NCBI GenBank assembly: GCA_001600815.1
Contig: BCKZ01000013.1
Location: 459,621-523,620 of the forward strand
DNA: 64,000 nt
Source of the DNA: Alloascoidea hylecoeti
Lineage: Eukaryota
Direction: 5' to 3'
Shown here: in pieces, positions 1-64,000 of the stretch
How positions within the stretch are numbered: the first letter of the stretch is position 1
How the letters are laid out: each line of letters opens with the position of its first letter
Made by a program: the position numbers and the translations under genes
Notes under the pieces: generated by a model
Told to the model about the DNA's origin: nothing
Databases searched by the model: none
The model's input: the letters and a program-made list of their open reading frames with translations, nothing else

Positions 1-810
1 ATTAGATCATCAAATTCTGTATTAAGTGCTACTAGTATAAGTATGAGCAGTTCACTTGCAGCCTCAACTTCGGGAAGTAAAAGCTACGGACAATCAAGTA
101 CCATCAGTTTGACAGCAGTTCCAAGTACAATTACGAGTTCCTATAGCTCAGGATCATATGTCACAACAGTCTCAAGCCTTGATAGTAGTTTCACATCCAA
201 TAGCGATATAACAACAATTCCTGTATCAACCATAACTGTTATAAGAAAAATCACCTCATTTATAACTATTACTTCGGAGGGTAGAACCTATATTAAAACA
301 GGCATAATGTCAATACCTGTTCCAAGTACAATTGGTGAGGTTGAATCTACTTCTACTGGTGTAGGAAGTTCGATTACAACTTATAGTTCAAAATCAGATG
401 GACCAAGAGTTGCAATCCCTGATAGCAGTATCACATCCGATGGTGATAAATCATCAGATTATGCGACAACCATAACAACTGTTATGTCCATACATAATGC
501 ACCTTCAGGATCAAGTTTGAGTAATCCAGCTAATGTCGGGCCAATGACAGGTCCAAATGGTGAATCTCCAAGAGGTGGCAGCTACAGTCCAATTGAGTCT
601 CTTTCAAATCCATCTCCGGATAACCCAAGTATTAATACTGATTCAGCTTCAAATTCTAATGAACCAAGTTCAAGTACCAGTGGATCAAACGGTTTTGGAT
701 TTCCTCCTAGAATAGTTCCAGTTACATTCGATTCCTCTTCCAGTGGGATTACAGTATCTTTACTTCTGACTATTGGTATTCTTATTTCTCAATACATTAT
801 TTTTTATTAA
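1..810 (+). CDS. C-terminal part of Ser/Thr-rich, probably GPI-anchored cell-wall protein (5' truncated by window edge)
   Basis: Frame is open from base 1 (IRSSNSVLSATSIS then M43). Ser/Thr-rich low complexity, ending ...TFDSSSSGITVSLLLTIGILISQYIIFY (small residues plus hydrophobic tail, GPI-signal-like). Confidence 0.75.
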   Translation: MRSSNSVLSATSISMSSSLAASTSGSKSYGQSSTISLTAVPSTITSSYSSGSYVTTVSSLDSSFTSNSDITTIPVSTITVIRKITSFITITSEGRTYIKTGIMSIPVPSTIGEVESTSTGVGSSITTYSSKSDGPRVAIPDSSITSDGDKSSDYATTITTVMSIHNAPSGSSLSNPANVGPMTGPNGESPRGGSYSPIESLSNPSPDNPSINTDSASNSNEPSSSTSGSNGFGFPPRIVPVTFDSSSSGITVSLLLTIGILISQYIIFY

Positions 811-1550
811 AACCTAAAACTACTTGGAATTCTGATCATAAAATAATTTAAATTAATTTATTTATTAATCTTTCAATCATTTAAAGATTCTCCTTATATT
901 ATTATATTACTATTACATTCTAAGTTCTAACTCAAAGAATATTAAAGTTGTTTTAATGATGTATATATTTCATAGGTGAATATTATAAAAAAAATTCCTT
1001 CTTTAAATTTATTTTCATCTTAAGAATACAATAAATTTAAATTATAAATATAGTAATTCTATCCCATATACTTTAAGTGATCATGTGTTGTCCCTTGGGA
1101 ATATGAATGTGTAGAAATTTTGTATGTGTTGTATGTATAAATATCATAGTTTTCCGTATATATACGTATATAAGCTTAAGAAAATACAATGTTCATCTGT
1201 TTTGAATTTGGCACCATGTTGATGATTTAGACTTTAGCAATGCGCTTGACATTAATTAATTATAGTGATCCAAGTGCAATATGTAATTACACTCACCACG
1301 AAACCTTTAATATAATTAATTCAATATTCTCAAGATATAATGATACACTTAAAGATCTGAACGATGTTAAAGTGTTTCAAATTGATCAGTTGGTGTGTCT
1401 TGTCCTGGAATATTACGTTTAGGCCTATATTTAAAGTTGTCAAATGGCTCCATATTTTATTGGAACATTACAGTTGATTAATTTTAAACATAGAGTTAAA
1501 GAACTAAAGACTAAATACTAATACAAGACTATTACAAGTATTACCAAATG

Positions 1551-1610
1551 GTCGGAATTTTAGAGTTACAATTAGAAAACGTCAGAATTTTAGAGTTACA
1601 ATTAGAAAAT
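1551..1610. repeat. 30-bp tandem duplication (2 copies)
   Basis: gtcggaattttagagttacaattagaaaac followed by gtcagaattttagagttacaattagaaaat. Confidence 0.9.
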
Positions 1611-2862
1611 GGCTTTGAAGGTTAATTTGAAAAACTTGGTATACCCACTACATACTTTATATGTGTTATAAATTTGTTTTACTATGGTTATCTTTACCAG
1701 ATGTGTCTTTCAATAAATTTCAAGAACAGTACTAAAATAGTAAATATTAGACTTTATAAAGACTAGGTAATTTATAATATTTCCTAACCTTATTTATTGG
1801 ATATATAGTTATATAATTAAATTAGAATAGTTTTTGTTATTACATAGTTTCATATATATGGGGTGATATTTATGAAGATCTTCATTTCCCTTATATATTA
1901 GCGAGTTGCCACATTATTTAGTTTTAGAAAAACACACGTTCTTTATAATATAAACTTATTACCAACTATGCCTCCGAAGCAATTCAAGGACATCGCCACT
2001 GATGAGCCCATAACCCAACATTATTTTATCTTATTATATCATCTTACGAGGCGGAATATATATTAAACAGTCCAGTGAGGCCATGCATAATAGAGGTTAG
2101 TTAGATTCATAAAGCAAGTTCAATACCAAAGACAAGACAGCTTTTAAAGGTAACGACGTCAATTAATAAGCCCGAGTTTGTATACCATAAATAATCTAGC
2201 TATTTTTAATAAAGAGGTGGTCAATCATTATTCACCAACATGGCTAAACATTAGTGCATTGAATGGAAGAATACTAATATTGTATTTCCGTCTTCGGATT
2301 CATTTTTTATTTCCTTGGTTTATGTTTTATCAAGCCAGACATTTCGTATCATCTGGCTCAAATTAAGTTGAATAACTGCATAATTTCACCTAAAATATTT
2401 TCTGTGGCTAATTAGTGTCCTTTAATTAAACTTCATTGGGTACACATGTAATCTTAAGGAATCTATCACCAAGTGGTTCTAAATTACTTATAAGATCTTT
2501 TATTAGAGTTATACGCGACAGTGAACTTTACGTCAATTAATTTTAGATTTAAACTTAAAACTTTATTCAAAATACTAAATACTTTATTTTATATGTTGAC
2601 TAATATTCGGCCAAACTTAACTTTAAATTCGTGGTTGCGTTGAGAAACTGTTTTTCTGATTTACTTCTCATACAGTAATCACAAACTTAAAATGAAACCT
2701 TATACTTTATGTATGGGTCATGCAACTGCCATATATGGTATCTCTAAATCATTTGAAAAAAAATGAAGCATTTGAACCATACTTTGTTGGATATTGGCAC
2801 CTTCCTGTATATTCAAACAGTATACTATATTAAATTTAATATCACAATAATTTTAATTAAAA

Positions 2863-3555
2863 ATGTCAACGCAAGCCGTACTACCAGCTATAAAACGTTT
2901 AACCAAAGATTATAAATATATTGTGGAACATCCTTCTCCAAATTTGAGAGCTCATCCTACAAATGATAATATTTTCTTTTGGTATTTTGTATTCATTGGT
3001 CCCCCGGATACACCCTACGCCAATGGTCAATATTTTGGAAATATCCGTTTTCCAAGAAATTATCCACATAGTCTTCCAGAAGTTTTCATCCATACACCAA
3101 ATGGACGATTCAAAACGAGTAGGAGCATTTGTTTACGGTTTGCTGATACTCAATATTGGAGTTTAAATATAAGTGTTAACGCTGTGTTATTAGGTATTGT
3201 TACATTTATGTGTACGACCGATGCTAGGACCACAGGTTCGGTGAGTACCAGTTCAGAAACAAGAATTAAATTGGCAAAGGATTCAAAACGGACAAACTGT
3301 GAAAATATCAAACGTTTTAAAACTGAATTTCCCGAATTATATAAACGGAATATGAAAGAATTGGGAAATGATATAGAACCTAAAAAGGAATTACCATTGA
3401 GTGTAACAGACAATAATAATAGTAAGGCTAACCAGACAGTTACGAAAGATGCACAACCGAAGGAGAAACGTGGTATATCAAGATTGTTTTCAAAATTCAG
3501 CTTAAGGAAAAAAAATAATCTTCAAAATTTGACCATAGTGAATACAGCTACATAG
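2863..3555 (+). CDS. UBC6/UBE2J2-family ubiquitin-conjugating enzyme paralogue A, no TM anchor
   Basis: KRLTKDYK, GPPDTPYANGQYFG, TPNGRF, catalytic Cys in SICL, TTGS, RFKTEFPE match yeast Ubc6. C-terminus is basic, not hydrophobic. Confidence 0.9.
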   Translation: MSTQAVLPAIKRLTKDYKYIVEHPSPNLRAHPTNDNIFFWYFVFIGPPDTPYANGQYFGNIRFPRNYPHSLPEVFIHTPNGRFKTSRSICLRFADTQYWSLNISVNAVLLGIVTFMCTTDARTTGSVSTSSETRIKLAKDSKRTNCENIKRFKTEFPELYKRNMKELGNDIEPKKELPLSVTDNNNSKANQTVTKDAQPKEKRGISRLFSKFSLRKKNNLQNLTIVNTAT

Positions 3556-4053
3556 TGGTCTATACTAATTAATGTACTCTCTATATGGATTTGTTCAGGT
3601 ATATCTCATTCAATCAAACAAATAAATATTATCTTCTATTTAAAAATAGTTATTGCAAAACAGTTAACATAATTGCAGCAAGATTGCTGTTATTAATTAT
3701 GTTAAATATTTATCCCCACAAATTCCAATTGTGAAATATGCATCAAATCATGGATGACAACTAAATGTCATAAAGTTGATCAAATAAAAATTAGCAATTG
3801 CAACATTATTTTTCCAATTGGTATGCTATTATTATTATTCTATTAATATTAATATTACTGTATTATAATAGAGTAAAGAGAGTATTGACATTTGTTGGGC
3901 AAAAAGGAGGCAGTTTTTATAATTATTAGCTACCTTATCGGTTTAGCGCTATAGGCGCGAAATGCGCATGCTGTTATCGATATTATGCATATGCGCATAT
4001 ATAATAGTAGTGTTCGTATATCGATGATGATGTGTAGCTATATATAGATTTAC

Positions 4054-4126
4054 ATAACTATAAACTTATAGCTATAATTATAAAATAATAACTATAAACT
4101 TATAGCTATAATTATACAATAATAAC
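4054..4126. repeat. 34-bp tandem duplication
   Basis: ataactataaacttatagctataattata(a/c)aata repeated at 4054 and 4088. Confidence 0.9.
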
Positions 4127-4308
4127 ATCATAACTGAAAATTAAAATTTGGAGGTCCTCAAGTTTTAAGTTGCTAATTCAAAGTTTTCAAACTACATGTC
4201 CAAGGCAGTACATCCTTCCTACCCAAAAAACAACTGGTTTCAAAACTATATAAATTGGTAAGCTCCCTTCTTGTGATGAAAAGCATACCAGTCTATAAAT
4301 AATTAACA

Positions 4309-5028
4309 ATGTCAGCAAAAGCATTATTACCTGCCTTAAAACGTTTAACTAGAGACTATAAATATATTGTCGAACATCCTTCTACTAACTTGAGAGCTCA
4401 TCCCACAAATGATAACATTTTCTTCTGGTATTTTGTATTCATTGGACCTCCGGATACACCTTATGCCAATGGTCAGTATTTTGGAAGTATCCGTTTTCCC
4501 AATGATTATCCAAATAGCCTTCCAAAAGTTTTCTTTTATACACCAAATGGGCGATTTGAGACAAATACGGAGATTTGTTTCCAGTTTGCCAACACAAAAT
4601 ACTGGGATTCAGACTTAAGTGTTAATGCTGTATTATTAGGTATTGTTACTTTTATGTGCACATCAGACGAAATCACCGCTGGCTGGATGGAAACCAATTC
4701 ACAGGTTCGAAGAGATTTTGCGAAAGAATCAAAAAGGACAAATTGTGAACAGATCAATTTATTTAAAAAAGAGTTTCCTGAATTATATGAACGGAATATG
4801 AAAGAATTGACAAGTAATGTAGAACTTGAAGAGGAATTGCCATTGACTAGAGATGTGACTACGGACACCGGCCCAGAAATTTCTAATGATCATGATAATC
4901 TTGGAAAGACTAATGCAGATAAAACTAACATTAATGCTGGAAATACCAACGAAATAAATGTTAATGTTAAAGAGAAGAAAAAACATAGACTTTCAAATTT
5001 CGTATCAAAACTTAGGAAGAAGAAATAA
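4309..5028 (+). CDS. UBC6-family E2 paralogue B, no TM anchor
   Basis: Same UBC core as copy A (TPNGRFETNTEICF). Ends KKKHRLSNFVSKLRKKK. Confidence 0.9.
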   Translation: MSAKALLPALKRLTRDYKYIVEHPSTNLRAHPTNDNIFFWYFVFIGPPDTPYANGQYFGSIRFPNDYPNSLPKVFFYTPNGRFETNTEICFQFANTKYWDSDLSVNAVLLGIVTFMCTSDEITAGWMETNSQVRRDFAKESKRTNCEQINLFKKEFPELYERNMKELTSNVELEEELPLTRDVTTDTGPEISNDHDNLGKTNADKTNINAGNTNEINVNVKEKKKHRLSNFVSKLRKKK

Positions 5029-5574
5029 CAAACGAGTGGTCTTTATTTACCTATAATTATCTAGATTAAATTATTTTTGTAGTACTATAGATCATTCGGA
5101 TAGTCATAATTAGTGATCTATACCCTTAATCTTCTCTCAGTTATAATATAGTGGTTCGTTGGTAGATTGAAAAATTATAAAAAATAGTAAACGTATAGGC
5201 TATAATAGAGAGTTAACTGACTTTTTTAAAAAAACCAAGCCTAAGACTTAATCCTCGAAACTAGAACCGAAAAGTTTACTTCAAAATCGGATCATTCGAA
5301 AATTTGAGGAAGATTACTTGTTCACAAAACTTGCTACTTATTCTTATTGCAGTTGGTGGAACAAATCACGTTTTGGAGAAATTTCCTTATACCATAATTG
5401 AAAATTAAAATTTGGAAATTCTCAAGCCTTAATTCAATTACTAGATCATGACACAGCATATCCAAGCTCTAAGGCTTCCTTCCTACTTGTTCAAAACTAT
5501 ACAAATTGGTAATCCCCCTTCTTGTACCGGTACACAATTATATATAAAAGTATAGACATCTATAAATAAAAACA

Positions 5575-5695
5575 GTAACATTTGCTATAAAACGTTTAAC
5601 CAAAGATTATATATATATTGTGGAACATCTTTCTCCGAATTTGAGAGCTCTTACACAAATGATACCATTGTCTTATGGTGTTTTGTCTTCATTGA
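5575..5695 (+). pseudogene. UBC6-like 5' fragment (copy C)
   Basis: gctataaaacgtttaaccaaagattat...gtggaacat...aatttgagagctc is near-identical to the start of copy A. No ATG; truncated after about 40 codons. Confidence 0.85.
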
Positions 5696-5996
5696 CAACT
5701 AGCGATAGGTTATATCCAAAACTTATATCCTGAGGCCGTTTGCTCTTTATAAACCCCCTTTAAATGAACTTTAGATGTTGAAATACAATTCAGTGTGTGG
5801 TTTCGAATTGGCAATATCGATGATAACAAACTTAAAGCGAAACCTTATAATCATATGCAAATTTCATGCACTCGCCATTTATGGTATCTCTAAATAACTT
5901 GTTTAAAAATCAATTGAAAAATTTAAATCATTTTCCCTTAAATTCAAACATATTGAAAATATATTAAATTTAACAAAGTAAATATTTTAATTAAGT

Positions 5997-6601
5997 ATGC
6001 CAACGGTTGATACTTTAAGTCGTTTAACAAGAGATTATAAATATATTGTCGAACATCCTTCTCCAAATTTGAGCTCATCCAAAAAATGATGATATACTCT
6101 TATGGTATTTTGTGTTCATTTGTCCTCCGGACACACCTTATACCAATGGTCAATATATTTTGGAAGTATCAGTTTCCCCGATGATTATCCAAGCAGTGTT
6201 CCAAAAGTTTACTTTTATACACCAAATGGCGATTCAAGATAAATGCATGGGTTTGCTTCCGGTTTAATGCTGTGTTATTAGGTATTGTTACATTTATGTG
6301 TACTTCAAGTGATATTACGGCTGGTTGGATAACTACTAGCTCAAAAACAAAAAATTCAAAAAGGACAAATTGTGAAAAGATCAAACTATTTAAAACCGAA
6401 TTTCCTGAATTATATGAACGGAATATGTTAGAATTGAAAAATGAAGTCAAATTTAAAAAGGAATTACCATTGAATGAAACACGCAATGATGATATTAATG
6501 CTAACAAGATTAAGACGGTAAAGAAAAATTTACAGAAGAAGAAACGAGGAATATCAAAATTTTTCCCAAGAATCTCCATATTTATAAGGAAGATGAAATA
6601 G
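5997..6601 (+). pseudogene. UBC6-like pseudogene (copy D)
   Basis: ATG 5997. Homologous to copies A/B throughout, with small indels (about 6070 and 6155) and a deletion just after the Cys codon. The 3' part is open (ORF 6272..6601). Confidence 0.88.
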
Positions 6602-7552
6602 CTTTTAAATTTTGATTAATAATTATAGCTATAGCTTATATTCATGTGTATTGTCTTATGAGAATTACAAAGAATATAGTTATATTTATATTAAAGGGTT
6701 TTGTATACCATTCGAATACGTACTCATAATTATATTAGCTATAAATTTATAGGGTGACTAGGTTTAAAGAAAGACACCATCTGAACCATCCAATCAAAAC
6801 TTTCACCATGATCATCAATCAATTTTGTATATATTTCCTACTTAACACTATAAATCTTATTTAATACTCCCAATGTGTTCTGTATCCACCGACTTATCTT
6901 GAACAACACAGGATAAATTAAAGGGGGTGTAAATAGTGGCAGCAAAGCCGGCCATGATGTTTTCAGATATCATACTCAGGCCTACCTTATCCGTGTATTC
7001 TTATCAAGAAAATTGTAAATAGATTTTGATTTCATGTATTGCCAATATATATTTTTTGGTTTGGGCGGCCTTAATTTTGTTCTGGTAGTGGGGCGCGTCG
7101 CAGGACCGCTGCGCATTTGCGGTCAATCACTTAATTCGCCACATAGTAAAACGATTCCATATTTATCTTTATTTTTATTCTATTACAATAAACTAGTGAA
7201 TCAGTAAATTATCCTCCTCTAACTTTGTAAGAAATCTGTATTACCCGTTTAACTCTGCCAAAGAGTCCCCTCTTTCCCTAGAAAATGTACCCCGTTCTCT
7301 CTCATGATCGTTGCACTCAATTAAAGTGTAACTTGATCAAAACATTTAGCAATTCTGGTCTCTTAGTTCCTTGGTTCATGATGCCTTAAGTTTCTTTACC
7401 TTACCATTTTCAGGGGTGGTGAAGTAATGAATGGGGCTTACAGTTTTAGGTGATGCGTCTAAAGACTCTAAACGCCCACACCTGTTCTATACAGTGTAGC
7501 CTACAAGCAATATATTATAATAGACTTAACATCCTTATTATTTTAAATAAGT

Positions 7553-8145
7553 ATGTCAACAGCAGACATATCGTTTAACATCCTTCTTCTAATTTGAGAG
7601 CTCATCCTACAAATATATGTTAATGATGTTATTTTCTTCTGGTAGTTTTAAATTCATTGATCCCCCAGATTATACGTTTTCCCAAAGATCATCAAAACAG
7701 TCTTCCAAAAGTTTTCTTTTATAGACTAAATAGAAGGTTGGAAACAGATAAATAGGCTTTTTTCCGGTTTATAGATAGTGAGTATTAGAATCCGGATTTA
7801 AGCGTTAATACCGTTTTATTAGTGTTGTTACTTCTAAGTATCCGATAAAGTTACCACCGGCTGGCTATGGAACTGATTCACAAACTCGAATGAAGCCTGC
7901 GAAGGGATCAAAAAGGGAAAATTGTGAAAATATCAAACTATTTAATACAGAGTTTCCTAAACTATGAACGGAATATAAAAGAATTAAAAAAATACTGTGG
8001 AAATTTGAAGAGGAATTATCATAATATTGATCGCGAAGTGAAAAATTATACCGCTGTTATTAAAAATAATGATAAAGACACGGTTAAGAGAGCCGTAAAA
8101 ACGAAAGGTGGAATGTCAAAACTAGAGAAGCATAAATCGAAGTAA
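7553..8145 (+). pseudogene. UBC6-like pseudogene (copy E)
   Basis: catccttcttctaatttgagagctcatcctacaaat, cgttttcccaaagat, ccaaaagttttcttttat and aattgtgaaaatatcaaac match A/B. Has stops and deletions; no Cys codon recognisable. Confidence 0.85.
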
Positions 8146-8720
8146 TTTTTTTGACCGTTTCAGTACCTGTAAATATTAATTTTGGTGATGATGATGAGAT
8201 CGAAAGGAATTGACAGATAAGTTAGAATTATTAGTCAAATGATTTAAATTGTAACATTTAAAAATGGCATCTAATATCTATTAAATAACGGAAATGTAAG
8301 GTTGTTAAAAAAAAGTTTTGGAGTATAGTTGGCTAGGTTAATGATTTTTCCCTCCAACTCAACGTTATACAAAATTGTTGAAGAAAAAAAAAAATTGCAA
8401 CTAATTAACAATCAACTGGCCAATATATATACAATGTTTATTCATTTGTCCAGCTCAACTATCTAGTTAAGATATAGGACAGCACATTTGTACAATAGCC
8501 ACACAATGGTCAAGTCAATATCTACTGGGTGAATGTATTCTTTCATCCACTAAATAACTTTAACATGCATAACAATTCAATATTATCTTCATGACCAATT
8601 CATTCTTTAGATCTGTTAAATTAATAAATTCAAATTTATATAAACTCTTAAAATTGAAAGTTTCCCCCCCCTTTAAATTTTATCTTCGTAAAAAAGATTA
8701 ATTTTAACTTCAAATATATT

Positions 8721-9626
8721 ATGAGTACTATTGACACAATTTTATCAAAAGATTATAAATATACATATAAACTTCAAACTCCAGGTATAATATCATCTGA
8801 TTTTCAAGCACATCCAACATATATTGAAAACAACATTTTTAAATGGTACTTTGTTATTTTTGGTCCAACAGATACAATTTACTCTCAAGGTCAATATTTT
8901 GGCAAAATTATATTCCCAGATTATGATAATTCAGAACAATGTGATTGTAATCCAATTATAATGATGTTTACACCAAATGGTAGAATCGATAGAGTATGTT
9001 GGGATATATGGGATGTTAAAGGGAAATTTTGGGAACCTAAACTAGGTATTCAATTTTTAATAAAAGGTTTAATGGATTTTATGATGTTTACCGAAAGAAA
9101 TGATCCAGATTGGGAAGTTTCAGATGATGATATTAAAACATTAGCTAAAGATTCAAAACGTGCCAATATTACAATGTTAGAATTTGAACAAGAATTTCCT
9201 GAATTATTTGAACAAAATAGAGAGGAAATACGGTTGAATGATGGTATTGATGGAATGTTACCTTTGGCTGATAATCAACATATAATTAGGGTTTTAGAAG
9301 GTCGAGATAAAAAATATAAGAAGATAATTAGGAGGTTAACTTTTGGAAATTCGAATGATATCAATATCAGAAATCAGAAATTTAGGTCTAATAAGAAAAT
9401 AAGTTTAAGAGGTCGGTTACATAATATTGTTTCAAAATTAAGAAAAGCAAATGCAAAGTTTTCAATGAAATCATATGAGTGTTCAAGATCAAGCTCAATA
9501 GCAGGAGATACTAATCGTACTGATTCCGTTGATACAATGGTGGTTCCAGAAAGTGATCATATTAACGTTAAAGACCATAAAGATAAAGGAAAAACATATA
9601 AATTTAAGAAGTTGTTGCTATTGTAA
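8721..9626 (+). CDS. Highly diverged UBC6-family E2 paralogue F
   Basis: NNIFKWYFVIFGPTDTIYSQGQYFG, FTPNGRIDRVCWD (Cys kept), LAKDSKR, FEQEFPEL; long basic C-terminal tail. Confidence 0.8.
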   Translation: MSTIDTILSKDYKYTYKLQTPGIISSDFQAHPTYIENNIFKWYFVIFGPTDTIYSQGQYFGKIIFPDYDNSEQCDCNPIIMMFTPNGRIDRVCWDIWDVKGKFWEPKLGIQFLIKGLMDFMMFTERNDPDWEVSDDDIKTLAKDSKRANITMLEFEQEFPELFEQNREEIRLNDGIDGMLPLADNQHIIRVLEGRDKKYKKIIRRLTFGNSNDINIRNQKFRSNKKISLRGRLHNIVSKLRKANAKFSMKSYECSRSSSIAGDTNRTDSVDTMVVPESDHINVKDHKDKGKTYKFKKLLLL

Positions 9627-10099
9627 CAGAGGGAAACAATGGTATGATATTTATTACTATGACAAGGCTTGATTAGATGAAATTGGTGTACATAATTAAT
9701 GAAGATCGAAGTCTAGCTTTTTTATTTTTTATTAAGGGTATAGGTAGTAGTATTAAATACATCTAAGAATGAGACTGGTGAGTAAGACTAAAGCATCCCG
9801 TGTGAGTAGTAGTCATTCGCTCGTCCATAGAGACACAATTCGCAGTATATATATGCACCACAGCATTACGTCAGCCACTCAAAGATTTGTGTGGCTTGGG
9901 CAAGAAATACGCCACCTCACGTGCTATCACGAATCCCGAAGCCACTTTTACTAATGCGCCACAAAGAGGCATAGCTATGGCGAAATAAATCAGAAAATTA
10001 ACTTAATCAATATATAATAATATAATAGGATCTCTTTGCTTCTTTTTCATCCTCTTTTTGCTGGTTGTTTCTGGCAGAATTGACTGTTTTGTTACCCTG

Positions 10100-11218
10100 A
10101 TGTCTTCTCCGTCCCCCCAGTCACACCGGCCCGGCAGTTTCACCTCCTCCACAGGTCCTGCGGCTTTGTTCACTTGTCCACACTGCTTGCAAAAGTTCAC
10201 CAGACACCACAACCTCAAGTCTCATTTGCTTATACATACACACGAGAAACCGTTTCAATGCTCGACCTGTTCATCGAAGTTTAGAAGATTACACGATTTA
10301 AAAAGACATATGAAGCTGCATACAGGTGAAAAGCCACACATCTGTGACGATTGTGGAAATCGTTTTAGTAGAGCGGATGCTCTTGTTAGGCATGTTAAAG
10401 GGCCCGGAATCTGTAAAGGGTCCAAAGTTAAAACCAACAATAAAAATGATAAAAACATAAATGGGAAACGAAGTCAAAACCACGAAGAAATAGATCATGA
10501 ACTAAATAAAAGAATGTTCTTCTCAAATTATGATCAACAAAAAAGCCCCTCGCCAGGCTCTGTTTCTGGCTCTGTCGCTACTTCTGTCAATAACAGTGAA
10601 AGCACGTCATCTTCCTCATCTACGATGGAAAATAGTCCTTCTCCTCCAAAAAATTTAAATACCAGTTCTCAAATAATCCCCTTATTAAATCATACTTCGA
10701 ACCTCCCACCCATTGTTACATTACCTCACATAAATTCAATTCAATCGAATTATCCAATGATCAATGCCAATTCTTTTAGATCTTCTCTGACAAATATTCT
10801 AAATCCTGCCCCAGCCACCACCACTACTACTTCTAGTACAGCCACCGTCTCCACTGCAGATCAAAATACTAGAACAGTACCCGCTCCACTATACACAGAT
10901 CTAATGAAAGCTCATTCCAACTACTTACAACCATCTTCACAACTAGCATCTCCTTCCAATCCCCCAATAAATCATCATCAACAATTATTGCCTCCTATCT
11001 CAAACCACGTGCAACCACCTAACCAGCACCCTACATTACCTAATACATTCACAAACACAAATTCAAATGTAAATATCAATAACACAAATACAATTGATTT
11101 ATTACCACTTGTTTCAATCTTGGAAAATAGAATCTTAGGACTTGAAACAAGATTAATGGCTGCTGAAACAAGAGTGGAATATTTAACTGATGAACTAGTT
11201 AAACAAAATCAAAAATGA
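10100..11218 (+). CDS. C2H2 zinc-finger transcription factor (3 fingers, C-terminal coiled coil)
   Basis: CPHC..H..H, CSTC..H..H, CDDC fingers with THEKPF and TGEKPH linkers. First ATG at 10100. Confidence 0.9.
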   Translation: MSSPSPQSHRPGSFTSSTGPAALFTCPHCLQKFTRHHNLKSHLLIHTHEKPFQCSTCSSKFRRLHDLKRHMKLHTGEKPHICDDCGNRFSRADALVRHVKGPGICKGSKVKTNNKNDKNINGKRSQNHEEIDHELNKRMFFSNYDQQKSPSPGSVSGSVATSVNNSESTSSSSSTMENSPSPPKNLNTSSQIIPLLNHTSNLPPIVTLPHINSIQSNYPMINANSFRSSLTNILNPAPATTTTTSSTATVSTADQNTRTVPAPLYTDLMKAHSNYLQPSSQLASPSNPPINHHQQLLPPISNHVQPPNQHPTLPNTFTNTNSNVNINNTNTIDLLPLVSILENRILGLETRLMAAETRVEYLTDELVKQNQK

Positions 11219-11238
11219 TAACTCACATTCAACAAATT

Positions 11239-11269
<31 letters not shown>

Positions 11270-12107
11270 ATAAAATAGTTTAGCTTTTGACGTGTTTTTT
11301 TTTGTAACTTATTGTTTAACATTGATATTAGTATTTGTGGTCATTTAATTTTTTTTTAAAATTTTTTTTCTGTTATTTTTAAAATTTTTGTTTAATTATA
11401 GTGTAAAACTTACTTTGATATGATTTGTGAATTAATATTCCTTGGTTTAAATTTTATAATAACTAATAGTATTATTATTAGTTATCAAGAAGTTTCTTAA
11501 GCTGGAACTTTATGGACATAAAATGATTATAGTCACCAATGATCCATGATCCGGAGGAGGCTGATACAAAGTGGGTGGTTGGTACACATTGCTACACAAC
11601 AAGAAGCTACAATTAAGGGCATCCTTCAAAACTATGTTCATACCAAATCATAAGTATATATTTACAACACTTAAAATTAGAGATTTCTAGCGTTGTATTT
11701 ATATTTCATGATCTCTTCAAATGGATCATCATCGACTTTTGTTGCATTGTGACAGAAGTGACAACCTTAAATGTATAGTAATCTAACGAGCCACTAAAGC
11801 CAAATAACCCCAACATTCTTTATCCACACGTAGTATTAATTTTTCATTCATGCAATTGGAACGTGGCAATTGTCTCGTCCATGGACAGCGCTAGCTGTAG
11901 TGTAAAATTTCTTTTTTATTTATTATAAACCTTTTTTGGCATCTCCAAAAACTGACTTGAATATTTTTTGTAATATTTGTAAGAATATAATTCATTAAGG
12001 CGACTGAACTCTAACGGGTATGAATATTCAGAACTCATAAAATTGAAGGCCATAAAAATAGAGGTAATTAAACAGTCATTTATATCATTTAATTTTGGTA
12101 ATATTCC

Positions 12108-12426
12108 CAACTAAATATTCGGCCACATATTGGTATTAAGTAAACAGTTTATGATGGACTAAATAATCGGACATATTGATGAATAATTATCGGCCATATG
12201 ACTGCCGAATCGACTATAATGACAAACGATGCACCAAATATACTTTATGTAATATGAGCCACGTTTTTGCCTGTGACTGTGATCGATATTAGTTGTGATT
12301 ATTTTTGAGCTATCATATTAGTGGCCTTTGGCGCATCATTTGGTGTTCCCTTAATTCACTCAGGAGGTTAATCAGCTTTGATGGAGTACAACTGCAGAAT
12401 TGACCACATGGCTGAATATTTAGTTG
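12108..12426. mobile_element. Putative MITE / non-autonomous DNA transposon relic
   Basis: 17/18 inverted repeat: caactaaatattcggcca (12108-12125) and tggctgaatatttagttg (12409-12426). Internal copies of the same core. No clear TSD. Confidence 0.5.
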
Positions 12427-14336
12427 AAACACGGTTTATGAGATAAAAATTAATTTCAAATTTAAAACTTTCGGCACCCTTTTCTAAAATACTTCAAATT
12501 CAGGTTCAGAGAATTATAATACTGTAATATCTGTCATTAATGTATTTTCCCCGCACCAGAGAAGGCTCTCTTATAAGCGCTAATATTCGCTACCAGGTTC
12601 GAATTCTCTTTAAATCATTTTATCTAGCGCTAGCTAATTTATAAAATTAATTGTGGCAGTTACTAATCGATATTCTAGCTTCGCATGCAATTTCTAATTG
12701 AGTCCATGAAAATGTGTCTTTTCTCAATATTTGGGAGCAGTTCATTGTAGTACCCTTGTCTATAATTAATTGCCCATATAACCTCCGACATGCTAGGTAG
12801 AGCTGCAACAAAAAAAATGTCGTTGTTTAACATCAAAACTTCATCATAAATTTCACTCTAATACTTTTGCATAAGTTTTAGAATATACCTATATGGTATA
12901 GATCTATATTTAACAACTGTGTCCGATTAATATGAAATCTTCTCTTAAGCAAAAATTAGTAAATTGCATGATGTAGCTCTCATGAATACTTTCTCGAATC
13001 GGAGAAAGAAACTATATAGTATAATCTGAAAAACAGTAATCTGTCTCTCGATTATAATTTCTAAATTTTAAATGAATATGTTAAAATTCAATTAGGAAAA
13101 TAGATCAAAAGTTTACGCCGTTAACGTTAACGTTGTTAGAATCCATTTGCATTCTAAAAGGTTTCAACTGAAGAGATTATATCATTTCGTATAGCTCGTT
13201 AGAGGTGAGGTATCAATGAATGAAATGTAGAATAAGTGAGGAGTATATGCGGATTCATGCATTTTCCTTGATAACTCGAAGAATCCCTACGAATATGGCC
13301 ATGGGTATATTATAATTAATATAACGTAAGAAAGCCGACTCCTTAATTATAAAAAACGAAAGGATGATCCCCAGATATCGATTAGCTTACTACAATAAAG
13401 CTATTTTCTCTCTATTTTACCAAGAAACTTTAGACTTATGGAACACTAATTAATTATAACATTCAATTATATTTTGGCCAATTGCAAACAAACTATTTTA
13501 TAAACAAGACTTTCTTGTTGGATTAAGTAACAACGGTCTGCTGACATTGTAATTATGTATGTGAGCCGATACATCGTTATACACAATCCATATATATAAT
13601 TACGTAACACACAGTCATATATAACTTTTAATTATAACAGATATCTATGTCATTTATATAGGTAAATAACGTGTTTAATGGATAAAAACCGCGGATTACG
13701 GGAGGTAGAAGAAATATTAACTATTATATTGAATGTTGAGTCTTCGGATCGGGTGGCTCAATTTTTAAGTTCTGAAATTTGAATTATGTCTAGGAACGAT
13801 TTGCCGAATCAGGTCATAATTTGAGTCTTCGATAGAAATCCGGGGAAGCCTACTTTAGGATTTTTCATAGAATCCCACCCATACCATAATTAGTTCAATT
13901 GATGATTTGATTGTTATACCATTGTATTATGAGCGTAGGTTGAAGACTTCCAAGACTAATATTAACAATAATAATATCAATTGTTCTATAAAAGTTCAAG
14001 TCAAACACAATTAATATTTGCAATCGTATTAATAAGTATATTTTGTATTTTATAGGAGTTCCGCCGGACAAATAACCTAAAACCAATTCCTATAAGCGAT
14101 TGTTTCAATAGATATTGAAAAAGATATCCTAATTTAGAAATTTCTTAAAATATGTAATTGAATAATTCCTGATATAATCAAAACTAAAAAAGTAGCAACC
14201 TCAGACTATCGTAATCCATTAAACTATAAAAACCCATTAATTTCCCCCTCTTTTTTATTTCAGAATTCAATTATTCAACAAATTAACTAGTTATTTGTTA
14301 TCAATTGATCTTGTTATCTTCAAAAATTTTAAAAAA

Positions 14337-15425
14337 ATGGTCAAAGTTCTCCTCGTTTTATATTCTGCTGGATCTCATGCTCAAGATGAACCAGGTCTTC
14401 TTGGATGTATTGAAAATGAATTAGGTCTTCGTGAAATCTTGGAATCCCAAGGACATGAACTTGTTACAACAGATGATAAAGAAGGTGCTGACTCTCAACT
14501 TGATAAACACATTGTTGACGCAGAAATTGTTATTACAACTCCTTTCCATCCAGGTTATATTACCAGAGAAAGAATTGCAAAGGCTAAGAATTTGAAAATC
14601 TGTATTACTGCAGGTGTTGGTTCAGATCACGTTGATTTAACAGCAGCAAATGAAAGAAACATTGCAGTTTTGGAAGTTACCGGATCAAATGTCACATCAG
14701 TTGCTGAACATGTCGTTATGACAATGTTAGTCCTTGTTAGAAACTTTGTACCAGCTCATGAACAAATCATTAACCACGAATGGGAAGTTGCCGCTGTCGC
14801 CAAAGATTCTTATGATATTGAAGGTAAAGTTATCGCTACAATTGGTGCTGGTAGGATCGGATACAGAGTTTTGGAAAGATTAGTAGCCTTTGATCCAAAG
14901 GAATTATTATACTATGATTACCAAGCATTGCCAAAGGAAGCAGAAGAGAAGGTTGGTGCAAGAAGAGTTGAATCTTTAGAAGAAATCTTAGCTCAAGCCG
15001 ATATTGTCACAATTAACTGTCCATTACATGAAGGATCTAAGGGATTATTTAACAAGGAACTTATTTCAAAGATGAAGAGAGGTGCTTGGTTAGTTAATAC
15101 CGCAAGAGGAGCTATTTGTGTTGCTGAAGATGTTGCCGATGCTCTTAAGACCGGTCAACTTAGAGGATACGGTGGTGATGTTTGGTTCCCACAACCAGCA
15201 CCAGCAGATCACCCATGGAGAGATATGAGAAATAAGTATGGAGCTGGTAATGCCATGACCCCACATATTTCAGGTACCTCATTAGACGCCCAAAGAAGAT
15301 ATACCGATGGTGTTCACAGTATCTTAAAGACATACTTCTCTGGTAAGAAGGATTACAGACCACAAGATGTTATTGTTATTGATGGACACTATGCAACCAA
15401 GGCATATGGTGATGATAAAAAATGA
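14337..15425 (+). CDS. FDH1: NAD-dependent formate dehydrogenase
   Basis: [33 protein letters not shown] (Rossmann), [20 protein letters not shown]. Confidence 0.97.
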
Positions 15426-15787
15426 TTTTGTTAACGATTAAATGATAGCTTATACATAGATATATTATAGATATACAATATAATATTAAGAGAATATTTA
15501 TTTACTTGCCGATATTTATATTACTTACTTCAACATAGCATGCAAGTTAGGCTGCTTGTCACATATTATAATTGTTATAAAGCTACGTTAAGGGACAACC
15601 GGCTCAAGTAATGGAGCCGCAGATTAGTCAGCTTTGTCATAGTTAAATATCACGTGAGAAGCGATCGAGTCACGAGTGCAAAGAAATCATCAAATTGAAG
15701 AAAATAAGAGTTCTGAATGATCATCATCCTCCCAGTCCGGACAGTACTTTTAACAGTATATAATACACATTTAATAGGCGGTTCGAA

Positions 15788-18700
15788 ATGGTCGATTCTG
15801 CACGGCCCTCCAGCGACGATAACGGGATATATCAACAACCCTTTAAGCGAGCGAAAACAGGTTTGTCTAGCCGTTCAACAGCCTGTGAATAGTATGTTGC
15901 TTTTTCGGTGTTTTGATGAATAAGAATATAACGTTGAATACTAACCTTTTTGTTTGGATCAGTTGCCGTCGAAGGAAACAAAAAGTAAATTAAGCTCTTA
16001 TTTTCCCCTTTCCCGCTTCTCTAGAGCTAACAAGTTTGTAGTGTGACCACCATCTGCCATCCTGCACCAATTGCTTGAAGGCCGGTAAAAAATGTGTCCA
16101 ACCACCAAATTACCCCAGAAATACACCTGGAAAGTAAGTACCCTGCACTTCCAACCTTCACAACCCCTGATTTTTTGATTAACCATTTACTAGAGATGAC
16201 TATACTAAATTCTTAGAACGGAAGGTTCAAATATTGGAGAAGAAGCTCAGCGAGGCAACCTCCGAGGAGAATCGTGCGAATCCGAGTAATTTATACAGTT
16301 CCCCTGACATGACGCAACCATTAATACCACAACCTTTGGTCCCGCAACCTTTATCATCAGAATTAGCATCACAGAGCCGATCTTCTTTACCTGTGGATCG
16401 TGACATTAATATCACCCCTGCCATAGATCAGCAGCAGTTATTACCCCCAACTAGATCGATATTGACTGCTGGTCAATTTACTGATTTTGAACACAGACGC
16501 CAACTATTAACAATCCAATCCTTAGTATCTCCAAATAGACTAGACGATACTTCAATCCCCTTAAAAATCCCTTCTTCAAAAGTTGATGACTTTGTTGGTA
16601 ATGATGTTAGATCTGCTGCAACCGCCACAACTCCAATCTCGGGTAATAATAATAGTAGTGATGATAATAACAATAGTAACAATAGTAATAGTAATAATGA
16701 TTTATCGATTGCAAATGTTCAAATAAAAACCGAATTCCCAGTATCAAAAAACAATAGTAGGAAAAATAGTATCATAATACACAAAGAAGGTATATTATCA
16801 ACATTGGATTTAAATTGGATTAGAAATCTATCAAAATCAAAAGCAAAATCAAAATCCGATAATAGTAATCATAATAATAGTAACAACATTAACAACAATA
16901 AGAATTATAACGGGTTATCACTATTTGAAAAGAACTTTGATCCTTCAAAAGGAATGTTTTCAAAGTATCATTTGGATGATTTTTTCAAAGTTGAACCAGT
17001 TAAACATATTGATTATATTGTTGGAAAAAGGTTATTAAAAGTTTATTTCTTAAAATATCAATATAAATTTCCAATTTTAAAAGAAGAAGATATTTTAGAT
17101 TTTTTTACAATATTTTATTTAACAAAAAATGATGATGATGATGATGAATTTAATATTAATACTACATCTAATAATAACAACAACAATAATAATAATAATA
17201 ATAATCAAAAACTAAAAATCGAACTTAATATGGAAAAAATCAATAATGATAATAATAATAGTATTAAAAATGAAATATCAAAAAGATATAGAAATATAAT
17301 TAAAAAAGCGTTTATTGATTCACAAACTTTCCATTGTTATTGTTTTAAATTATGGGTTGCATTAGCAATAAGTACTTTTTTATTAAGTTCAAATGGGAAA
17401 TATACTGGTCCATCATGCGCGAGTTATTTTTCAACTGCTTTAAGGCATGCAACTCATATAACAAATATTAATCCAATTGAAAAATTATATGTTTATTTAT
17501 TATGTGTTTTATTTCTAATTAAAACAGATTATGATACGACAAGTTTATATGATATGATCAAGGAAGCAATGATGATTTGTGTTAATGAAAATTTGCATAA
17601 AATTGATACCTATCTGAATCTATCATCATCATCTTCTTCTTCATTTAATAATATTAATAATTCTCAACAACAAAATGAAAATCAAATGGAAATTCAAAAA
17701 GAAATTGAAATTGAAAATGATTGTAGATTAAGATTATTTTGGAATGTTTATTTATTAGAAAGAATGATTTCAGTTGCAATAGGTAAACCTTTTTCAGTAC
17801 CAGAAAAAGAAATTGATAATTTACCACTATTTCAATCAACATTAATAAATTCAGATGGTAGTGATCTAAAATTTATGTTACAATCAATTAAAATTAGAAG
17901 AATTGAATCAAGATTAGTTGAACAATTATACTCATCAATTCATGTTTCAAAAAATCAATTAAAAATTGTTGAAGATTTATTTTTACAATTACAAAATTGG
18001 AAATTAGATTGTCAAGATTTTACAAAAGAATTTGAAATTGAAACTTTAAGATTATATTATTATAGAACTATTCGTTTATTGATTCAACCATTTTTAGATT
18101 TGTTAGATCCTGATGATCATTTATTTAAAGAATGTCAATCTGCTGCTGGTCAAATATGTCGTATATTTAAAGTATATCATCAACATACGATAATGGGTCA
18201 TTCAACTATTTCAATTCATACTTGTTTTGTCGCTGGATTAACTTTAATCTATTGTTTATTCTTAGCCAAAAATAAAGCCGCTGCAATGACTCAAGTTATT
18301 CCAGACATTGGTTCTCCTGCACCTAATAACAGTAGACATCATCACCATCATCATCATCACACGGGAAGATTTAGACGTTCTGGTCCAACAAGTGTCTACC
18401 AATCATTACCAACCTCTGTCATAACTGTACTTGATGATTTAAGAGCATGTTCTGTATCTTTATTTGCGATGGCTGAAAGGTCACAATTCGCAAGATCATA
18501 TAGAGATACTTTTGACCAACTTTTAAATGCAACAACAATTAATGTGTTAGAAAGACCACCAGATGAAGATTCATTAAGTGAATTAGCAAATAGTAGTTCA
18601 AATTTATCGTCACCAGCTGGATTTTCAACACAATCACAAAATAATCAACAAAATTCATCAATTCCAACAACAAATGTAAATGTAATGGCACCTCCTCCTC

Positions 18701-19530
18701 CAATTACACTTTCACAAAGTATAAATTCAACCTATGGAAATTTTAATCTTAATCAATCAAGTTCTTCAACATTGGGAGATGATATAATTTTACCAACAAC
18801 CACAACACCAGATATTATTAGTTCTAATCAAATTAATTCACCTGCTACTTCACTTGATGGTAGATCTCCAATTATAAACAATAATTCTGTTCCTTTACCT
18901 ATACCTCTCCCTGCTACCCAATCTATCTCAAATCAACTTCCATCAAATACGCAACAACAACCAAGACAGCAACAACCAAGACAGCAACAACCAAGACAGC
19001 CACAACCAAGACAGCAACATCAATTATTAGATGATCCATTAAATTTTAATGGAAGAATGAATGATATGATTCATTCAATATCAGCTTGGGCAGGTAATGA
19101 AAATGACTCATTTAATTTATCTTTTAATCCAGGACCACAACAACAATCATCAAATTTAAATACAAATTTAATTACTACTCCAATGTTAAATCCTCAGAAT
19201 GGGAATGTTTATTTTATAAACAATAGGCGACAAACATTAAATCATATTTCGAATGATAATGGATCCGGAACAATTAATGGGTTAAATTCTTATAATAATA
19301 ACAATAATAATAATTCTAATAACATTGTTAATATTGATAATAGAAATACTAATACTAATAATAATCAAGATAATAATGAGAATGTTATTAATGAGAATAA
19401 TCCTGTTGTTGGTAACAATAATAATAATTCGATTACGGGAAATAGTGATACAAATTCTGATTTATTAACATGGGATTTTCAAATGGATGATATTTTTGGA
19501 TCATATAATGATTATGCATTTTTAGCATAA
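15788..19530 (+). CDS. Zn(II)2Cys6 transcription factor with fungal TF middle-homology region (Stb5/Ppr1-like); exons 15788-15891, 15963-15984, 16042-16133, 16194-19530
   Basis: Splicing at GTATGT..TACTAAC..CAG, GTAAAT..GCTAAC..TAG and GTAAGT..ATTAAC..TAG gives ACEYCRRRKQKCDHHLPSCTNCLKAGKKC in frame with ORF 16234. RLFWNVYLLERMISVAIGKP motif present. Confidence 0.88.
18955..19017 (+). repeat. Coding 15-bp minisatellite (QQPRQ x4)
   Basis: caacaaccaagacag repeated about 4 times inside the TF. Confidence 0.85.
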
Positions 19531-20868
19531 TAAGTTTTATCGTTGAATTGATTTCGATCATATTTTTGATCCCTCTAAATTACAAACACATTTGCCAGGT
19601 TCCATTGCTTGTCACAATCACTATTACAAAATACCATATGAAAATGGTAAAAATAAAGACACTTGATATGAATATCCAATCTGTTTAATACTATCATGAT
19701 CATATACCAACCATCCAGATAAAATTGAGAAATCATTTGAGGTGGTGCATTCAAATCATATATTCATAATATATATATATTAAATTAAAACCAATACTAT
19801 CATAGTTACGAATACTCTCTATCTCAGAACTTACACATAATTATAACAACAGATTTAAAGTTGCAAATTCAAACAAAATAAAATCAAGCAATTAAAATCA
19901 AACAATTAAAATCAAACGAACAAAATTTCCAATTAAAAGTTTTTTTTGTAAATCATATATACTATTATTATCATTTTCTTTTTCACGTTTATAATTATCA
20001 TTGAATATATTGTTAATATTAATATTAATACTTTTTTCTATTTTTTTTTTATTATTATTATTAAATCTTTTTAAATATTTAGTTAAAGGGTGTTGTTTAT
20101 AAAAATGTTTTGTAGTTGTCTTTATAATTATAATTTTAAACCATAGTAAGCTTCTACGTAATGATGATAGTATTTAACTTTAGGTGGATTGTCTTGAATA
20201 ATGCAACTATACCCTAGCGCCTAGACCCACTACGGAAGCTTAGCACCGATACCGCGGGGCATATGTAACAAATCCCACGTAAGCTAAAAAGTTAGATATA
20301 TGAAAGTTGGAGGATCGTTGATAAAGCTGCAGCTTAAACCTAATACCTGGATATAATATAATATAGTGGACATGAAACCAATGGGATAAATGACATATCA
20401 TATACGTGCTGGAGGTTTGCTAGCTAAGTAATATCTATACCAGACAGGTCAGTTTACAGAATAGCCAACAGCGTAGGAAAGATTAGATCATATATATATA
20501 TATATATAAATCTAGAGCTCGAGTAGACATTCGCCAAAATAAAAATCCTCAGCTAAGATAGCTGGCCACTTACAATATTTTATTTCTGCTGTATTCAACA
20601 GCTAGTACTTATTACAGTAACAGGATAATATATGAAAATAGAAAACGTTGTAGGTTGAAGGTGGAGAACAAAGGATGCGTAGGGTTAATTTGTTATTATT
20701 GCGTAGATTAGTGAAATTTAAGTTTCTATAATCCAGACCGATTTCGTATTTTCGGTCTGTTCATATACATTTTTGCCTCTAAACCTAATCAATATTATAA
20801 GTTTACTTGTTAACAGCATACCTTCTGTCTTACTGAGACCTAATGCCATTAATGTTCTAAATATCAGT

Positions 20869-22104
20869 ATGGTCATGTCTACAAACAATCTAAAATATCA
20901 TACTGCAAGTACACTCACATCTACAGGTCCTCATAGCAAACATGGGGCATCTTCAGGTGAAGGTCAGGCGCATTTTATTCAACCCCGAGCTCAGATATCT
21001 TCTATTGACATTAATGACTTAGATGTTGATATAATGATGTCTGACATATCTAAATTCATAAATGCTAACTGTGATTTTAAAAAGCAAGAGATTGATGATA
21101 ATCATATCGATACAACAATAAGTCATGATAATAGCATTGATATGGGATTTGACATTGAATTAGAAGAAAACTCAATTTTCTTATCTCATGTTTACCAGGT
21201 GAATAATAGTAATAGTGCTATAGATTTAGATTCCATAAATTCAGAAAAAGAGATTGAATATAAACTTCCCAAGTTGTATGGTTTAAAAAGCTTTTTTCAT
21301 TGGTATTATATCTTTCAAAGGATGATAAAAGAATTAGATATGGAATTTCTTTTAAAGCATAACGATAATTCCTATTCAAATAACGATATTATCGATCATG
21401 AAAATAGACTTGAGGATATCATAGAAAAAATAAAAGATTCATTACCAACGACTTCCTATAGCATACAAGCAATTAATTGCATTTCACTAGCATCTCCATT
21501 AGATACCATTAAAGACTCCACTTTATTAGCATTACAATCAATATCTGAAGAATTCGGTCCAACACCTTTATTACTCTCAATTATGCTGAAAAAACTTTCA
21601 CAGAAAAGAATATTAGTTACTTTTGATGAATATGACTTTCAACTTTTTAAAGAAATTTCAGATTATTATTTTCAATTGGTGAGTATTATTGGTATAATTA
21701 ATCAAGATGATTATAATCAAAATATTAATATTTATAATATTAATGATAATTCATATGATAAGTTAAATATTAATAACATAATTACCGATGAACAGAAATT
21801 AAATCATTATGTAACAAATTGGATACAAAATATAAATGAATTAAGATTGGAATATCAATTATCAATAGGAAGATCAATTATTAATGGAAATTCATTTACA
21901 AATTATAATGAAACAATGAATAATATTGGTGAGAAATTACAAATTTTAAGAATTATCAAATATAATAGTAAAACTAATAAAAAGATGAAAATTTGGGTAT
22001 CAATTTGGATTACGATTATACTTTTGATTTTAATTGGAATCTATTTGATTTATAAACGTCGATTATATAATACTAATCATAATTACATACCATATATGAT
22101 TTAA
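20869..22104 (+). CDS. Orphan protein with C-terminal TM helix; central region resembles Ty1/copia Gag
   Basis: Long intact ORF, first ATG 20869. TM: IWVSIWITIILLILIGIYLIY. Gag-like motifs LPKLYGLKSFFHW, ISEEFGP, ITDEQKL judged by eye only. Confidence 0.6.
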   Translation: MVMSTNNLKYHTASTLTSTGPHSKHGASSGEGQAHFIQPRAQISSIDINDLDVDIMMSDISKFINANCDFKKQEIDDNHIDTTISHDNSIDMGFDIELEENSIFLSHVYQVNNSNSAIDLDSINSEKEIEYKLPKLYGLKSFFHWYYIFQRMIKELDMEFLLKHNDNSYSNNDIIDHENRLEDIIEKIKDSLPTTSYSIQAINCISLASPLDTIKDSTLLALQSISEEFGPTPLLLSIMLKKLSQKRILVTFDEYDFQLFKEISDYYFQLVSIIGIINQDDYNQNINIYNINDNSYDKLNINNIITDEQKLNHYVTNWIQNINELRLEYQLSIGRSIINGNSFTNYNETMNNIGEKLQILRIIKYNSKTNKKMKIWVSIWITIILLILIGIYLIYKRRLYNTNHNYIPYMI

Positions 22105-22913
22105 AACATTAAGCTTTCTCGGCTCCATAAAAATATAAAATTGCAATTCTAATTGGAACATCTTTATTACTCTTAAGCTTGATCTACGCTCATGGCAATG
22201 CCACCACCAAGTGAATATTGAATTTTAAGAAGTACACCAGGTAGGATGTTTAGACCCACCTATAGTTAACCAGCTTTCAGAAATTTGTAGGAAGTATACG
22301 TCCCTCAAACCACAGTTTGTAATCCCTTCAATGATACACTCTCGACACATACTGCTAATGGAAAACATTTTGGATGTAGATGGTTTTAGAATTATCCTAC
22401 TTTGGATCTGCATTGGAGACGTATGGCTTCTTATTCAGGAACGCAGTATAAAAACAATGGATATGCTTTTTTTCCAGGAAGGAACCCCATTTTTGTGTTT
22501 TAAGAATAGTTGCTAACAAGATGTGTGTTGACTCGGGTGATGGGCCTAAGATTGGGTTATTAGGATTAAAAGTAAAGAATATACATATAGATAACTTTCT
22601 AGCAGGTTTGGCGAGTGAGCCACTAAACTATCATTGAATAATAATAATGAAATGGTGGATCTAATGGAGAAGATTATTCCTATGTTTCACCCAGCTACAA
22701 ATTTCAACGTTAAAGATTTATTGTAATTAAGAGGGATCAGAATAAGGAATCAGGGGTATTCTGATAAATAAAGGTAACTATAGGTTCATCCATTTTATAA
22801 TTCTGTGGTCCAATGTATCAGCCTGGCTATATGTGCCCACCAACAATTGATTTCTTTTAACTAGATCTATAAAATTGATCAATTTAATTAAATGTGATTA
22901 TATATTGATATAT

Positions 22914-23774
22914 TTAGTCAAAGAACTTGCGAGATGTACTAACACCAAACAAAACAAGTCTAATTGCAGGTAAACTATTTTCCTTCAACAATTGCAATCT
23001 TGTTTCTAAAGTATTATCAACTTCAATTTTGCCAGTTTGATTAACTGCAATTAATCCACCGGCAGAATCAGCTGGTAAATAATCATCAGAAATACTAATT
23101 TCAATTTTATTTGACGATTCTTTATTAACATGTTCATCATACTCTTTTGTAACATCAGATAATAATGATTTAATTAAATCAACATCTTGTTTACGTACTT
23201 TAAAAGAAGTTTTATTTTCTAATAAAGTATATAAACCTTCTAATGCTAATCCTTTCAAAACATCTTTATAAACTTTTTGATCATTAGAAATACCATGTAA
23301 TTTTGATTCAGCTTCAGAAATTATATTTTGTAAAACTTCATCACGAGATCCTAAAATCTTTAATCTGGTTTTATTGGCTATAGTTGATTTAGAAATTTGT
23401 TGTGCTAATGATGCCTTTTTGAATTTGGTTTCATAAAGAGTATCAATGTTTGCAGTTTCGGAGCGGACAAGATTGGCCTTTTCGATTTCGTACTCTTCAT
23501 CAGCCTAAAAAAAATAGCAAGATAAAATGTTAATGATTCGATAATAAATAAAGCACTAAAAGATCCATAATCATTGATTATTTACCTTTAATTGAATTTC
23601 CTTAGCCTTTTCATCGGCTTCCTTTTTGATAAATTCAACCATTTTGTTGAGTTCGCCGGCGACCTAAAAGAGTCCATTGTTATTAATACGATGTACAATT
23701 GAATGGGAAGACACCCATTTAATTTTATGAACCTATGAACGTACTTGGTCGTCACTGAGTCCTGGAGCTGGCAT
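22914..23774 (-). CDS. VMA4: V-ATPase V1 subunit E; exons 23774-23745, 23663-23586, 23504-22914
   Basis: Spliced MPAPGLSDDQ|VAGELNKMVEFIKKEADEKAKEIQLK|ADEEYEIEK...LFGVSTSRKFFD. Two 81-nt GT-AG introns. Confidence 0.95.
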
Positions 23775-24091
23775 CTTGAATATTGGAGGTTTTTAACAAA
23801 GAAAAGAAACATCGAACAGAGTACGTATATTGTAGATAAGGTGTATGGGTGTATAATTTCATTTGCTTTTATTGTTCAACTCCGAATTAACTTCCTTCGA
23901 TCATACCAAAGGCACTACCTTTCTTTATTCCAATGATGGAAGAGTTGTATTATAATATGCTTGTGTTTATATCAGCCGAAATTAATTAGTATAAATAATT
24001 TCGGAATGAATATGCTAAATTTACAGTATTTAATTGAACACTGACCCCTTGTTATTGGGTTTCCTAAAAATTTTCACTTTATATCAATCTG

Positions 24092-25588
24092 ATGTCATCA
24101 ACTTTACCCTTATCTACCCTCTCAACACCAAAATATGGATCTAAGAGAGATCTTCAAAAGGCAGAATCTCAATTAAAGAACCTACTTGGAAGTGATAATG
24201 TCTCATCAGCTTCAAGTATAATTAAAAAACATGCGGATAGTGCTTCTAATTCACATCACCCAAAACCAGATCAAGAACCAGATATTGTAGTATTCCCATC
24301 ATCAACAAATGATGTTTCTAAGGTAATGAAAATTGCACATAAATATAGAATTCCTGTTATTCCATTTGGTGGTGGTACTGCTCTAGAAGGTCATTTTAAT
24401 GCAACAAGAAGAGGAATTGTTATTGATTTGAGAAGAATGGATAAAATATTAGCAGTCCATGAAAGAGATTTAGATGTCGTTGTTCAGCCTGCCGTTGGAT
24501 GGGTTGATTTAAATCAACGTTTGGCTCCTCTCGGCTTAATGTTTGGGCCGGATCCTTCTCCAGGTGCGAAAATAGGTGGGATGATTGCAACCTCATGTTC
24601 AGGTACAAATGCTTTTAGGTTTGGTACAATGAAAGAAAATGTAATTGGATTAACAGCTGTATTACCAGATGGTACAATTATCAAAACAAGAAGACGACCT
24701 AAGAAGACATCAGCAGGTTATAATTTAACAGGATTATTTGTTGGATCCGAGGGAACATTAGGAGTTATTACGGAAGCTACTTTAAAATTAGTCATTAAAC
24801 CAGAAAACGAAATTGTAATGCTCATCAATTTTAAAACAATTGAAGCAGCTGCAAATACATCAAGTGAACTTATTCGTACTGGTATTCAACTCAATGCTTT
24901 AGAAATTGTAGATGAAGATATGATGTTTACGGTTAATAAAGCAGGAAATGCATCAAGAACATATCGTGAAGAACCAACACTTTTAATTAAAGTTAGTGGG
25001 GCAAAAGAAACAATAGATCATTTAATATCAACAGTTGAAGAAATTTCTATTAAATATAATTCAACTAATTTTGAATTTGCAATTGAAGAAAAAGAAAGAG
25101 ATGAATTATGGATGGTTAGAAAACTTATGTTTTGGTCTGTTTTATTTTATGGTAAAAAAATAAATAAGAAAATGGATTGTAGAGTAACTGATTTATCTGT
25201 TCCAATAGGTCAATTATCAAAGATTATAAATGAAGCAAAGAATGATATCTCCTCAATTGGATTGAAAGCTAGAATTTTGGGTCATGTTGGTGATGGAAAT
25301 TTTCATTGTCTTGTTTTGTATAATCCGGATGAAAAGGAACTTGCTGATGAAGTCATTGAGAAATTGGCAAGAAAGGCAATTGATTTGGATGGAACATGTA
25401 CCGGAGAACATGGAATTGGATTGGGTAAGAGAGATGCTCTAGAATACGAATTGGGGACTCCTGCTATTGACTTAATGAGGAAAATCAAGCATGAAATTGA
25501 TCCTTTGAATATTATGAATCCTGATAAAGTATTTTATATGGATCCTAACGACCCAGATAAAAACTCAAACAGGACCAGCTTCTTGTAG
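24092..25588 (+). CDS. DLD1: D-lactate dehydrogenase (DLD1-type FAD-linked oxidase), copy 1, no mitochondrial presequence
   Basis: PFGGGTALEGH, GPDPSPGA, SAGYNLTGLFVGSEGTLG, GHVGDGNFH, TGEHGIG, DPLNIMNPDK. Confidence 0.88.
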   Translation: MSSTLPLSTLSTPKYGSKRDLQKAESQLKNLLGSDNVSSASSIIKKHADSASNSHHPKPDQEPDIVVFPSSTNDVSKVMKIAHKYRIPVIPFGGGTALEGHFNATRRGIVIDLRRMDKILAVHERDLDVVVQPAVGWVDLNQRLAPLGLMFGPDPSPGAKIGGMIATSCSGTNAFRFGTMKENVIGLTAVLPDGTIIKTRRRPKKTSAGYNLTGLFVGSEGTLGVITEATLKLVIKPENEIVMLINFKTIEAAANTSSELIRTGIQLNALEIVDEDMMFTVNKAGNASRTYREEPTLLIKVSGAKETIDHLISTVEEISIKYNSTNFEFAIEEKERDELWMVRKLMFWSVLFYGKKINKKMDCRVTDLSVPIGQLSKIINEAKNDISSIGLKARILGHVGDGNFHCLVLYNPDEKELADEVIEKLARKAIDLDGTCTGEHGIGLGKRDALEYELGTPAIDLMRKIKHEIDPLNIMNPDKVFYMDPNDPDKNSNRTSFL

Positions 25589-26060
25589 TATATGTGGTAT
25601 ATGTTAAAAGGCTAAAACAGATTAATACATGAAATAGTATGTCCTGTAGATATATGGAGGTTATATGTCACAATTTAGAATTATCCAGATAAATAAATAA
25701 ATTTATAACGCCATGGATGTATTCTATAAATTCAGAATCATAGCGCGTACAGATTATCAACTTTTAAATTTTAAATTCCAATAGAAAAATTGAATACAAA
25801 TAACTATTGTTTAATTAATTACACTCTTCTTTATTTTGCAATCCTTTTATTTTTTACCTTTATCCAACTGTATAATCCATATTCTTGCAATTGGTAATTA
25901 TTATTCAATAATTCAGTATATCAGAAGAGATTCTTTAAACCTAGATCTAGCGCTATTATAAATATAAAAGTCAAACATTCTAAAATACACAAAGACACAA
26001 TTCTGATTGAGTAGAGAAACAAACATAGAAAGATTAAATTTGTCTAAATCAACAATAGCT

Positions 26061-27185
26061 ATGTATAGTGAAGAAGAAGTTAATGATGAAACGCGACTAA
26101 TTAGCGACCTTGGAGCTACAGTTGATCATAGAAATAAGCCGCTGCAGCTGCTTCAGGAACTCAAAGACAACTTGGAAGAATCAATAATCTCATCGGAATC
26201 TGAATCTGAATCCGAAATGGTAAGAAAAATTTCCAGGCTTAAAAGTCAAAAGTTACCTACGGAATCTTCTCCTGCTTTAAAAAGTAATATTATTGCAAAT
26301 GATTATCAAACAAATACTGTGTCCAATGACTTAACACAAACACAATCTATCCAAGTTCAAACCCAACCATCAAGACAATCTGGGGTTCAAACCCACGAGA
26401 AAAGTAAATCAAAATCTTTAAAGAGGAAAAGAGAAATGGAATATCCGTCTCTAAAAAAAGTCAAAGGACAAAATGAAACGTATTTAGCATCGGGTTCTGC
26501 AAATGTGAGTTCTGTAAAGGTTAAGTCACGTATTGATAATGGAGGAGGTGAAAAGTTAGGACATGATCCAGATAAAAATTCAAAGAGAAAAAGGAAGGAT
26601 GAAAAAGATGCTCCATCCACTGAAGCTAACGAGGATTCTGTAAGATTAACAATTTACAATAACAATCCTCCTCAACAACCTGCTTCTGTTAATACAAACA
26701 ATTCTTTACTTCCTTCATTACGGCGACCAACATGGTTATATCAAAGGCAAGGTACTACAATTGTAACAGTCAACAGTATTCCTCCACAACCTCAAGGAAC
26801 ATTTAATCAATTTAATATTTCACAACAGCGCTTACAACGAATGCGAGGACTACTACGACATCGACAACTAATACAACGAGTACTACAACGACAAAGACGA
26901 CAGCAACAGATTCCGGTTAGGCCAATTCAGGATGAGCAATCACGTATTGCCCATTTAAATGAGATCGATAGGGAGATTTCCACCTCCGCTAGAATTCGTC
27001 GATTAAGATTGAGTATTCGCGGAGTACCTGTTCCTATGCCTGTAGATACTGGGCGTATTTTTATAAATACTGAAGGAACGGTTTTGTTTTATCAGGTATC
27101 TTTTTTAGGAAGGGATACTTTACGGGTGATCAATTTACAGCAGATATCTCCACCACCATCCCCACCACACACTCCCAATCAATAA
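26061..27185 (+). CDS. Hypothetical low-complexity protein (basic NLS-like patches, Q/R-rich)
   Basis: Long open frame, first ATG 26061; no recognisable domain. Confidence 0.6.
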   Translation: MYSEEEVNDETRLISDLGATVDHRNKPLQLLQELKDNLEESIISSESESESEMVRKISRLKSQKLPTESSPALKSNIIANDYQTNTVSNDLTQTQSIQVQTQPSRQSGVQTHEKSKSKSLKRKREMEYPSLKKVKGQNETYLASGSANVSSVKVKSRIDNGGGEKLGHDPDKNSKRKRKDEKDAPSTEANEDSVRLTIYNNNPPQQPASVNTNNSLLPSLRRPTWLYQRQGTTIVTVNSIPPQPQGTFNQFNISQQRLQRMRGLLRHRQLIQRVLQRQRRQQQIPVRPIQDEQSRIAHLNEIDREISTSARIRRLRLSIRGVPVPMPVDTGRIFINTEGTVLFYQVSFLGRDTLRVINLQQISPPPSPPHTPNQ

Positions 27186-28419
27186 AAAGGTTAATAATAT
27201 CCTTTGATTTACACTGGCCTCATTATTAATTCTTGATTGAGTTAATTTATGGGTAAATAATCTTATAGTTCTATTTCTAATTACCGCTTGTGCTGAATTA
27301 AGTTATAGCTATAATAATATGGAATGCAAGTTATAATGTCTTGAAAATTTCTTAGTAACTAATAAATTTCTGAGCGCAAAAAATGATTAAATAATTACAA
27401 TATGTTGCAATTACAATCTTTATTGGTCATGGCTTATAATAATACTGTTATATTGTCAATTAAACATATTATGACATACTACGAGTAGATGTTAACGTTG
27501 CGCACTTATAAGGTTATAAATTGAAGGTCGGTTTATTGCTTATCGATTCCTAAACTATTATTAGATGAAGGTAGACCACATAAGATCTTATAGATACGCA
27601 AATGTAAAAAATAATGATTTCCTAGCTTAAAATTACCAGTTCCAGAATTTACCTCTAGCGCTAGATCTTACCAGTAAAAAAAATTTATATCCAATATTAA
27701 TGAGTATGTTCGAATGTAATATTTATCCATGTTATTACCACTCTGAAGATCACAAACTGTCATGAACGAAATGAGTTAATATTTAACGTTGAATTCGATT
27801 TTATCACAATGACTAAATTATCGATATTTCCACTTAACTTCAGGCCTTGCTACTAAATATTAGCCCATATGATGCATAAATGTTCAACGATGTTATGTAG
27901 GAAGAATCTCCCTTACTAATGAATTGTTATCGGCCATGTATTCAACATTCATGTGTGGATCACAGCCGAATATTTGGTTTATAACGTTTGATTATTAACA
28001 CTCAAAATACATTATTTTGGGTGGTTGTGGCTTTATTGTATTAAGCATACTGTGAATAGCGCGTATTATACATATCCCAATTACACCAATAATTGTACTC
28101 TACCACGTCAAAAAAAGAAATCTAATTGTACCAGCTAAAATTTTAAATATTTTCTGCTCATATTATAATTTACTCAGATTTTTTACAGGTTATCTAATGT
28201 AACGCCGAGAGCTCATGAAATTACGTTATTGAAACTGCTGATAAAGTGATTCTAACAAGGAATTTATGATTATGATAATATACATCACCTGTCAACTCAG
28301 TGTCAAGCTATAACATGATAAAAATCGTCGTATGATGGCCTTCTTTCCTTCTTATTAATATTACCCCGGAAGCTTTTTTGAGACTTCTCATGATTAACCC
28401 AGAAATAGGAGAAACACAT

Positions 28420-28437
28420 AACTCAAGCGCTTGAGTT
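28420..28437. promoter_or_regulatory. Perfect 18-bp palindrome upstream of DLD copy 2
   Basis: aactcaagcgcttgagtt equals its own reverse complement; directly followed by taatatat and another gactcaag half-site. Confidence 0.5.
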
Positions 28438-28598
28438 TAATATATGACTCAAGTTCTCAATTTCTAATCGAAGTTTCTTCTTTATTTAAATTTCCATACA
28501 ATTGCAATAAATTTAATTTATAATTTATTGTTCATTCACATATAATTTTAACAAGAGTTAACGTAATCACCAGCTAGGCTGAAAAATAACTAATTAAG

Positions 28599-30125
28599 AT
28601 GGCACCTAAAAAATCAAATATAGACATCTCATCAACATTACCTTTATCTAAATTATCATCACCTATTTATGGCTCCAAAAAGGATCTTTCAAGAGCTGAA
28701 GCAGCATTAAAAAAGCTTCTTGGTAAGGAAAATGTAACGACTGTTAAAAGCATCCTTAAAAAACATTCTGATGGTGGAGCGAATGCAACACATCCAAAAC
28801 CTGGTCAAGAGCCAGATATTGTTGTATTTCCTTATGATACTCAAGAAGTATCAGAAATTATGAAAATTGCAAGTAAATACAGAATTCCTGTTATTCCATT
28901 TGGTGGTGGTACTGCTCTAGAAGGTCATTTTAATGCAACAAGAAGAGGAATTGTTATTGATTTGAGAAGAATGGATAAAATATTAGCAGTCCATGAAAGA
29001 GATTTAGATGTCGTTGTTCAGCCTGCCGTTGGATGGGTTGATTTAAATCAACGTTTGGCTCCTCTCGGCTTAATGTTTGGGCCGGATCCTTCTCCAGGTG
29101 CGAAAATAGGTGGGATGATTGCAACCTCATGTTCAGGTACAAATGCTTTTAGGTTTGGTACAATGAAAGAAAATGTAATTGGATTAACAGCTGTATTACC
29201 AGATGGTACAATTATCAAAACAAGAAGACGACCTAAGAAGACATCAGCAGGTTATAATTTAACAGGATTATTTGTTGGATCCGAGGGAACATTAGGAGTT
29301 ATTACGGAAGCTACCTTAAAATTAGTCGTTAAACCAGAAAACGAAATTGTAATTCTCATCAATTTTAAAACAATTGAAGCAGCGGCACAAACAACAAGTG
29401 ATTTAATTCGTTCCGGTATTCAATTAAATGCACTTGAAATTATGGATGAACATACCATGATTCCTATTAATGAAGCAGGAGCCTCATCAAAAGTATATCG
29501 CGAAGAACCAACACTTTTAGTTAAGGTTAGTGGATCAAAGGAAACTAGAGATCATTTAGTTGCGACAGTTGAGGAAATCGCAGTTAAAAACGATTCAACT
29601 AATTTTGAATTTGCAATAACAGAAAAGGATCGTGAAGAGTTATGGAGAGCAAGAAAAGTAATTTTATGGTCAACAATCTTTTATGGTAAGAAGCAAAATA
29701 AAGATTCGGAATGTAGAATTTCAGATATTGCTGTACCTGTTAGTCAATTAGCAACAATGGTTAATGAAGCAAGAAAAGAGGCCAAAGCTGTTGGAATGAA
29801 AGCAAGAGTGCTCGGTCATGTTGGTGATGGAAATCTTCATTTTAATGTTTTGTATACACCAGATGAAAAAGTAAAAGCAGATACTATTATTGACAATTTA
29901 GCGAAAAAGGCAATCGATCTTGATGGAACTTGTACTGGTGAACATGGTATTGGTATGGGCAAAAGGGAATTCTTGGTGTATGAGCTTGGAGAACCAGCTA
30001 TTGATTTAATGAGGAAAATCAAACAAGCAATTGATCCTTTAAATATTATGAATCCTGATAAAGTATTTTATATGGATCCCAATGATCCTGAAAGGAGGAA
30101 ACTATCCAGATGGAGTCGTCTCTAA
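28599..30125 (+). CDS. DLD1: DLD1-type D-lactate dehydrogenase, copy 2, with C-terminal PTS1 (-SRL)
   Basis: Same motifs as copy 1. Ends RRKLSRWSRL*. Confidence 0.88.
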   Translation: MAPKKSNIDISSTLPLSKLSSPIYGSKKDLSRAEAALKKLLGKENVTTVKSILKKHSDGGANATHPKPGQEPDIVVFPYDTQEVSEIMKIASKYRIPVIPFGGGTALEGHFNATRRGIVIDLRRMDKILAVHERDLDVVVQPAVGWVDLNQRLAPLGLMFGPDPSPGAKIGGMIATSCSGTNAFRFGTMKENVIGLTAVLPDGTIIKTRRRPKKTSAGYNLTGLFVGSEGTLGVITEATLKLVVKPENEIVILINFKTIEAAAQTTSDLIRSGIQLNALEIMDEHTMIPINEAGASSKVYREEPTLLVKVSGSKETRDHLVATVEEIAVKNDSTNFEFAITEKDREELWRARKVILWSTIFYGKKQNKDSECRISDIAVPVSQLATMVNEARKEAKAVGMKARVLGHVGDGNLHFNVLYTPDEKVKADTIIDNLAKKAIDLDGTCTGEHGIGMGKREFLVYELGEPAIDLMRKIKQAIDPLNIMNPDKVFYMDPNDPERRKLSRWSRL

Positions 30126-30764
30126 TTGAGAGATTTTGTTCAAGATACTGTACCTGAATTGTAAACTTTACATTCATATAAGTTATATAATCAGTTAGGT
30201 TGATCAAACAAGCTTATAGTTATACAGCTTAATATAATGATATTTCCCTTTCTTTCCCTCCTTCTATATATGTGGCGGATTTCAGATTTCGGCGGTTTTT
30301 TTGTATACTAGATCTGTCTTGTAATAAGGTCTTCAGAAATAACACTAAATAGTAAAATTAGAATGTATAAATTTAAAGATTACTCAATCCCTATTGTCCT
30401 AAAATAGATAAAAGTAATTTGATATCTTCTTTTAGTTGATTTTGAGATTTTGGGAATACCTGCTTGTTTTTGAATCCTTTAACGTACCATTTTAATTGCT
30501 AGTGGTTGTTTTTTTTTTTTAGTTGGGATGAAATCCTTACATTTGTAAAACAACAGTGTGGAGACTCAACCCTTCTGGATCCAGGACCCCGGGAAGTACC
30601 CACTAAAAAAAACCCAGATGTTTTCACCGTAAACACTCTAGTGATGGCTTCTCAGCCAAGATGATAAACGTCTAATAGTCTTTATTTGGATGTGGTAATT
30701 CGATGTTTGTAAAAAGACGTGAGAATTCTGACCAGCATATGTACAAGTAAAAACATTAACTTTT

Positions 30765-30865
30765 GTCCCTTCGGGGACATTGGTCAATTTGAAACGATAC
30801 AGAGAAGATTAGCATGGCCCCTGCATAAGGATGACACGCTTTACAAAGAGATTTATAACATTTTT
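30765..30865 (+). ncRNA. SNR6: U6 spliceosomal snRNA
   Basis: 5' hairpin gtcccttcggggac, gatACAGAGAagattAGCatggcccctgcataaggatgacacgc, then a T-run Pol III terminator at 30861-30869. Confidence 0.97.
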
Positions 30866-31009
30866 TTTTGATATTTTTTGTCAATGCTCAGATATTGGTC
30901 AGAAATTTGCAAAAAGCTCATTACTGGTATAAATTTGGAGTGGAAGACGAAATTTAAGGCCCTATTGTGGTTTAAAGATAGATAAATACATGTAGTGAGG
31001 TTTAGGTTT

Positions 31010-31021
31010 GGAGTTCGACCC
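31010..31021 (+). promoter_or_regulatory. Extragenic Pol III B box downstream of U6
   Basis: ggaGTTCGACCC fits GWTCRANNC, about 145 nt after the U6 terminator, as in S. cerevisiae SNR6. Confidence 0.7.
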
Positions 31022-31182
31022 CTATAGGGAGTATTTCTTTAATTTTCATAGAGAGATGTCACATGTACGTCTACTTATAGCCATCATTAATATCATTTAT
31101 TAGCTCAGGAGAAATGTCTATTCATTCGTCAATTATGAGGCTATCAATTACAATATTATAAAAAGTTTCTGATGATTTATTT

Positions 31183-32155
31183 TCAAATCCATTCATTCTT
31201 GATGGAAATGGATATTAATATTTGATATATTCTCTTTAATTTATTAAGCTTTGATTTATTGATCATGAGTTTCTGACACCGATGAAGAGATGATCCATAA
31301 GAAATGAAAACCAAAATATTATTAATTTCAACTGAGGTCTTAATACCGATAGGGATATTTTTGTAACGCCATTTTATATTAAAATCATTATCATAACAAA
31401 CCAGGCCCTGACAATGCATAGCAGTAGCCATGATATATCACAATCGAATTTATTATAACTTTCTAGATTAAATTCATTAAATTTTCTAGTTTCTTTGGTT
31501 GGTGTACCTATTTCTGTTTTAAGCCAAGACCATTCTTTTTTTTTAAAAAAAATGTAATTGATACATTATTTGAATTAACAATTGTATTTTTCCTTCTATG
31601 TTAATTAAATTTGTTTCTTCAAGATCAAAATAATAATAGCAGTCTGAAATGTCAAGATCCCTGAAATTTGTGCTGTTTTCCACTATAAAAGAACTTGATG
31701 GATTGTTTAAAAAAAGAAAACTTTGATGATAAAGAAAGAAATTTAGGTGAAGTTTTGTTTACTTTTTTTTGATAGATGTCAGATATTATTATATATTTAT
31801 TAGATCTGGGTTTTGAATGATACCTTTAACGAAATCAATTGAAAATGAAAATATACCATTAACCAATTTCTCTCAATAATTCTAGCGATATGCAGTTTAT
31901 TTTGATAAAGTTGAAAATTAGCGAACTTGAGACGCTTAACAATAATTATCAAAACCTACAATTTCTAACCAAAGTTCAAGGGGGAAGTGAATTATCAACC
32001 ACCAACTTAATTCAATCAAAGCAGGAAAAGGTACAATAAAATTCTTCCAATCGAGGAGTTTAATAAAACAAAACAAAAACTTCAAGAAGATCAGATAATA
32101 GAGAAATGCAATTGTGCTGTTTATAATTGCAATACCGTCTGTTGGTATAATATTA
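31183..32155 (-). pseudogene. Possible decayed F-box protein gene
   Basis: Broken minus-strand fragments NIIPTDGIAII..LSDLL, ARIIERNW(fs)NGIF, and ORF 31183-31431; many frameshifts. Confidence 0.3.
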
Positions 32156-32852
32156 ATACGATAATCATATTTTATTTCAACTGCCCACGTTCACGTTAAT
32201 TTACATTTAAATATTTCAAATACCAACAATTATAGTTATTTACACTTAATCTGTTTGTATTTGAATCACCACTAGCAATTAAAACGGTACACCTAAGAAT
32301 TCTAAAAAATGAGAGTGGAAGCTCATGTATCAATACGTTAAATCGTAGAAGAAATCTCAAATCATACCAAAAATCATAAAACGAAAATATCGGACGAGTA
32401 TTATAAGAATTATGAGATTAATTAAAGTAGATATTAGTGATAGTATTTGAACTGATTTTCATTTGTTGTTGATTTTGCAATTCGTGGTTGAAATCTAACA
32501 ATTTTTAGTATCTAGTTTATGGTATGTGTTATTGATAGCTGTAAATTTATACCAATAATAAGTTATATCATGGGTTAAATTTTAAATCTAGAAAGCACAA
32601 CTATCTAATGGTAAGCTATAACATTCGGATTAATATTTAATGATATGGATATAAAACATCCGCGATCATCTATATTACATTTTTAAATACTTAGCTAGGT
32701 TAAATAAATTAAAACTATAAAATGTTAAGCACGGTTAATATTAATAATAATAATATAATCAAAATCTCTTATTAAATGAAATAATAATTATTTAATCAAA
32801 AAGTGAATTATTTGAATCAATACTTAGCCATAGTAAAAGATGCAATTTCTAA

Positions 32853-35477
32853 TTATAAGTTTGAACTTGGTTTAGGTGTTCTACCAGGTGATTCAAGTAC
32901 TTTACCAGCTAATTTAGCTGCCATATTAGCTGATTTAGTATCTTTTGTCTGATTATTAGATTTAACTGGTTTTACAGTTTTGGAAACCAATTTATCATGA
33001 GGACTTGACTTACTTAAAGAGTCACGTTTAGATGATGAAACTGATGGACTGGTTGAAACAGAAGCAGATTTGGTATGACTTTGAATAGGTGCTGACAGTG
33101 CAATCGGAAGTGCAGGTTTGAGAGATTTGTTAGTATTTGGAGAAGATTGTTTGTTGATCTTTGTAGGTGTTTTAGTGATGGTAGGTTTAGCTGTTAATGT
33201 CAACCCAGGAGATAATAAGTTTGAATTTGAATTTGTATTTGTACGAGAATTTGGTTCATTAACTTTATTAGCATTTAAATTCATTTGATGTAAAGATAAT
33301 TGACTTTTCCTCTTTTCATCTTTTAATACTAATTTTAATGCTGATAATCTTCTTTCCCAAGCAGGAATATCATCAATTAATTTTTTTAATTTATTTTTTT
33401 CATCAATTAATTTTAATTCATCTAAATAAGAATCAATTGTTTTAAATTTTACTTTTTTTTCATTTGTAATTTGTAGTAAAAAATCATGATATTTATATAA
33501 ATTATCACGATGAGAAACAGTTAATATTGATATACCCATTTCTTTACAATAATTATAAAATTTTTCTTCTAATTCAATATTAATTGATGAAGTACATTCA
33601 TCTAAAATTGCAAATTTTGGTTTATGATACCATAATCTCGCAATACCAATAGTTTGTTGTAAACCAATATTTGTATCTTTCCAATTTTCAATTTGATTTA
33701 AATTTTTAAAAATTGATTTAATTTCTAAAATTTCTAAAATTGAATTAATTTTTAAATCAATTTTAACTTTTTCATCAATTGAAAATAATAATTCATCATC
33801 AGGATATAAAATTTGTTGTCTTAATGAACCAAATGATAAATAAGGTCTTTGTGGTATATAAAAAATTTCATTATCATTTGGTCTTATTAATAATTGAGAT
33901 TTATTATTATTATCATTATTTAAATTATAAATTGGCCATAATTTACCTAATAATCTAAATAATGATGATTTACCACAACCATTTGGACCAATAATTAATA
34001 AATTTTCACCATATTTTAATTCAAATGATAAATTTGGTATTAATATATCACCATTTGGTGAAACAATTGGAATATTTTCAAATTTAATTAAATTTGAATC
34101 ATATTTTATAACTTCATTAGGATTTGAAACAGTCAATTTATTATTCAATTTTGATTTTTGATATTTTCCTACTTTAATATCATCTAAAATTTTAATTAAA
34201 TTTGTAACTCTTGAAGTATAACCAGATAATTGAGAAATTTTTTTATAAGATTTCATTATTCTACCAAAAGCATCACTTGTTGAAACTAATAATCTTCTAT
34301 TTGTTATAAAATTCCCAGAAATATCTGAATTTTTTAAAATTGCTGTACCAATACTTTTATTATATAAAATTGAATCTTGAAAAAATACAGGAATTGAACA
34401 TAACATTAATCCTAATGCACCCCAAGTATATTTTATAATAAAATCTTCAAAAATATTAAAGTAGAAACGTTTTTTAATTATAAAATTAATATATTTTATT
34501 AATGTAAAATAACCTTCATCAACAATACTTTTTTCAAATTCTTCACCTTTAAATAAAGCAATTTCTTCAGAATATTCAATAATTTTAGAATGTTCTTGTC
34601 TAAATTCACCTTCTAAAGAAGTTTGTTGAGAAACATATTTCCCAAAAGGTGGTTGTAAGAACTTAATTGAATTTGAAGTTAATTGAATTAAAAGACCCAT
34701 TATAATCATTGATTCAGAACCAATATTTGAAGATAATTTATTACAATAAATTATTATATCTAGCATTGGTTTTGATAAATTTGAATATAAACCAACTAAA
34801 TTTTTTGTAAAATTATCAATATCAACAGTAATTAATTGATCAGGATTATTAATTCTATCATCAAGATTCAATAGACCATAATAAGTTGGAATTTTTTTTA
34901 AAGTTTTATCTTTTGAATTTCCAATACTTTTTGGAATATATTTATCATTAATATATTTTGTTAAAGAATTTCTAAAACACAAAGATAATTGAGTTTGTAA
35001 ATAATTAATTGAAGCATTTGTGAATACAGCTGGGATTGATATAGCCATCCATAAAATTAAATATTTTAAAAATAATTTTCCTTTACCACTAACTAAAGAA
35101 GAAACTAATTTCCCATCTAAAGCTGCAACCCAAACAGAAATCATTGTTCTTGCAATTAGAAATAAAGTATGAACAATTAAAAGAATTGATTGTTTTGATT
35201 TCCATGGCATTACAATTTTTATTAGTTTTAACAAATCTTTAAGGAAATCTTTTGAAATTTTCTTTTTTTCTTGAGTTTCTCTTTCTAATTGGTTTTTTTT
35301 CTCTTCTTGATCTTCCGGCCGACCAAGCTCAAAATCAGGTTTCGGCTTTTTGGAAGAGCCAGACGATGGAGTTGGTCTGAAGGCAGCGTAGAACAGGGCA
35401 CAGTAGGCCACTTTTGTTAAGATGTGTCTGTAGTCACCGTAGAAGCGGGCGAGGTGTGGAAGCGAAACAACCGCCAT
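32853..35477 (-). CDS. PXA2: Peroxisomal ABCD half-transporter (long-chain fatty acid import), Pxa2-like
   Basis: LDDRINNPDQLITVD, EAA-like SEEIALFKG, Walker A GPNGCGKSS, YIPQRPY, Walker B AILDECTS, VSHR. Likely start MAVVSL at 35477. Confidence 0.85.
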   Translation of the reverse strand: MAVVSLPHLARFYGDYRHILTKVAYCALFYAAFRPTPSSGSSKKPKPDFELGRPEDQEEKKNQLERETQEKKKISKDFLKDLLKLIKIVMPWKSKQSILLIVHTLFLIARTMISVWVAALDGKLVSSLVSGKGKLFLKYLILWMAISIPAVFTNASINYLQTQLSLCFRNSLTKYINDKYIPKSIGNSKDKTLKKIPTYYGLLNLDDRINNPDQLITVDIDNFTKNLVGLYSNLSKPMLDIIIYCNKLSSNIGSESMIIMGLLIQLTSNSIKFLQPPFGKYVSQQTSLEGEFRQEHSKIIEYSEEIALFKGEEFEKSIVDEGYFTLIKYINFIIKKRFYFNIFEDFIIKYTWGALGLMLCSIPVFFQDSILYNKSIGTAILKNSDISGNFITNRRLLVSTSDAFGRIMKSYKKISQLSGYTSRVTNLIKILDDIKVGKYQKSKLNNKLTVSNPNEVIKYDSNLIKFENIPIVSPNGDILIPNLSFELKYGENLLIIGPNGCGKSSLFRLLGKLWPIYNLNNDNNNKSQLLIRPNDNEIFYIPQRPYLSFGSLRQQILYPDDELLFSIDEKVKIDLKINSILEILEIKSIFKNLNQIENWKDTNIGLQQTIGIARLWYHKPKFAILDECTSSINIELEEKFYNYCKEMGISILTVSHRDNLYKYHDFLLQITNEKKVKFKTIDSYLDELKLIDEKNKLKKLIDDIPAWERRLSALKLVLKDEKRKSQLSLHQMNLNANKVNEPNSRTNTNSNSNLLSPGLTLTAKPTITKTPTKINKQSSPNTNKSLKPALPIALSAPIQSHTKSASVSTSPSVSSSKRDSLSKSSPHDKLVSKTVKPVKSNNQTKDTKSANMAAKLAGKVLESPGRTPKPSSNL

Positions 35478-35763
35478 TTTCTGATAATGATAAGGAGTAG
35501 GTGTAGTTGAAGAACAAATATATAAATATACAGAGGTTGGAGGATGGGCCGAACAGAAGGACCGGTCCCGCACCTGCGAGATAGCGGTGCCAACCATGCA
35601 TTTTAGTGGGGATAACACCCGGACTGCCAGAGGATCCGCAAACAGACCCGCGGCTCTGTTTCACATGCAAGCCCGAGGTCCGGGTAACGCGGCGACAATA
35701 CGAAGATACGGATATGCACACGTGCGTCTCGTAAACTAACGATTACCGTATACTGCTACTACT

Positions 35764-36627
35764 CTATAACTTGGCGTTAAACGGACAGCCAGTACCGACA
35801 CTCACCAGGTTGACCTGGGCTTTCCCGTCTGCCCCCCGTCTGACCCCCAGCTCCAGCAGCTTCCCAAACGCTTTGGCAAAATCAGAGTGGAATCTTTCCA
35901 AGTCTTTGGCATAAATCTCCACCCATTTTTTGAATTTGGCATCTCTTACTAATGCCATATCGGCCGGTAACATCATAATTTCCATGTCTTCATTCCAATA
36001 TTGTTCGTGATCTTCATCCAGTTTTTGTATTTCGTAATCTTCTTCGCTTAAGAGCATTTTGAAAAATGTATTGTTGAAAACTGTTGGACGTGGAACCCAT
36101 TTCCCATCAAATCCTGATCTATCACGATGACATCTACCCAAATTATGAGCTCCAACTAATGCAACAATTTCTTGATCGTTAAATCCCATACGATAAAACA
36201 CATCCCTGACATGTTGTTCTCCTTGAGCAGCGTCTGGTAATCTTCCATTTGGCGGGACGTTTTTATCATCTTCATAATCTATTCTACCTGGTCTCCATGG
36301 AACAACTGGTCCATCCAATTCTTCAACTGCGACAACTGCGGCCAATGTCCATAAATCAGAATAACTAATCCATGGAAATTGTTTTTTTATTGGCTCTAAA
36401 AATGCTCTAGCATGTTCAAGTCCATTGTTTGCATCATCATTTTTTTCCAATGCAAACCTCATCGTTGATCCATTAGAACCCCCTGTATGAGAGGCAATAT
36501 CAAATGTCCCTGAAGCATGCCATCCTAAACGGACAAGTACAGGTCCTGCTGATCCATCATCATAATCTTCTTGTGGAATTATCTTTTTAATAGCTTCTCT
36601 AACTGCGTTATAATCTTTTTCTGCCAT
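35764..36627 (-). CDS. CCP2: Class I heme peroxidase, cytochrome c peroxidase-like, with PTS1 (-AKL)
   Basis: [47 protein letters not shown]. No mitochondrial presequence; ends GCPFNAKL*. Confidence 0.9.
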
Positions 36628-37761
36628 TTCTTTGTCTTTGTTTGTTTTGTTGCTCACTTAGATATTAGACTTATAGAAAAATACTTTTAGGAGATTTGGT
36701 TTCTTTAAAGGAAAAAAAATGGGGGTCGCATGTGGAGTGCATGTGATCAACAAATGTTCGGGAAACTTTAACTATAAGAAGCACAACCATTATCACCAAT
36801 TCATTAAAATTTGTTTTAAAACAGAGAAAAATTTATCCTATTCAAATAAAAACCAACAAAAAATATGATTGTTATAGATATATAATTGATAGTCTTGATT
36901 ATCTTGTTATATTGAACACATTGGATAACAATTTGTATATATTTGTTAATCTTTCGGAATTAAACTTCCCCCCCATACATACAAAGTTCCCTCATTTCAA
37001 AAACTGATCAATTAGAAGACTTTTATTTGTCATTAGTTATGATACGTAGTTATACATTAAAAGATTAAATAAAATGAAATATGACAGAAATTCAGAATAT
37101 AAAACTCCTTTCTTAAAACTAGCATATGCAAAAATATAAATAGACCAAAACCTACCGACAAAACAAACAAATAGCCGAACATAAAATAGAATAGAATAAA
37201 ATAAAAAGATTGCACTTCAGACATAATAAATAATTGTATTAAATTTAAATAAGTAAAGCTTAAGCAAATATATATTTTATGCAAGATTATATTGTAAAGC
37301 ACTATTTTTGATTCCCTACGGCTGATCTAGCCGATCACATCAAAATGATATTCAAAATTATGAAGATGAAGCTTTGAACTTCAACAAGGTGGAATTATAA
37401 TGATAATCATTATATATACATGTCTGCATATGTATTATTGTGATGAAGGATCATATATCATATCATCTATCATGTTTACTGAAATATAAGTACTTGCTAT
37501 CATTTAAAACAAGCTCAGTTTTATATTCATGAAATATTGATGTGATGGATCAATCATGATACTATGTATCCGGTGACCCTATAGTATTATTATCATTATC
37601 ATTAACATGAATTAATAATACTTCCTGATAATCTCTTTCTTATAATTATAATAAATTCATAATTAAGTAACCATTAAAAGGTAGATACTTTTTGATCATG
37701 AAATTGTTTAAATTTATAACAATCAAATTTCAAATGTCAAATCATTTCAAATTTCAAATCT

Positions 37762-38562
37762 TCAATTTTTAAAATTTTCAAAATCAAAAGAACCATATAT
37801 CATCTCATCACTTTTATTCAATTTAAATTTTAAAAATCCTTTTTCAATCCAACAATTAACAGGGCCTTTTTCATTTTTCCATTTTAAATCATTTGATAAA
37901 TGAACAACAAATAATTTTTTTGAATCTTTTCTTTCGACATTAAAATTATTATCATCTGTTACTTTAATATTATGAACTATTGATGTTATTATAATTGTAT
38001 GATTTGATGGGGATGTGAAAACTTCAATTTCATCCATAAATAAATATGGTAATGATATAGATATCTCATAAGAATTTGGTAAATTTAAAATTTCAAACGG
38101 ATTTAACATTTCAAAGGATTTTGGTTGTGATATGTTAAATTTTGGTGTAACAGGAGATTTAGGTGGAGTTGGTGGTGCAATATCTATTTTCTTTTCAACT
38201 TTTTCAACTTTTTCAATTGGAGTCTCGGTTTCAACTTCAATCACTGGAGTTGGCTTTATCATTTGAGCAGCAGAGAATATTGACCTTCTTCTTTGAATAT
38301 TTGCAGCAGCCGCATAAATAGCTTCATTATTCGGAACACAAATAGTATTTCTTTTATTTGAAGAAGCAGATATAGTATTTCTTCTTGGCATAATATTTGA
38401 AACAGAATTAACTGTTATTGTAGTTGGCTCTTTTGGAATATGTCCTTCTTCATGATGGTCAAAATCAAAATCAGGAAGAGTTATAAATGATGCACCTGCA
38501 TTTGATTTTTCATTAACATTTGGAAAAGTAATAGAAACTGGACGACGTGAGTTACTCATCAT
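37762..38562 (-). CDS. Divergent small heat-shock (alpha-crystallin/HSP20-like) domain protein
   Basis: C-terminal FEILNLPNSYEISISLP..DEIEV..NHTIIITS..VHLSNDL..VNCWIEKGFLKFKLNK follows the ACD strand pattern; disordered N-terminus. Confidence 0.6.
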   Translation of the reverse strand: MMSNSRRPVSITFPNVNEKSNAGASFITLPDFDFDHHEEGHIPKEPTTITVNSVSNIMPRRNTISASSNKRNTICVPNNEAIYAAAANIQRRRSIFSAAQMIKPTPVIEVETETPIEKVEKVEKKIDIAPPTPPKSPVTPKFNISQPKSFEMLNPFEILNLPNSYEISISLPYLFMDEIEVFTSPSNHTIIITSIVHNIKVTDDNNFNVERKDSKKLFVVHLSNDLKWKNEKGPVNCWIEKGFLKFKLNKSDEMIYGSFDFENFKN

Positions 38563-41500
38563 TTAATTTAATGTTTCCAGGTAGTTAAAAAGCAAAAAAT
38601 ATAATTATAGATTTTTATAAATAAAACAATAGAGGAATTTGCGGCTGTTTATATATAACTGTGTTCCGTTTTACCAGAATCTTATAGTAAAACAAACTTT
38701 TATGATATTAATTATAATGACTATTTATGACTAATATAATTATAATAATTCATATTGTGATAATCTTTTCTAGTTAATTCCATCCATAAATGGTATTTTT
38801 AATTGATTTAACTGCCGAAAAAATGGAAATGGACATGGCAGTTTTTAATATATTTGCCCATATTTTTCCGCGTTTGGTAATAAGATCTACTAATTATGAT
38901 TTGGATTTGCAGAAATGGTTCATCATACAGTACTGTTTCTTTACTTCAATTTTTCAATAACCTTTCAATTTAAAAATGTGTTAAATAATAATACCTTATA
39001 AACCTTCCAGAGTTTCATGGCAAATATAAAAAAGATTCTTTTTTCATTCGACAATGAAATATTAGAATTAGAATCACAAGATTTACAATTAATCTTATAT
39101 TCTTATCGGGAATCTTGAATCTTGATCATTAATTTTTAAATGATGAAGCAATTCTATAAGTTATAGACTTAACGGACTATTGATTATCATTTGGGCTTAG
39201 AATTAAGCATGACTTTGTGATCCTATTAACAACTCTAATATTTTAATAGAAAAAGATTTTTTTCATTTTTCATTTTCGCAGGTAAGGAAAGTGGGAAAAT
39301 AATTGTAGATCTAAGTCTAATTAATAAATGCAACAATGCAACAATTGGCAATAAAAAAGTTAACTGAAACGAGAAAAAAAACCGCCATTAACATTCTTTT
39401 TTTCATACATCGTTGATTATAGAAGTAAATAGCAAGTAAATTAAAACCCACAAAACAAGTTATATAATATATAAAAGATATGTTGCATAACACAATTACA
39501 ACATGTACAGAACATGTAATACAACATGCAGCCGTTATAATAATCAAATTGATTCGAATTTTATAAAAATGACTGCGATTGAGGACCCTAAGGTCATTGA
39601 CTCATTGGTTTTCTGTGATCTTTGACCATGGGAAAACTCTTAAATAAATAACAAAACTAAAAGAATTTAAACAAAAAGAAAGGTTCATATTTGAAATGAT
39701 CAAGTGCATATGGTTATGATATATGGTGATGAGAAATATGTAACTGCAACATCATCTAAAAATTGTAAAACTCCACTAGGGCCACCACAAGAGATGATCC
39801 TAAATAATAATATTGATGATGATCAAAAGAGGAAATTTTAACCAGCCTACTGCAAAATTACTTTTGAATATAATGCTGTTATTATTTCATGTCTAATATA
39901 TGAATGAAGGTTTGTGAATTTATAACAGATTTGTTTTAAATCATAATTGTGATGACTTTCTTGACATATGTTGTCTTAAATGACTTCAGCTTTGATCCAG
40001 CCTGGATCAGATCTTAAAACATAATTATAAGATAAAACAATTTATTTAATTTCAATTGAAAAATATATATCGTGAAAAAATATCGCAAACAGTTGACGTT
40101 TCAACCGTAATTATATGCAATGTTATAACATAAGAAATGCATATGTGTAGAATAAACATATGATAATTCATATTTAATAGCTAATTATAGTCATTATAAT
40201 TAAGACCATTTTTACAAAGATTCAGTTATATCATTATAACTTCATAAGTTATAACTTATAAGTTTCATAGCTATAGCTCCGTACCTGCACTATTATTTCT
40301 TCATACTTGCAATTCCGGGTCATTGGATCTACGGCTATTATTAAGTCAGATTTACAGCCGCATATAGTAATGCCTCGATCATTTTTAGTGATCATTAAGA
40401 TATAAAAGGAAATAAATGAAGATAATTTAAGAGAAGTTTAACATATTGGTCATTATTAATTGACCTTTTCAGGTCAGGAACCTCAACCAAAAGAAATTGG
40501 CCATGGATCATGATTAACAAACTGAAAAGAGTAATTATAATCAATATTTCAAAGTAAATGCCTAAGTATAAAATGTTTAGTGGAAGTTGTATATTTAATC
40601 AGGTTATTGTGAAATTGTTGGGTTAATATATTGTAATACGATATGAATTATATGTGAATAACTGTCGGATCTCAATACAATAATAACGCTGATGACAATT
40701 AATTCGTAAATTCGTCACTTGAAAAAATCAACTTATTTAACTAGCTATACTGCATACAAAAGCTTATAGCTACAGCTATAGCTGGTATAGCTAGCTTTAT
40801 ATAGTGAGACATATACCCTGCCTTAAGCTTGTAGATATTAGTGATCATATATAGAATCTATAATTATCAATGGGCAAACTTTCTGATAATTGTTACACAC
40901 GCTGTTTAAGTGGACTACCAGGCTGTACATGTGTATTGCAATTGGGATTATATGTTATTGATCTGTTAATCACAGAGAAGTATTCGTATAGAGCATAGGG
41001 TTAAGATCTAGAGCTAAGTTTATAAGAATTGATCTTCATGTTCGATCACAATTATAAGTTATAGCTTGAAAGCTCCGGCTTAAAGCTCGATCGCGAGACG
41101 GTTTATATAGGAATCTCTTTATATTATTAATGGGCACACATTGTATCATGATGAACATAGATTAAAGCTTTAATATATGACCGCGGGTAAATGTTTATAT
41201 CCGATATTTAAAAAAGATTTAAAGAACCCACGAGCTTAACGGCGGTGAAATTTCAATGATGTACCATACAATTAATCGCGACATTTTTCAAAATATGGTT
41301 CTTTTTCTTTTCCTATATTATGGTACAGTATTTCGTATAAATAAACTCGTTAAAATGAAAACCGTTGTCTAATTTATTAAATAAAGTTGATAAATTATAT
41401 AAGATTATCCCGTGAAGCTACTAAATTGACCATGAGCGTTGTATAGAAACTCATTTCACAATTTCATTTGATTAATTATACCGTATGCTGATAAATATTT

Positions 41501-42046
41501 AACAAATATAGGAATGTGCAGCTGCTTTTTTAATAATATTTACTTGTGTACATATTGTGATAATCTGGAGTTATAATTATGGGTATAATTCTCAATTGCA
41601 AACTGGAGCACAAATGGGAGTGTCTTCCGTCATTTTCATCTGAAGTTTCTAGAAAATCATATGAACGTTGAAATCGTATATTTTCATTTGAAAATGCACA
41701 TACATTATGAAGTAGGAGATACAGAAAGTTATCAGTTTACAAAATGCCATAAATTTCATTAATATCAAATGTGTTTAAATGATCGTAGATTTTTCCAAAT
41801 TTAAATAGATCAAAAGAAAAGAAAAAGCTGATTATTGTGTGGAAACTCTAGGATCGACACTTAATGTATAGTTTCATATTTTCTATGGATCTAAACCATT
41901 TGGAAAAAATTAAATTTCGGATCCATTAGTTTGGTTGAAAATACCCTTGCTTTTAATCCTAACCAAATGAAAAATTTTGTCCCAAAGAAATAGTAGCTAG
42001 ATAATTGTACCTAAAATTATTCAATTGATAAGAGTACAGATTAAAA

Positions 42047-43480
42047 TTATAGCGCCCATGGTGCTTTCGTTCCTGGCCCTCTTGTCGATGAGTGGTCATT
42101 ATGTGTAGAATTCGTATTTGTTTTAGCCCAGGGAGCTCCTGTTCCTCCAGAAGATTCATCGGAAGATAATACATTGATATTTGAACGAACAGGAGGATCC
42201 CAAGGAGAATTTGTACGAAGAGGCCCGGTCATTTGTCTATTGTTAGATGCCCAGGGCGCATTCATCGATGGAATAGAACTAGTTGTTGCCTTTTTAAACC
42301 CAGTTAGATTACCAAACTCCTTCTTAGTACCAGCAAACATTAATGCTCTTTGAGAATCATTTATAATTTCTTTTCCACTTTCTTCTTCTTCATTTTCCTC
42401 CATATTTTCTCGTTCTCTTGGATCAGTAGTAGGTAAATCATTATTTTCCATATCCCTCCACGGAAACAAAGCACTGCCAAACCAAAAATGTTGAACAACA
42501 GGAAATTTCGCTAAAACCTCAGCATCATACATTTTCAACATTCCTTTATATATCTTTTCCCAATTTGCAACTCCTGTGATATCATACAGTATTGGGGAAT
42601 GTTCAAAAAATGGCCCACTCTTAACACTCAATATAAAAGCGATTGCATTATAATATAAATTGCGATTTTTGTATTTTTCAACAATCCTTGGATTAGCAAC
42701 AGATGAAGGAGGAGGTGGAGATGCTGATAGAGCTTTCAGTGGTCTAGGAGTTGCAAATTGTACCGTCTCACCATGATTCACCGTCTTCAAATCTATGAAC
42801 TGAGCAGCACCAAATATATAAATTAGATGGAAGTGATCATCTAGTCCCCACACACCATGACTACCAGCAGGTTCTAAAGTATATGATGTTATTAATTTCC
42901 TTACTAAATTAAAGTATCGTAGAAATATTAATAAGAAATCTTTTCCTGTTACATCATCTCTTAGAACTCCGAGCATCATTAAACCACCAATGAATGCCAA
43001 AAAGCTTAATTCATGTCCAGTTCCAAAATCAAGTCGTGGTTTTGATCCAAACCCACCCATAAAATAAGATGATAATTCATCAAAGGCTTTTATATCTTTA
43101 TTTGGATCATAATATTTTTGAAACTTCTTTATTAATAAACTTTTTGTACCTTCTTGCATTTTACTTTGCCATTGCCTAAATGCCATATTTCCAAATCTTC
43201 TCGGTCCTTCTAAAGGAGGCGTTTCCTGTCGCCATTTATCCAATTTATCTAACACCTCTAGTATAGCAGTAACACGTTCATTTGTTGTGGAATCATTTGA
43301 ATCAGGGGGCAAGTCTTGTAAACTAATAAGATTGCATATCCGGGAGATGAGATATTGTATTCTGTAATGTGATATAGATGATTTAAAATAAGGGATTTCT
43401 CTTGGTCCATATATCTTTTTAACCAACTCAGAGTAGTATGGATTTGGACCTAAATCAAAATATTTATCGTGTTCAGCCAT
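42047..43480 (-). CDS. RRD1: PP2A phosphatase activator (PTPA family)
   Basis: GPRRFGN, RLDFGTGHELSF, YTLEPAGSHGVWGLDDHFHL, KSGPFFEHSP, EVLAKFPVVQHF. Confidence 0.93.
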   Translation of the reverse strand: MAEHDKYFDLGPNPYYSELVKKIYGPREIPYFKSSISHYRIQYLISRICNLISLQDLPPDSNDSTTNERVTAILEVLDKLDKWRQETPPLEGPRRFGNMAFRQWQSKMQEGTKSLLIKKFQKYYDPNKDIKAFDELSSYFMGGFGSKPRLDFGTGHELSFLAFIGGLMMLGVLRDDVTGKDFLLIFLRYFNLVRKLITSYTLEPAGSHGVWGLDDHFHLIYIFGAAQFIDLKTVNHGETVQFATPRPLKALSASPPPPSSVANPRIVEKYKNRNLYYNAIAFILSVKSGPFFEHSPILYDITGVANWEKIYKGMLKMYDAEVLAKFPVVQHFWFGSALFPWRDMENNDLPTTDPRERENMEENEEEESGKEIINDSQRALMFAGTKKEFGNLTGFKKATTSSIPSMNAPWASNNRQMTGPLRTNSPWDPPVRSNINVLSSDESSGGTGAPWAKTNTNSTHNDHSSTRGPGTKAPWAL

Positions 43481-43621
43481 CTCTTCGAATGAATATAAGG
43501 TTCTGAAAGTGAAAAGGACTTCTACTTCGTGTCATGGATATTATTGAAAAATTACCCGGATTTCAGAAAATTCAAAGTAAACATCATATTTGAATAGATT
43601 TTCAAAACTGAAGAAGACAAA

Positions 43622-46600
43622 ATGGGAACCGGTCAGATTCACTGGTCAACTGAGCATTTTGAATGTATACACGGGGCAATTGCTCGGATTGCTAGAGATG
43701 CACCGGGGAATAGAGATGCTCAGGTAATGGCTTCATTACCTGGTTTGGTTAGTGAAATTATTGATGATATTCATAATTTATTGGTATCTCCTCCAAAATC
43801 AGATACATCTTTAGAAACTTTGAAAAAAGGTAAGTTCCATTTTTAATTTTATTTTATTGAACAATTAAAACTAATTTATATAATATAATAGGCAATGTTA
43901 CATTTGGAGGTGTTGAATATAAACTGAATGATGATTTTATTAATGCATCTGCTACAATAGCAGGAGAATTGAATATTGACGAATTAGTAGCAGCTGAACT
44001 TCTCCATACTTCTAGTGAAGAAAGTATTAGACAAGGACTCGATTTCGTTCCTTCTGCGATTGCTGCTTTTTACGTTCGACGACAATATATTTTAGGAATA
44101 TTATCATATATCTTAAACGAGGCGACGAAAGTTAATGATGCTTTAAATGGAAATGAGTATATATTAGTTCAACAGATATTGAAAATGATTTTGGGTGAAA
44201 AAAGACAAGGTTCAAAGTTTGTAGAGACTGTTTTTGGATCATTTAAGATCATTCAACAATGTTTAGATGATGTTGCAGAACGCGAGAAAAGAAGTTTATT
44301 ATTAGGAAATACAATAACTCCAGAATTTATACAATTAATGAAATTAAGACGTGATTTTCTATATCAAGAACATGAATATTTGGGTGAAATTTTATTTGGT
44401 CTTGTTAAATGTGATACAATCACAGAGAAACAATTTATATCATTAACAGAACAATTTATATCTATGGAGACAAAGAATCCACTTATAATTCATTTATTAC
44501 CTGCTTTAATCGGATATACTTCATTAATTGATCCAAACTTTACAATACTACCTGAAGTTAGACATTCAACAGCAATAATAAACAATATTCGGAAAAGAGT
44601 TACTTCTTGGTTACCAAATGTCGATAATGATGATAAAGCCCAAGATCCAAAGGAACAAGATAAAAGTGCACTGAAATCTGTTATATCATTACTCATTCTT
44701 ACTTTTTATAATGGTGTCTGCAAATCAGATTCCGCCACAAATTCTTCAATAGATTATTCTCAAGATATCTTAATACCAGCTAAAATTGCAGTTGATTGCG
44801 GTGCATTAGAAGCGCTAATGTCATTTGCAGCGGAATCTTCTTCAATAAAAGATACTACACCATTTTATGATTTCAGAGGATTATTACAAACACGAGTTTC
44901 ATATTTTGAACCACCTAGTGGATCAAATACAAAATTAAATTTATCAGATCATTTCTTAGATCATATAGCAACAGTTTTTTCATCATTCTCAGATGCATTT
45001 ATTAGTAATTTTGCAGATCTATTAATGGAAATGCATTTAACAGAAGAAGATTTTATTTTATCAAATTCAGAAGAGAATTTAGAATTATCCGAAATTGCAT
45101 TAAGTGCTAATTTAGAAAGATTCTTTATGATTGTGAAATATATCTATGCAAATAGACCTCAACTTTCATCTAGATTTTTCTCAGATCCAGAGTCTGATTC
45201 ATATGGATTTTTAATATGGGCATCTCAATCTCAAACACCACCTTTAGTGAATGCAACTTTTAGTGAAATGTTAGCTGCCTTGGCGTGTAATTCGGATAAT
45301 AGTTTAGCTGTTCATTCATTACTTAAAGATGATGGATTATCCAAAGGAAAGAAAAATCGATTCAGTTGGTCTTATATTTTTAATGCTTTTCAATATTATA
45401 TTGACCAATTAAGTACTCCTAATCAGAAAAATGCTTTCGGGTTAGATCAAAGAGGACCATTAGATTCTACTACAAATTCATTATCATTGGTTCATAATAT
45501 CAACGCATATAATAGCACTCCGCAAATGCCAGGTGAACTGGAAGAAGAAGCAGTATATATTATAGCTGGTTATTTATCATTAATAAAGGAAGTCGCATTA
45601 CACAGTGATGAAGCCAAAATTGATCTCTATGACGATGAAGATTTAAAGGTCATGGGATCATTATTTAGTTTCATAGCTTTCCAAACGCCATTAATTGGAG
45701 CTGTTCTACAGGTGATTAAATCATTTGCAAACACAGATTTAATTCAAATCAGAAGACAAATTTGGATTGCATTGGATCTTTGGGTTTTTAATACTAAATT
45801 TGCAGATTCTGATGGTAATTATACTTTAACACCATTATCTCCAAAAGAACAATTTAAATCTGTTTTAAGATCATTACCTGACACACTAGGATTTATTGAA
45901 CTTTTACAAACGTTAATGGAAACCATTAAGTCAAATACAAGTGATAATGAAGCTCAACCATTACAATTACCATTCCCTTATCAACTGGGTAGTAATTATC
46001 GACGTCCTTCAATTTGGCCTTATGTTGAGTTTATCATTACTGAAGTGTTTTATGGTTCCGCAACATTGGAATTTTCATTTTACCAACGACTTTCCATCCA
46101 ATTACCATGCCTTAAATTCATAAAATCATGTCTTGAATGGTTTGATCCAACTTTAATCCAATACTCTTCAGCTGCAGGTATTACATTGGATGCAATCATT
46201 GAAGAAAAAAGTTTTGCAAATTATGTTAGAGAACATCCATGTGTACCTGCTATAAACTTTTTATCAGATAATAAAATATATGAAATTTTATTTGATATTG
46301 CATCTACAGGTATTGATGTTTTAACTGAAGCAAATTCTAAAGATTTATCAGAATGTGTTTATTCAACACTTTCAATAATTTCAGATATTTTAAGTCGTGA
46401 AAATACATTTAATGATATTTTTATACCATTATTAAAAAATAATAATCCAAATTCAAATGTTGTTGATCATAGTAAGAATCAATCATTAAGTTTATCATTA
46501 TCAGATATGAAAAGTTCAGAATCATCTAATAATGGTGATAATTATTCATATTTTACAAATTTAGGATATCATGGATTACGTTCATTTGAGGATGCCATTT

Positions 46601-49077
46601 TATTTAATTTACCAATTATTTCTCATATTTTCCTATATGTTGCTTTACAAGATACAAGAATTGTTAATACTTGTTTATCAATTGTTCAAACATTTTCAAA
46701 AGCACCACAATTTGTTTCAATTAAAAGACATGATAGTGATAAATTAATTAGAAGGAATAGATTATTAACTTCATTAGAAACGGTTGATGAAAGCATTAGA
46801 ATTAAATTAGCATTTATTGAACAATTAGAAAGGAGTATGGCTGATCCAGAAGTCGATAATCCAGAAGAGTTATTTCAAATTAAATTAAAATTATTACAGT
46901 ATATCGTTAATAATCTGTCTTCTTCATCAACTGCTCCAATTTCATTATTTCTGTTAGGTTTTACTTTACAAGATGGTACAGTAAGTCTTGGTAAAGAACA
47001 GGGTGAAATTTTATCACCTGTTTCATTATTTAAGAGTATTCTTAATGTAATTGATTCAAGCTTATCTATTATTTCAGATGGTTATTCAATTGATAACGAT
47101 GCTTCACAGCTACTATCACTATGTACTGAAATCATTTTATTATTATGCCGAAACCCATTAAGTTCAAATGTTGTACTTGATCATTTAAGAGAATTTGGAT
47201 TCTTTTTAACATTCCTAGATCGTGAAGTTTCGGTTGATATGTCTACAAATTGGAATGGATCTAAATTCACACCAAAAAATGATAAATTTATTCTATCGGA
47301 TAGTATGAAATCAATGATTTCATTCTTTCAGCAACGATCATATTTACTAAAATATTTTTCAATGGAGCTACATACAAGTTCAGACAAAGGATCATTATTG
47401 CTAACCTCTAAATACATTGATTCATTAGCAAGTTTAAAGAACAATTTAAGAGCACCGAGAGTATTAGCATTCTTAGATTGTTTGGAATTTATAGCCAGAG
47501 AAAATGCAATACTTCCAAAATTAACTTATCTCAATACAATTGATTTCGAATATGTTTTAAGAAGAATTGAATCCGGTGAAGAAGAGGTCGATAATATTCT
47601 GGATACAGTTATCGATTTTAGAATTAGGGAATTAATGCTCACAAATGTAATTTCTAAAGGCAGTGATGATGAAAAAGCATTACAGGGCGAGACAATTCAA
47701 GTTAAGACTATAATTAAGAGGTATTTGGTACAAAAAAAATTCAATGCTGTTCAATTAGATTGTTTACATTCTTGGGTCCAACTGGTGCTTATTATAGTCA
47801 GTGATGGAACAATGAAACCACATGAACGGTCAAATTTCATTCTAGAGACCTTTCAATTGACGGTTCCTAAATTGATTGATTATCCTGGTATTGACCCAGC
47901 ATATGCTGAAGAATTAGCATCGTTGTGTGTTTCATTGTTTGATCTATATCAACATGATCAGGAAGCAGTGATGAAAGAAGCGAAGGGAACTTTATTGAAA
48001 GTTAGTTATGATAGATTACACCCCCTCTTCAGAGCATCTTTAGCTGCTATTTTGACACCATTGGCATCACCACAATTACGAAGCGACCTTTACACTTTAT
48101 GTAATAAATACTTGAAATGGCTATTATTTCGTGGAGAAACAAATACCAATGAAGCAGCAAAACAGGTGATTCCATTTATTCGATCCTCCGGTGATAAACT
48201 ACTTGATGTTATATGTAATGATGCTATATCCGGTGAAGGATCTACACGAATCATGTCTTTATTATTCTTAGAAACATTAAGTAGACTTTCTCAGCAAGCA
48301 GGCACAAATTTTATCTTGGATGGCTTGCTTCGCTATAATTTATTACTGTTATTGGTTAGATCTATTAAAAGAACGGATGAGGCCATTTATTCATGTGTTG
48401 ATTCTTCGGTTCACAATTTAAGTAGCTCATCCATTACACATCCAATGAGTTTGACTTCCACGAATAAATTAAGCTTAGATGATATTCTTTACGAGGTCAC
48501 AGCATTTAAGTCAATTGTTTATCTATTGATAAGGATTGCACAAACCAAAGTTGGTGCAACACAGATCATTCAATGTGATTTTTTTAAAATTCTAAATAGT
48601 TTATTTTTCATTAGCATTGATCCGGATTTAGGTATTGAGCTATCATTTAGCGAATCAAGCTCTTCAAATAATGAAAGATCCAGATTAACCATCAGTTTAC
48701 AAACATATGGTAATAGCATTGATTCAATCTCACTGTATGAATTGCTAATACCTATTTTTCAACTGATAACTACAATTTTATTAACTATGGGACCAGATAA
48801 TAAACCGGTTATTATTACTATAAAACAATTCTTAAGGGAAATCCATAGACTCATTGGATCAGTTTTAAAAAGTGATGTTCTAGCTTCAAAGGCATCTTCT
48901 AAAAAACAGCGAAGTTTCGGAAAAGATATAAATACGAGATTACAAAGGAATCCAAAATTAATCAAAAGTGCTAAGAGTAGTGAAGGGAAGGAAATTGAGG
49001 AGGATGATTCTCAAACGTTAGTCAAGTTGATTGTTGTATTGATGACATTAACAGACTACGAAATCGCAGAAATTTAA
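43622..49077 (+). CDS. NUP192: Nucleoporin Nup192/Nup205; exons 43622-43829 and 43892-49077
   Basis: 62-nt intron (GTAAGT..ACTAAT..TAG) joins the two ORFs in frame. EYKLNDDF, LNIDELVAAELL, FPYQLGSNYRRPSIWPYVEF, IDPDLGIEL; size about 1800 aa. Confidence 0.88.
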
Positions 49078-49940
49078 AAGATAGTAAATAATACCAAATA
49101 TATAACCTTACAAATGGGTACGTTATAATTATAAGAGTAGAATTAATGTTTACAACCATTTTTGATCACCCTTCTATAAAGCGTATAACCCGTAGACTTT
49201 TTTTTCTCCACGGCCACAAACAATGGCAAAATCTAAAAGACACGTTAGAGCAAGAGACGTGAAAGTGATGATACTTAAAAGCAATAGAATTCGTCTTGAG
49301 ACCAATACGCCAACCAGACTAATTACAAGCAATCTGCGGTTGACCTCGTAGACCGAATATATGTTAGTGGACAATTCGTATCAGATCAGCAGCTAAAGAA
49401 GTATACAAACGATGAAGAAATTCAGCTAACTAATGTGTCATTTTATTGTTACGAAAACAAAGGGTGGTGGCCGACAAAGAAGTTGAAAGGACTACTTCAT
49501 TGTTTCTTAGATAAGTTGATATAAGGGTATGATGACCAGAATGAGTATAAGATCTTTTTTATATACTTTCCAGTTATAATTAAGACTTCTAAACTATTTA
49601 ACTAATGGAATTTTTTTTTAACTTTACTTATAATCTCCGATTAAAATATCTAAATAATTTAAATCTTCTGACTAGAAACTATTGAGGAAATCATTCCAAG
49701 AGTATAAAACCTTGAGCTTTTCTTTTAACTTTTTCAATTGAATTATATCTAAGGAAATCTCTACTTTACATAGTGAAATAAAAACCTTAAAAGTAATTTT
49801 TTAGATTCTTTTACTTTTTCAAAATTTAGATATTAGAATCCCCTTTCTCTTTCATTTTCTCTTTCATTTTCTCTTCAAAAAATAATAATAACTAACAAGT
49901 AAAATAATTTAATGTGTACTTTTCAAGAAGATAATTATTA

Positions 49941-50012
49941 GGATGATTAGTGTAGTGGTTATCATACTTGCCTTCCAAGCAAGTGACAGGGGTTCGATTC
50001 TCCTATCATTCA
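49941..50012 (+). tRNA. tRNA-Gly (anticodon UCC), intronless
   Basis: Acceptor ggatgat/atcattc, A box tagtgtagtgg, anticodon arm cttgc-ctTCCaa-gcaag, T loop ggttcgattc, followed by a T-run. Confidence 0.96.
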
Positions 50013-51380
50013 TTTTTCGAACTCTTCGTTTTTTGAAATCTCGGGCATTGACCCCTTCATTCTCCGGCAATCTAATAGAAAATATCAGAGAAGATACTAT
50101 CAACAGGAGAATAGTTTATCAGCATCTCAATAGTAAAATGATTGAAATAGACTCCACAAAGCTTCGTTCTGAATCACTTAGGTGCTATGGACAAAAAAAG
50201 AAAAATAGGAAGATGTATACATATGACATCCTTTATTCGTATTAATTGAGTAAGAAGTTGGAAATGGTGGCAATAATACTATAAAAAGTAACAACATTAC
50301 TCAAAAAAGAGTGAACATCTAACACTAATAAAAGGGATTTTTGCCTAGTAATAGGTCTTTTTATTTTCACAAATTTTTGGTTGTTATAAATATAGTATTT
50401 ATAGATAAAGCATAGAGCCTTAATGGCCACTTAAAAAAAAAAAATAATGGTAAATTAGACAAATGTATCCTATGCTTACAAAACGGTACTGAAACGGAAG
50501 AACATGCCTTTAACAGTTGCCCAATAAAAACTATAGTATTTAACTCGCTTATTGGAAAAGATCTATGCTTGAATGATTTGATTTGTCCATACTTGGAGGA
50601 TTCTCAGTTTATAAAACAGATAAGCCTTAGTGTGGAGGTAATATGGCAAATATGGGTCCTTAGGCGTTTTAGTTCTATTGATTTATAGATTGGCTAGTAC
50701 CGGTATAATTTATAATAAAATGATTAGGTAAGAAAGAAAATCTGACATCCCGTTTGTAAATATAAATGAACCGTATAATTAGACTCAACAAACAAAGAAA
50801 TCTTAACTGCAGTGAAAGCTGACATTAAAAGATTCAGCAATCAATATATAATCAGATTAAACAAATTTATGACATATTCTTAAATATAACAATCAACAAA
50901 ATTAACTTTCTATAAATAAAATTTAATAGTCTAGCTTAAATTGAAAAAAAAAAATGTTCTTCGCCCATAAAATGATTTCCTTTCCAAAAAGTCCCCCCTA
51001 AGCCTTAGAGCTTTAATGGTCACTTGAAAAAAAGAAGAAAAAAAACTTGAATATGTTATTGAGAGAAACAATATCATCGTGATCATTAGCCTACCTTCTA
51101 ATCGGGTAATGTCGGTCGATTCAACACATTCTCATTATGATGGACATCATTGAATAAATATTCTTTCATTTTGTATCTTAAATACTGTTTTTACCGATAG
51201 GAATATAAAGTTATCGCTGATTTGTGTGCCGGTAACATACTAAACGAATTTGTCTTGTGACTCTAAATTTATAAAAACATATACTTATAACGTGTAGAAA
51301 TCTACACAATAAATTAACCCATAAAATAGATGTAAATATCATAAATTTTTGATAATATTTATAAAAGATTTAGTGTATCA

Positions 51381-54132
51381 TTAAAAAACTAATGGATCCA
51401 TATTTTTTTCTGCCAAAATATCATTAAATAATTTCCCGGTTCTCCAAACTTCTTTCATAATTTCAACAGCTCTTGATGCAACAATCATACCTCTTTTATG
51501 TAAACCAACCATTCTATTACATATTGTTTTTCTTTTATTTAAATCTAATAATTCACAACCAGCGGTTACAATCGGTAACATCAAAGAACCTTCAGCACTT
51601 GATCCACTAGGTATTTGACCAATTACTGAATCAATTATTAAATTTGAAGAAAATTGAACTTCAGGTGATGTTTTTGATAAATCAAGTACACGACGATATA
51701 AATGAATTAAAGCACAATGACAAAAACAAATATTTGTAATTCTTAATTGATTATAATAATCTTCAGTGTTAATACTATTTCTGGGTGATGAAAATTTATA
51801 TAATTTTCGATGAGATGCAAATAATCGATGTCTTTTTTCACTTGTTTTATGAGAATCAATTAATATTTGTTTTAAATTTGATGCTTGTTGTTGTAAAGCA
51901 GCTAATCTTAAGAAATAGTCATCTTTATTTAATATATTCGTTTCCTCTTGATATCTTAATAATCCACGTTTTTTAATTAAGTCGCAAACTTGAGAGAATA
52001 AAGGTAACATATGAATATCAAAACCTGTCAAAAAATCCACATGAAAGTTTGAATCTGAATGATTATTATTAATAGTTGTATGATCATGTATTAAACCAAT
52101 TGATGTATTTGATATTAGTGAAAATTTATCTGAATAGTTATTAATATTAGTATGATGGTTATTATTGCCAATAGGAGTAGAAAATCCAGATAATAAATGT
52201 TTAAAATCAAAATCCAATTCATAGTCATATGAATTACCATCAGTATCAAATAATTGATTATTTTGAACATAATTCCAAAATGATTCATGTTCAACATCCA
52301 TTTGATAAGATAATAAATCAGAACTTTTTTGTTGTTGATTATGGTTAGTTGCTTCAATTGGTATTGCTGTTAAATTATTATTATTCTCATCTGCTTCAAC
52401 TGTAAATGAACATAAATTTTTAGAATCTGATAATTTATAACGAAAATTAATATCTCCCATGTTATTTAAAACTTTATAAGATTTTGAAATTAAATTGTTG
52501 TTATTAACATGTTTATCATTACTATTAGCTTCTGTATATTCTAAATTTGATTTTGTTTTTAGTTCTAATTCAATATCGTTGGATGAAGATGAATATGAGT
52601 ATGATCTACTCCCCATCTCAGCTAACGTATCAATATAAGCCAACCAACGAATCAAAAAATATGAATTATCACTTTCAGTAGAATTAATAGTATTTGAGGT
52701 ATTCGATTTTTGTTGCTTATTATAACTATCATTACTAACATTTGAATCGGTATTAAGCATTGTAATACTAAATGTTCTTCTAGCTAAACCTCTTGCTAAA
52801 ATGATTTTCTTAGCACCAGTTAAATGATTTTTCCAAGAATCTTCAGTTTCAACATTAAAAATATTTGGAGATGAAGCAGCTATTGACGGAAAAGTAATGG
52901 TTCTTGAACATAACATGATTGCAGTTGCTAAAGTTGTATCACCATCTTTTGTTTCATTATCTGTTAAAGCTTTTAAAAAACCTGAAAAAGTTATTGATAA
53001 TAAAGATTTCATTAATTTTGAAGATAATCTTTCACCAGTAAGACAAAATCTATGATCAGCAGAATAAATTAATAATAAAGACAATAAATGAGGAGAAGTG
53101 AAAGCCATTCTTGGTAATAACATTTTAAATGGATTATTATGATATAATTCAGGTGTTGGTACCAAGATATTAACAGTTTTATCATAATAAAATTCTAAAA
53201 GTTTTAAATATATTGGATTTTCAAATAATAATTCAGGTAAAGGAGATAATTCTTTTGGTATTGAATAAAATAATTGATTTATATCTGGTGTGTTTTGATA
53301 AGATAAAAAATCTAATGGATCATAATTATAAGAGTTATTAATGGTTTGAAGCGATATTTGATTTTGTTGTATTGCTCCTTCCAAATAATGATCTTCATCT
53401 TCAACATGTGAGACATCATTATAATTAATACCTTCATCTTCAGTACGTGGTGGATTAATATTTAGATGTTCATGTTCAATATGTGAAAATTTAATATTGC
53501 TGGATGGGTCGATTCCAAAAGACTGTTGTAAATCGTTTATCAATAATTCGGAGTTAAAGTTTTTAATTTCAAGATTAAGATGTGAAACCGGAGGTGGTGA
53601 CTCTAAGTAACTTGTCGGAAAATGAAGAGGTTCTGTCATTGCACAATTTTGGCCCATTAGATCTGCTTCATCTTGACGAACAAATAGAGCATTATTCGGG
53701 ACATGTTTTTCAATATCCGTTGTGTCGGATCGTGTCGGTGTTGATTTTAAGGGTTTCCTTGAAATTGTTGTAAGTGTTGTAGATTTTTTTGGTTTGACAT
53801 CTGAATAGTCAATAAACATTAAAGAGCTGTTTATTTCAACAGGTTTATAATTCTCCAATTTATTAAATTTCTTTAGAGGATCCTTATCAATCCTTGGGTT
53901 TTTATAAGGTCTTCCACCCCAGCTAAGCCTTAAGGTGTAATCACATTCGCTTCTTGTCTTCAAACAATTTGAACAAGAAGGTTTCTTCTCGTCACATTTT
54001 ATCTTTAACTTCTTGCCTGACAATGAAATAGATTAGTATTAATTATAAATATAATTATAATTACAAAATCACAGACCACAGGATCACAGAAAACATACAT
54101 TTGTGACATCCGTTTCTACTTCGTTTGGCCAT
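51381..54132 (-). CDS. Zn(II)2Cys6 transcription factor with Fungal_trans_2-type C-terminal domain; exons 54132-54099 and 54016-51381
   Basis: 82-nt intron GTATGT..TACTAAT..CAG gives [57 protein letters not shown] and ALIHLYRRVL motifs. Confidence 0.9.
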
Positions 54133-54477
54133 ATTGTATTTTTTTGATTTTGATTTTGTCCAGAAGTAAATTGTGATAATGAGATTTCTCACAACCCCAC
54201 TTGTAAGGATTAAATATCAAGGAATCAGAATTACTTATCCAAAAGGTCCGATAAATTTTCACCCGAGATAAATAAATGAACGCTAAATTAAGTATAAAAT
54301 ATACCGAGACAGGTGAAATTTAAACTTTGCCTATCATAAATACGTAAAGTATAAGTATAATAAAAGTTCGTTATTTGTAAAATTTAAGTTCGCAACATTT
54401 ACAAGAAGTTGGTAAAACTTTCGTTTTGGAAATTATTTTCACTTTCACATACACCACCTTATTATTTATAATCAGTA

Positions 54478-56502
54478 ATGTTCTGGAAAAAGTGTCCTCT
54501 GACAGCAGGTTCGCGACCTTCTTTGGATGCCTCCATCGACGAATATGACGTTCAGGTCACAAATAAGATCGGTCTTTATCAGAGTAAACACAAAATAGAC
54601 GGCTTTCAAGACGGGAGAGTTTATCTCACATCCAATAAAATATGTTATGTAGATAATACAGAACCAACAAAGCGGTCCATTTACTTGGATTTATCATATA
54701 TTGAGTCTCTAGAATACTATGTAAGCGGTTTGATATTTTTATGACTCTTTGTATTATGAATCTTTGGGACTAATCATTTATTGTAGGGTAGATTCATGAG
54801 ATCATCTCCTAAAATAACACTCATCCTGAAATATCCTGAAGATCCTCAAACCCCTCAGGACTCTCGAGAGTCACAAAATCTTCAGAATCCTCAAAATCAG
54901 TTTCAATCGTCGTCTCAAAGTGAACCGTTAGAAACAACGTGGGCATGTCCCATATGTTACTTTTCAAATACTCTTCCACAAGACTTTAAGTTACAAGCAT
55001 CTTCTCTCCCTCCATGTTCAATGTGCGGGATATCTCCTGATAGAAGTGTCATAGAGCAATCTATTGATCTTATCAAACTTTCAAATAATCAGTATGATTG
55101 TTCTAAAACTGTTCAAACACAATCGCAAACACCATCATCATCACCAGGCAACATGGATTTAATCACACCTACTCAAAAGAAAAAAGAAGAAGGATTTTCA
55201 TGTCCTCGTTGTACTTTTATAAATCATCCTTCTTTGTTAAATTGTGAAATATGTGGTGCAAGATTAATTTCAAATCGTTTACCACCGACATTAGATTTAA
55301 ATCAAACATCAAAATCATTTCTAAAAACAAGCAGTCCAAATTTCAATGATGATGATGATGAAACTTTTATTAAATTACCATCTAATTATAAAAAATTATC
55401 AAAATTAGAAGAATCAACTTTTAAATTAAGTTTTAGAACTGGTGGTGATAAAGCATTTTATGAAAGTTTACAAAAATTATTAAAAAATCGAAAAACTATA
55501 ATTTCAAATAATATTAATAGTAAAGTTAATGGTAATAATTCATCATCTTCTTCATCATCAAAAATATCATCTAATTTTAATAATGAAGATGATGAGTTGA
55601 AGAAGAATTATAATACATCAACTATCGTTTCTGGAATTCATGGATTAGAACTTGTTGGAGAACGTAAAAGAATTCAAAATCAACAGGTGCTTGGTTCATC
55701 ATTAGATGATTTACAATCATTGATGAATAGGGCTAAAGATGTTATTAAATTAGCTGAATCATTCGCAAATTTAGTAGCCAAACAACAAGAACAGCAGCAA
55801 CTTAATAGTAATTCTTCAGATACTTCAAATAATGGATTATCAACATTAAAATCAACTGCTTCTGCATTAGGAATTATAAATTACGCAAGTCATAATTTAA
55901 CTACATCAGTAATAACGAAGGATATATCATCATCAGATGAGATTTATTATTCTGAATTAGCACGAGAAATATCAACATTTTTAACAAAATCAAATACAAA
56001 TACAAATAATAATTCAAAATCAATATTATCACAACAAGGTGGTATAATAACATTAATTGATTTATATGCAATTTATAATAGAGCAAGAGGTATTAATTTA
56101 ATATCACCAACAGAACTTTATCATTCATGTTTAGAATTAAATAAATTAAATTTACCAATAAAATTAAAAAAATATTCAAGTGGTGTTTATGTTATACAAG
56201 AATCATATCAAACTGATTTAGTTATAATTAAAAATATAAAAATATTTTTAAAAAAATTAGCAAATCAACAACAAGAACAACAATTCAATGGAAATGGAAA
56301 CGGAGATGGAAATTCAATTCCTTTCGAATCAAATGTTGAATTTGGATCGGGCGCAACGGCTTTAGAGATAAGTAATCATTTTAAATGGAGTATCGGGGTT
56401 ACTATGGAAGAATTGGATATGGGAGTAGAAATGGGGAAATTATGTATTGATGAACAATTAAGTGGAACGAAATATTACCAAAACTTTATATTATCTAACT
56501 AA
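54478..56502 (+). CDS. VPS36: ESCRT-II subunit Vps36; exons 54478-54720 and 54787-56502
   Basis: Split GLUE domain (GRVYLTSNKICY; KLSFRTGG), two NZF fingers (WACPIC, CPRCTFINHPSLLNCEICG), LIDLYAIYNRARG. 66-nt intron GTAAGC..ACTAAT..TAG. Confidence 0.95.
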
Positions 56503-56588
56503 TATATAATACTATACCGGTATAATGTTTTAAAAATTATTAAATTATTTATAATAATACAAATATAAATATAAAAATTTCTATTTAT

Positions 56589-58706
56589 TTATTTTTCAAT
56601 AGGAATTTTTACAGAATTACTATTTAAAACTACAAAATTTAAATCTTCATCAACTATTATTAAATTATTTTTACAATTTAATTCTTTATTCCAATTATGA
56701 AATTTAATACCTTTACTTTTATCCTTTTCAATATTATATAAAAATAAATAATCGGATTTAAGTTTAAACCAATGTGCTCTAGTATTTGATATTGCATGAT
56801 AATTTATAAGTATTGCAATTGTATTACCCCAAAAATATGATTTAACAGAAATACCAGGTTCTAAAACTTCTAATAATGATATATCAATATCAATATCAAA
56901 ATCATTAACGATATCATTATAATTAATTAGTTGTTCATCATCAATATTTGGAGTTTCAAATATAAGGTTCCATCCATAACATGTATTAATTTGAGAATTT
57001 GTTGATGATAATAACGATTTATAGATATATTTATTGTGTAAATTTTGATTATTTTTAAAATTTTTATAAATTGTATTAACATTAATTAATTTATCATTTT
57101 TATCAAGTTGATATAAAAATGATTCTAATGACATTGATAATAATTGCCATCTTGAATGTAATGATTTAGTAATTTTACCAAAATATAATTGAAGAAATAC
57201 TTCTGTTCCATGAATATGTAAAGGACCCGTACGATATTTATCATTAATAGGAATATGCATATTTGGTGAATCTTCTTCAAATTCAGATAATGTATAATCA
57301 TTATCAAGCTCAACATTTGGTTCACTGGGCATTTGAAAGCATCCATAATAATATCCTGTACTTATATCAAAAATATGCCATGAATATGATAATTCTTCAT
57401 CACAAATTCTTATTGGTACTAGTATAAGATTTTCAGAAACTTGAATCTTTTGTGGAGATGCTAAAATTATAGCAAATTGTTTACAAGTAAGTTCAACCTT
57501 CCAAATTAATTTTGATTTTAATTGTTCATCAATAATATAACAACTTAATAAAAGTGTCATATCAGGGAATGAACTATCATCTTTTGATAATGAAATAAAA
57601 TATTTATCATTAACTGCCGTCCATTCATAAAATTCTTGTAATTTTTCACAAAGTTGAGTTTCTTTTAAATTTTCAAAAACATCTACTGTTACAGGCTCTT
57701 CATATCTACTTTTCTGATTGGTGTCATTATAATTGTCTTGAGATAACCTTCTTCTTTTTGTACTTGTTGAACTTGTACTTGTAGTATCATCATTTTCAAA
57801 AAGTGGGAATTTCCATTGTTGTTGAACATTGTCAATTATATCAATATTTTTCCAGTCAATTTTATCTAATGGTAAAGAGATTTGTGTTATTTCTTTTGGT
57901 AGTGATGCAATTACTTCATTTGATTTTCTTAATTTAAAAACTTCTCTACCATTTGGTCTTGCATAATCATCATTAAAAGGAATGAATTGAATTAAATGTT
58001 GATCATTATCATCTGAATTATTATTAATATTTGAATTCTCATTTAAATCCCACTTGCAATCAATTACACTCATTTCTAAATTCGTTACACCACTAATATT
58101 CAAAAAAGCATCTAAATTATATGGACTAATATAGGCTGCTTTTAATTTATTAATTTTACCTTTTAAATTATTTGAAGAAATTTCTTTAAAACTTATGTTC
58201 TTTTTAAATAAATTTGAATCATTATAATCAATTAATGTTGATGTTGTTAAACTAGTCAAACTTGGTAAAGATTTTGCTCTTAAATTTCTTTTAATATTTT
58301 TATATTTTTTTTTTAATTGATTTAAAGAAAGATTTTTATTTTGGAATAATTTGTAACTTATTACCATATCAAAATTTGGAATTTGGTATTGTTGAAATAT
58401 TGTTGCACATGATAAGCAAAAATGATAAGAATCAATTAATGATAAATAATCATTAACTAAAAGATTTATTATATCTACCGGTAAATCTATAATTGTCATT
58501 CCAATAGTTGAATAAGAATTTGTAATAAATGTACTGAAGTTAGTACTGATATCGTTGTCGATTTTATAATTCATTTTAAAATGATTGTTGTGATTAAAAT
58601 TAGTATAGGTGATGTCTTTGTCTTTATCTTTCTCTTTGCCTTTGCCTTTGTCTTTCATCATGCACTGAGTATGAGGTGAAACAACAGTATCCATATCCTT
58701 GGTCAT
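56589..58706 (-). CDS. F-box domain protein
   Basis: IIDLPVDIINLLVNDYLSLIDSYHFCLSC near the N-terminus of a 705-aa ORF. Confidence 0.7.
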   Translation of the reverse strand: MTKDMDTVVSPHTQCMMKDKGKGKEKDKDKDITYTNFNHNNHFKMNYKIDNDISTNFSTFITNSYSTIGMTIIDLPVDIINLLVNDYLSLIDSYHFCLSCATIFQQYQIPNFDMVISYKLFQNKNLSLNQLKKKYKNIKRNLRAKSLPSLTSLTTSTLIDYNDSNLFKKNISFKEISSNNLKGKINKLKAAYISPYNLDAFLNISGVTNLEMSVIDCKWDLNENSNINNNSDDNDQHLIQFIPFNDDYARPNGREVFKLRKSNEVIASLPKEITQISLPLDKIDWKNIDIIDNVQQQWKFPLFENDDTTSTSSTSTKRRRLSQDNYNDTNQKSRYEEPVTVDVFENLKETQLCEKLQEFYEWTAVNDKYFISLSKDDSSFPDMTLLLSCYIIDEQLKSKLIWKVELTCKQFAIILASPQKIQVSENLILVPIRICDEELSYSWHIFDISTGYYYGCFQMPSEPNVELDNDYTLSEFEEDSPNMHIPINDKYRTGPLHIHGTEVFLQLYFGKITKSLHSRWQLLSMSLESFLYQLDKNDKLINVNTIYKNFKNNQNLHNKYIYKSLLSSTNSQINTCYGWNLIFETPNIDDEQLINYNDIVNDFDIDIDISLLEVLEPGISVKSYFWGNTIAILINYHAISNTRAHWFKLKSDYLFLYNIEKDKSKGIKFHNWNKELNCKNNLIIVDEDLNFVVLNSNSVKIPIEK

Positions 58707-60806
58707 TGAATAAGAAGAGCCTCTATAGCAACCAAAACAGTTATATTAATATTATAGATTCGTTTTAAATAATAGAAGGAATATCGAAATTCAATACTTT
58801 GAACTGTTTCAACAGTATTTAGTGAAAAAGAAGTAGAATTTTAGAAAGGTAAGAAAGAAGAAAGAGAAAAGAAAAATAAGGTATTTATAACCGGAAATAA
58901 AAAGGCGTAGTAATTATAAGCGGTTGAAGTTAATACAAGAATGAGTATATGTTAAGCATAATACCAATTCTAACTTCTATTTTTTTTTTTGACTATAAAT
59001 AAACTCATCCGCATTGAAAATAGAATATACTATTCAATATGGTGTGTCATTATAATAAAATATGTATTATGTTTACCAGCATATATCAAAATGTGCACGA
59101 TATCGTTAACAATGATATAAAAATATAATATTTTCACCAATGAACATTAATTATAATTGTTCCTTAGTAAATTCTTGTAATTACTTCAAATTAAAATGAA
59201 CCCTGTCGCTGGTCCATGTCATATAAATTGCAACTTCCATATCCAATTAACTATGCCTAATATCAATATTAATATCATTACAACATCAGAAAGTATACCA
59301 GTTCGTCATTTGATTAATCTTTTTTCAAATACTTATATAACGATATCATCCAAAACACAAGCGCTTACTAAGTTCTTTTCAAAAAATATCAATTCTGTGT
59401 TGAAAATAACCTTCGAGACCAGCATCAGCCGTATGTATCGATGGGCATGCTGAATTGAAACCGAATTGAATTAAGTAACCATGGTCATGATAACATTATA
59501 TTACAGTGCCATTCACAGCTGATATAAACACAATTCCACAAGCTAGCTCGGACTACGAACCAGGTTCAACCAACTGCAACAATAATTGAGATAACTATAT
59601 AAAAAGTATATTATATTATTTACAGTCAACTATGCTAATCATAAACTGTTCAAACCGTTTACATATAAGTCATGATCGATATCAGGCAAATTTCTGTTGT
59701 GACAATTAACTTCCATATGTAGGTGTGCTACGGTATCACGGCTTTAAATTCGTTCATGATCATTAATATATTGAAAACAACATTGATATTCCTCTCTTGA
59801 TCTTTTTTTTTTTCAATTTTAGATTGTACATCGATCGTGAACTGCTGCACCCCAATTGTAACAGAATTATAGTTATTATCATTATCGATCAGCGTATTAT
59901 ATCTAGTGAGCCTTCTTACAAATCATTATGACATACACTGTATAATAGTGTATATATTATTGATTAATGACAATATTACATCTAGTTGTAAACTTTATAT
60001 AATATAGCTGATATTAATAGTTGTATCATTCATTAATATTATTTTAATTTGATATAAAAAATATTCAAACCAAGGAGTGATCGTTGCAATATTACTTCAC
60101 TGATAATAAGTGACATATGAATTTTAGAATGCCCCACATCTGTCAAACAATTCAAGTTTAGCTAGCTATAATGTAAACTTTCCTAGAGTAAAGATTACAG
60201 GTTTCGTTCAGTGAAGACTCAATTTCCTGTTAGACCTTCACACTGTTCACAAATATTGAACCCAGTTATCTGCATCCTAACAATTCTATGTTGTTATCTC
60301 AAGATGATTAACAATATTCCTTCACCATCAGTAATAAAAAAATAAAACGATTACAATATTATTAATATTGGTGGTTACATGTTGTTATTATTTAAAAATA
60401 TAAGTAAATTCTTTACCCTAAATCAACTATCCCAACAAGAACCAGATGATGAATCTACCGGTAGGCTTTATCGAATAAGCAAAGACTGTTTTTCGAGGAT
60501 AGGTGTGATCATGAACATTGATGAACCGTCTGCACACGTTTACTTTTTGGATGCTTCGGCATTATTTTGGAAATGATTGCAAAGACATATTAAAGTTGGA
60601 TGGTCATAATTGCCTCTAGTTTATGATCAAACAGCTCATAAAGCGCATCGTATACGGGTCCGTAATAATCCCACTGAATCGCATGAGCTTGCCAGGCTGA
60701 AGACCGATAGTCGGGAGTGGTTTTTCAGGATTTCTTTTTTTCCTTGGGGGAGATCACCATGCAACATATGAAAGAGATCAGGACCGTTGTATAGAACTCC
60801 TAGACA

Positions 60807-60830
60807 GATAGATAGATAGATAGATAGATA
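60807..60830. repeat. (GATA)6 microsatellite
   Basis: Read directly from the sequence. Confidence 0.95.
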
Positions 60831-62051
60831 CGAGACTCACCAAACACTCTATTTGGAGGTATCAGATAATCAGAGTGATCTGAAGCTAACAGTTATGTCG
60901 ATGGAGGTGACAGTCAAACTGGTACCAAAACTAGAAATTCTATAACTACGAATACAAACTCCATTGGGGCCATTTCACAGCTGATACTAACGATATTTTT
61001 TTTTCAATTGCAAAGAAATGCATGATGTGTACTGTCATCTTTTATCACTTTTATTAACAGGAAGTATCTTGGTCAATTGAAATTAAAAGACCGCTAAAAT
61101 TATTACCCAAATAGACCATTAATATTCTCTATCCTATGTGCTGACATTTGTGGTCAATTAAACAAAAACAGAAATTTACCTAGATATTTCTCATTAATAA
61201 AAGATGACAATACATATAGGCCTACATAACACATTGATTTGTCCCATCATGAAATATCAATATGTAACAAATTACATTGTACATCTAGACTTAGATACGG
61301 AACAAACGCCCAAATCCATCATCGTAGGGACGCTGGTTTACTCAAATCCATCAAGCTCAACAGCAATGAAGACTATGAACATCTTGAAATACACTTTTCA
61401 ATGCTATTGGTAAATCTTTCACATTCGACCCATAAAACTATTAATCCAGTATTTGTTTCTTTTTTTCAAACAGGCTTGGGTGCTGATCAGTGTATAACGA
61501 ATTGGTTTGTAGTTCAGTTAATGATTAATTAATAAAATCATAGAGTTTATCATCGTTAGAATCATTATATATCTTAACTACAAACCAATTCGTCATAGTC
61601 TGATTTCGCAGTGATTTTTTAGTGGGGATTTTGCCTGTTGTGGAAGAGTTCATGGTTATAAATAAATGTTTGCTGAAATGGGAATACTTTTCAGAGGTCC
61701 AGGTTCATAGATTAGCTATAGACGAGAATCTTAGAATTAACACTAGTGGCAGGATGGAAACAATTTATAAACGAAATCCTCGATGTTAGTGAACAATGCG
61801 TTACACATGGTGAATTCGATGTTGCACTCTCTAGATGCACTAATAGTCTAATACTAAGAATGTTCACATTAAGCCTCTGATCATGAGTAAATCTTAAAGA
61901 ATAGCAATATATATATTATTTTATCGCCTATTATTTTGAGGAAGTGAACATAAACAACGTTTGATGTTCGTATAATGTTCGTATAAGCTTACAGCTATCA
62001 TTACGATACTATATTATAATTTCACTCGTCTAAGTTTCTTCTACCGGTAAG

Positions 62052-63165
62052 CTATAAGGTTACATCAAAAATTAAATTAAAAACTAGAGGGACATTTCTT
62101 GGCTCAACTACATTTATTCCTGAAGGAATAACCTGAATATTGGAATCAGTTGCAACTGCTGAAAGATTAGACAGAGCAATTGAAATCTGTAGATTGTCCA
62201 TACCATAAACAAGATAGATTGATCTTAAAAAGTTATCACATAGTATAGTTAATCCCTGGCCTATATCTGTTGACTAAAGTCTAAAATAAGATCTAGAATC
62301 AACCCCACCATCATCTAATTCGATTGACATGACGAGGTCCGAAAGTTTGATTTTGATAGTAACACACCCGAGGTTAAATTCAAGAATTCTTTGATCGTTT
62401 GGTAAAGTGCATTCGGTCGTGATAAACGCTCCAGAAGTGTGTTTAATCCAACAGATCCTAATATTGGCGACAAAATGAAAAGTGGTAGAAGAGTAATAGT
62501 GGTACTAGAATCTAAAAGTGCGCTTTGTTTAACTGGAATAGTTTTCCCATCAAAAATAATGCTGTCTAAATTGTTAGCCAAAGGTGGTCAGGGAGTTAAC
62601 GGGAGATTATATAAATCTCCTGTCCTGTATATAAATTACTATCAACTCCACCAAAGATAAGAATTCCTGTGTAGGAATTAGTAGAGTGAAAAAAGAGAGA
62701 AAAAACACCAGATTTTGTAAATCCAGAGTCAACCAAAGCATGCGTATAATTACGGTAACCGCAATATTCTAGACTTCCCTTGCCCGCAAAAATACCATCG
62801 AATCCAAGACCAATAACCCCATATGCACGAGAGTTGCTCTTTGATAATCTCAAGGTAAACTCTTTAACTGTTTGTCTAGCAATAGATAAATCATCCTTAA
62901 ACCACTCGCCTGTTGCGTTACTATTATCCGCATACTTTGTATAAAATTTATCATTAAGATGTTTATAAGTACTGGATAACGATTTATCAAAACTACCCCA
63001 ACTTAAATTGCCTGGGTTATGATCAATTTCAGCTTCTTTAGAAAGAATCCATAAATCATTCGAACCAGTATCGACTTGAACGGTAACCTTTTGAGGAGGA
63101 TTTCCAACTTCAATGTCAATACCATACCAATAACGATTCATAGATGGTAAGATGCGCATTAACAA
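62052..63165 (-). pseudogene. A1 aspartic protease (yapsin/Sap-like) pseudogene
   Basis: VGNPPQKVTVQVDTGSNDLW, KYADNS, LIFGGVD, ALLDSSTT, ILCDNFLRSIYLVY. Frameshift at about 62620, in-frame stops at about 62590 and 62275, no signal/pro region. Confidence 0.88.
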
Positions 63166-63394
63166 CTATATAATTTTATTCTCAAGTGTAACACATAATT
63201 ATTTGAACAATTTGTGGTTAGTTTAACTTTTACATGAAATGTAATGAGAAGTTTATCTCGTAATATATGCATATAATGATATTATTATAATTGTATTTAA
63301 GGTTAACAATCGCACGACTTGGGGTAAAAAATTTATGGTGTTTTGTGTTAATATCGTCCAATTGCTGACTGATATATTCACCAATATCAGAGAA

Positions 63395-63605
63395 TATATT
63401 AGCCTAAAGGTTAAATTATTAATTCGGCCACATCATGCTTAAAGGTTCGACCACTTCTTGAAATTATTCGGCTACGAATTGAGCTAATATTAGGCCACAT
63501 CACTCACTAAATATTCGACCATACCGTTTAAATGATCGACCACCTTACACTAGTTTCAGGCCACCTATACTTGCAAACTAAATACTTTTTAATACATTCG
63601 GCTAA
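63395..63605 (+). repeat. Phased array of a degenerate TTCG(G/A)CCAC core with 21-24 bp period
   Basis: Cores start at 63399, 63423, 63446, 63467, 63490, 63514, 63535, 63556 and 63597. Confidence 0.7.
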
Positions 63606-64000
63606 GCAATAAAGTTGTGCCCTTTTTTGGACACCACTCCAAATAAAAATGACAATATTATAACCAGCTCCTGTGTAACTTACAAAGCCTTAAATTGTTC
63701 TTAAAATAGCGCATAGTATTCCGTGGATTCAAGAGATTATATTAGTTGATGTAAAATAATTTTTCAAAACTAGTATTTAGTGTCTGCGCCCTTAACGCCA
63801 TAGATGGATCGGCCACCCTATCTTGCATGGACACGAAAAGTTTGTGGGAAGAGACATAAGAATTATGTAATTGCTCACCTTTACAACAAATGGAAGGCTC
63901 ATAATCACAATTCCTCCCATATGAACTTTCATGAGGAGATTCCAGATGGGCTCAATTAGATTCACAATTTAGGTCGAGTGAAAAATGCGGCCATTCCAAT

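What the first reader, a model, noticed from the sequence alone, without database searches (positions are those of the whole stretch)
2863..9626. Birth-and-death tandem array of six Ubc6-like E2 genes
Seen: three intact copies (A 2863, B 4309, F 8721) and three decayed copies (C 5575, D 5997, E 7553), head-to-tail in 7 kb. Known: UBC6 is normally a single-copy, conserved ERAD E2 that partners Doa10. Inference: a fast-turnover E2 family like this looks more like a lineage-specific ubiquitin module (stress, defence or conflict) than housekeeping.
Basis: partly seen in the sequence, partly recalled or inferred. Interest (0 to 1): 0.8.

Follow-up and report, generated by a model that had tools for sequence, protein, structure and literature searches.

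The report
Tandem array of remodelled Ubc6-like E2 genes
A low-GC budding yeast carries six head-to-tail copies (three intact, three decayed) of a Ubc6-derived ubiquitin-conjugating gene that has lost its membrane anchor and two key catalytic residues but keeps its active-site cysteine, so it is probably an accessory E2 with altered chemistry rather than the housekeeping ERAD enzyme.

Summary
Six homologous segments lie head-to-tail at the stated coordinates.

- **Intact copies:** A, B and F are open UBC-domain ORFs.
- **Decayed copies:** C is a 5' stump. D and E carry frameshifts, stops and deletions.

The proteins are nearest to Ubc6/UBE2J2 by sequence and by fold. They nevertheless form their own long-stemmed clade with three database proteins, P0002, P0003 and P0199 (99/95 support).

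- **Kept in all six clade members:** the catalytic Cys and the Arg of the J2 'GRF' loop.
- **Lost in all six:** Ser89, His94 and the C-terminal membrane anchor.
- **Tail:** five of the six carry a conserved basic motif, LSxxVSKLRKK, in place of the anchor; P0199's tail only loosely resembles it.

A and B are old duplicates (dS about 0.8-1.0) under purifying selection (omega 0.28, bootstrap 0.19-0.44). The same array, with the same pseudogenes, occurs in a second strain from a wood-decay metagenome.

'Lineage-specific and not housekeeping' is supported. 'Fast turnover' and 'stress, defence or conflict' are not shown. Expression, and whether a canonical UBC6 lies elsewhere, could not be tested: no genome is held and no RNA run holds the stretch.

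Verdict: a new variant of a known kind, of moderate interest.

The parts
2863..3555 (+). Copy A: intact ORF of 230 aa, a TM-less Ubc6-like E2 with Cys at the catalytic position.
   Evidence: (UQ_con 65 bits). No CTG codons.
4309..5028 (+). Copy B: intact ORF of 239 aa, 71% identical to A over the first 180 aa.
   Evidence: (UQ_con 70.2 bits). AF2 model: pLDDT 82.5 overall, core above 90. Best fold match is Ubc6 9en5, TMt 0.88.
5569..5694 (+). Copy C: 5' stump pseudogene. No ATG, frameshifted, and the rest of the gene is missing.
   Evidence: 5569-5649 and 5634-5693 in two frames. (89% nt identity to A 2887-2998)..
5393..5568 (+). B-type upstream region kept in front of C. It is similar to 4129-4308, upstream of B.
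   Evidence: 4129-4444 aligns to 5393-5694 at 71% over 320 nt.
5997..6601 (+). Copy D: pseudogene. The N-terminal half is broken by frameshifts and stops, and 36 bp after the Cys codon are deleted. The last 139 codons are still open, including an ATG ORF at 6296-6601 (101 aa) that holds the basic C-terminal motif.
   Evidence: The 3' half has omega 0.54 against A and 0.30 against B.
5823..5996 (+). A-type upstream region in front of D. It is similar to 2678-2862, upstream of A.
   Evidence: 2678-3488 aligns to 5823-6564 at 70.6% over 824 nt.
7553..8146 (+). Copy E: heavily decayed pseudogene. The ATG is kept, about 15 codons are missing, and it carries a 10-bp insertion, a 34-bp deletion and several stops.
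   Evidence: Differences from A and B are spread nearly evenly over codon positions.
8721..9626 (+). Copy F: intact ORF of 301 aa and the most divergent member (35-37% to A/B). It has an insertion before the GRF loop, no Thr-flap, and a long basic tail that holds the conserved motif.
   Evidence: (UQ_con 28.7 bits). AF2 model: pLDDT 66.3 overall, UBC core 70-94.

Best explanation
This is a lineage-restricted family of E2-like genes derived from the Ubc6/UBE2J2 ('J2') ubiquitin-conjugating enzyme. It grew by repeated local tandem duplication and is now half decayed: three genes are maintained (A, B, F) and three are dead (C, D, E).

Shown:
- The proteins keep the J2-type UBC fold, the Arg of the GRF loop and the catalytic cysteine.
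- They have lost the C-terminal tail anchor. In A, B, F, P0002, P0003 and the dead copy D it is replaced by a Lys/Arg-rich tail ending in a conserved motif, roughly LSxxVSKLRKK.
- The active-site loop is remodelled. Ser89 is replaced, and Tyr93-His94 are deleted (A/B type) or substituted (F).

Inferred mechanism: the proteins are still charged with ubiquitin (or a ubiquitin-like protein) on the cysteine. They no longer work as ER tail-anchored, hydroxyl-directed ERAD E2s. Without the general-base His and the ubiquitin-tail contact Ser, they should be slow, and either lysine-restricted or otherwise re-specified. The basic C-terminal helix would place them by peripheral membrane binding, nuclear import or partner docking. 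They would act alongside a canonical UBC6 elsewhere in the genome, which has not been seen.
For: **Array and decay.**

**J2 origin.**
- Best PDB sequence hits are yeast Ubc6 (9en5, E 1.5e-37) and human UBE2J2 (2f4w, E 2.1e-26).
- Best fold hits are 9en5/9ewp/9eyh (TMt 0.87-0.88) and 2f4w (0.91-0.92).

**Separate clade.** A, B, F, P0002, P0003 and P0199 split from the 34 other J2 proteins at 99/95 support on a stem of about 1.0 substitutions per site (careful tree, 40 rows chosen by me). The quick tree of 93 rows gives the same split.

**Restricted distribution.**
- HMM search of 1.84 billion representatives: the top two hits are the family's own clusters, at 387 and 305 bits. The next single-domain hit is an ordinary TM-anchored J2 at 176 bits.
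- Word-indexed searches give 4 close proteins for B and only F itself for F.

**Active site.**
- In a 66-row alignment, 60 of 60 non-family J2 proteins have His at the His94 column and 0 of 6 family members do. Cys is invariant.
- Among the 148 listed hits screened, 135 of 140 recognisable domains have His at Cys+7. Of the five misses, three are regex mis-hits, one is a Tyr (P0143 domain 1) and one is P0199.

**Functional weight of the lost residues.** Swarnkar et al. 2024, PMC11649903, passages read.
- S89A drastically lowers all reactivity.
- His94 is needed for serine and hydroxyl reactivity and for RING-stimulated lysine discharge.
- H94N keeps lysine reactivity.

**No anchor.** The maximum Kyte-Doolittle 17-mer after residue 150 is -0.53 to 0.82 in the six family members, against 2.13-2.58 in four anchored J2 proteins.

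**Conserved C-terminal motif.** It is present in A, B, F, P0002, P0003 and even the dead copy D. In P0199 my pattern did not match, and only a loose resemblance is seen by eye.

**Selection.**
- Omega for A-B is 0.29 (NG86) or 0.22 (ML), and 0.13-0.16 in the first 125 codons.
- Bootstrap gives 0.19-0.44, with 300 of 300 replicates below 1.

**Second strain.** The wood-decay metagenome run X4 carries the whole array at about 99.7% identity, with all three ORFs still open and D and E still broken.
Against: - There is no expression evidence at all. No RNA run holds the stretch.
- No biochemical data exist, so whether the Cys is charged is inference.
- Ser89 and His94 are both lost, and S89A alone nearly abolishes Ubc6 activity. 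The proteins could therefore be catalytically inert.
- F scores barely above the Pfam cutoff (28.7 against 27), and its model is only moderately confident. Its active-site loop has pLDDT below 50.
- A canonical UBC6 elsewhere is assumed, not seen.
- The polymorphism between the window and X4 gives no sign of constraint. There are 3 synonymous and 3 non-synonymous changes in the intact ORFs. That is 6 of 22 substitutions in 2,319 of the 7,101 laid bases, about the same density as outside. The numbers are too small to weigh.
- The C-terminal helix is predicted at low confidence, pLDDT 54-65.
Confidence: 0.6

Rival explanations
1. Non-catalytic 'pseudo-E2'. The fold and the cysteine are kept for binding, for example to E1, ubiquitin, Doa10 or another RING. 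With Ser89 and His94 gone, the proteins do not transfer ubiquitin and instead act as regulators, decoys or adaptors.
For: - Both residues whose mutation most impairs Ubc6 are absent in all six family members.
- The active-site loop is the least confident part of the UBC core in both models: pLDDT 72 in B and below 50 in F.
- The Thr-flap is absent in F, and its Glu119 position is variable in A, P0002 and P0003.
Against: - The cysteine is invariant across members that are only about 30-40% identical. The Arg of the GRF loop, which organises the active site in Ubc6, is also kept in all six.
- Known pseudo-E2s of the UEV type lack the cysteine (recalled, not tested here).
Confidence: 0.2
2. The array holds the organism's only Ubc6. 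The canonical tail-anchored gene was lost, and these divergent copies now do the housekeeping ERAD job in another way.
For: - No canonical J2 gene lies in the 64-kb window, and no genome could be searched.
- TM-less J2 proteins annotated 'E2 6' exist in other yeasts.
Against: - Absence from one window says nothing about the genome.
- Loss of the anchor, Ser89 and His94 together removes every feature tied to Doa10-dependent serine ubiquitination.
- Three paralogs that have diverged to 35% identity do not look like a conserved housekeeping gene.
Confidence: 0.08
3. Conflict or defence module. The family is driven by an arms race, for example with a virus, a killer element or a meiotic driver, and copies are gained and lost quickly.
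For: - Tandem amplification with 3 of 6 copies dead, and a very long stem and long F and P0199 branches.
- The family is restricted to one lineage.
- The neighbourhood has other duplicated genes and a Ser/Thr-rich wall-type protein.
Against: - The duplicates are old (dS 0.8 to saturated) and A/B are under purifying selection.
- Gene content is identical in two strains.
- No sign of positive selection could be sought with the DNA at hand.
- No partner or target is known.
Confidence: 0.08
4. All six copies are relics. A, B and F are open by recent history only and have no function.
For: - No expression data.
- Non-synonymous and synonymous polymorphisms are equal in number, 3 and 3.
Against: - Open frames of 230-301 codons have P about 5e-9 at this composition.
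- Omega for A-B was below 1 in 300 of 300 bootstraps.
- The Cys and the C-terminal motif are conserved between members that are about 35% identical.
Confidence: 0.04

Closest known systems
Saccharomyces cerevisiae Ubc6 (PDB 9EN5/9EWP/9EYH), the tail-anchored ERAD E2 of Doa10
   Same: - Best sequence hit (E 1.5e-37) and best fold hit (TMt 0.88, 39% identity over 172 columns).
- Shares the UBC fold without an HPN motif, the TPNGRF 'GRF loop', the catalytic Cys at the same column, and the helices after the Thr-flap.
   Different: - Arg85 is replaced by Ser, Glu or Lys, and Ser89 by Arg, Gln or Asp.
- Tyr93-His94 are deleted (A, B, P0002, P0003, P0199) or replaced (F).
- One residue is inserted before the Thr-flap in the A/B type, and F has no Thr-flap.
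- There is no transmembrane tail anchor. A basic tail with a conserved LSxxVSKLRKK-like motif takes its place.
- The proteins sit in a separate clade and are not orthologues.
Human UBE2J2 (PDB 2F4W)
   Same: Second-best sequence and fold match (E 2.1e-26; TMt 0.91-0.92). Same J2 architecture of the UBC domain.
   Different: The same differences as for Ubc6. UBE2J2 has the conserved His (His101 by the paper's numbering) and a TM anchor.
TM-less J2-type E2s of other budding yeasts, e.g. Wickerhamomyces mucosus KAH3673677.1 (P0150), W. ciferrii CCH42380.1 (P0171) and Cyberlindnera jadinii CEP21401.1 (P0292)
   Same: J2 UBC domain followed by a hydrophilic tail with no anchor. P0154 and P0161 (unnamed) even end in a basic KLSxLFKK-like motif resembling this family's.
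   Different: They keep Ser89 and His94 and fall among ordinary J2 proteins in both trees. Many end in an acidic-hydrophobic motif such as VIELE or IVID, not the basic motif. No tandem array is known for them; their loci were not examined.
UEV-type pseudo-E2s (Mms2/Uev1) - recalled, not tested here
   Same: UBC-fold proteins whose catalytic machinery is degraded and which act by binding.
   Different: UEVs lack the catalytic cysteine, whereas this family keeps it in every intact member. UEVs derive from a different E2 branch.

Membership tests
E2 / UBC superfamily (Pfam PF00179 UQ_con) | UBC-domain profile match above the curated cutoff | tested here: met
   A 65 bits, B 70.2 bits and F 28.7 bits against a cutoff of 27.
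E2 / UBC superfamily | UBC alpha/beta fold | tested here: met
   In the AF2 model of B the core pLDDT is above 90, and 450 of the 500 PDB matches counted by Foldseek have E <= 0.001; every listed match is an E2. F's core has pLDDT 70-94.
E2 / UBC superfamily | Catalytic cysteine | tested here: met
   The Cys is an invariant column in the 9-, 66- and 67-row alignments.
J2 family (Ubc6/UBE2J2) | GRF loop with Arg79 in place of the HPN motif | tested here: met
   TPNGRF in A, B, P0002 and P0003; TPNGRI in F; TPNGRV in P0199. The feature is defined in PMC11649903.
J2 family (Ubc6/UBE2J2) | Ser89 two residues after the catalytic Cys (contacts the ubiquitin tail) | tested here: not met
   The position holds Arg (A, P0003), Gln (B, P0002, P0199) or Asp (F). 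By contrast, 129 of 140 J2 domains in the hit list have Ser or Thr there.
J2 family (Ubc6/UBE2J2) | Conserved His94 (general base) with Tyr93 in the active-site loop | tested here: not met
   Tyr93-His94 are a 2-residue deletion in the A/B type and P0199, and read 'VKG' in F. Counts are 0 of 6 family members against 60 of 60 others.
J2 family (Ubc6/UBE2J2) | Thr-flap (Glu119, Thr121, Thr122) | tested here: inconclusive
   The flap reads D-E-I-T-A in B, D-A-R-T-T in A, D-G-L-T-I in P0002 and D-V-I-T-T in P0003. F has no recognisable flap.
J2 family (Ubc6/UBE2J2) | C-terminal transmembrane tail anchor | tested here: not met
   The maximum hydropathy of a 17-mer after residue 150 is -0.53 to 0.82, against 2.13-2.58 in four anchored members.
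UBC6 orthologue (ERAD E2 of Doa10) | Groups with yeast Ubc6 orthologues in a tree | tested here: not met
   The family forms a separate clade at 99/95 support on a long stem, and likewise at 99.
UBC6 orthologue (ERAD E2 of Doa10) | ER localisation and work with Doa10 | not testable with these tools

The most novel reading that the evidence does not exclude
These genes define a new subclass of J2-derived E2s. Nature has removed the general-base histidine and the ubiquitin-tail serine and swapped the tail anchor for a conserved basic amphipathic helix. The result would be a soluble or peripherally bound E2 with a different nucleophile preference (lysine-only, or a stable thioester carrier) and its own partner E3. 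The family would be kept in several diverged copies because the paralogs serve different targets, possibly under conflict-driven birth-and-death.
Probability: 0.2. Interest if true: 0.65.

Novelty: new variant of a known kind. Interest (0 to 1): 0.45.

Why it matters
The J2 E2s are the best-understood case of non-lysine (serine) ubiquitination. The 2024 Ubc6 structure work tied that chemistry to Ser89, His94 and the Thr-flap (PMC11649903).

Here a natural clade has kept the cysteine and the fold under purifying selection while deleting exactly those residues and the membrane anchor. If the proteins are active, they are a natural test of which features set E2 chemoselectivity and location. If they are inert, they are a cysteine-bearing pseudo-E2 family.

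Either way the biological reach is narrow. The family is seen in one yeast lineage only, and nothing is yet known of its expression or phenotype.

Tried and rejected
- **Whole genome.** Not held.
- **Expression.** No RNA holder was listed for 2600-9700. The one metatranscriptome from the same study as X4 (X8) laid nothing. This says nothing about expression.
- **JGI metagenome contigs.** A scan with the A/B-type alignment gave 2 loci at 35% identity, which are ordinary J2 genes and of no use.
- **Rfam.** Nothing in 1-13000 at E <= 0.1.
- **Earlier findings of this scan.** Nothing by place, sequence or words.
- **Literature.** Four searches found no report of Ubc6/J2 tandem arrays or of this subfamily in yeasts (one search was a mistyped term). 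I saw listings only, except PMC11649903, of which I read passages.
- **Organism.** The RRD1 neighbour's best named hits are only 45-51% identical and come from scattered orders (Sugiyamaella, Yarrowia, Brettanomyces, Pachysolen). I could place the yeast no more finely than Saccharomycotina-like.
- **Origin of P0002, P0003 and P0199.** All are unnamed proteins on short NCBI contigs. I could not tell whether they are further paralogs of the same genome or orthologues in sister species.
- **Recent gene conversion between A and B.** No identical tract was found; identity in 60-nt windows is 0.55-0.90.
- **STRE (AGGGG) sites as a stress hint.** 6 of the window's 27 matches fall in 5515-8672, but none lies upstream of A or B, and the window total is below the shuffled mean (27 against 37.9). 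I dropped this as post hoc.
- **Multi-domain hits.** P0143, P0144, P0145, P0147 and P0148 scored high only because they hold 2-4 J2 domains. Four of the five keep ordinary J2 features; P0147 is itself very divergent. None is a member.

Full report
**What is there**

The window is AT-rich (about 30% G+C). It is clearly from a budding yeast. Its large ORFs include Nup192, Vps36, RRD1/PTPA, a peroxisomal ABC transporter, cytochrome-c-peroxidase-like, fungal Zn-cluster factors and an aspartyl protease.

tblastn of the three long ORFs against the whole window finds six homologous segments on the + strand and no other hit below E 0.1.

| Copy | Coordinates | State |
|---|---|---|
| A | 2863-3555 | intact, 230 aa |
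| B | 4309-5028 | intact, 239 aa |
| C | 5569-5693 | 5' stump |
| D | 5997-6598 | broken |
| E | 7564-8018 | broken |
| F | 8721-9626 | intact, 301 aa |

A, B and F match Pfam UQ_con at 65, 70.2 and 28.7 bits, against a cutoff of 27. None has a CTG codon, so the reading does not depend on the yeast's CUG usage.

The DNA alignment and translations show how the other three are broken.
- C is a stump of about 125 bp with no ATG and a frameshift.
- D keeps its ATG. It has a 2-bp deletion, a 2-bp insertion, a 1-bp deletion, in-frame stops, and 36-bp and 15-bp deletions.
- E lacks its first ~15 codons and carries a 10-bp insertion, a 34-bp deletion and several stops.

About 180 bp of upstream sequence was copied along with the genes.

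**Not chance, and not all dead**

With this window's composition a codon is a stop with probability 0.080. An open run of 230 codons then has P about 5e-9.

A and B differ at dS 0.78-0.99 and dN 0.22. Omega is 0.29 (NG86) or 0.22 (ML), and 0.13-0.16 over the first 125 codons. A codon bootstrap gives 0.19-0.44, with 300 of 300 replicates below 1.

Differences between A and B pile up at third positions (0.23/0.22/0.38). Against E they are nearly flat (0.36/0.28/0.37).

D's last 139 codons are still open (P about 1e-5). They give omega 0.54 against A and 0.30 against B, with dS to A only 0.47. D is therefore a later offshoot of the A lineage that died fairly recently, or its 3' ORF (6296-6601) is still used.

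**A second strain**

No RNA run holds the stretch. Contigs of a wood-decay metagenome run (X4, a separate study) cover all 7.1 kb laid, with 22 substitutions and 3 small insertions.

All three ORFs stay open in X4.
- A has 1 synonymous and 2 non-synonymous changes.
- B has 1 of each.
- F has 1 synonymous change.

D and E keep their lesions, and E gains a further 4-bp insertion. The whole arrangement, pseudogenes included, is thus shared by at least two strains. The polymorphism counts are too small to show constraint: 6 of 22 changes fall in the 2,319 nt of intact ORF.

**What the proteins are**

The best PDB sequence matches of B are yeast Ubc6 (9en5, E 1.5e-37) and human UBE2J2 (2f4w, E 2.1e-26). 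Ordinary E2s follow at about 1e-17.

The AF2 model of B (66-row alignment; pLDDT 82.5 overall, core above 90) superposes best on Ubc6 (TMt 0.88) and UBE2J2 (0.91-0.92). F folds as a UBC domain with moderate confidence: the core is 70-94 and the active-site loop is below 50.

**How far the family reaches**

- A word-indexed search with B finds four close proteins: B itself, an A allele, P0002 (253 aa, 68%) and P0003 (226 aa, 66%). Identity then drops to 33-42% in ordinary J2 enzymes. This is 17 hits among 215 candidates.
- A search with F finds only F (1 hit among 331 candidates).
- An exhaustive profile search of 1.84 billion representatives returns 8,160 proteins at E <= 0.001. The family's own two clusters stand far above the rest, at 387 and 305 bits. 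The next single-domain hit is a normal anchored J2 at 176 bits.
- Five higher-looking hits hold 2-4 J2 domains and are not members.
- One further hit, P0199 (504 aa, unnamed), shares the family's peculiar active-site loop.

Two trees agree on the clade.
- In the careful tree of 40 rows that I chose, the six proteins (A, B, F, P0002, P0003, P0199) are split from the 34 others at 99/95 on a stem of about 1.0. A pairs with P0003 (93/92) and B with P0002 (89/87).
- The quick tree used 93 of the 162 rows available. I left out the five multi-domain proteins and the lower-ranked hits. It gives the same six-member clade at 99.
- F and P0199 are long branches, so their exact position inside the clade is unsure.

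The A/B split is thus older than whatever separates A from P0003 and B from P0002. I could not tell whether those are sister-species orthologues or a second locus in the same genome.

**What has changed relative to Ubc6**

Passages of Swarnkar et al. 2024 (PMC11649903) define the J2 signature.
- A GRF loop, with Arg79, replaces the HPN motif.
- Cys87 is the catalytic residue.
- Ser89 and Glu119 hold the ubiquitin tail.
- Arg85, Asp92 and Tyr93 lie over the cysteine.
- His94 acts as general base.

The same paper reports that S89A drastically lowers all reactivity. H94A/Q/N abolish serine reactivity and impair RING-stimulated lysine discharge, while H94N keeps lysine reactivity.

In the alignment to the 9en5 chain, B has Glu85, Cys87, Gln89 and Asn92, and a two-residue gap at Tyr93-His94. 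Across the 66-row alignment:
- the Cys is invariant;
- 60 of 60 non-family proteins have the His and 0 of 6 family members do;
- position 89 is Arg, Gln or Asp in the family.

In the 148 listed hits screened, 135 of 140 recognisable domains have His at Cys+7. The five misses are three regex artefacts, one Tyr and P0199.

The GRF loop is kept (GRF, GRI or GRV). The Thr-flap is partly kept in the A/B type and lost in F.

None of the six has a hydrophobic tail. The maximum 17-mer hydropathy is -0.53 to 0.82, against 2.13-2.58 in anchored controls. Loss of the anchor is not rare in itself: 47 of the 129 listed hits of at least 200 aa lack one by this rough measure, including named Wickerhamomyces and Cyberlindnera proteins.

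What is special is the combination with the lost Ser and His, and the conserved basic C-terminal motif. That motif reads GISRLFSKFSLRKK in A, RLSNFVSKLRKKK in B, RLHNIVSKLRKAN in F, and is present even in the dead copy D. The models place a low-confidence helix there.

**Interpretation**

Shown:
- a lineage-restricted clade derived from J2 E2s;
- amplification in tandem;
- three members under selection and three dead;
- fold, GRF arginine and Cys retained;
- anchor, Ser89 and His94 gone.

Inferred:
- The proteins are still charged on the cysteine, because it is the one active-site residue that never changes among members as little as 30-40% identical.
- They have given up hydroxyl-directed, ER-anchored ERAD work for something else.
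- Their location or partner is set by the basic tail.

The main rival is a non-catalytic, cysteine-bearing pseudo-E2. The duplicates are old, constrained, and identical in content in two strains.

On the third, dN/dS is clearly below 1.

**Limits**

- There is no genome, no RNA, and no DNA for P0002, P0003 or P0199.
- The organism is not identified.
- The trees rest on about 180 columns and contain two very long branches.
- The literature negative rests on four keyword searches of open-access text.

Noticed in passing
window 24092-25588 and 28599-30125: Two D-lactate-dehydrogenase-like (FAD-oxidase) paralogs are 78% identical in protein. They contain a DNA tract of about 450 bp (roughly 24392-24840) that is 98-100% identical, while the flanks are 68-78% identical. 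This looks like a recent gene-conversion tract.
   Followed up: partly
window 6185-6601 (ATG ORF 6296-6601): The 3' half of pseudogene D stays open for 139 codons (P about 1e-5 by composition). It still encodes the Thr-flap region, the helices and the basic C-terminal motif. It could be a recently dead gene or a truncated product that is still used.
   Followed up: partly
window 1-810: A Ser/Thr-rich ORF runs off the window's start. It has an internal 120-bp repeat (123-242 against 366-485, 70% identical) and a hydrophobic C-terminus, which suggests a GPI-type cell-wall protein. It has no Pfam match.
   Followed up: no
window 6989-7029 and about 7075-7130: A 41-bp stretch is shared with other contigs of runs X1 and X4, seen as loose ends on both sides. 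Next to it lies an unusually G+C-rich patch between D and E. This may be a dispersed repeat. There is no Rfam match.
   Followed up: no
window 2922 and 2925: Runs X1 and X3, flagged as possible sources of this DNA, read C and C where the window has T and G. Both changes are synonymous in A. X4 agrees with the window. The 71-nt contig involved may come from a paralog elsewhere or from a strain difference.
   Followed up: no
database proteins P0156, P0158, P0169, P0171, P0180, P0205, P0211, P0262: Eight of the 148 listed J2 hits screened are TM-less and end in an acidic-hydrophobic motif such as VIELE, IVID or VIVLD, which resembles a SUMO-interaction motif. They include the W. ciferrii protein and the cluster whose C. 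jadinii members are named 'E2 6'. This looks like a separate anchor-less Ubc6-like subfamily in yeasts.
   Followed up: partly
database proteins P0143, P0144 (same 1.74-Mb ENA contig), P0145: Proteins of 674-739 aa hold two complete J2 UBC domains joined by long low-complexity linkers. In P0143 the first domain has Tyr in place of His94.
   Followed up: no
window 5515-8672: Six of the window's 27 AGGGG/CCCCT (STRE-like) matches fall in this 3.2-kb stretch. One lies 49 bp before F's ATG and none lies upstream of A or B. This is a post hoc observation, and the window total is below the shuffled mean.
   Followed up: partly
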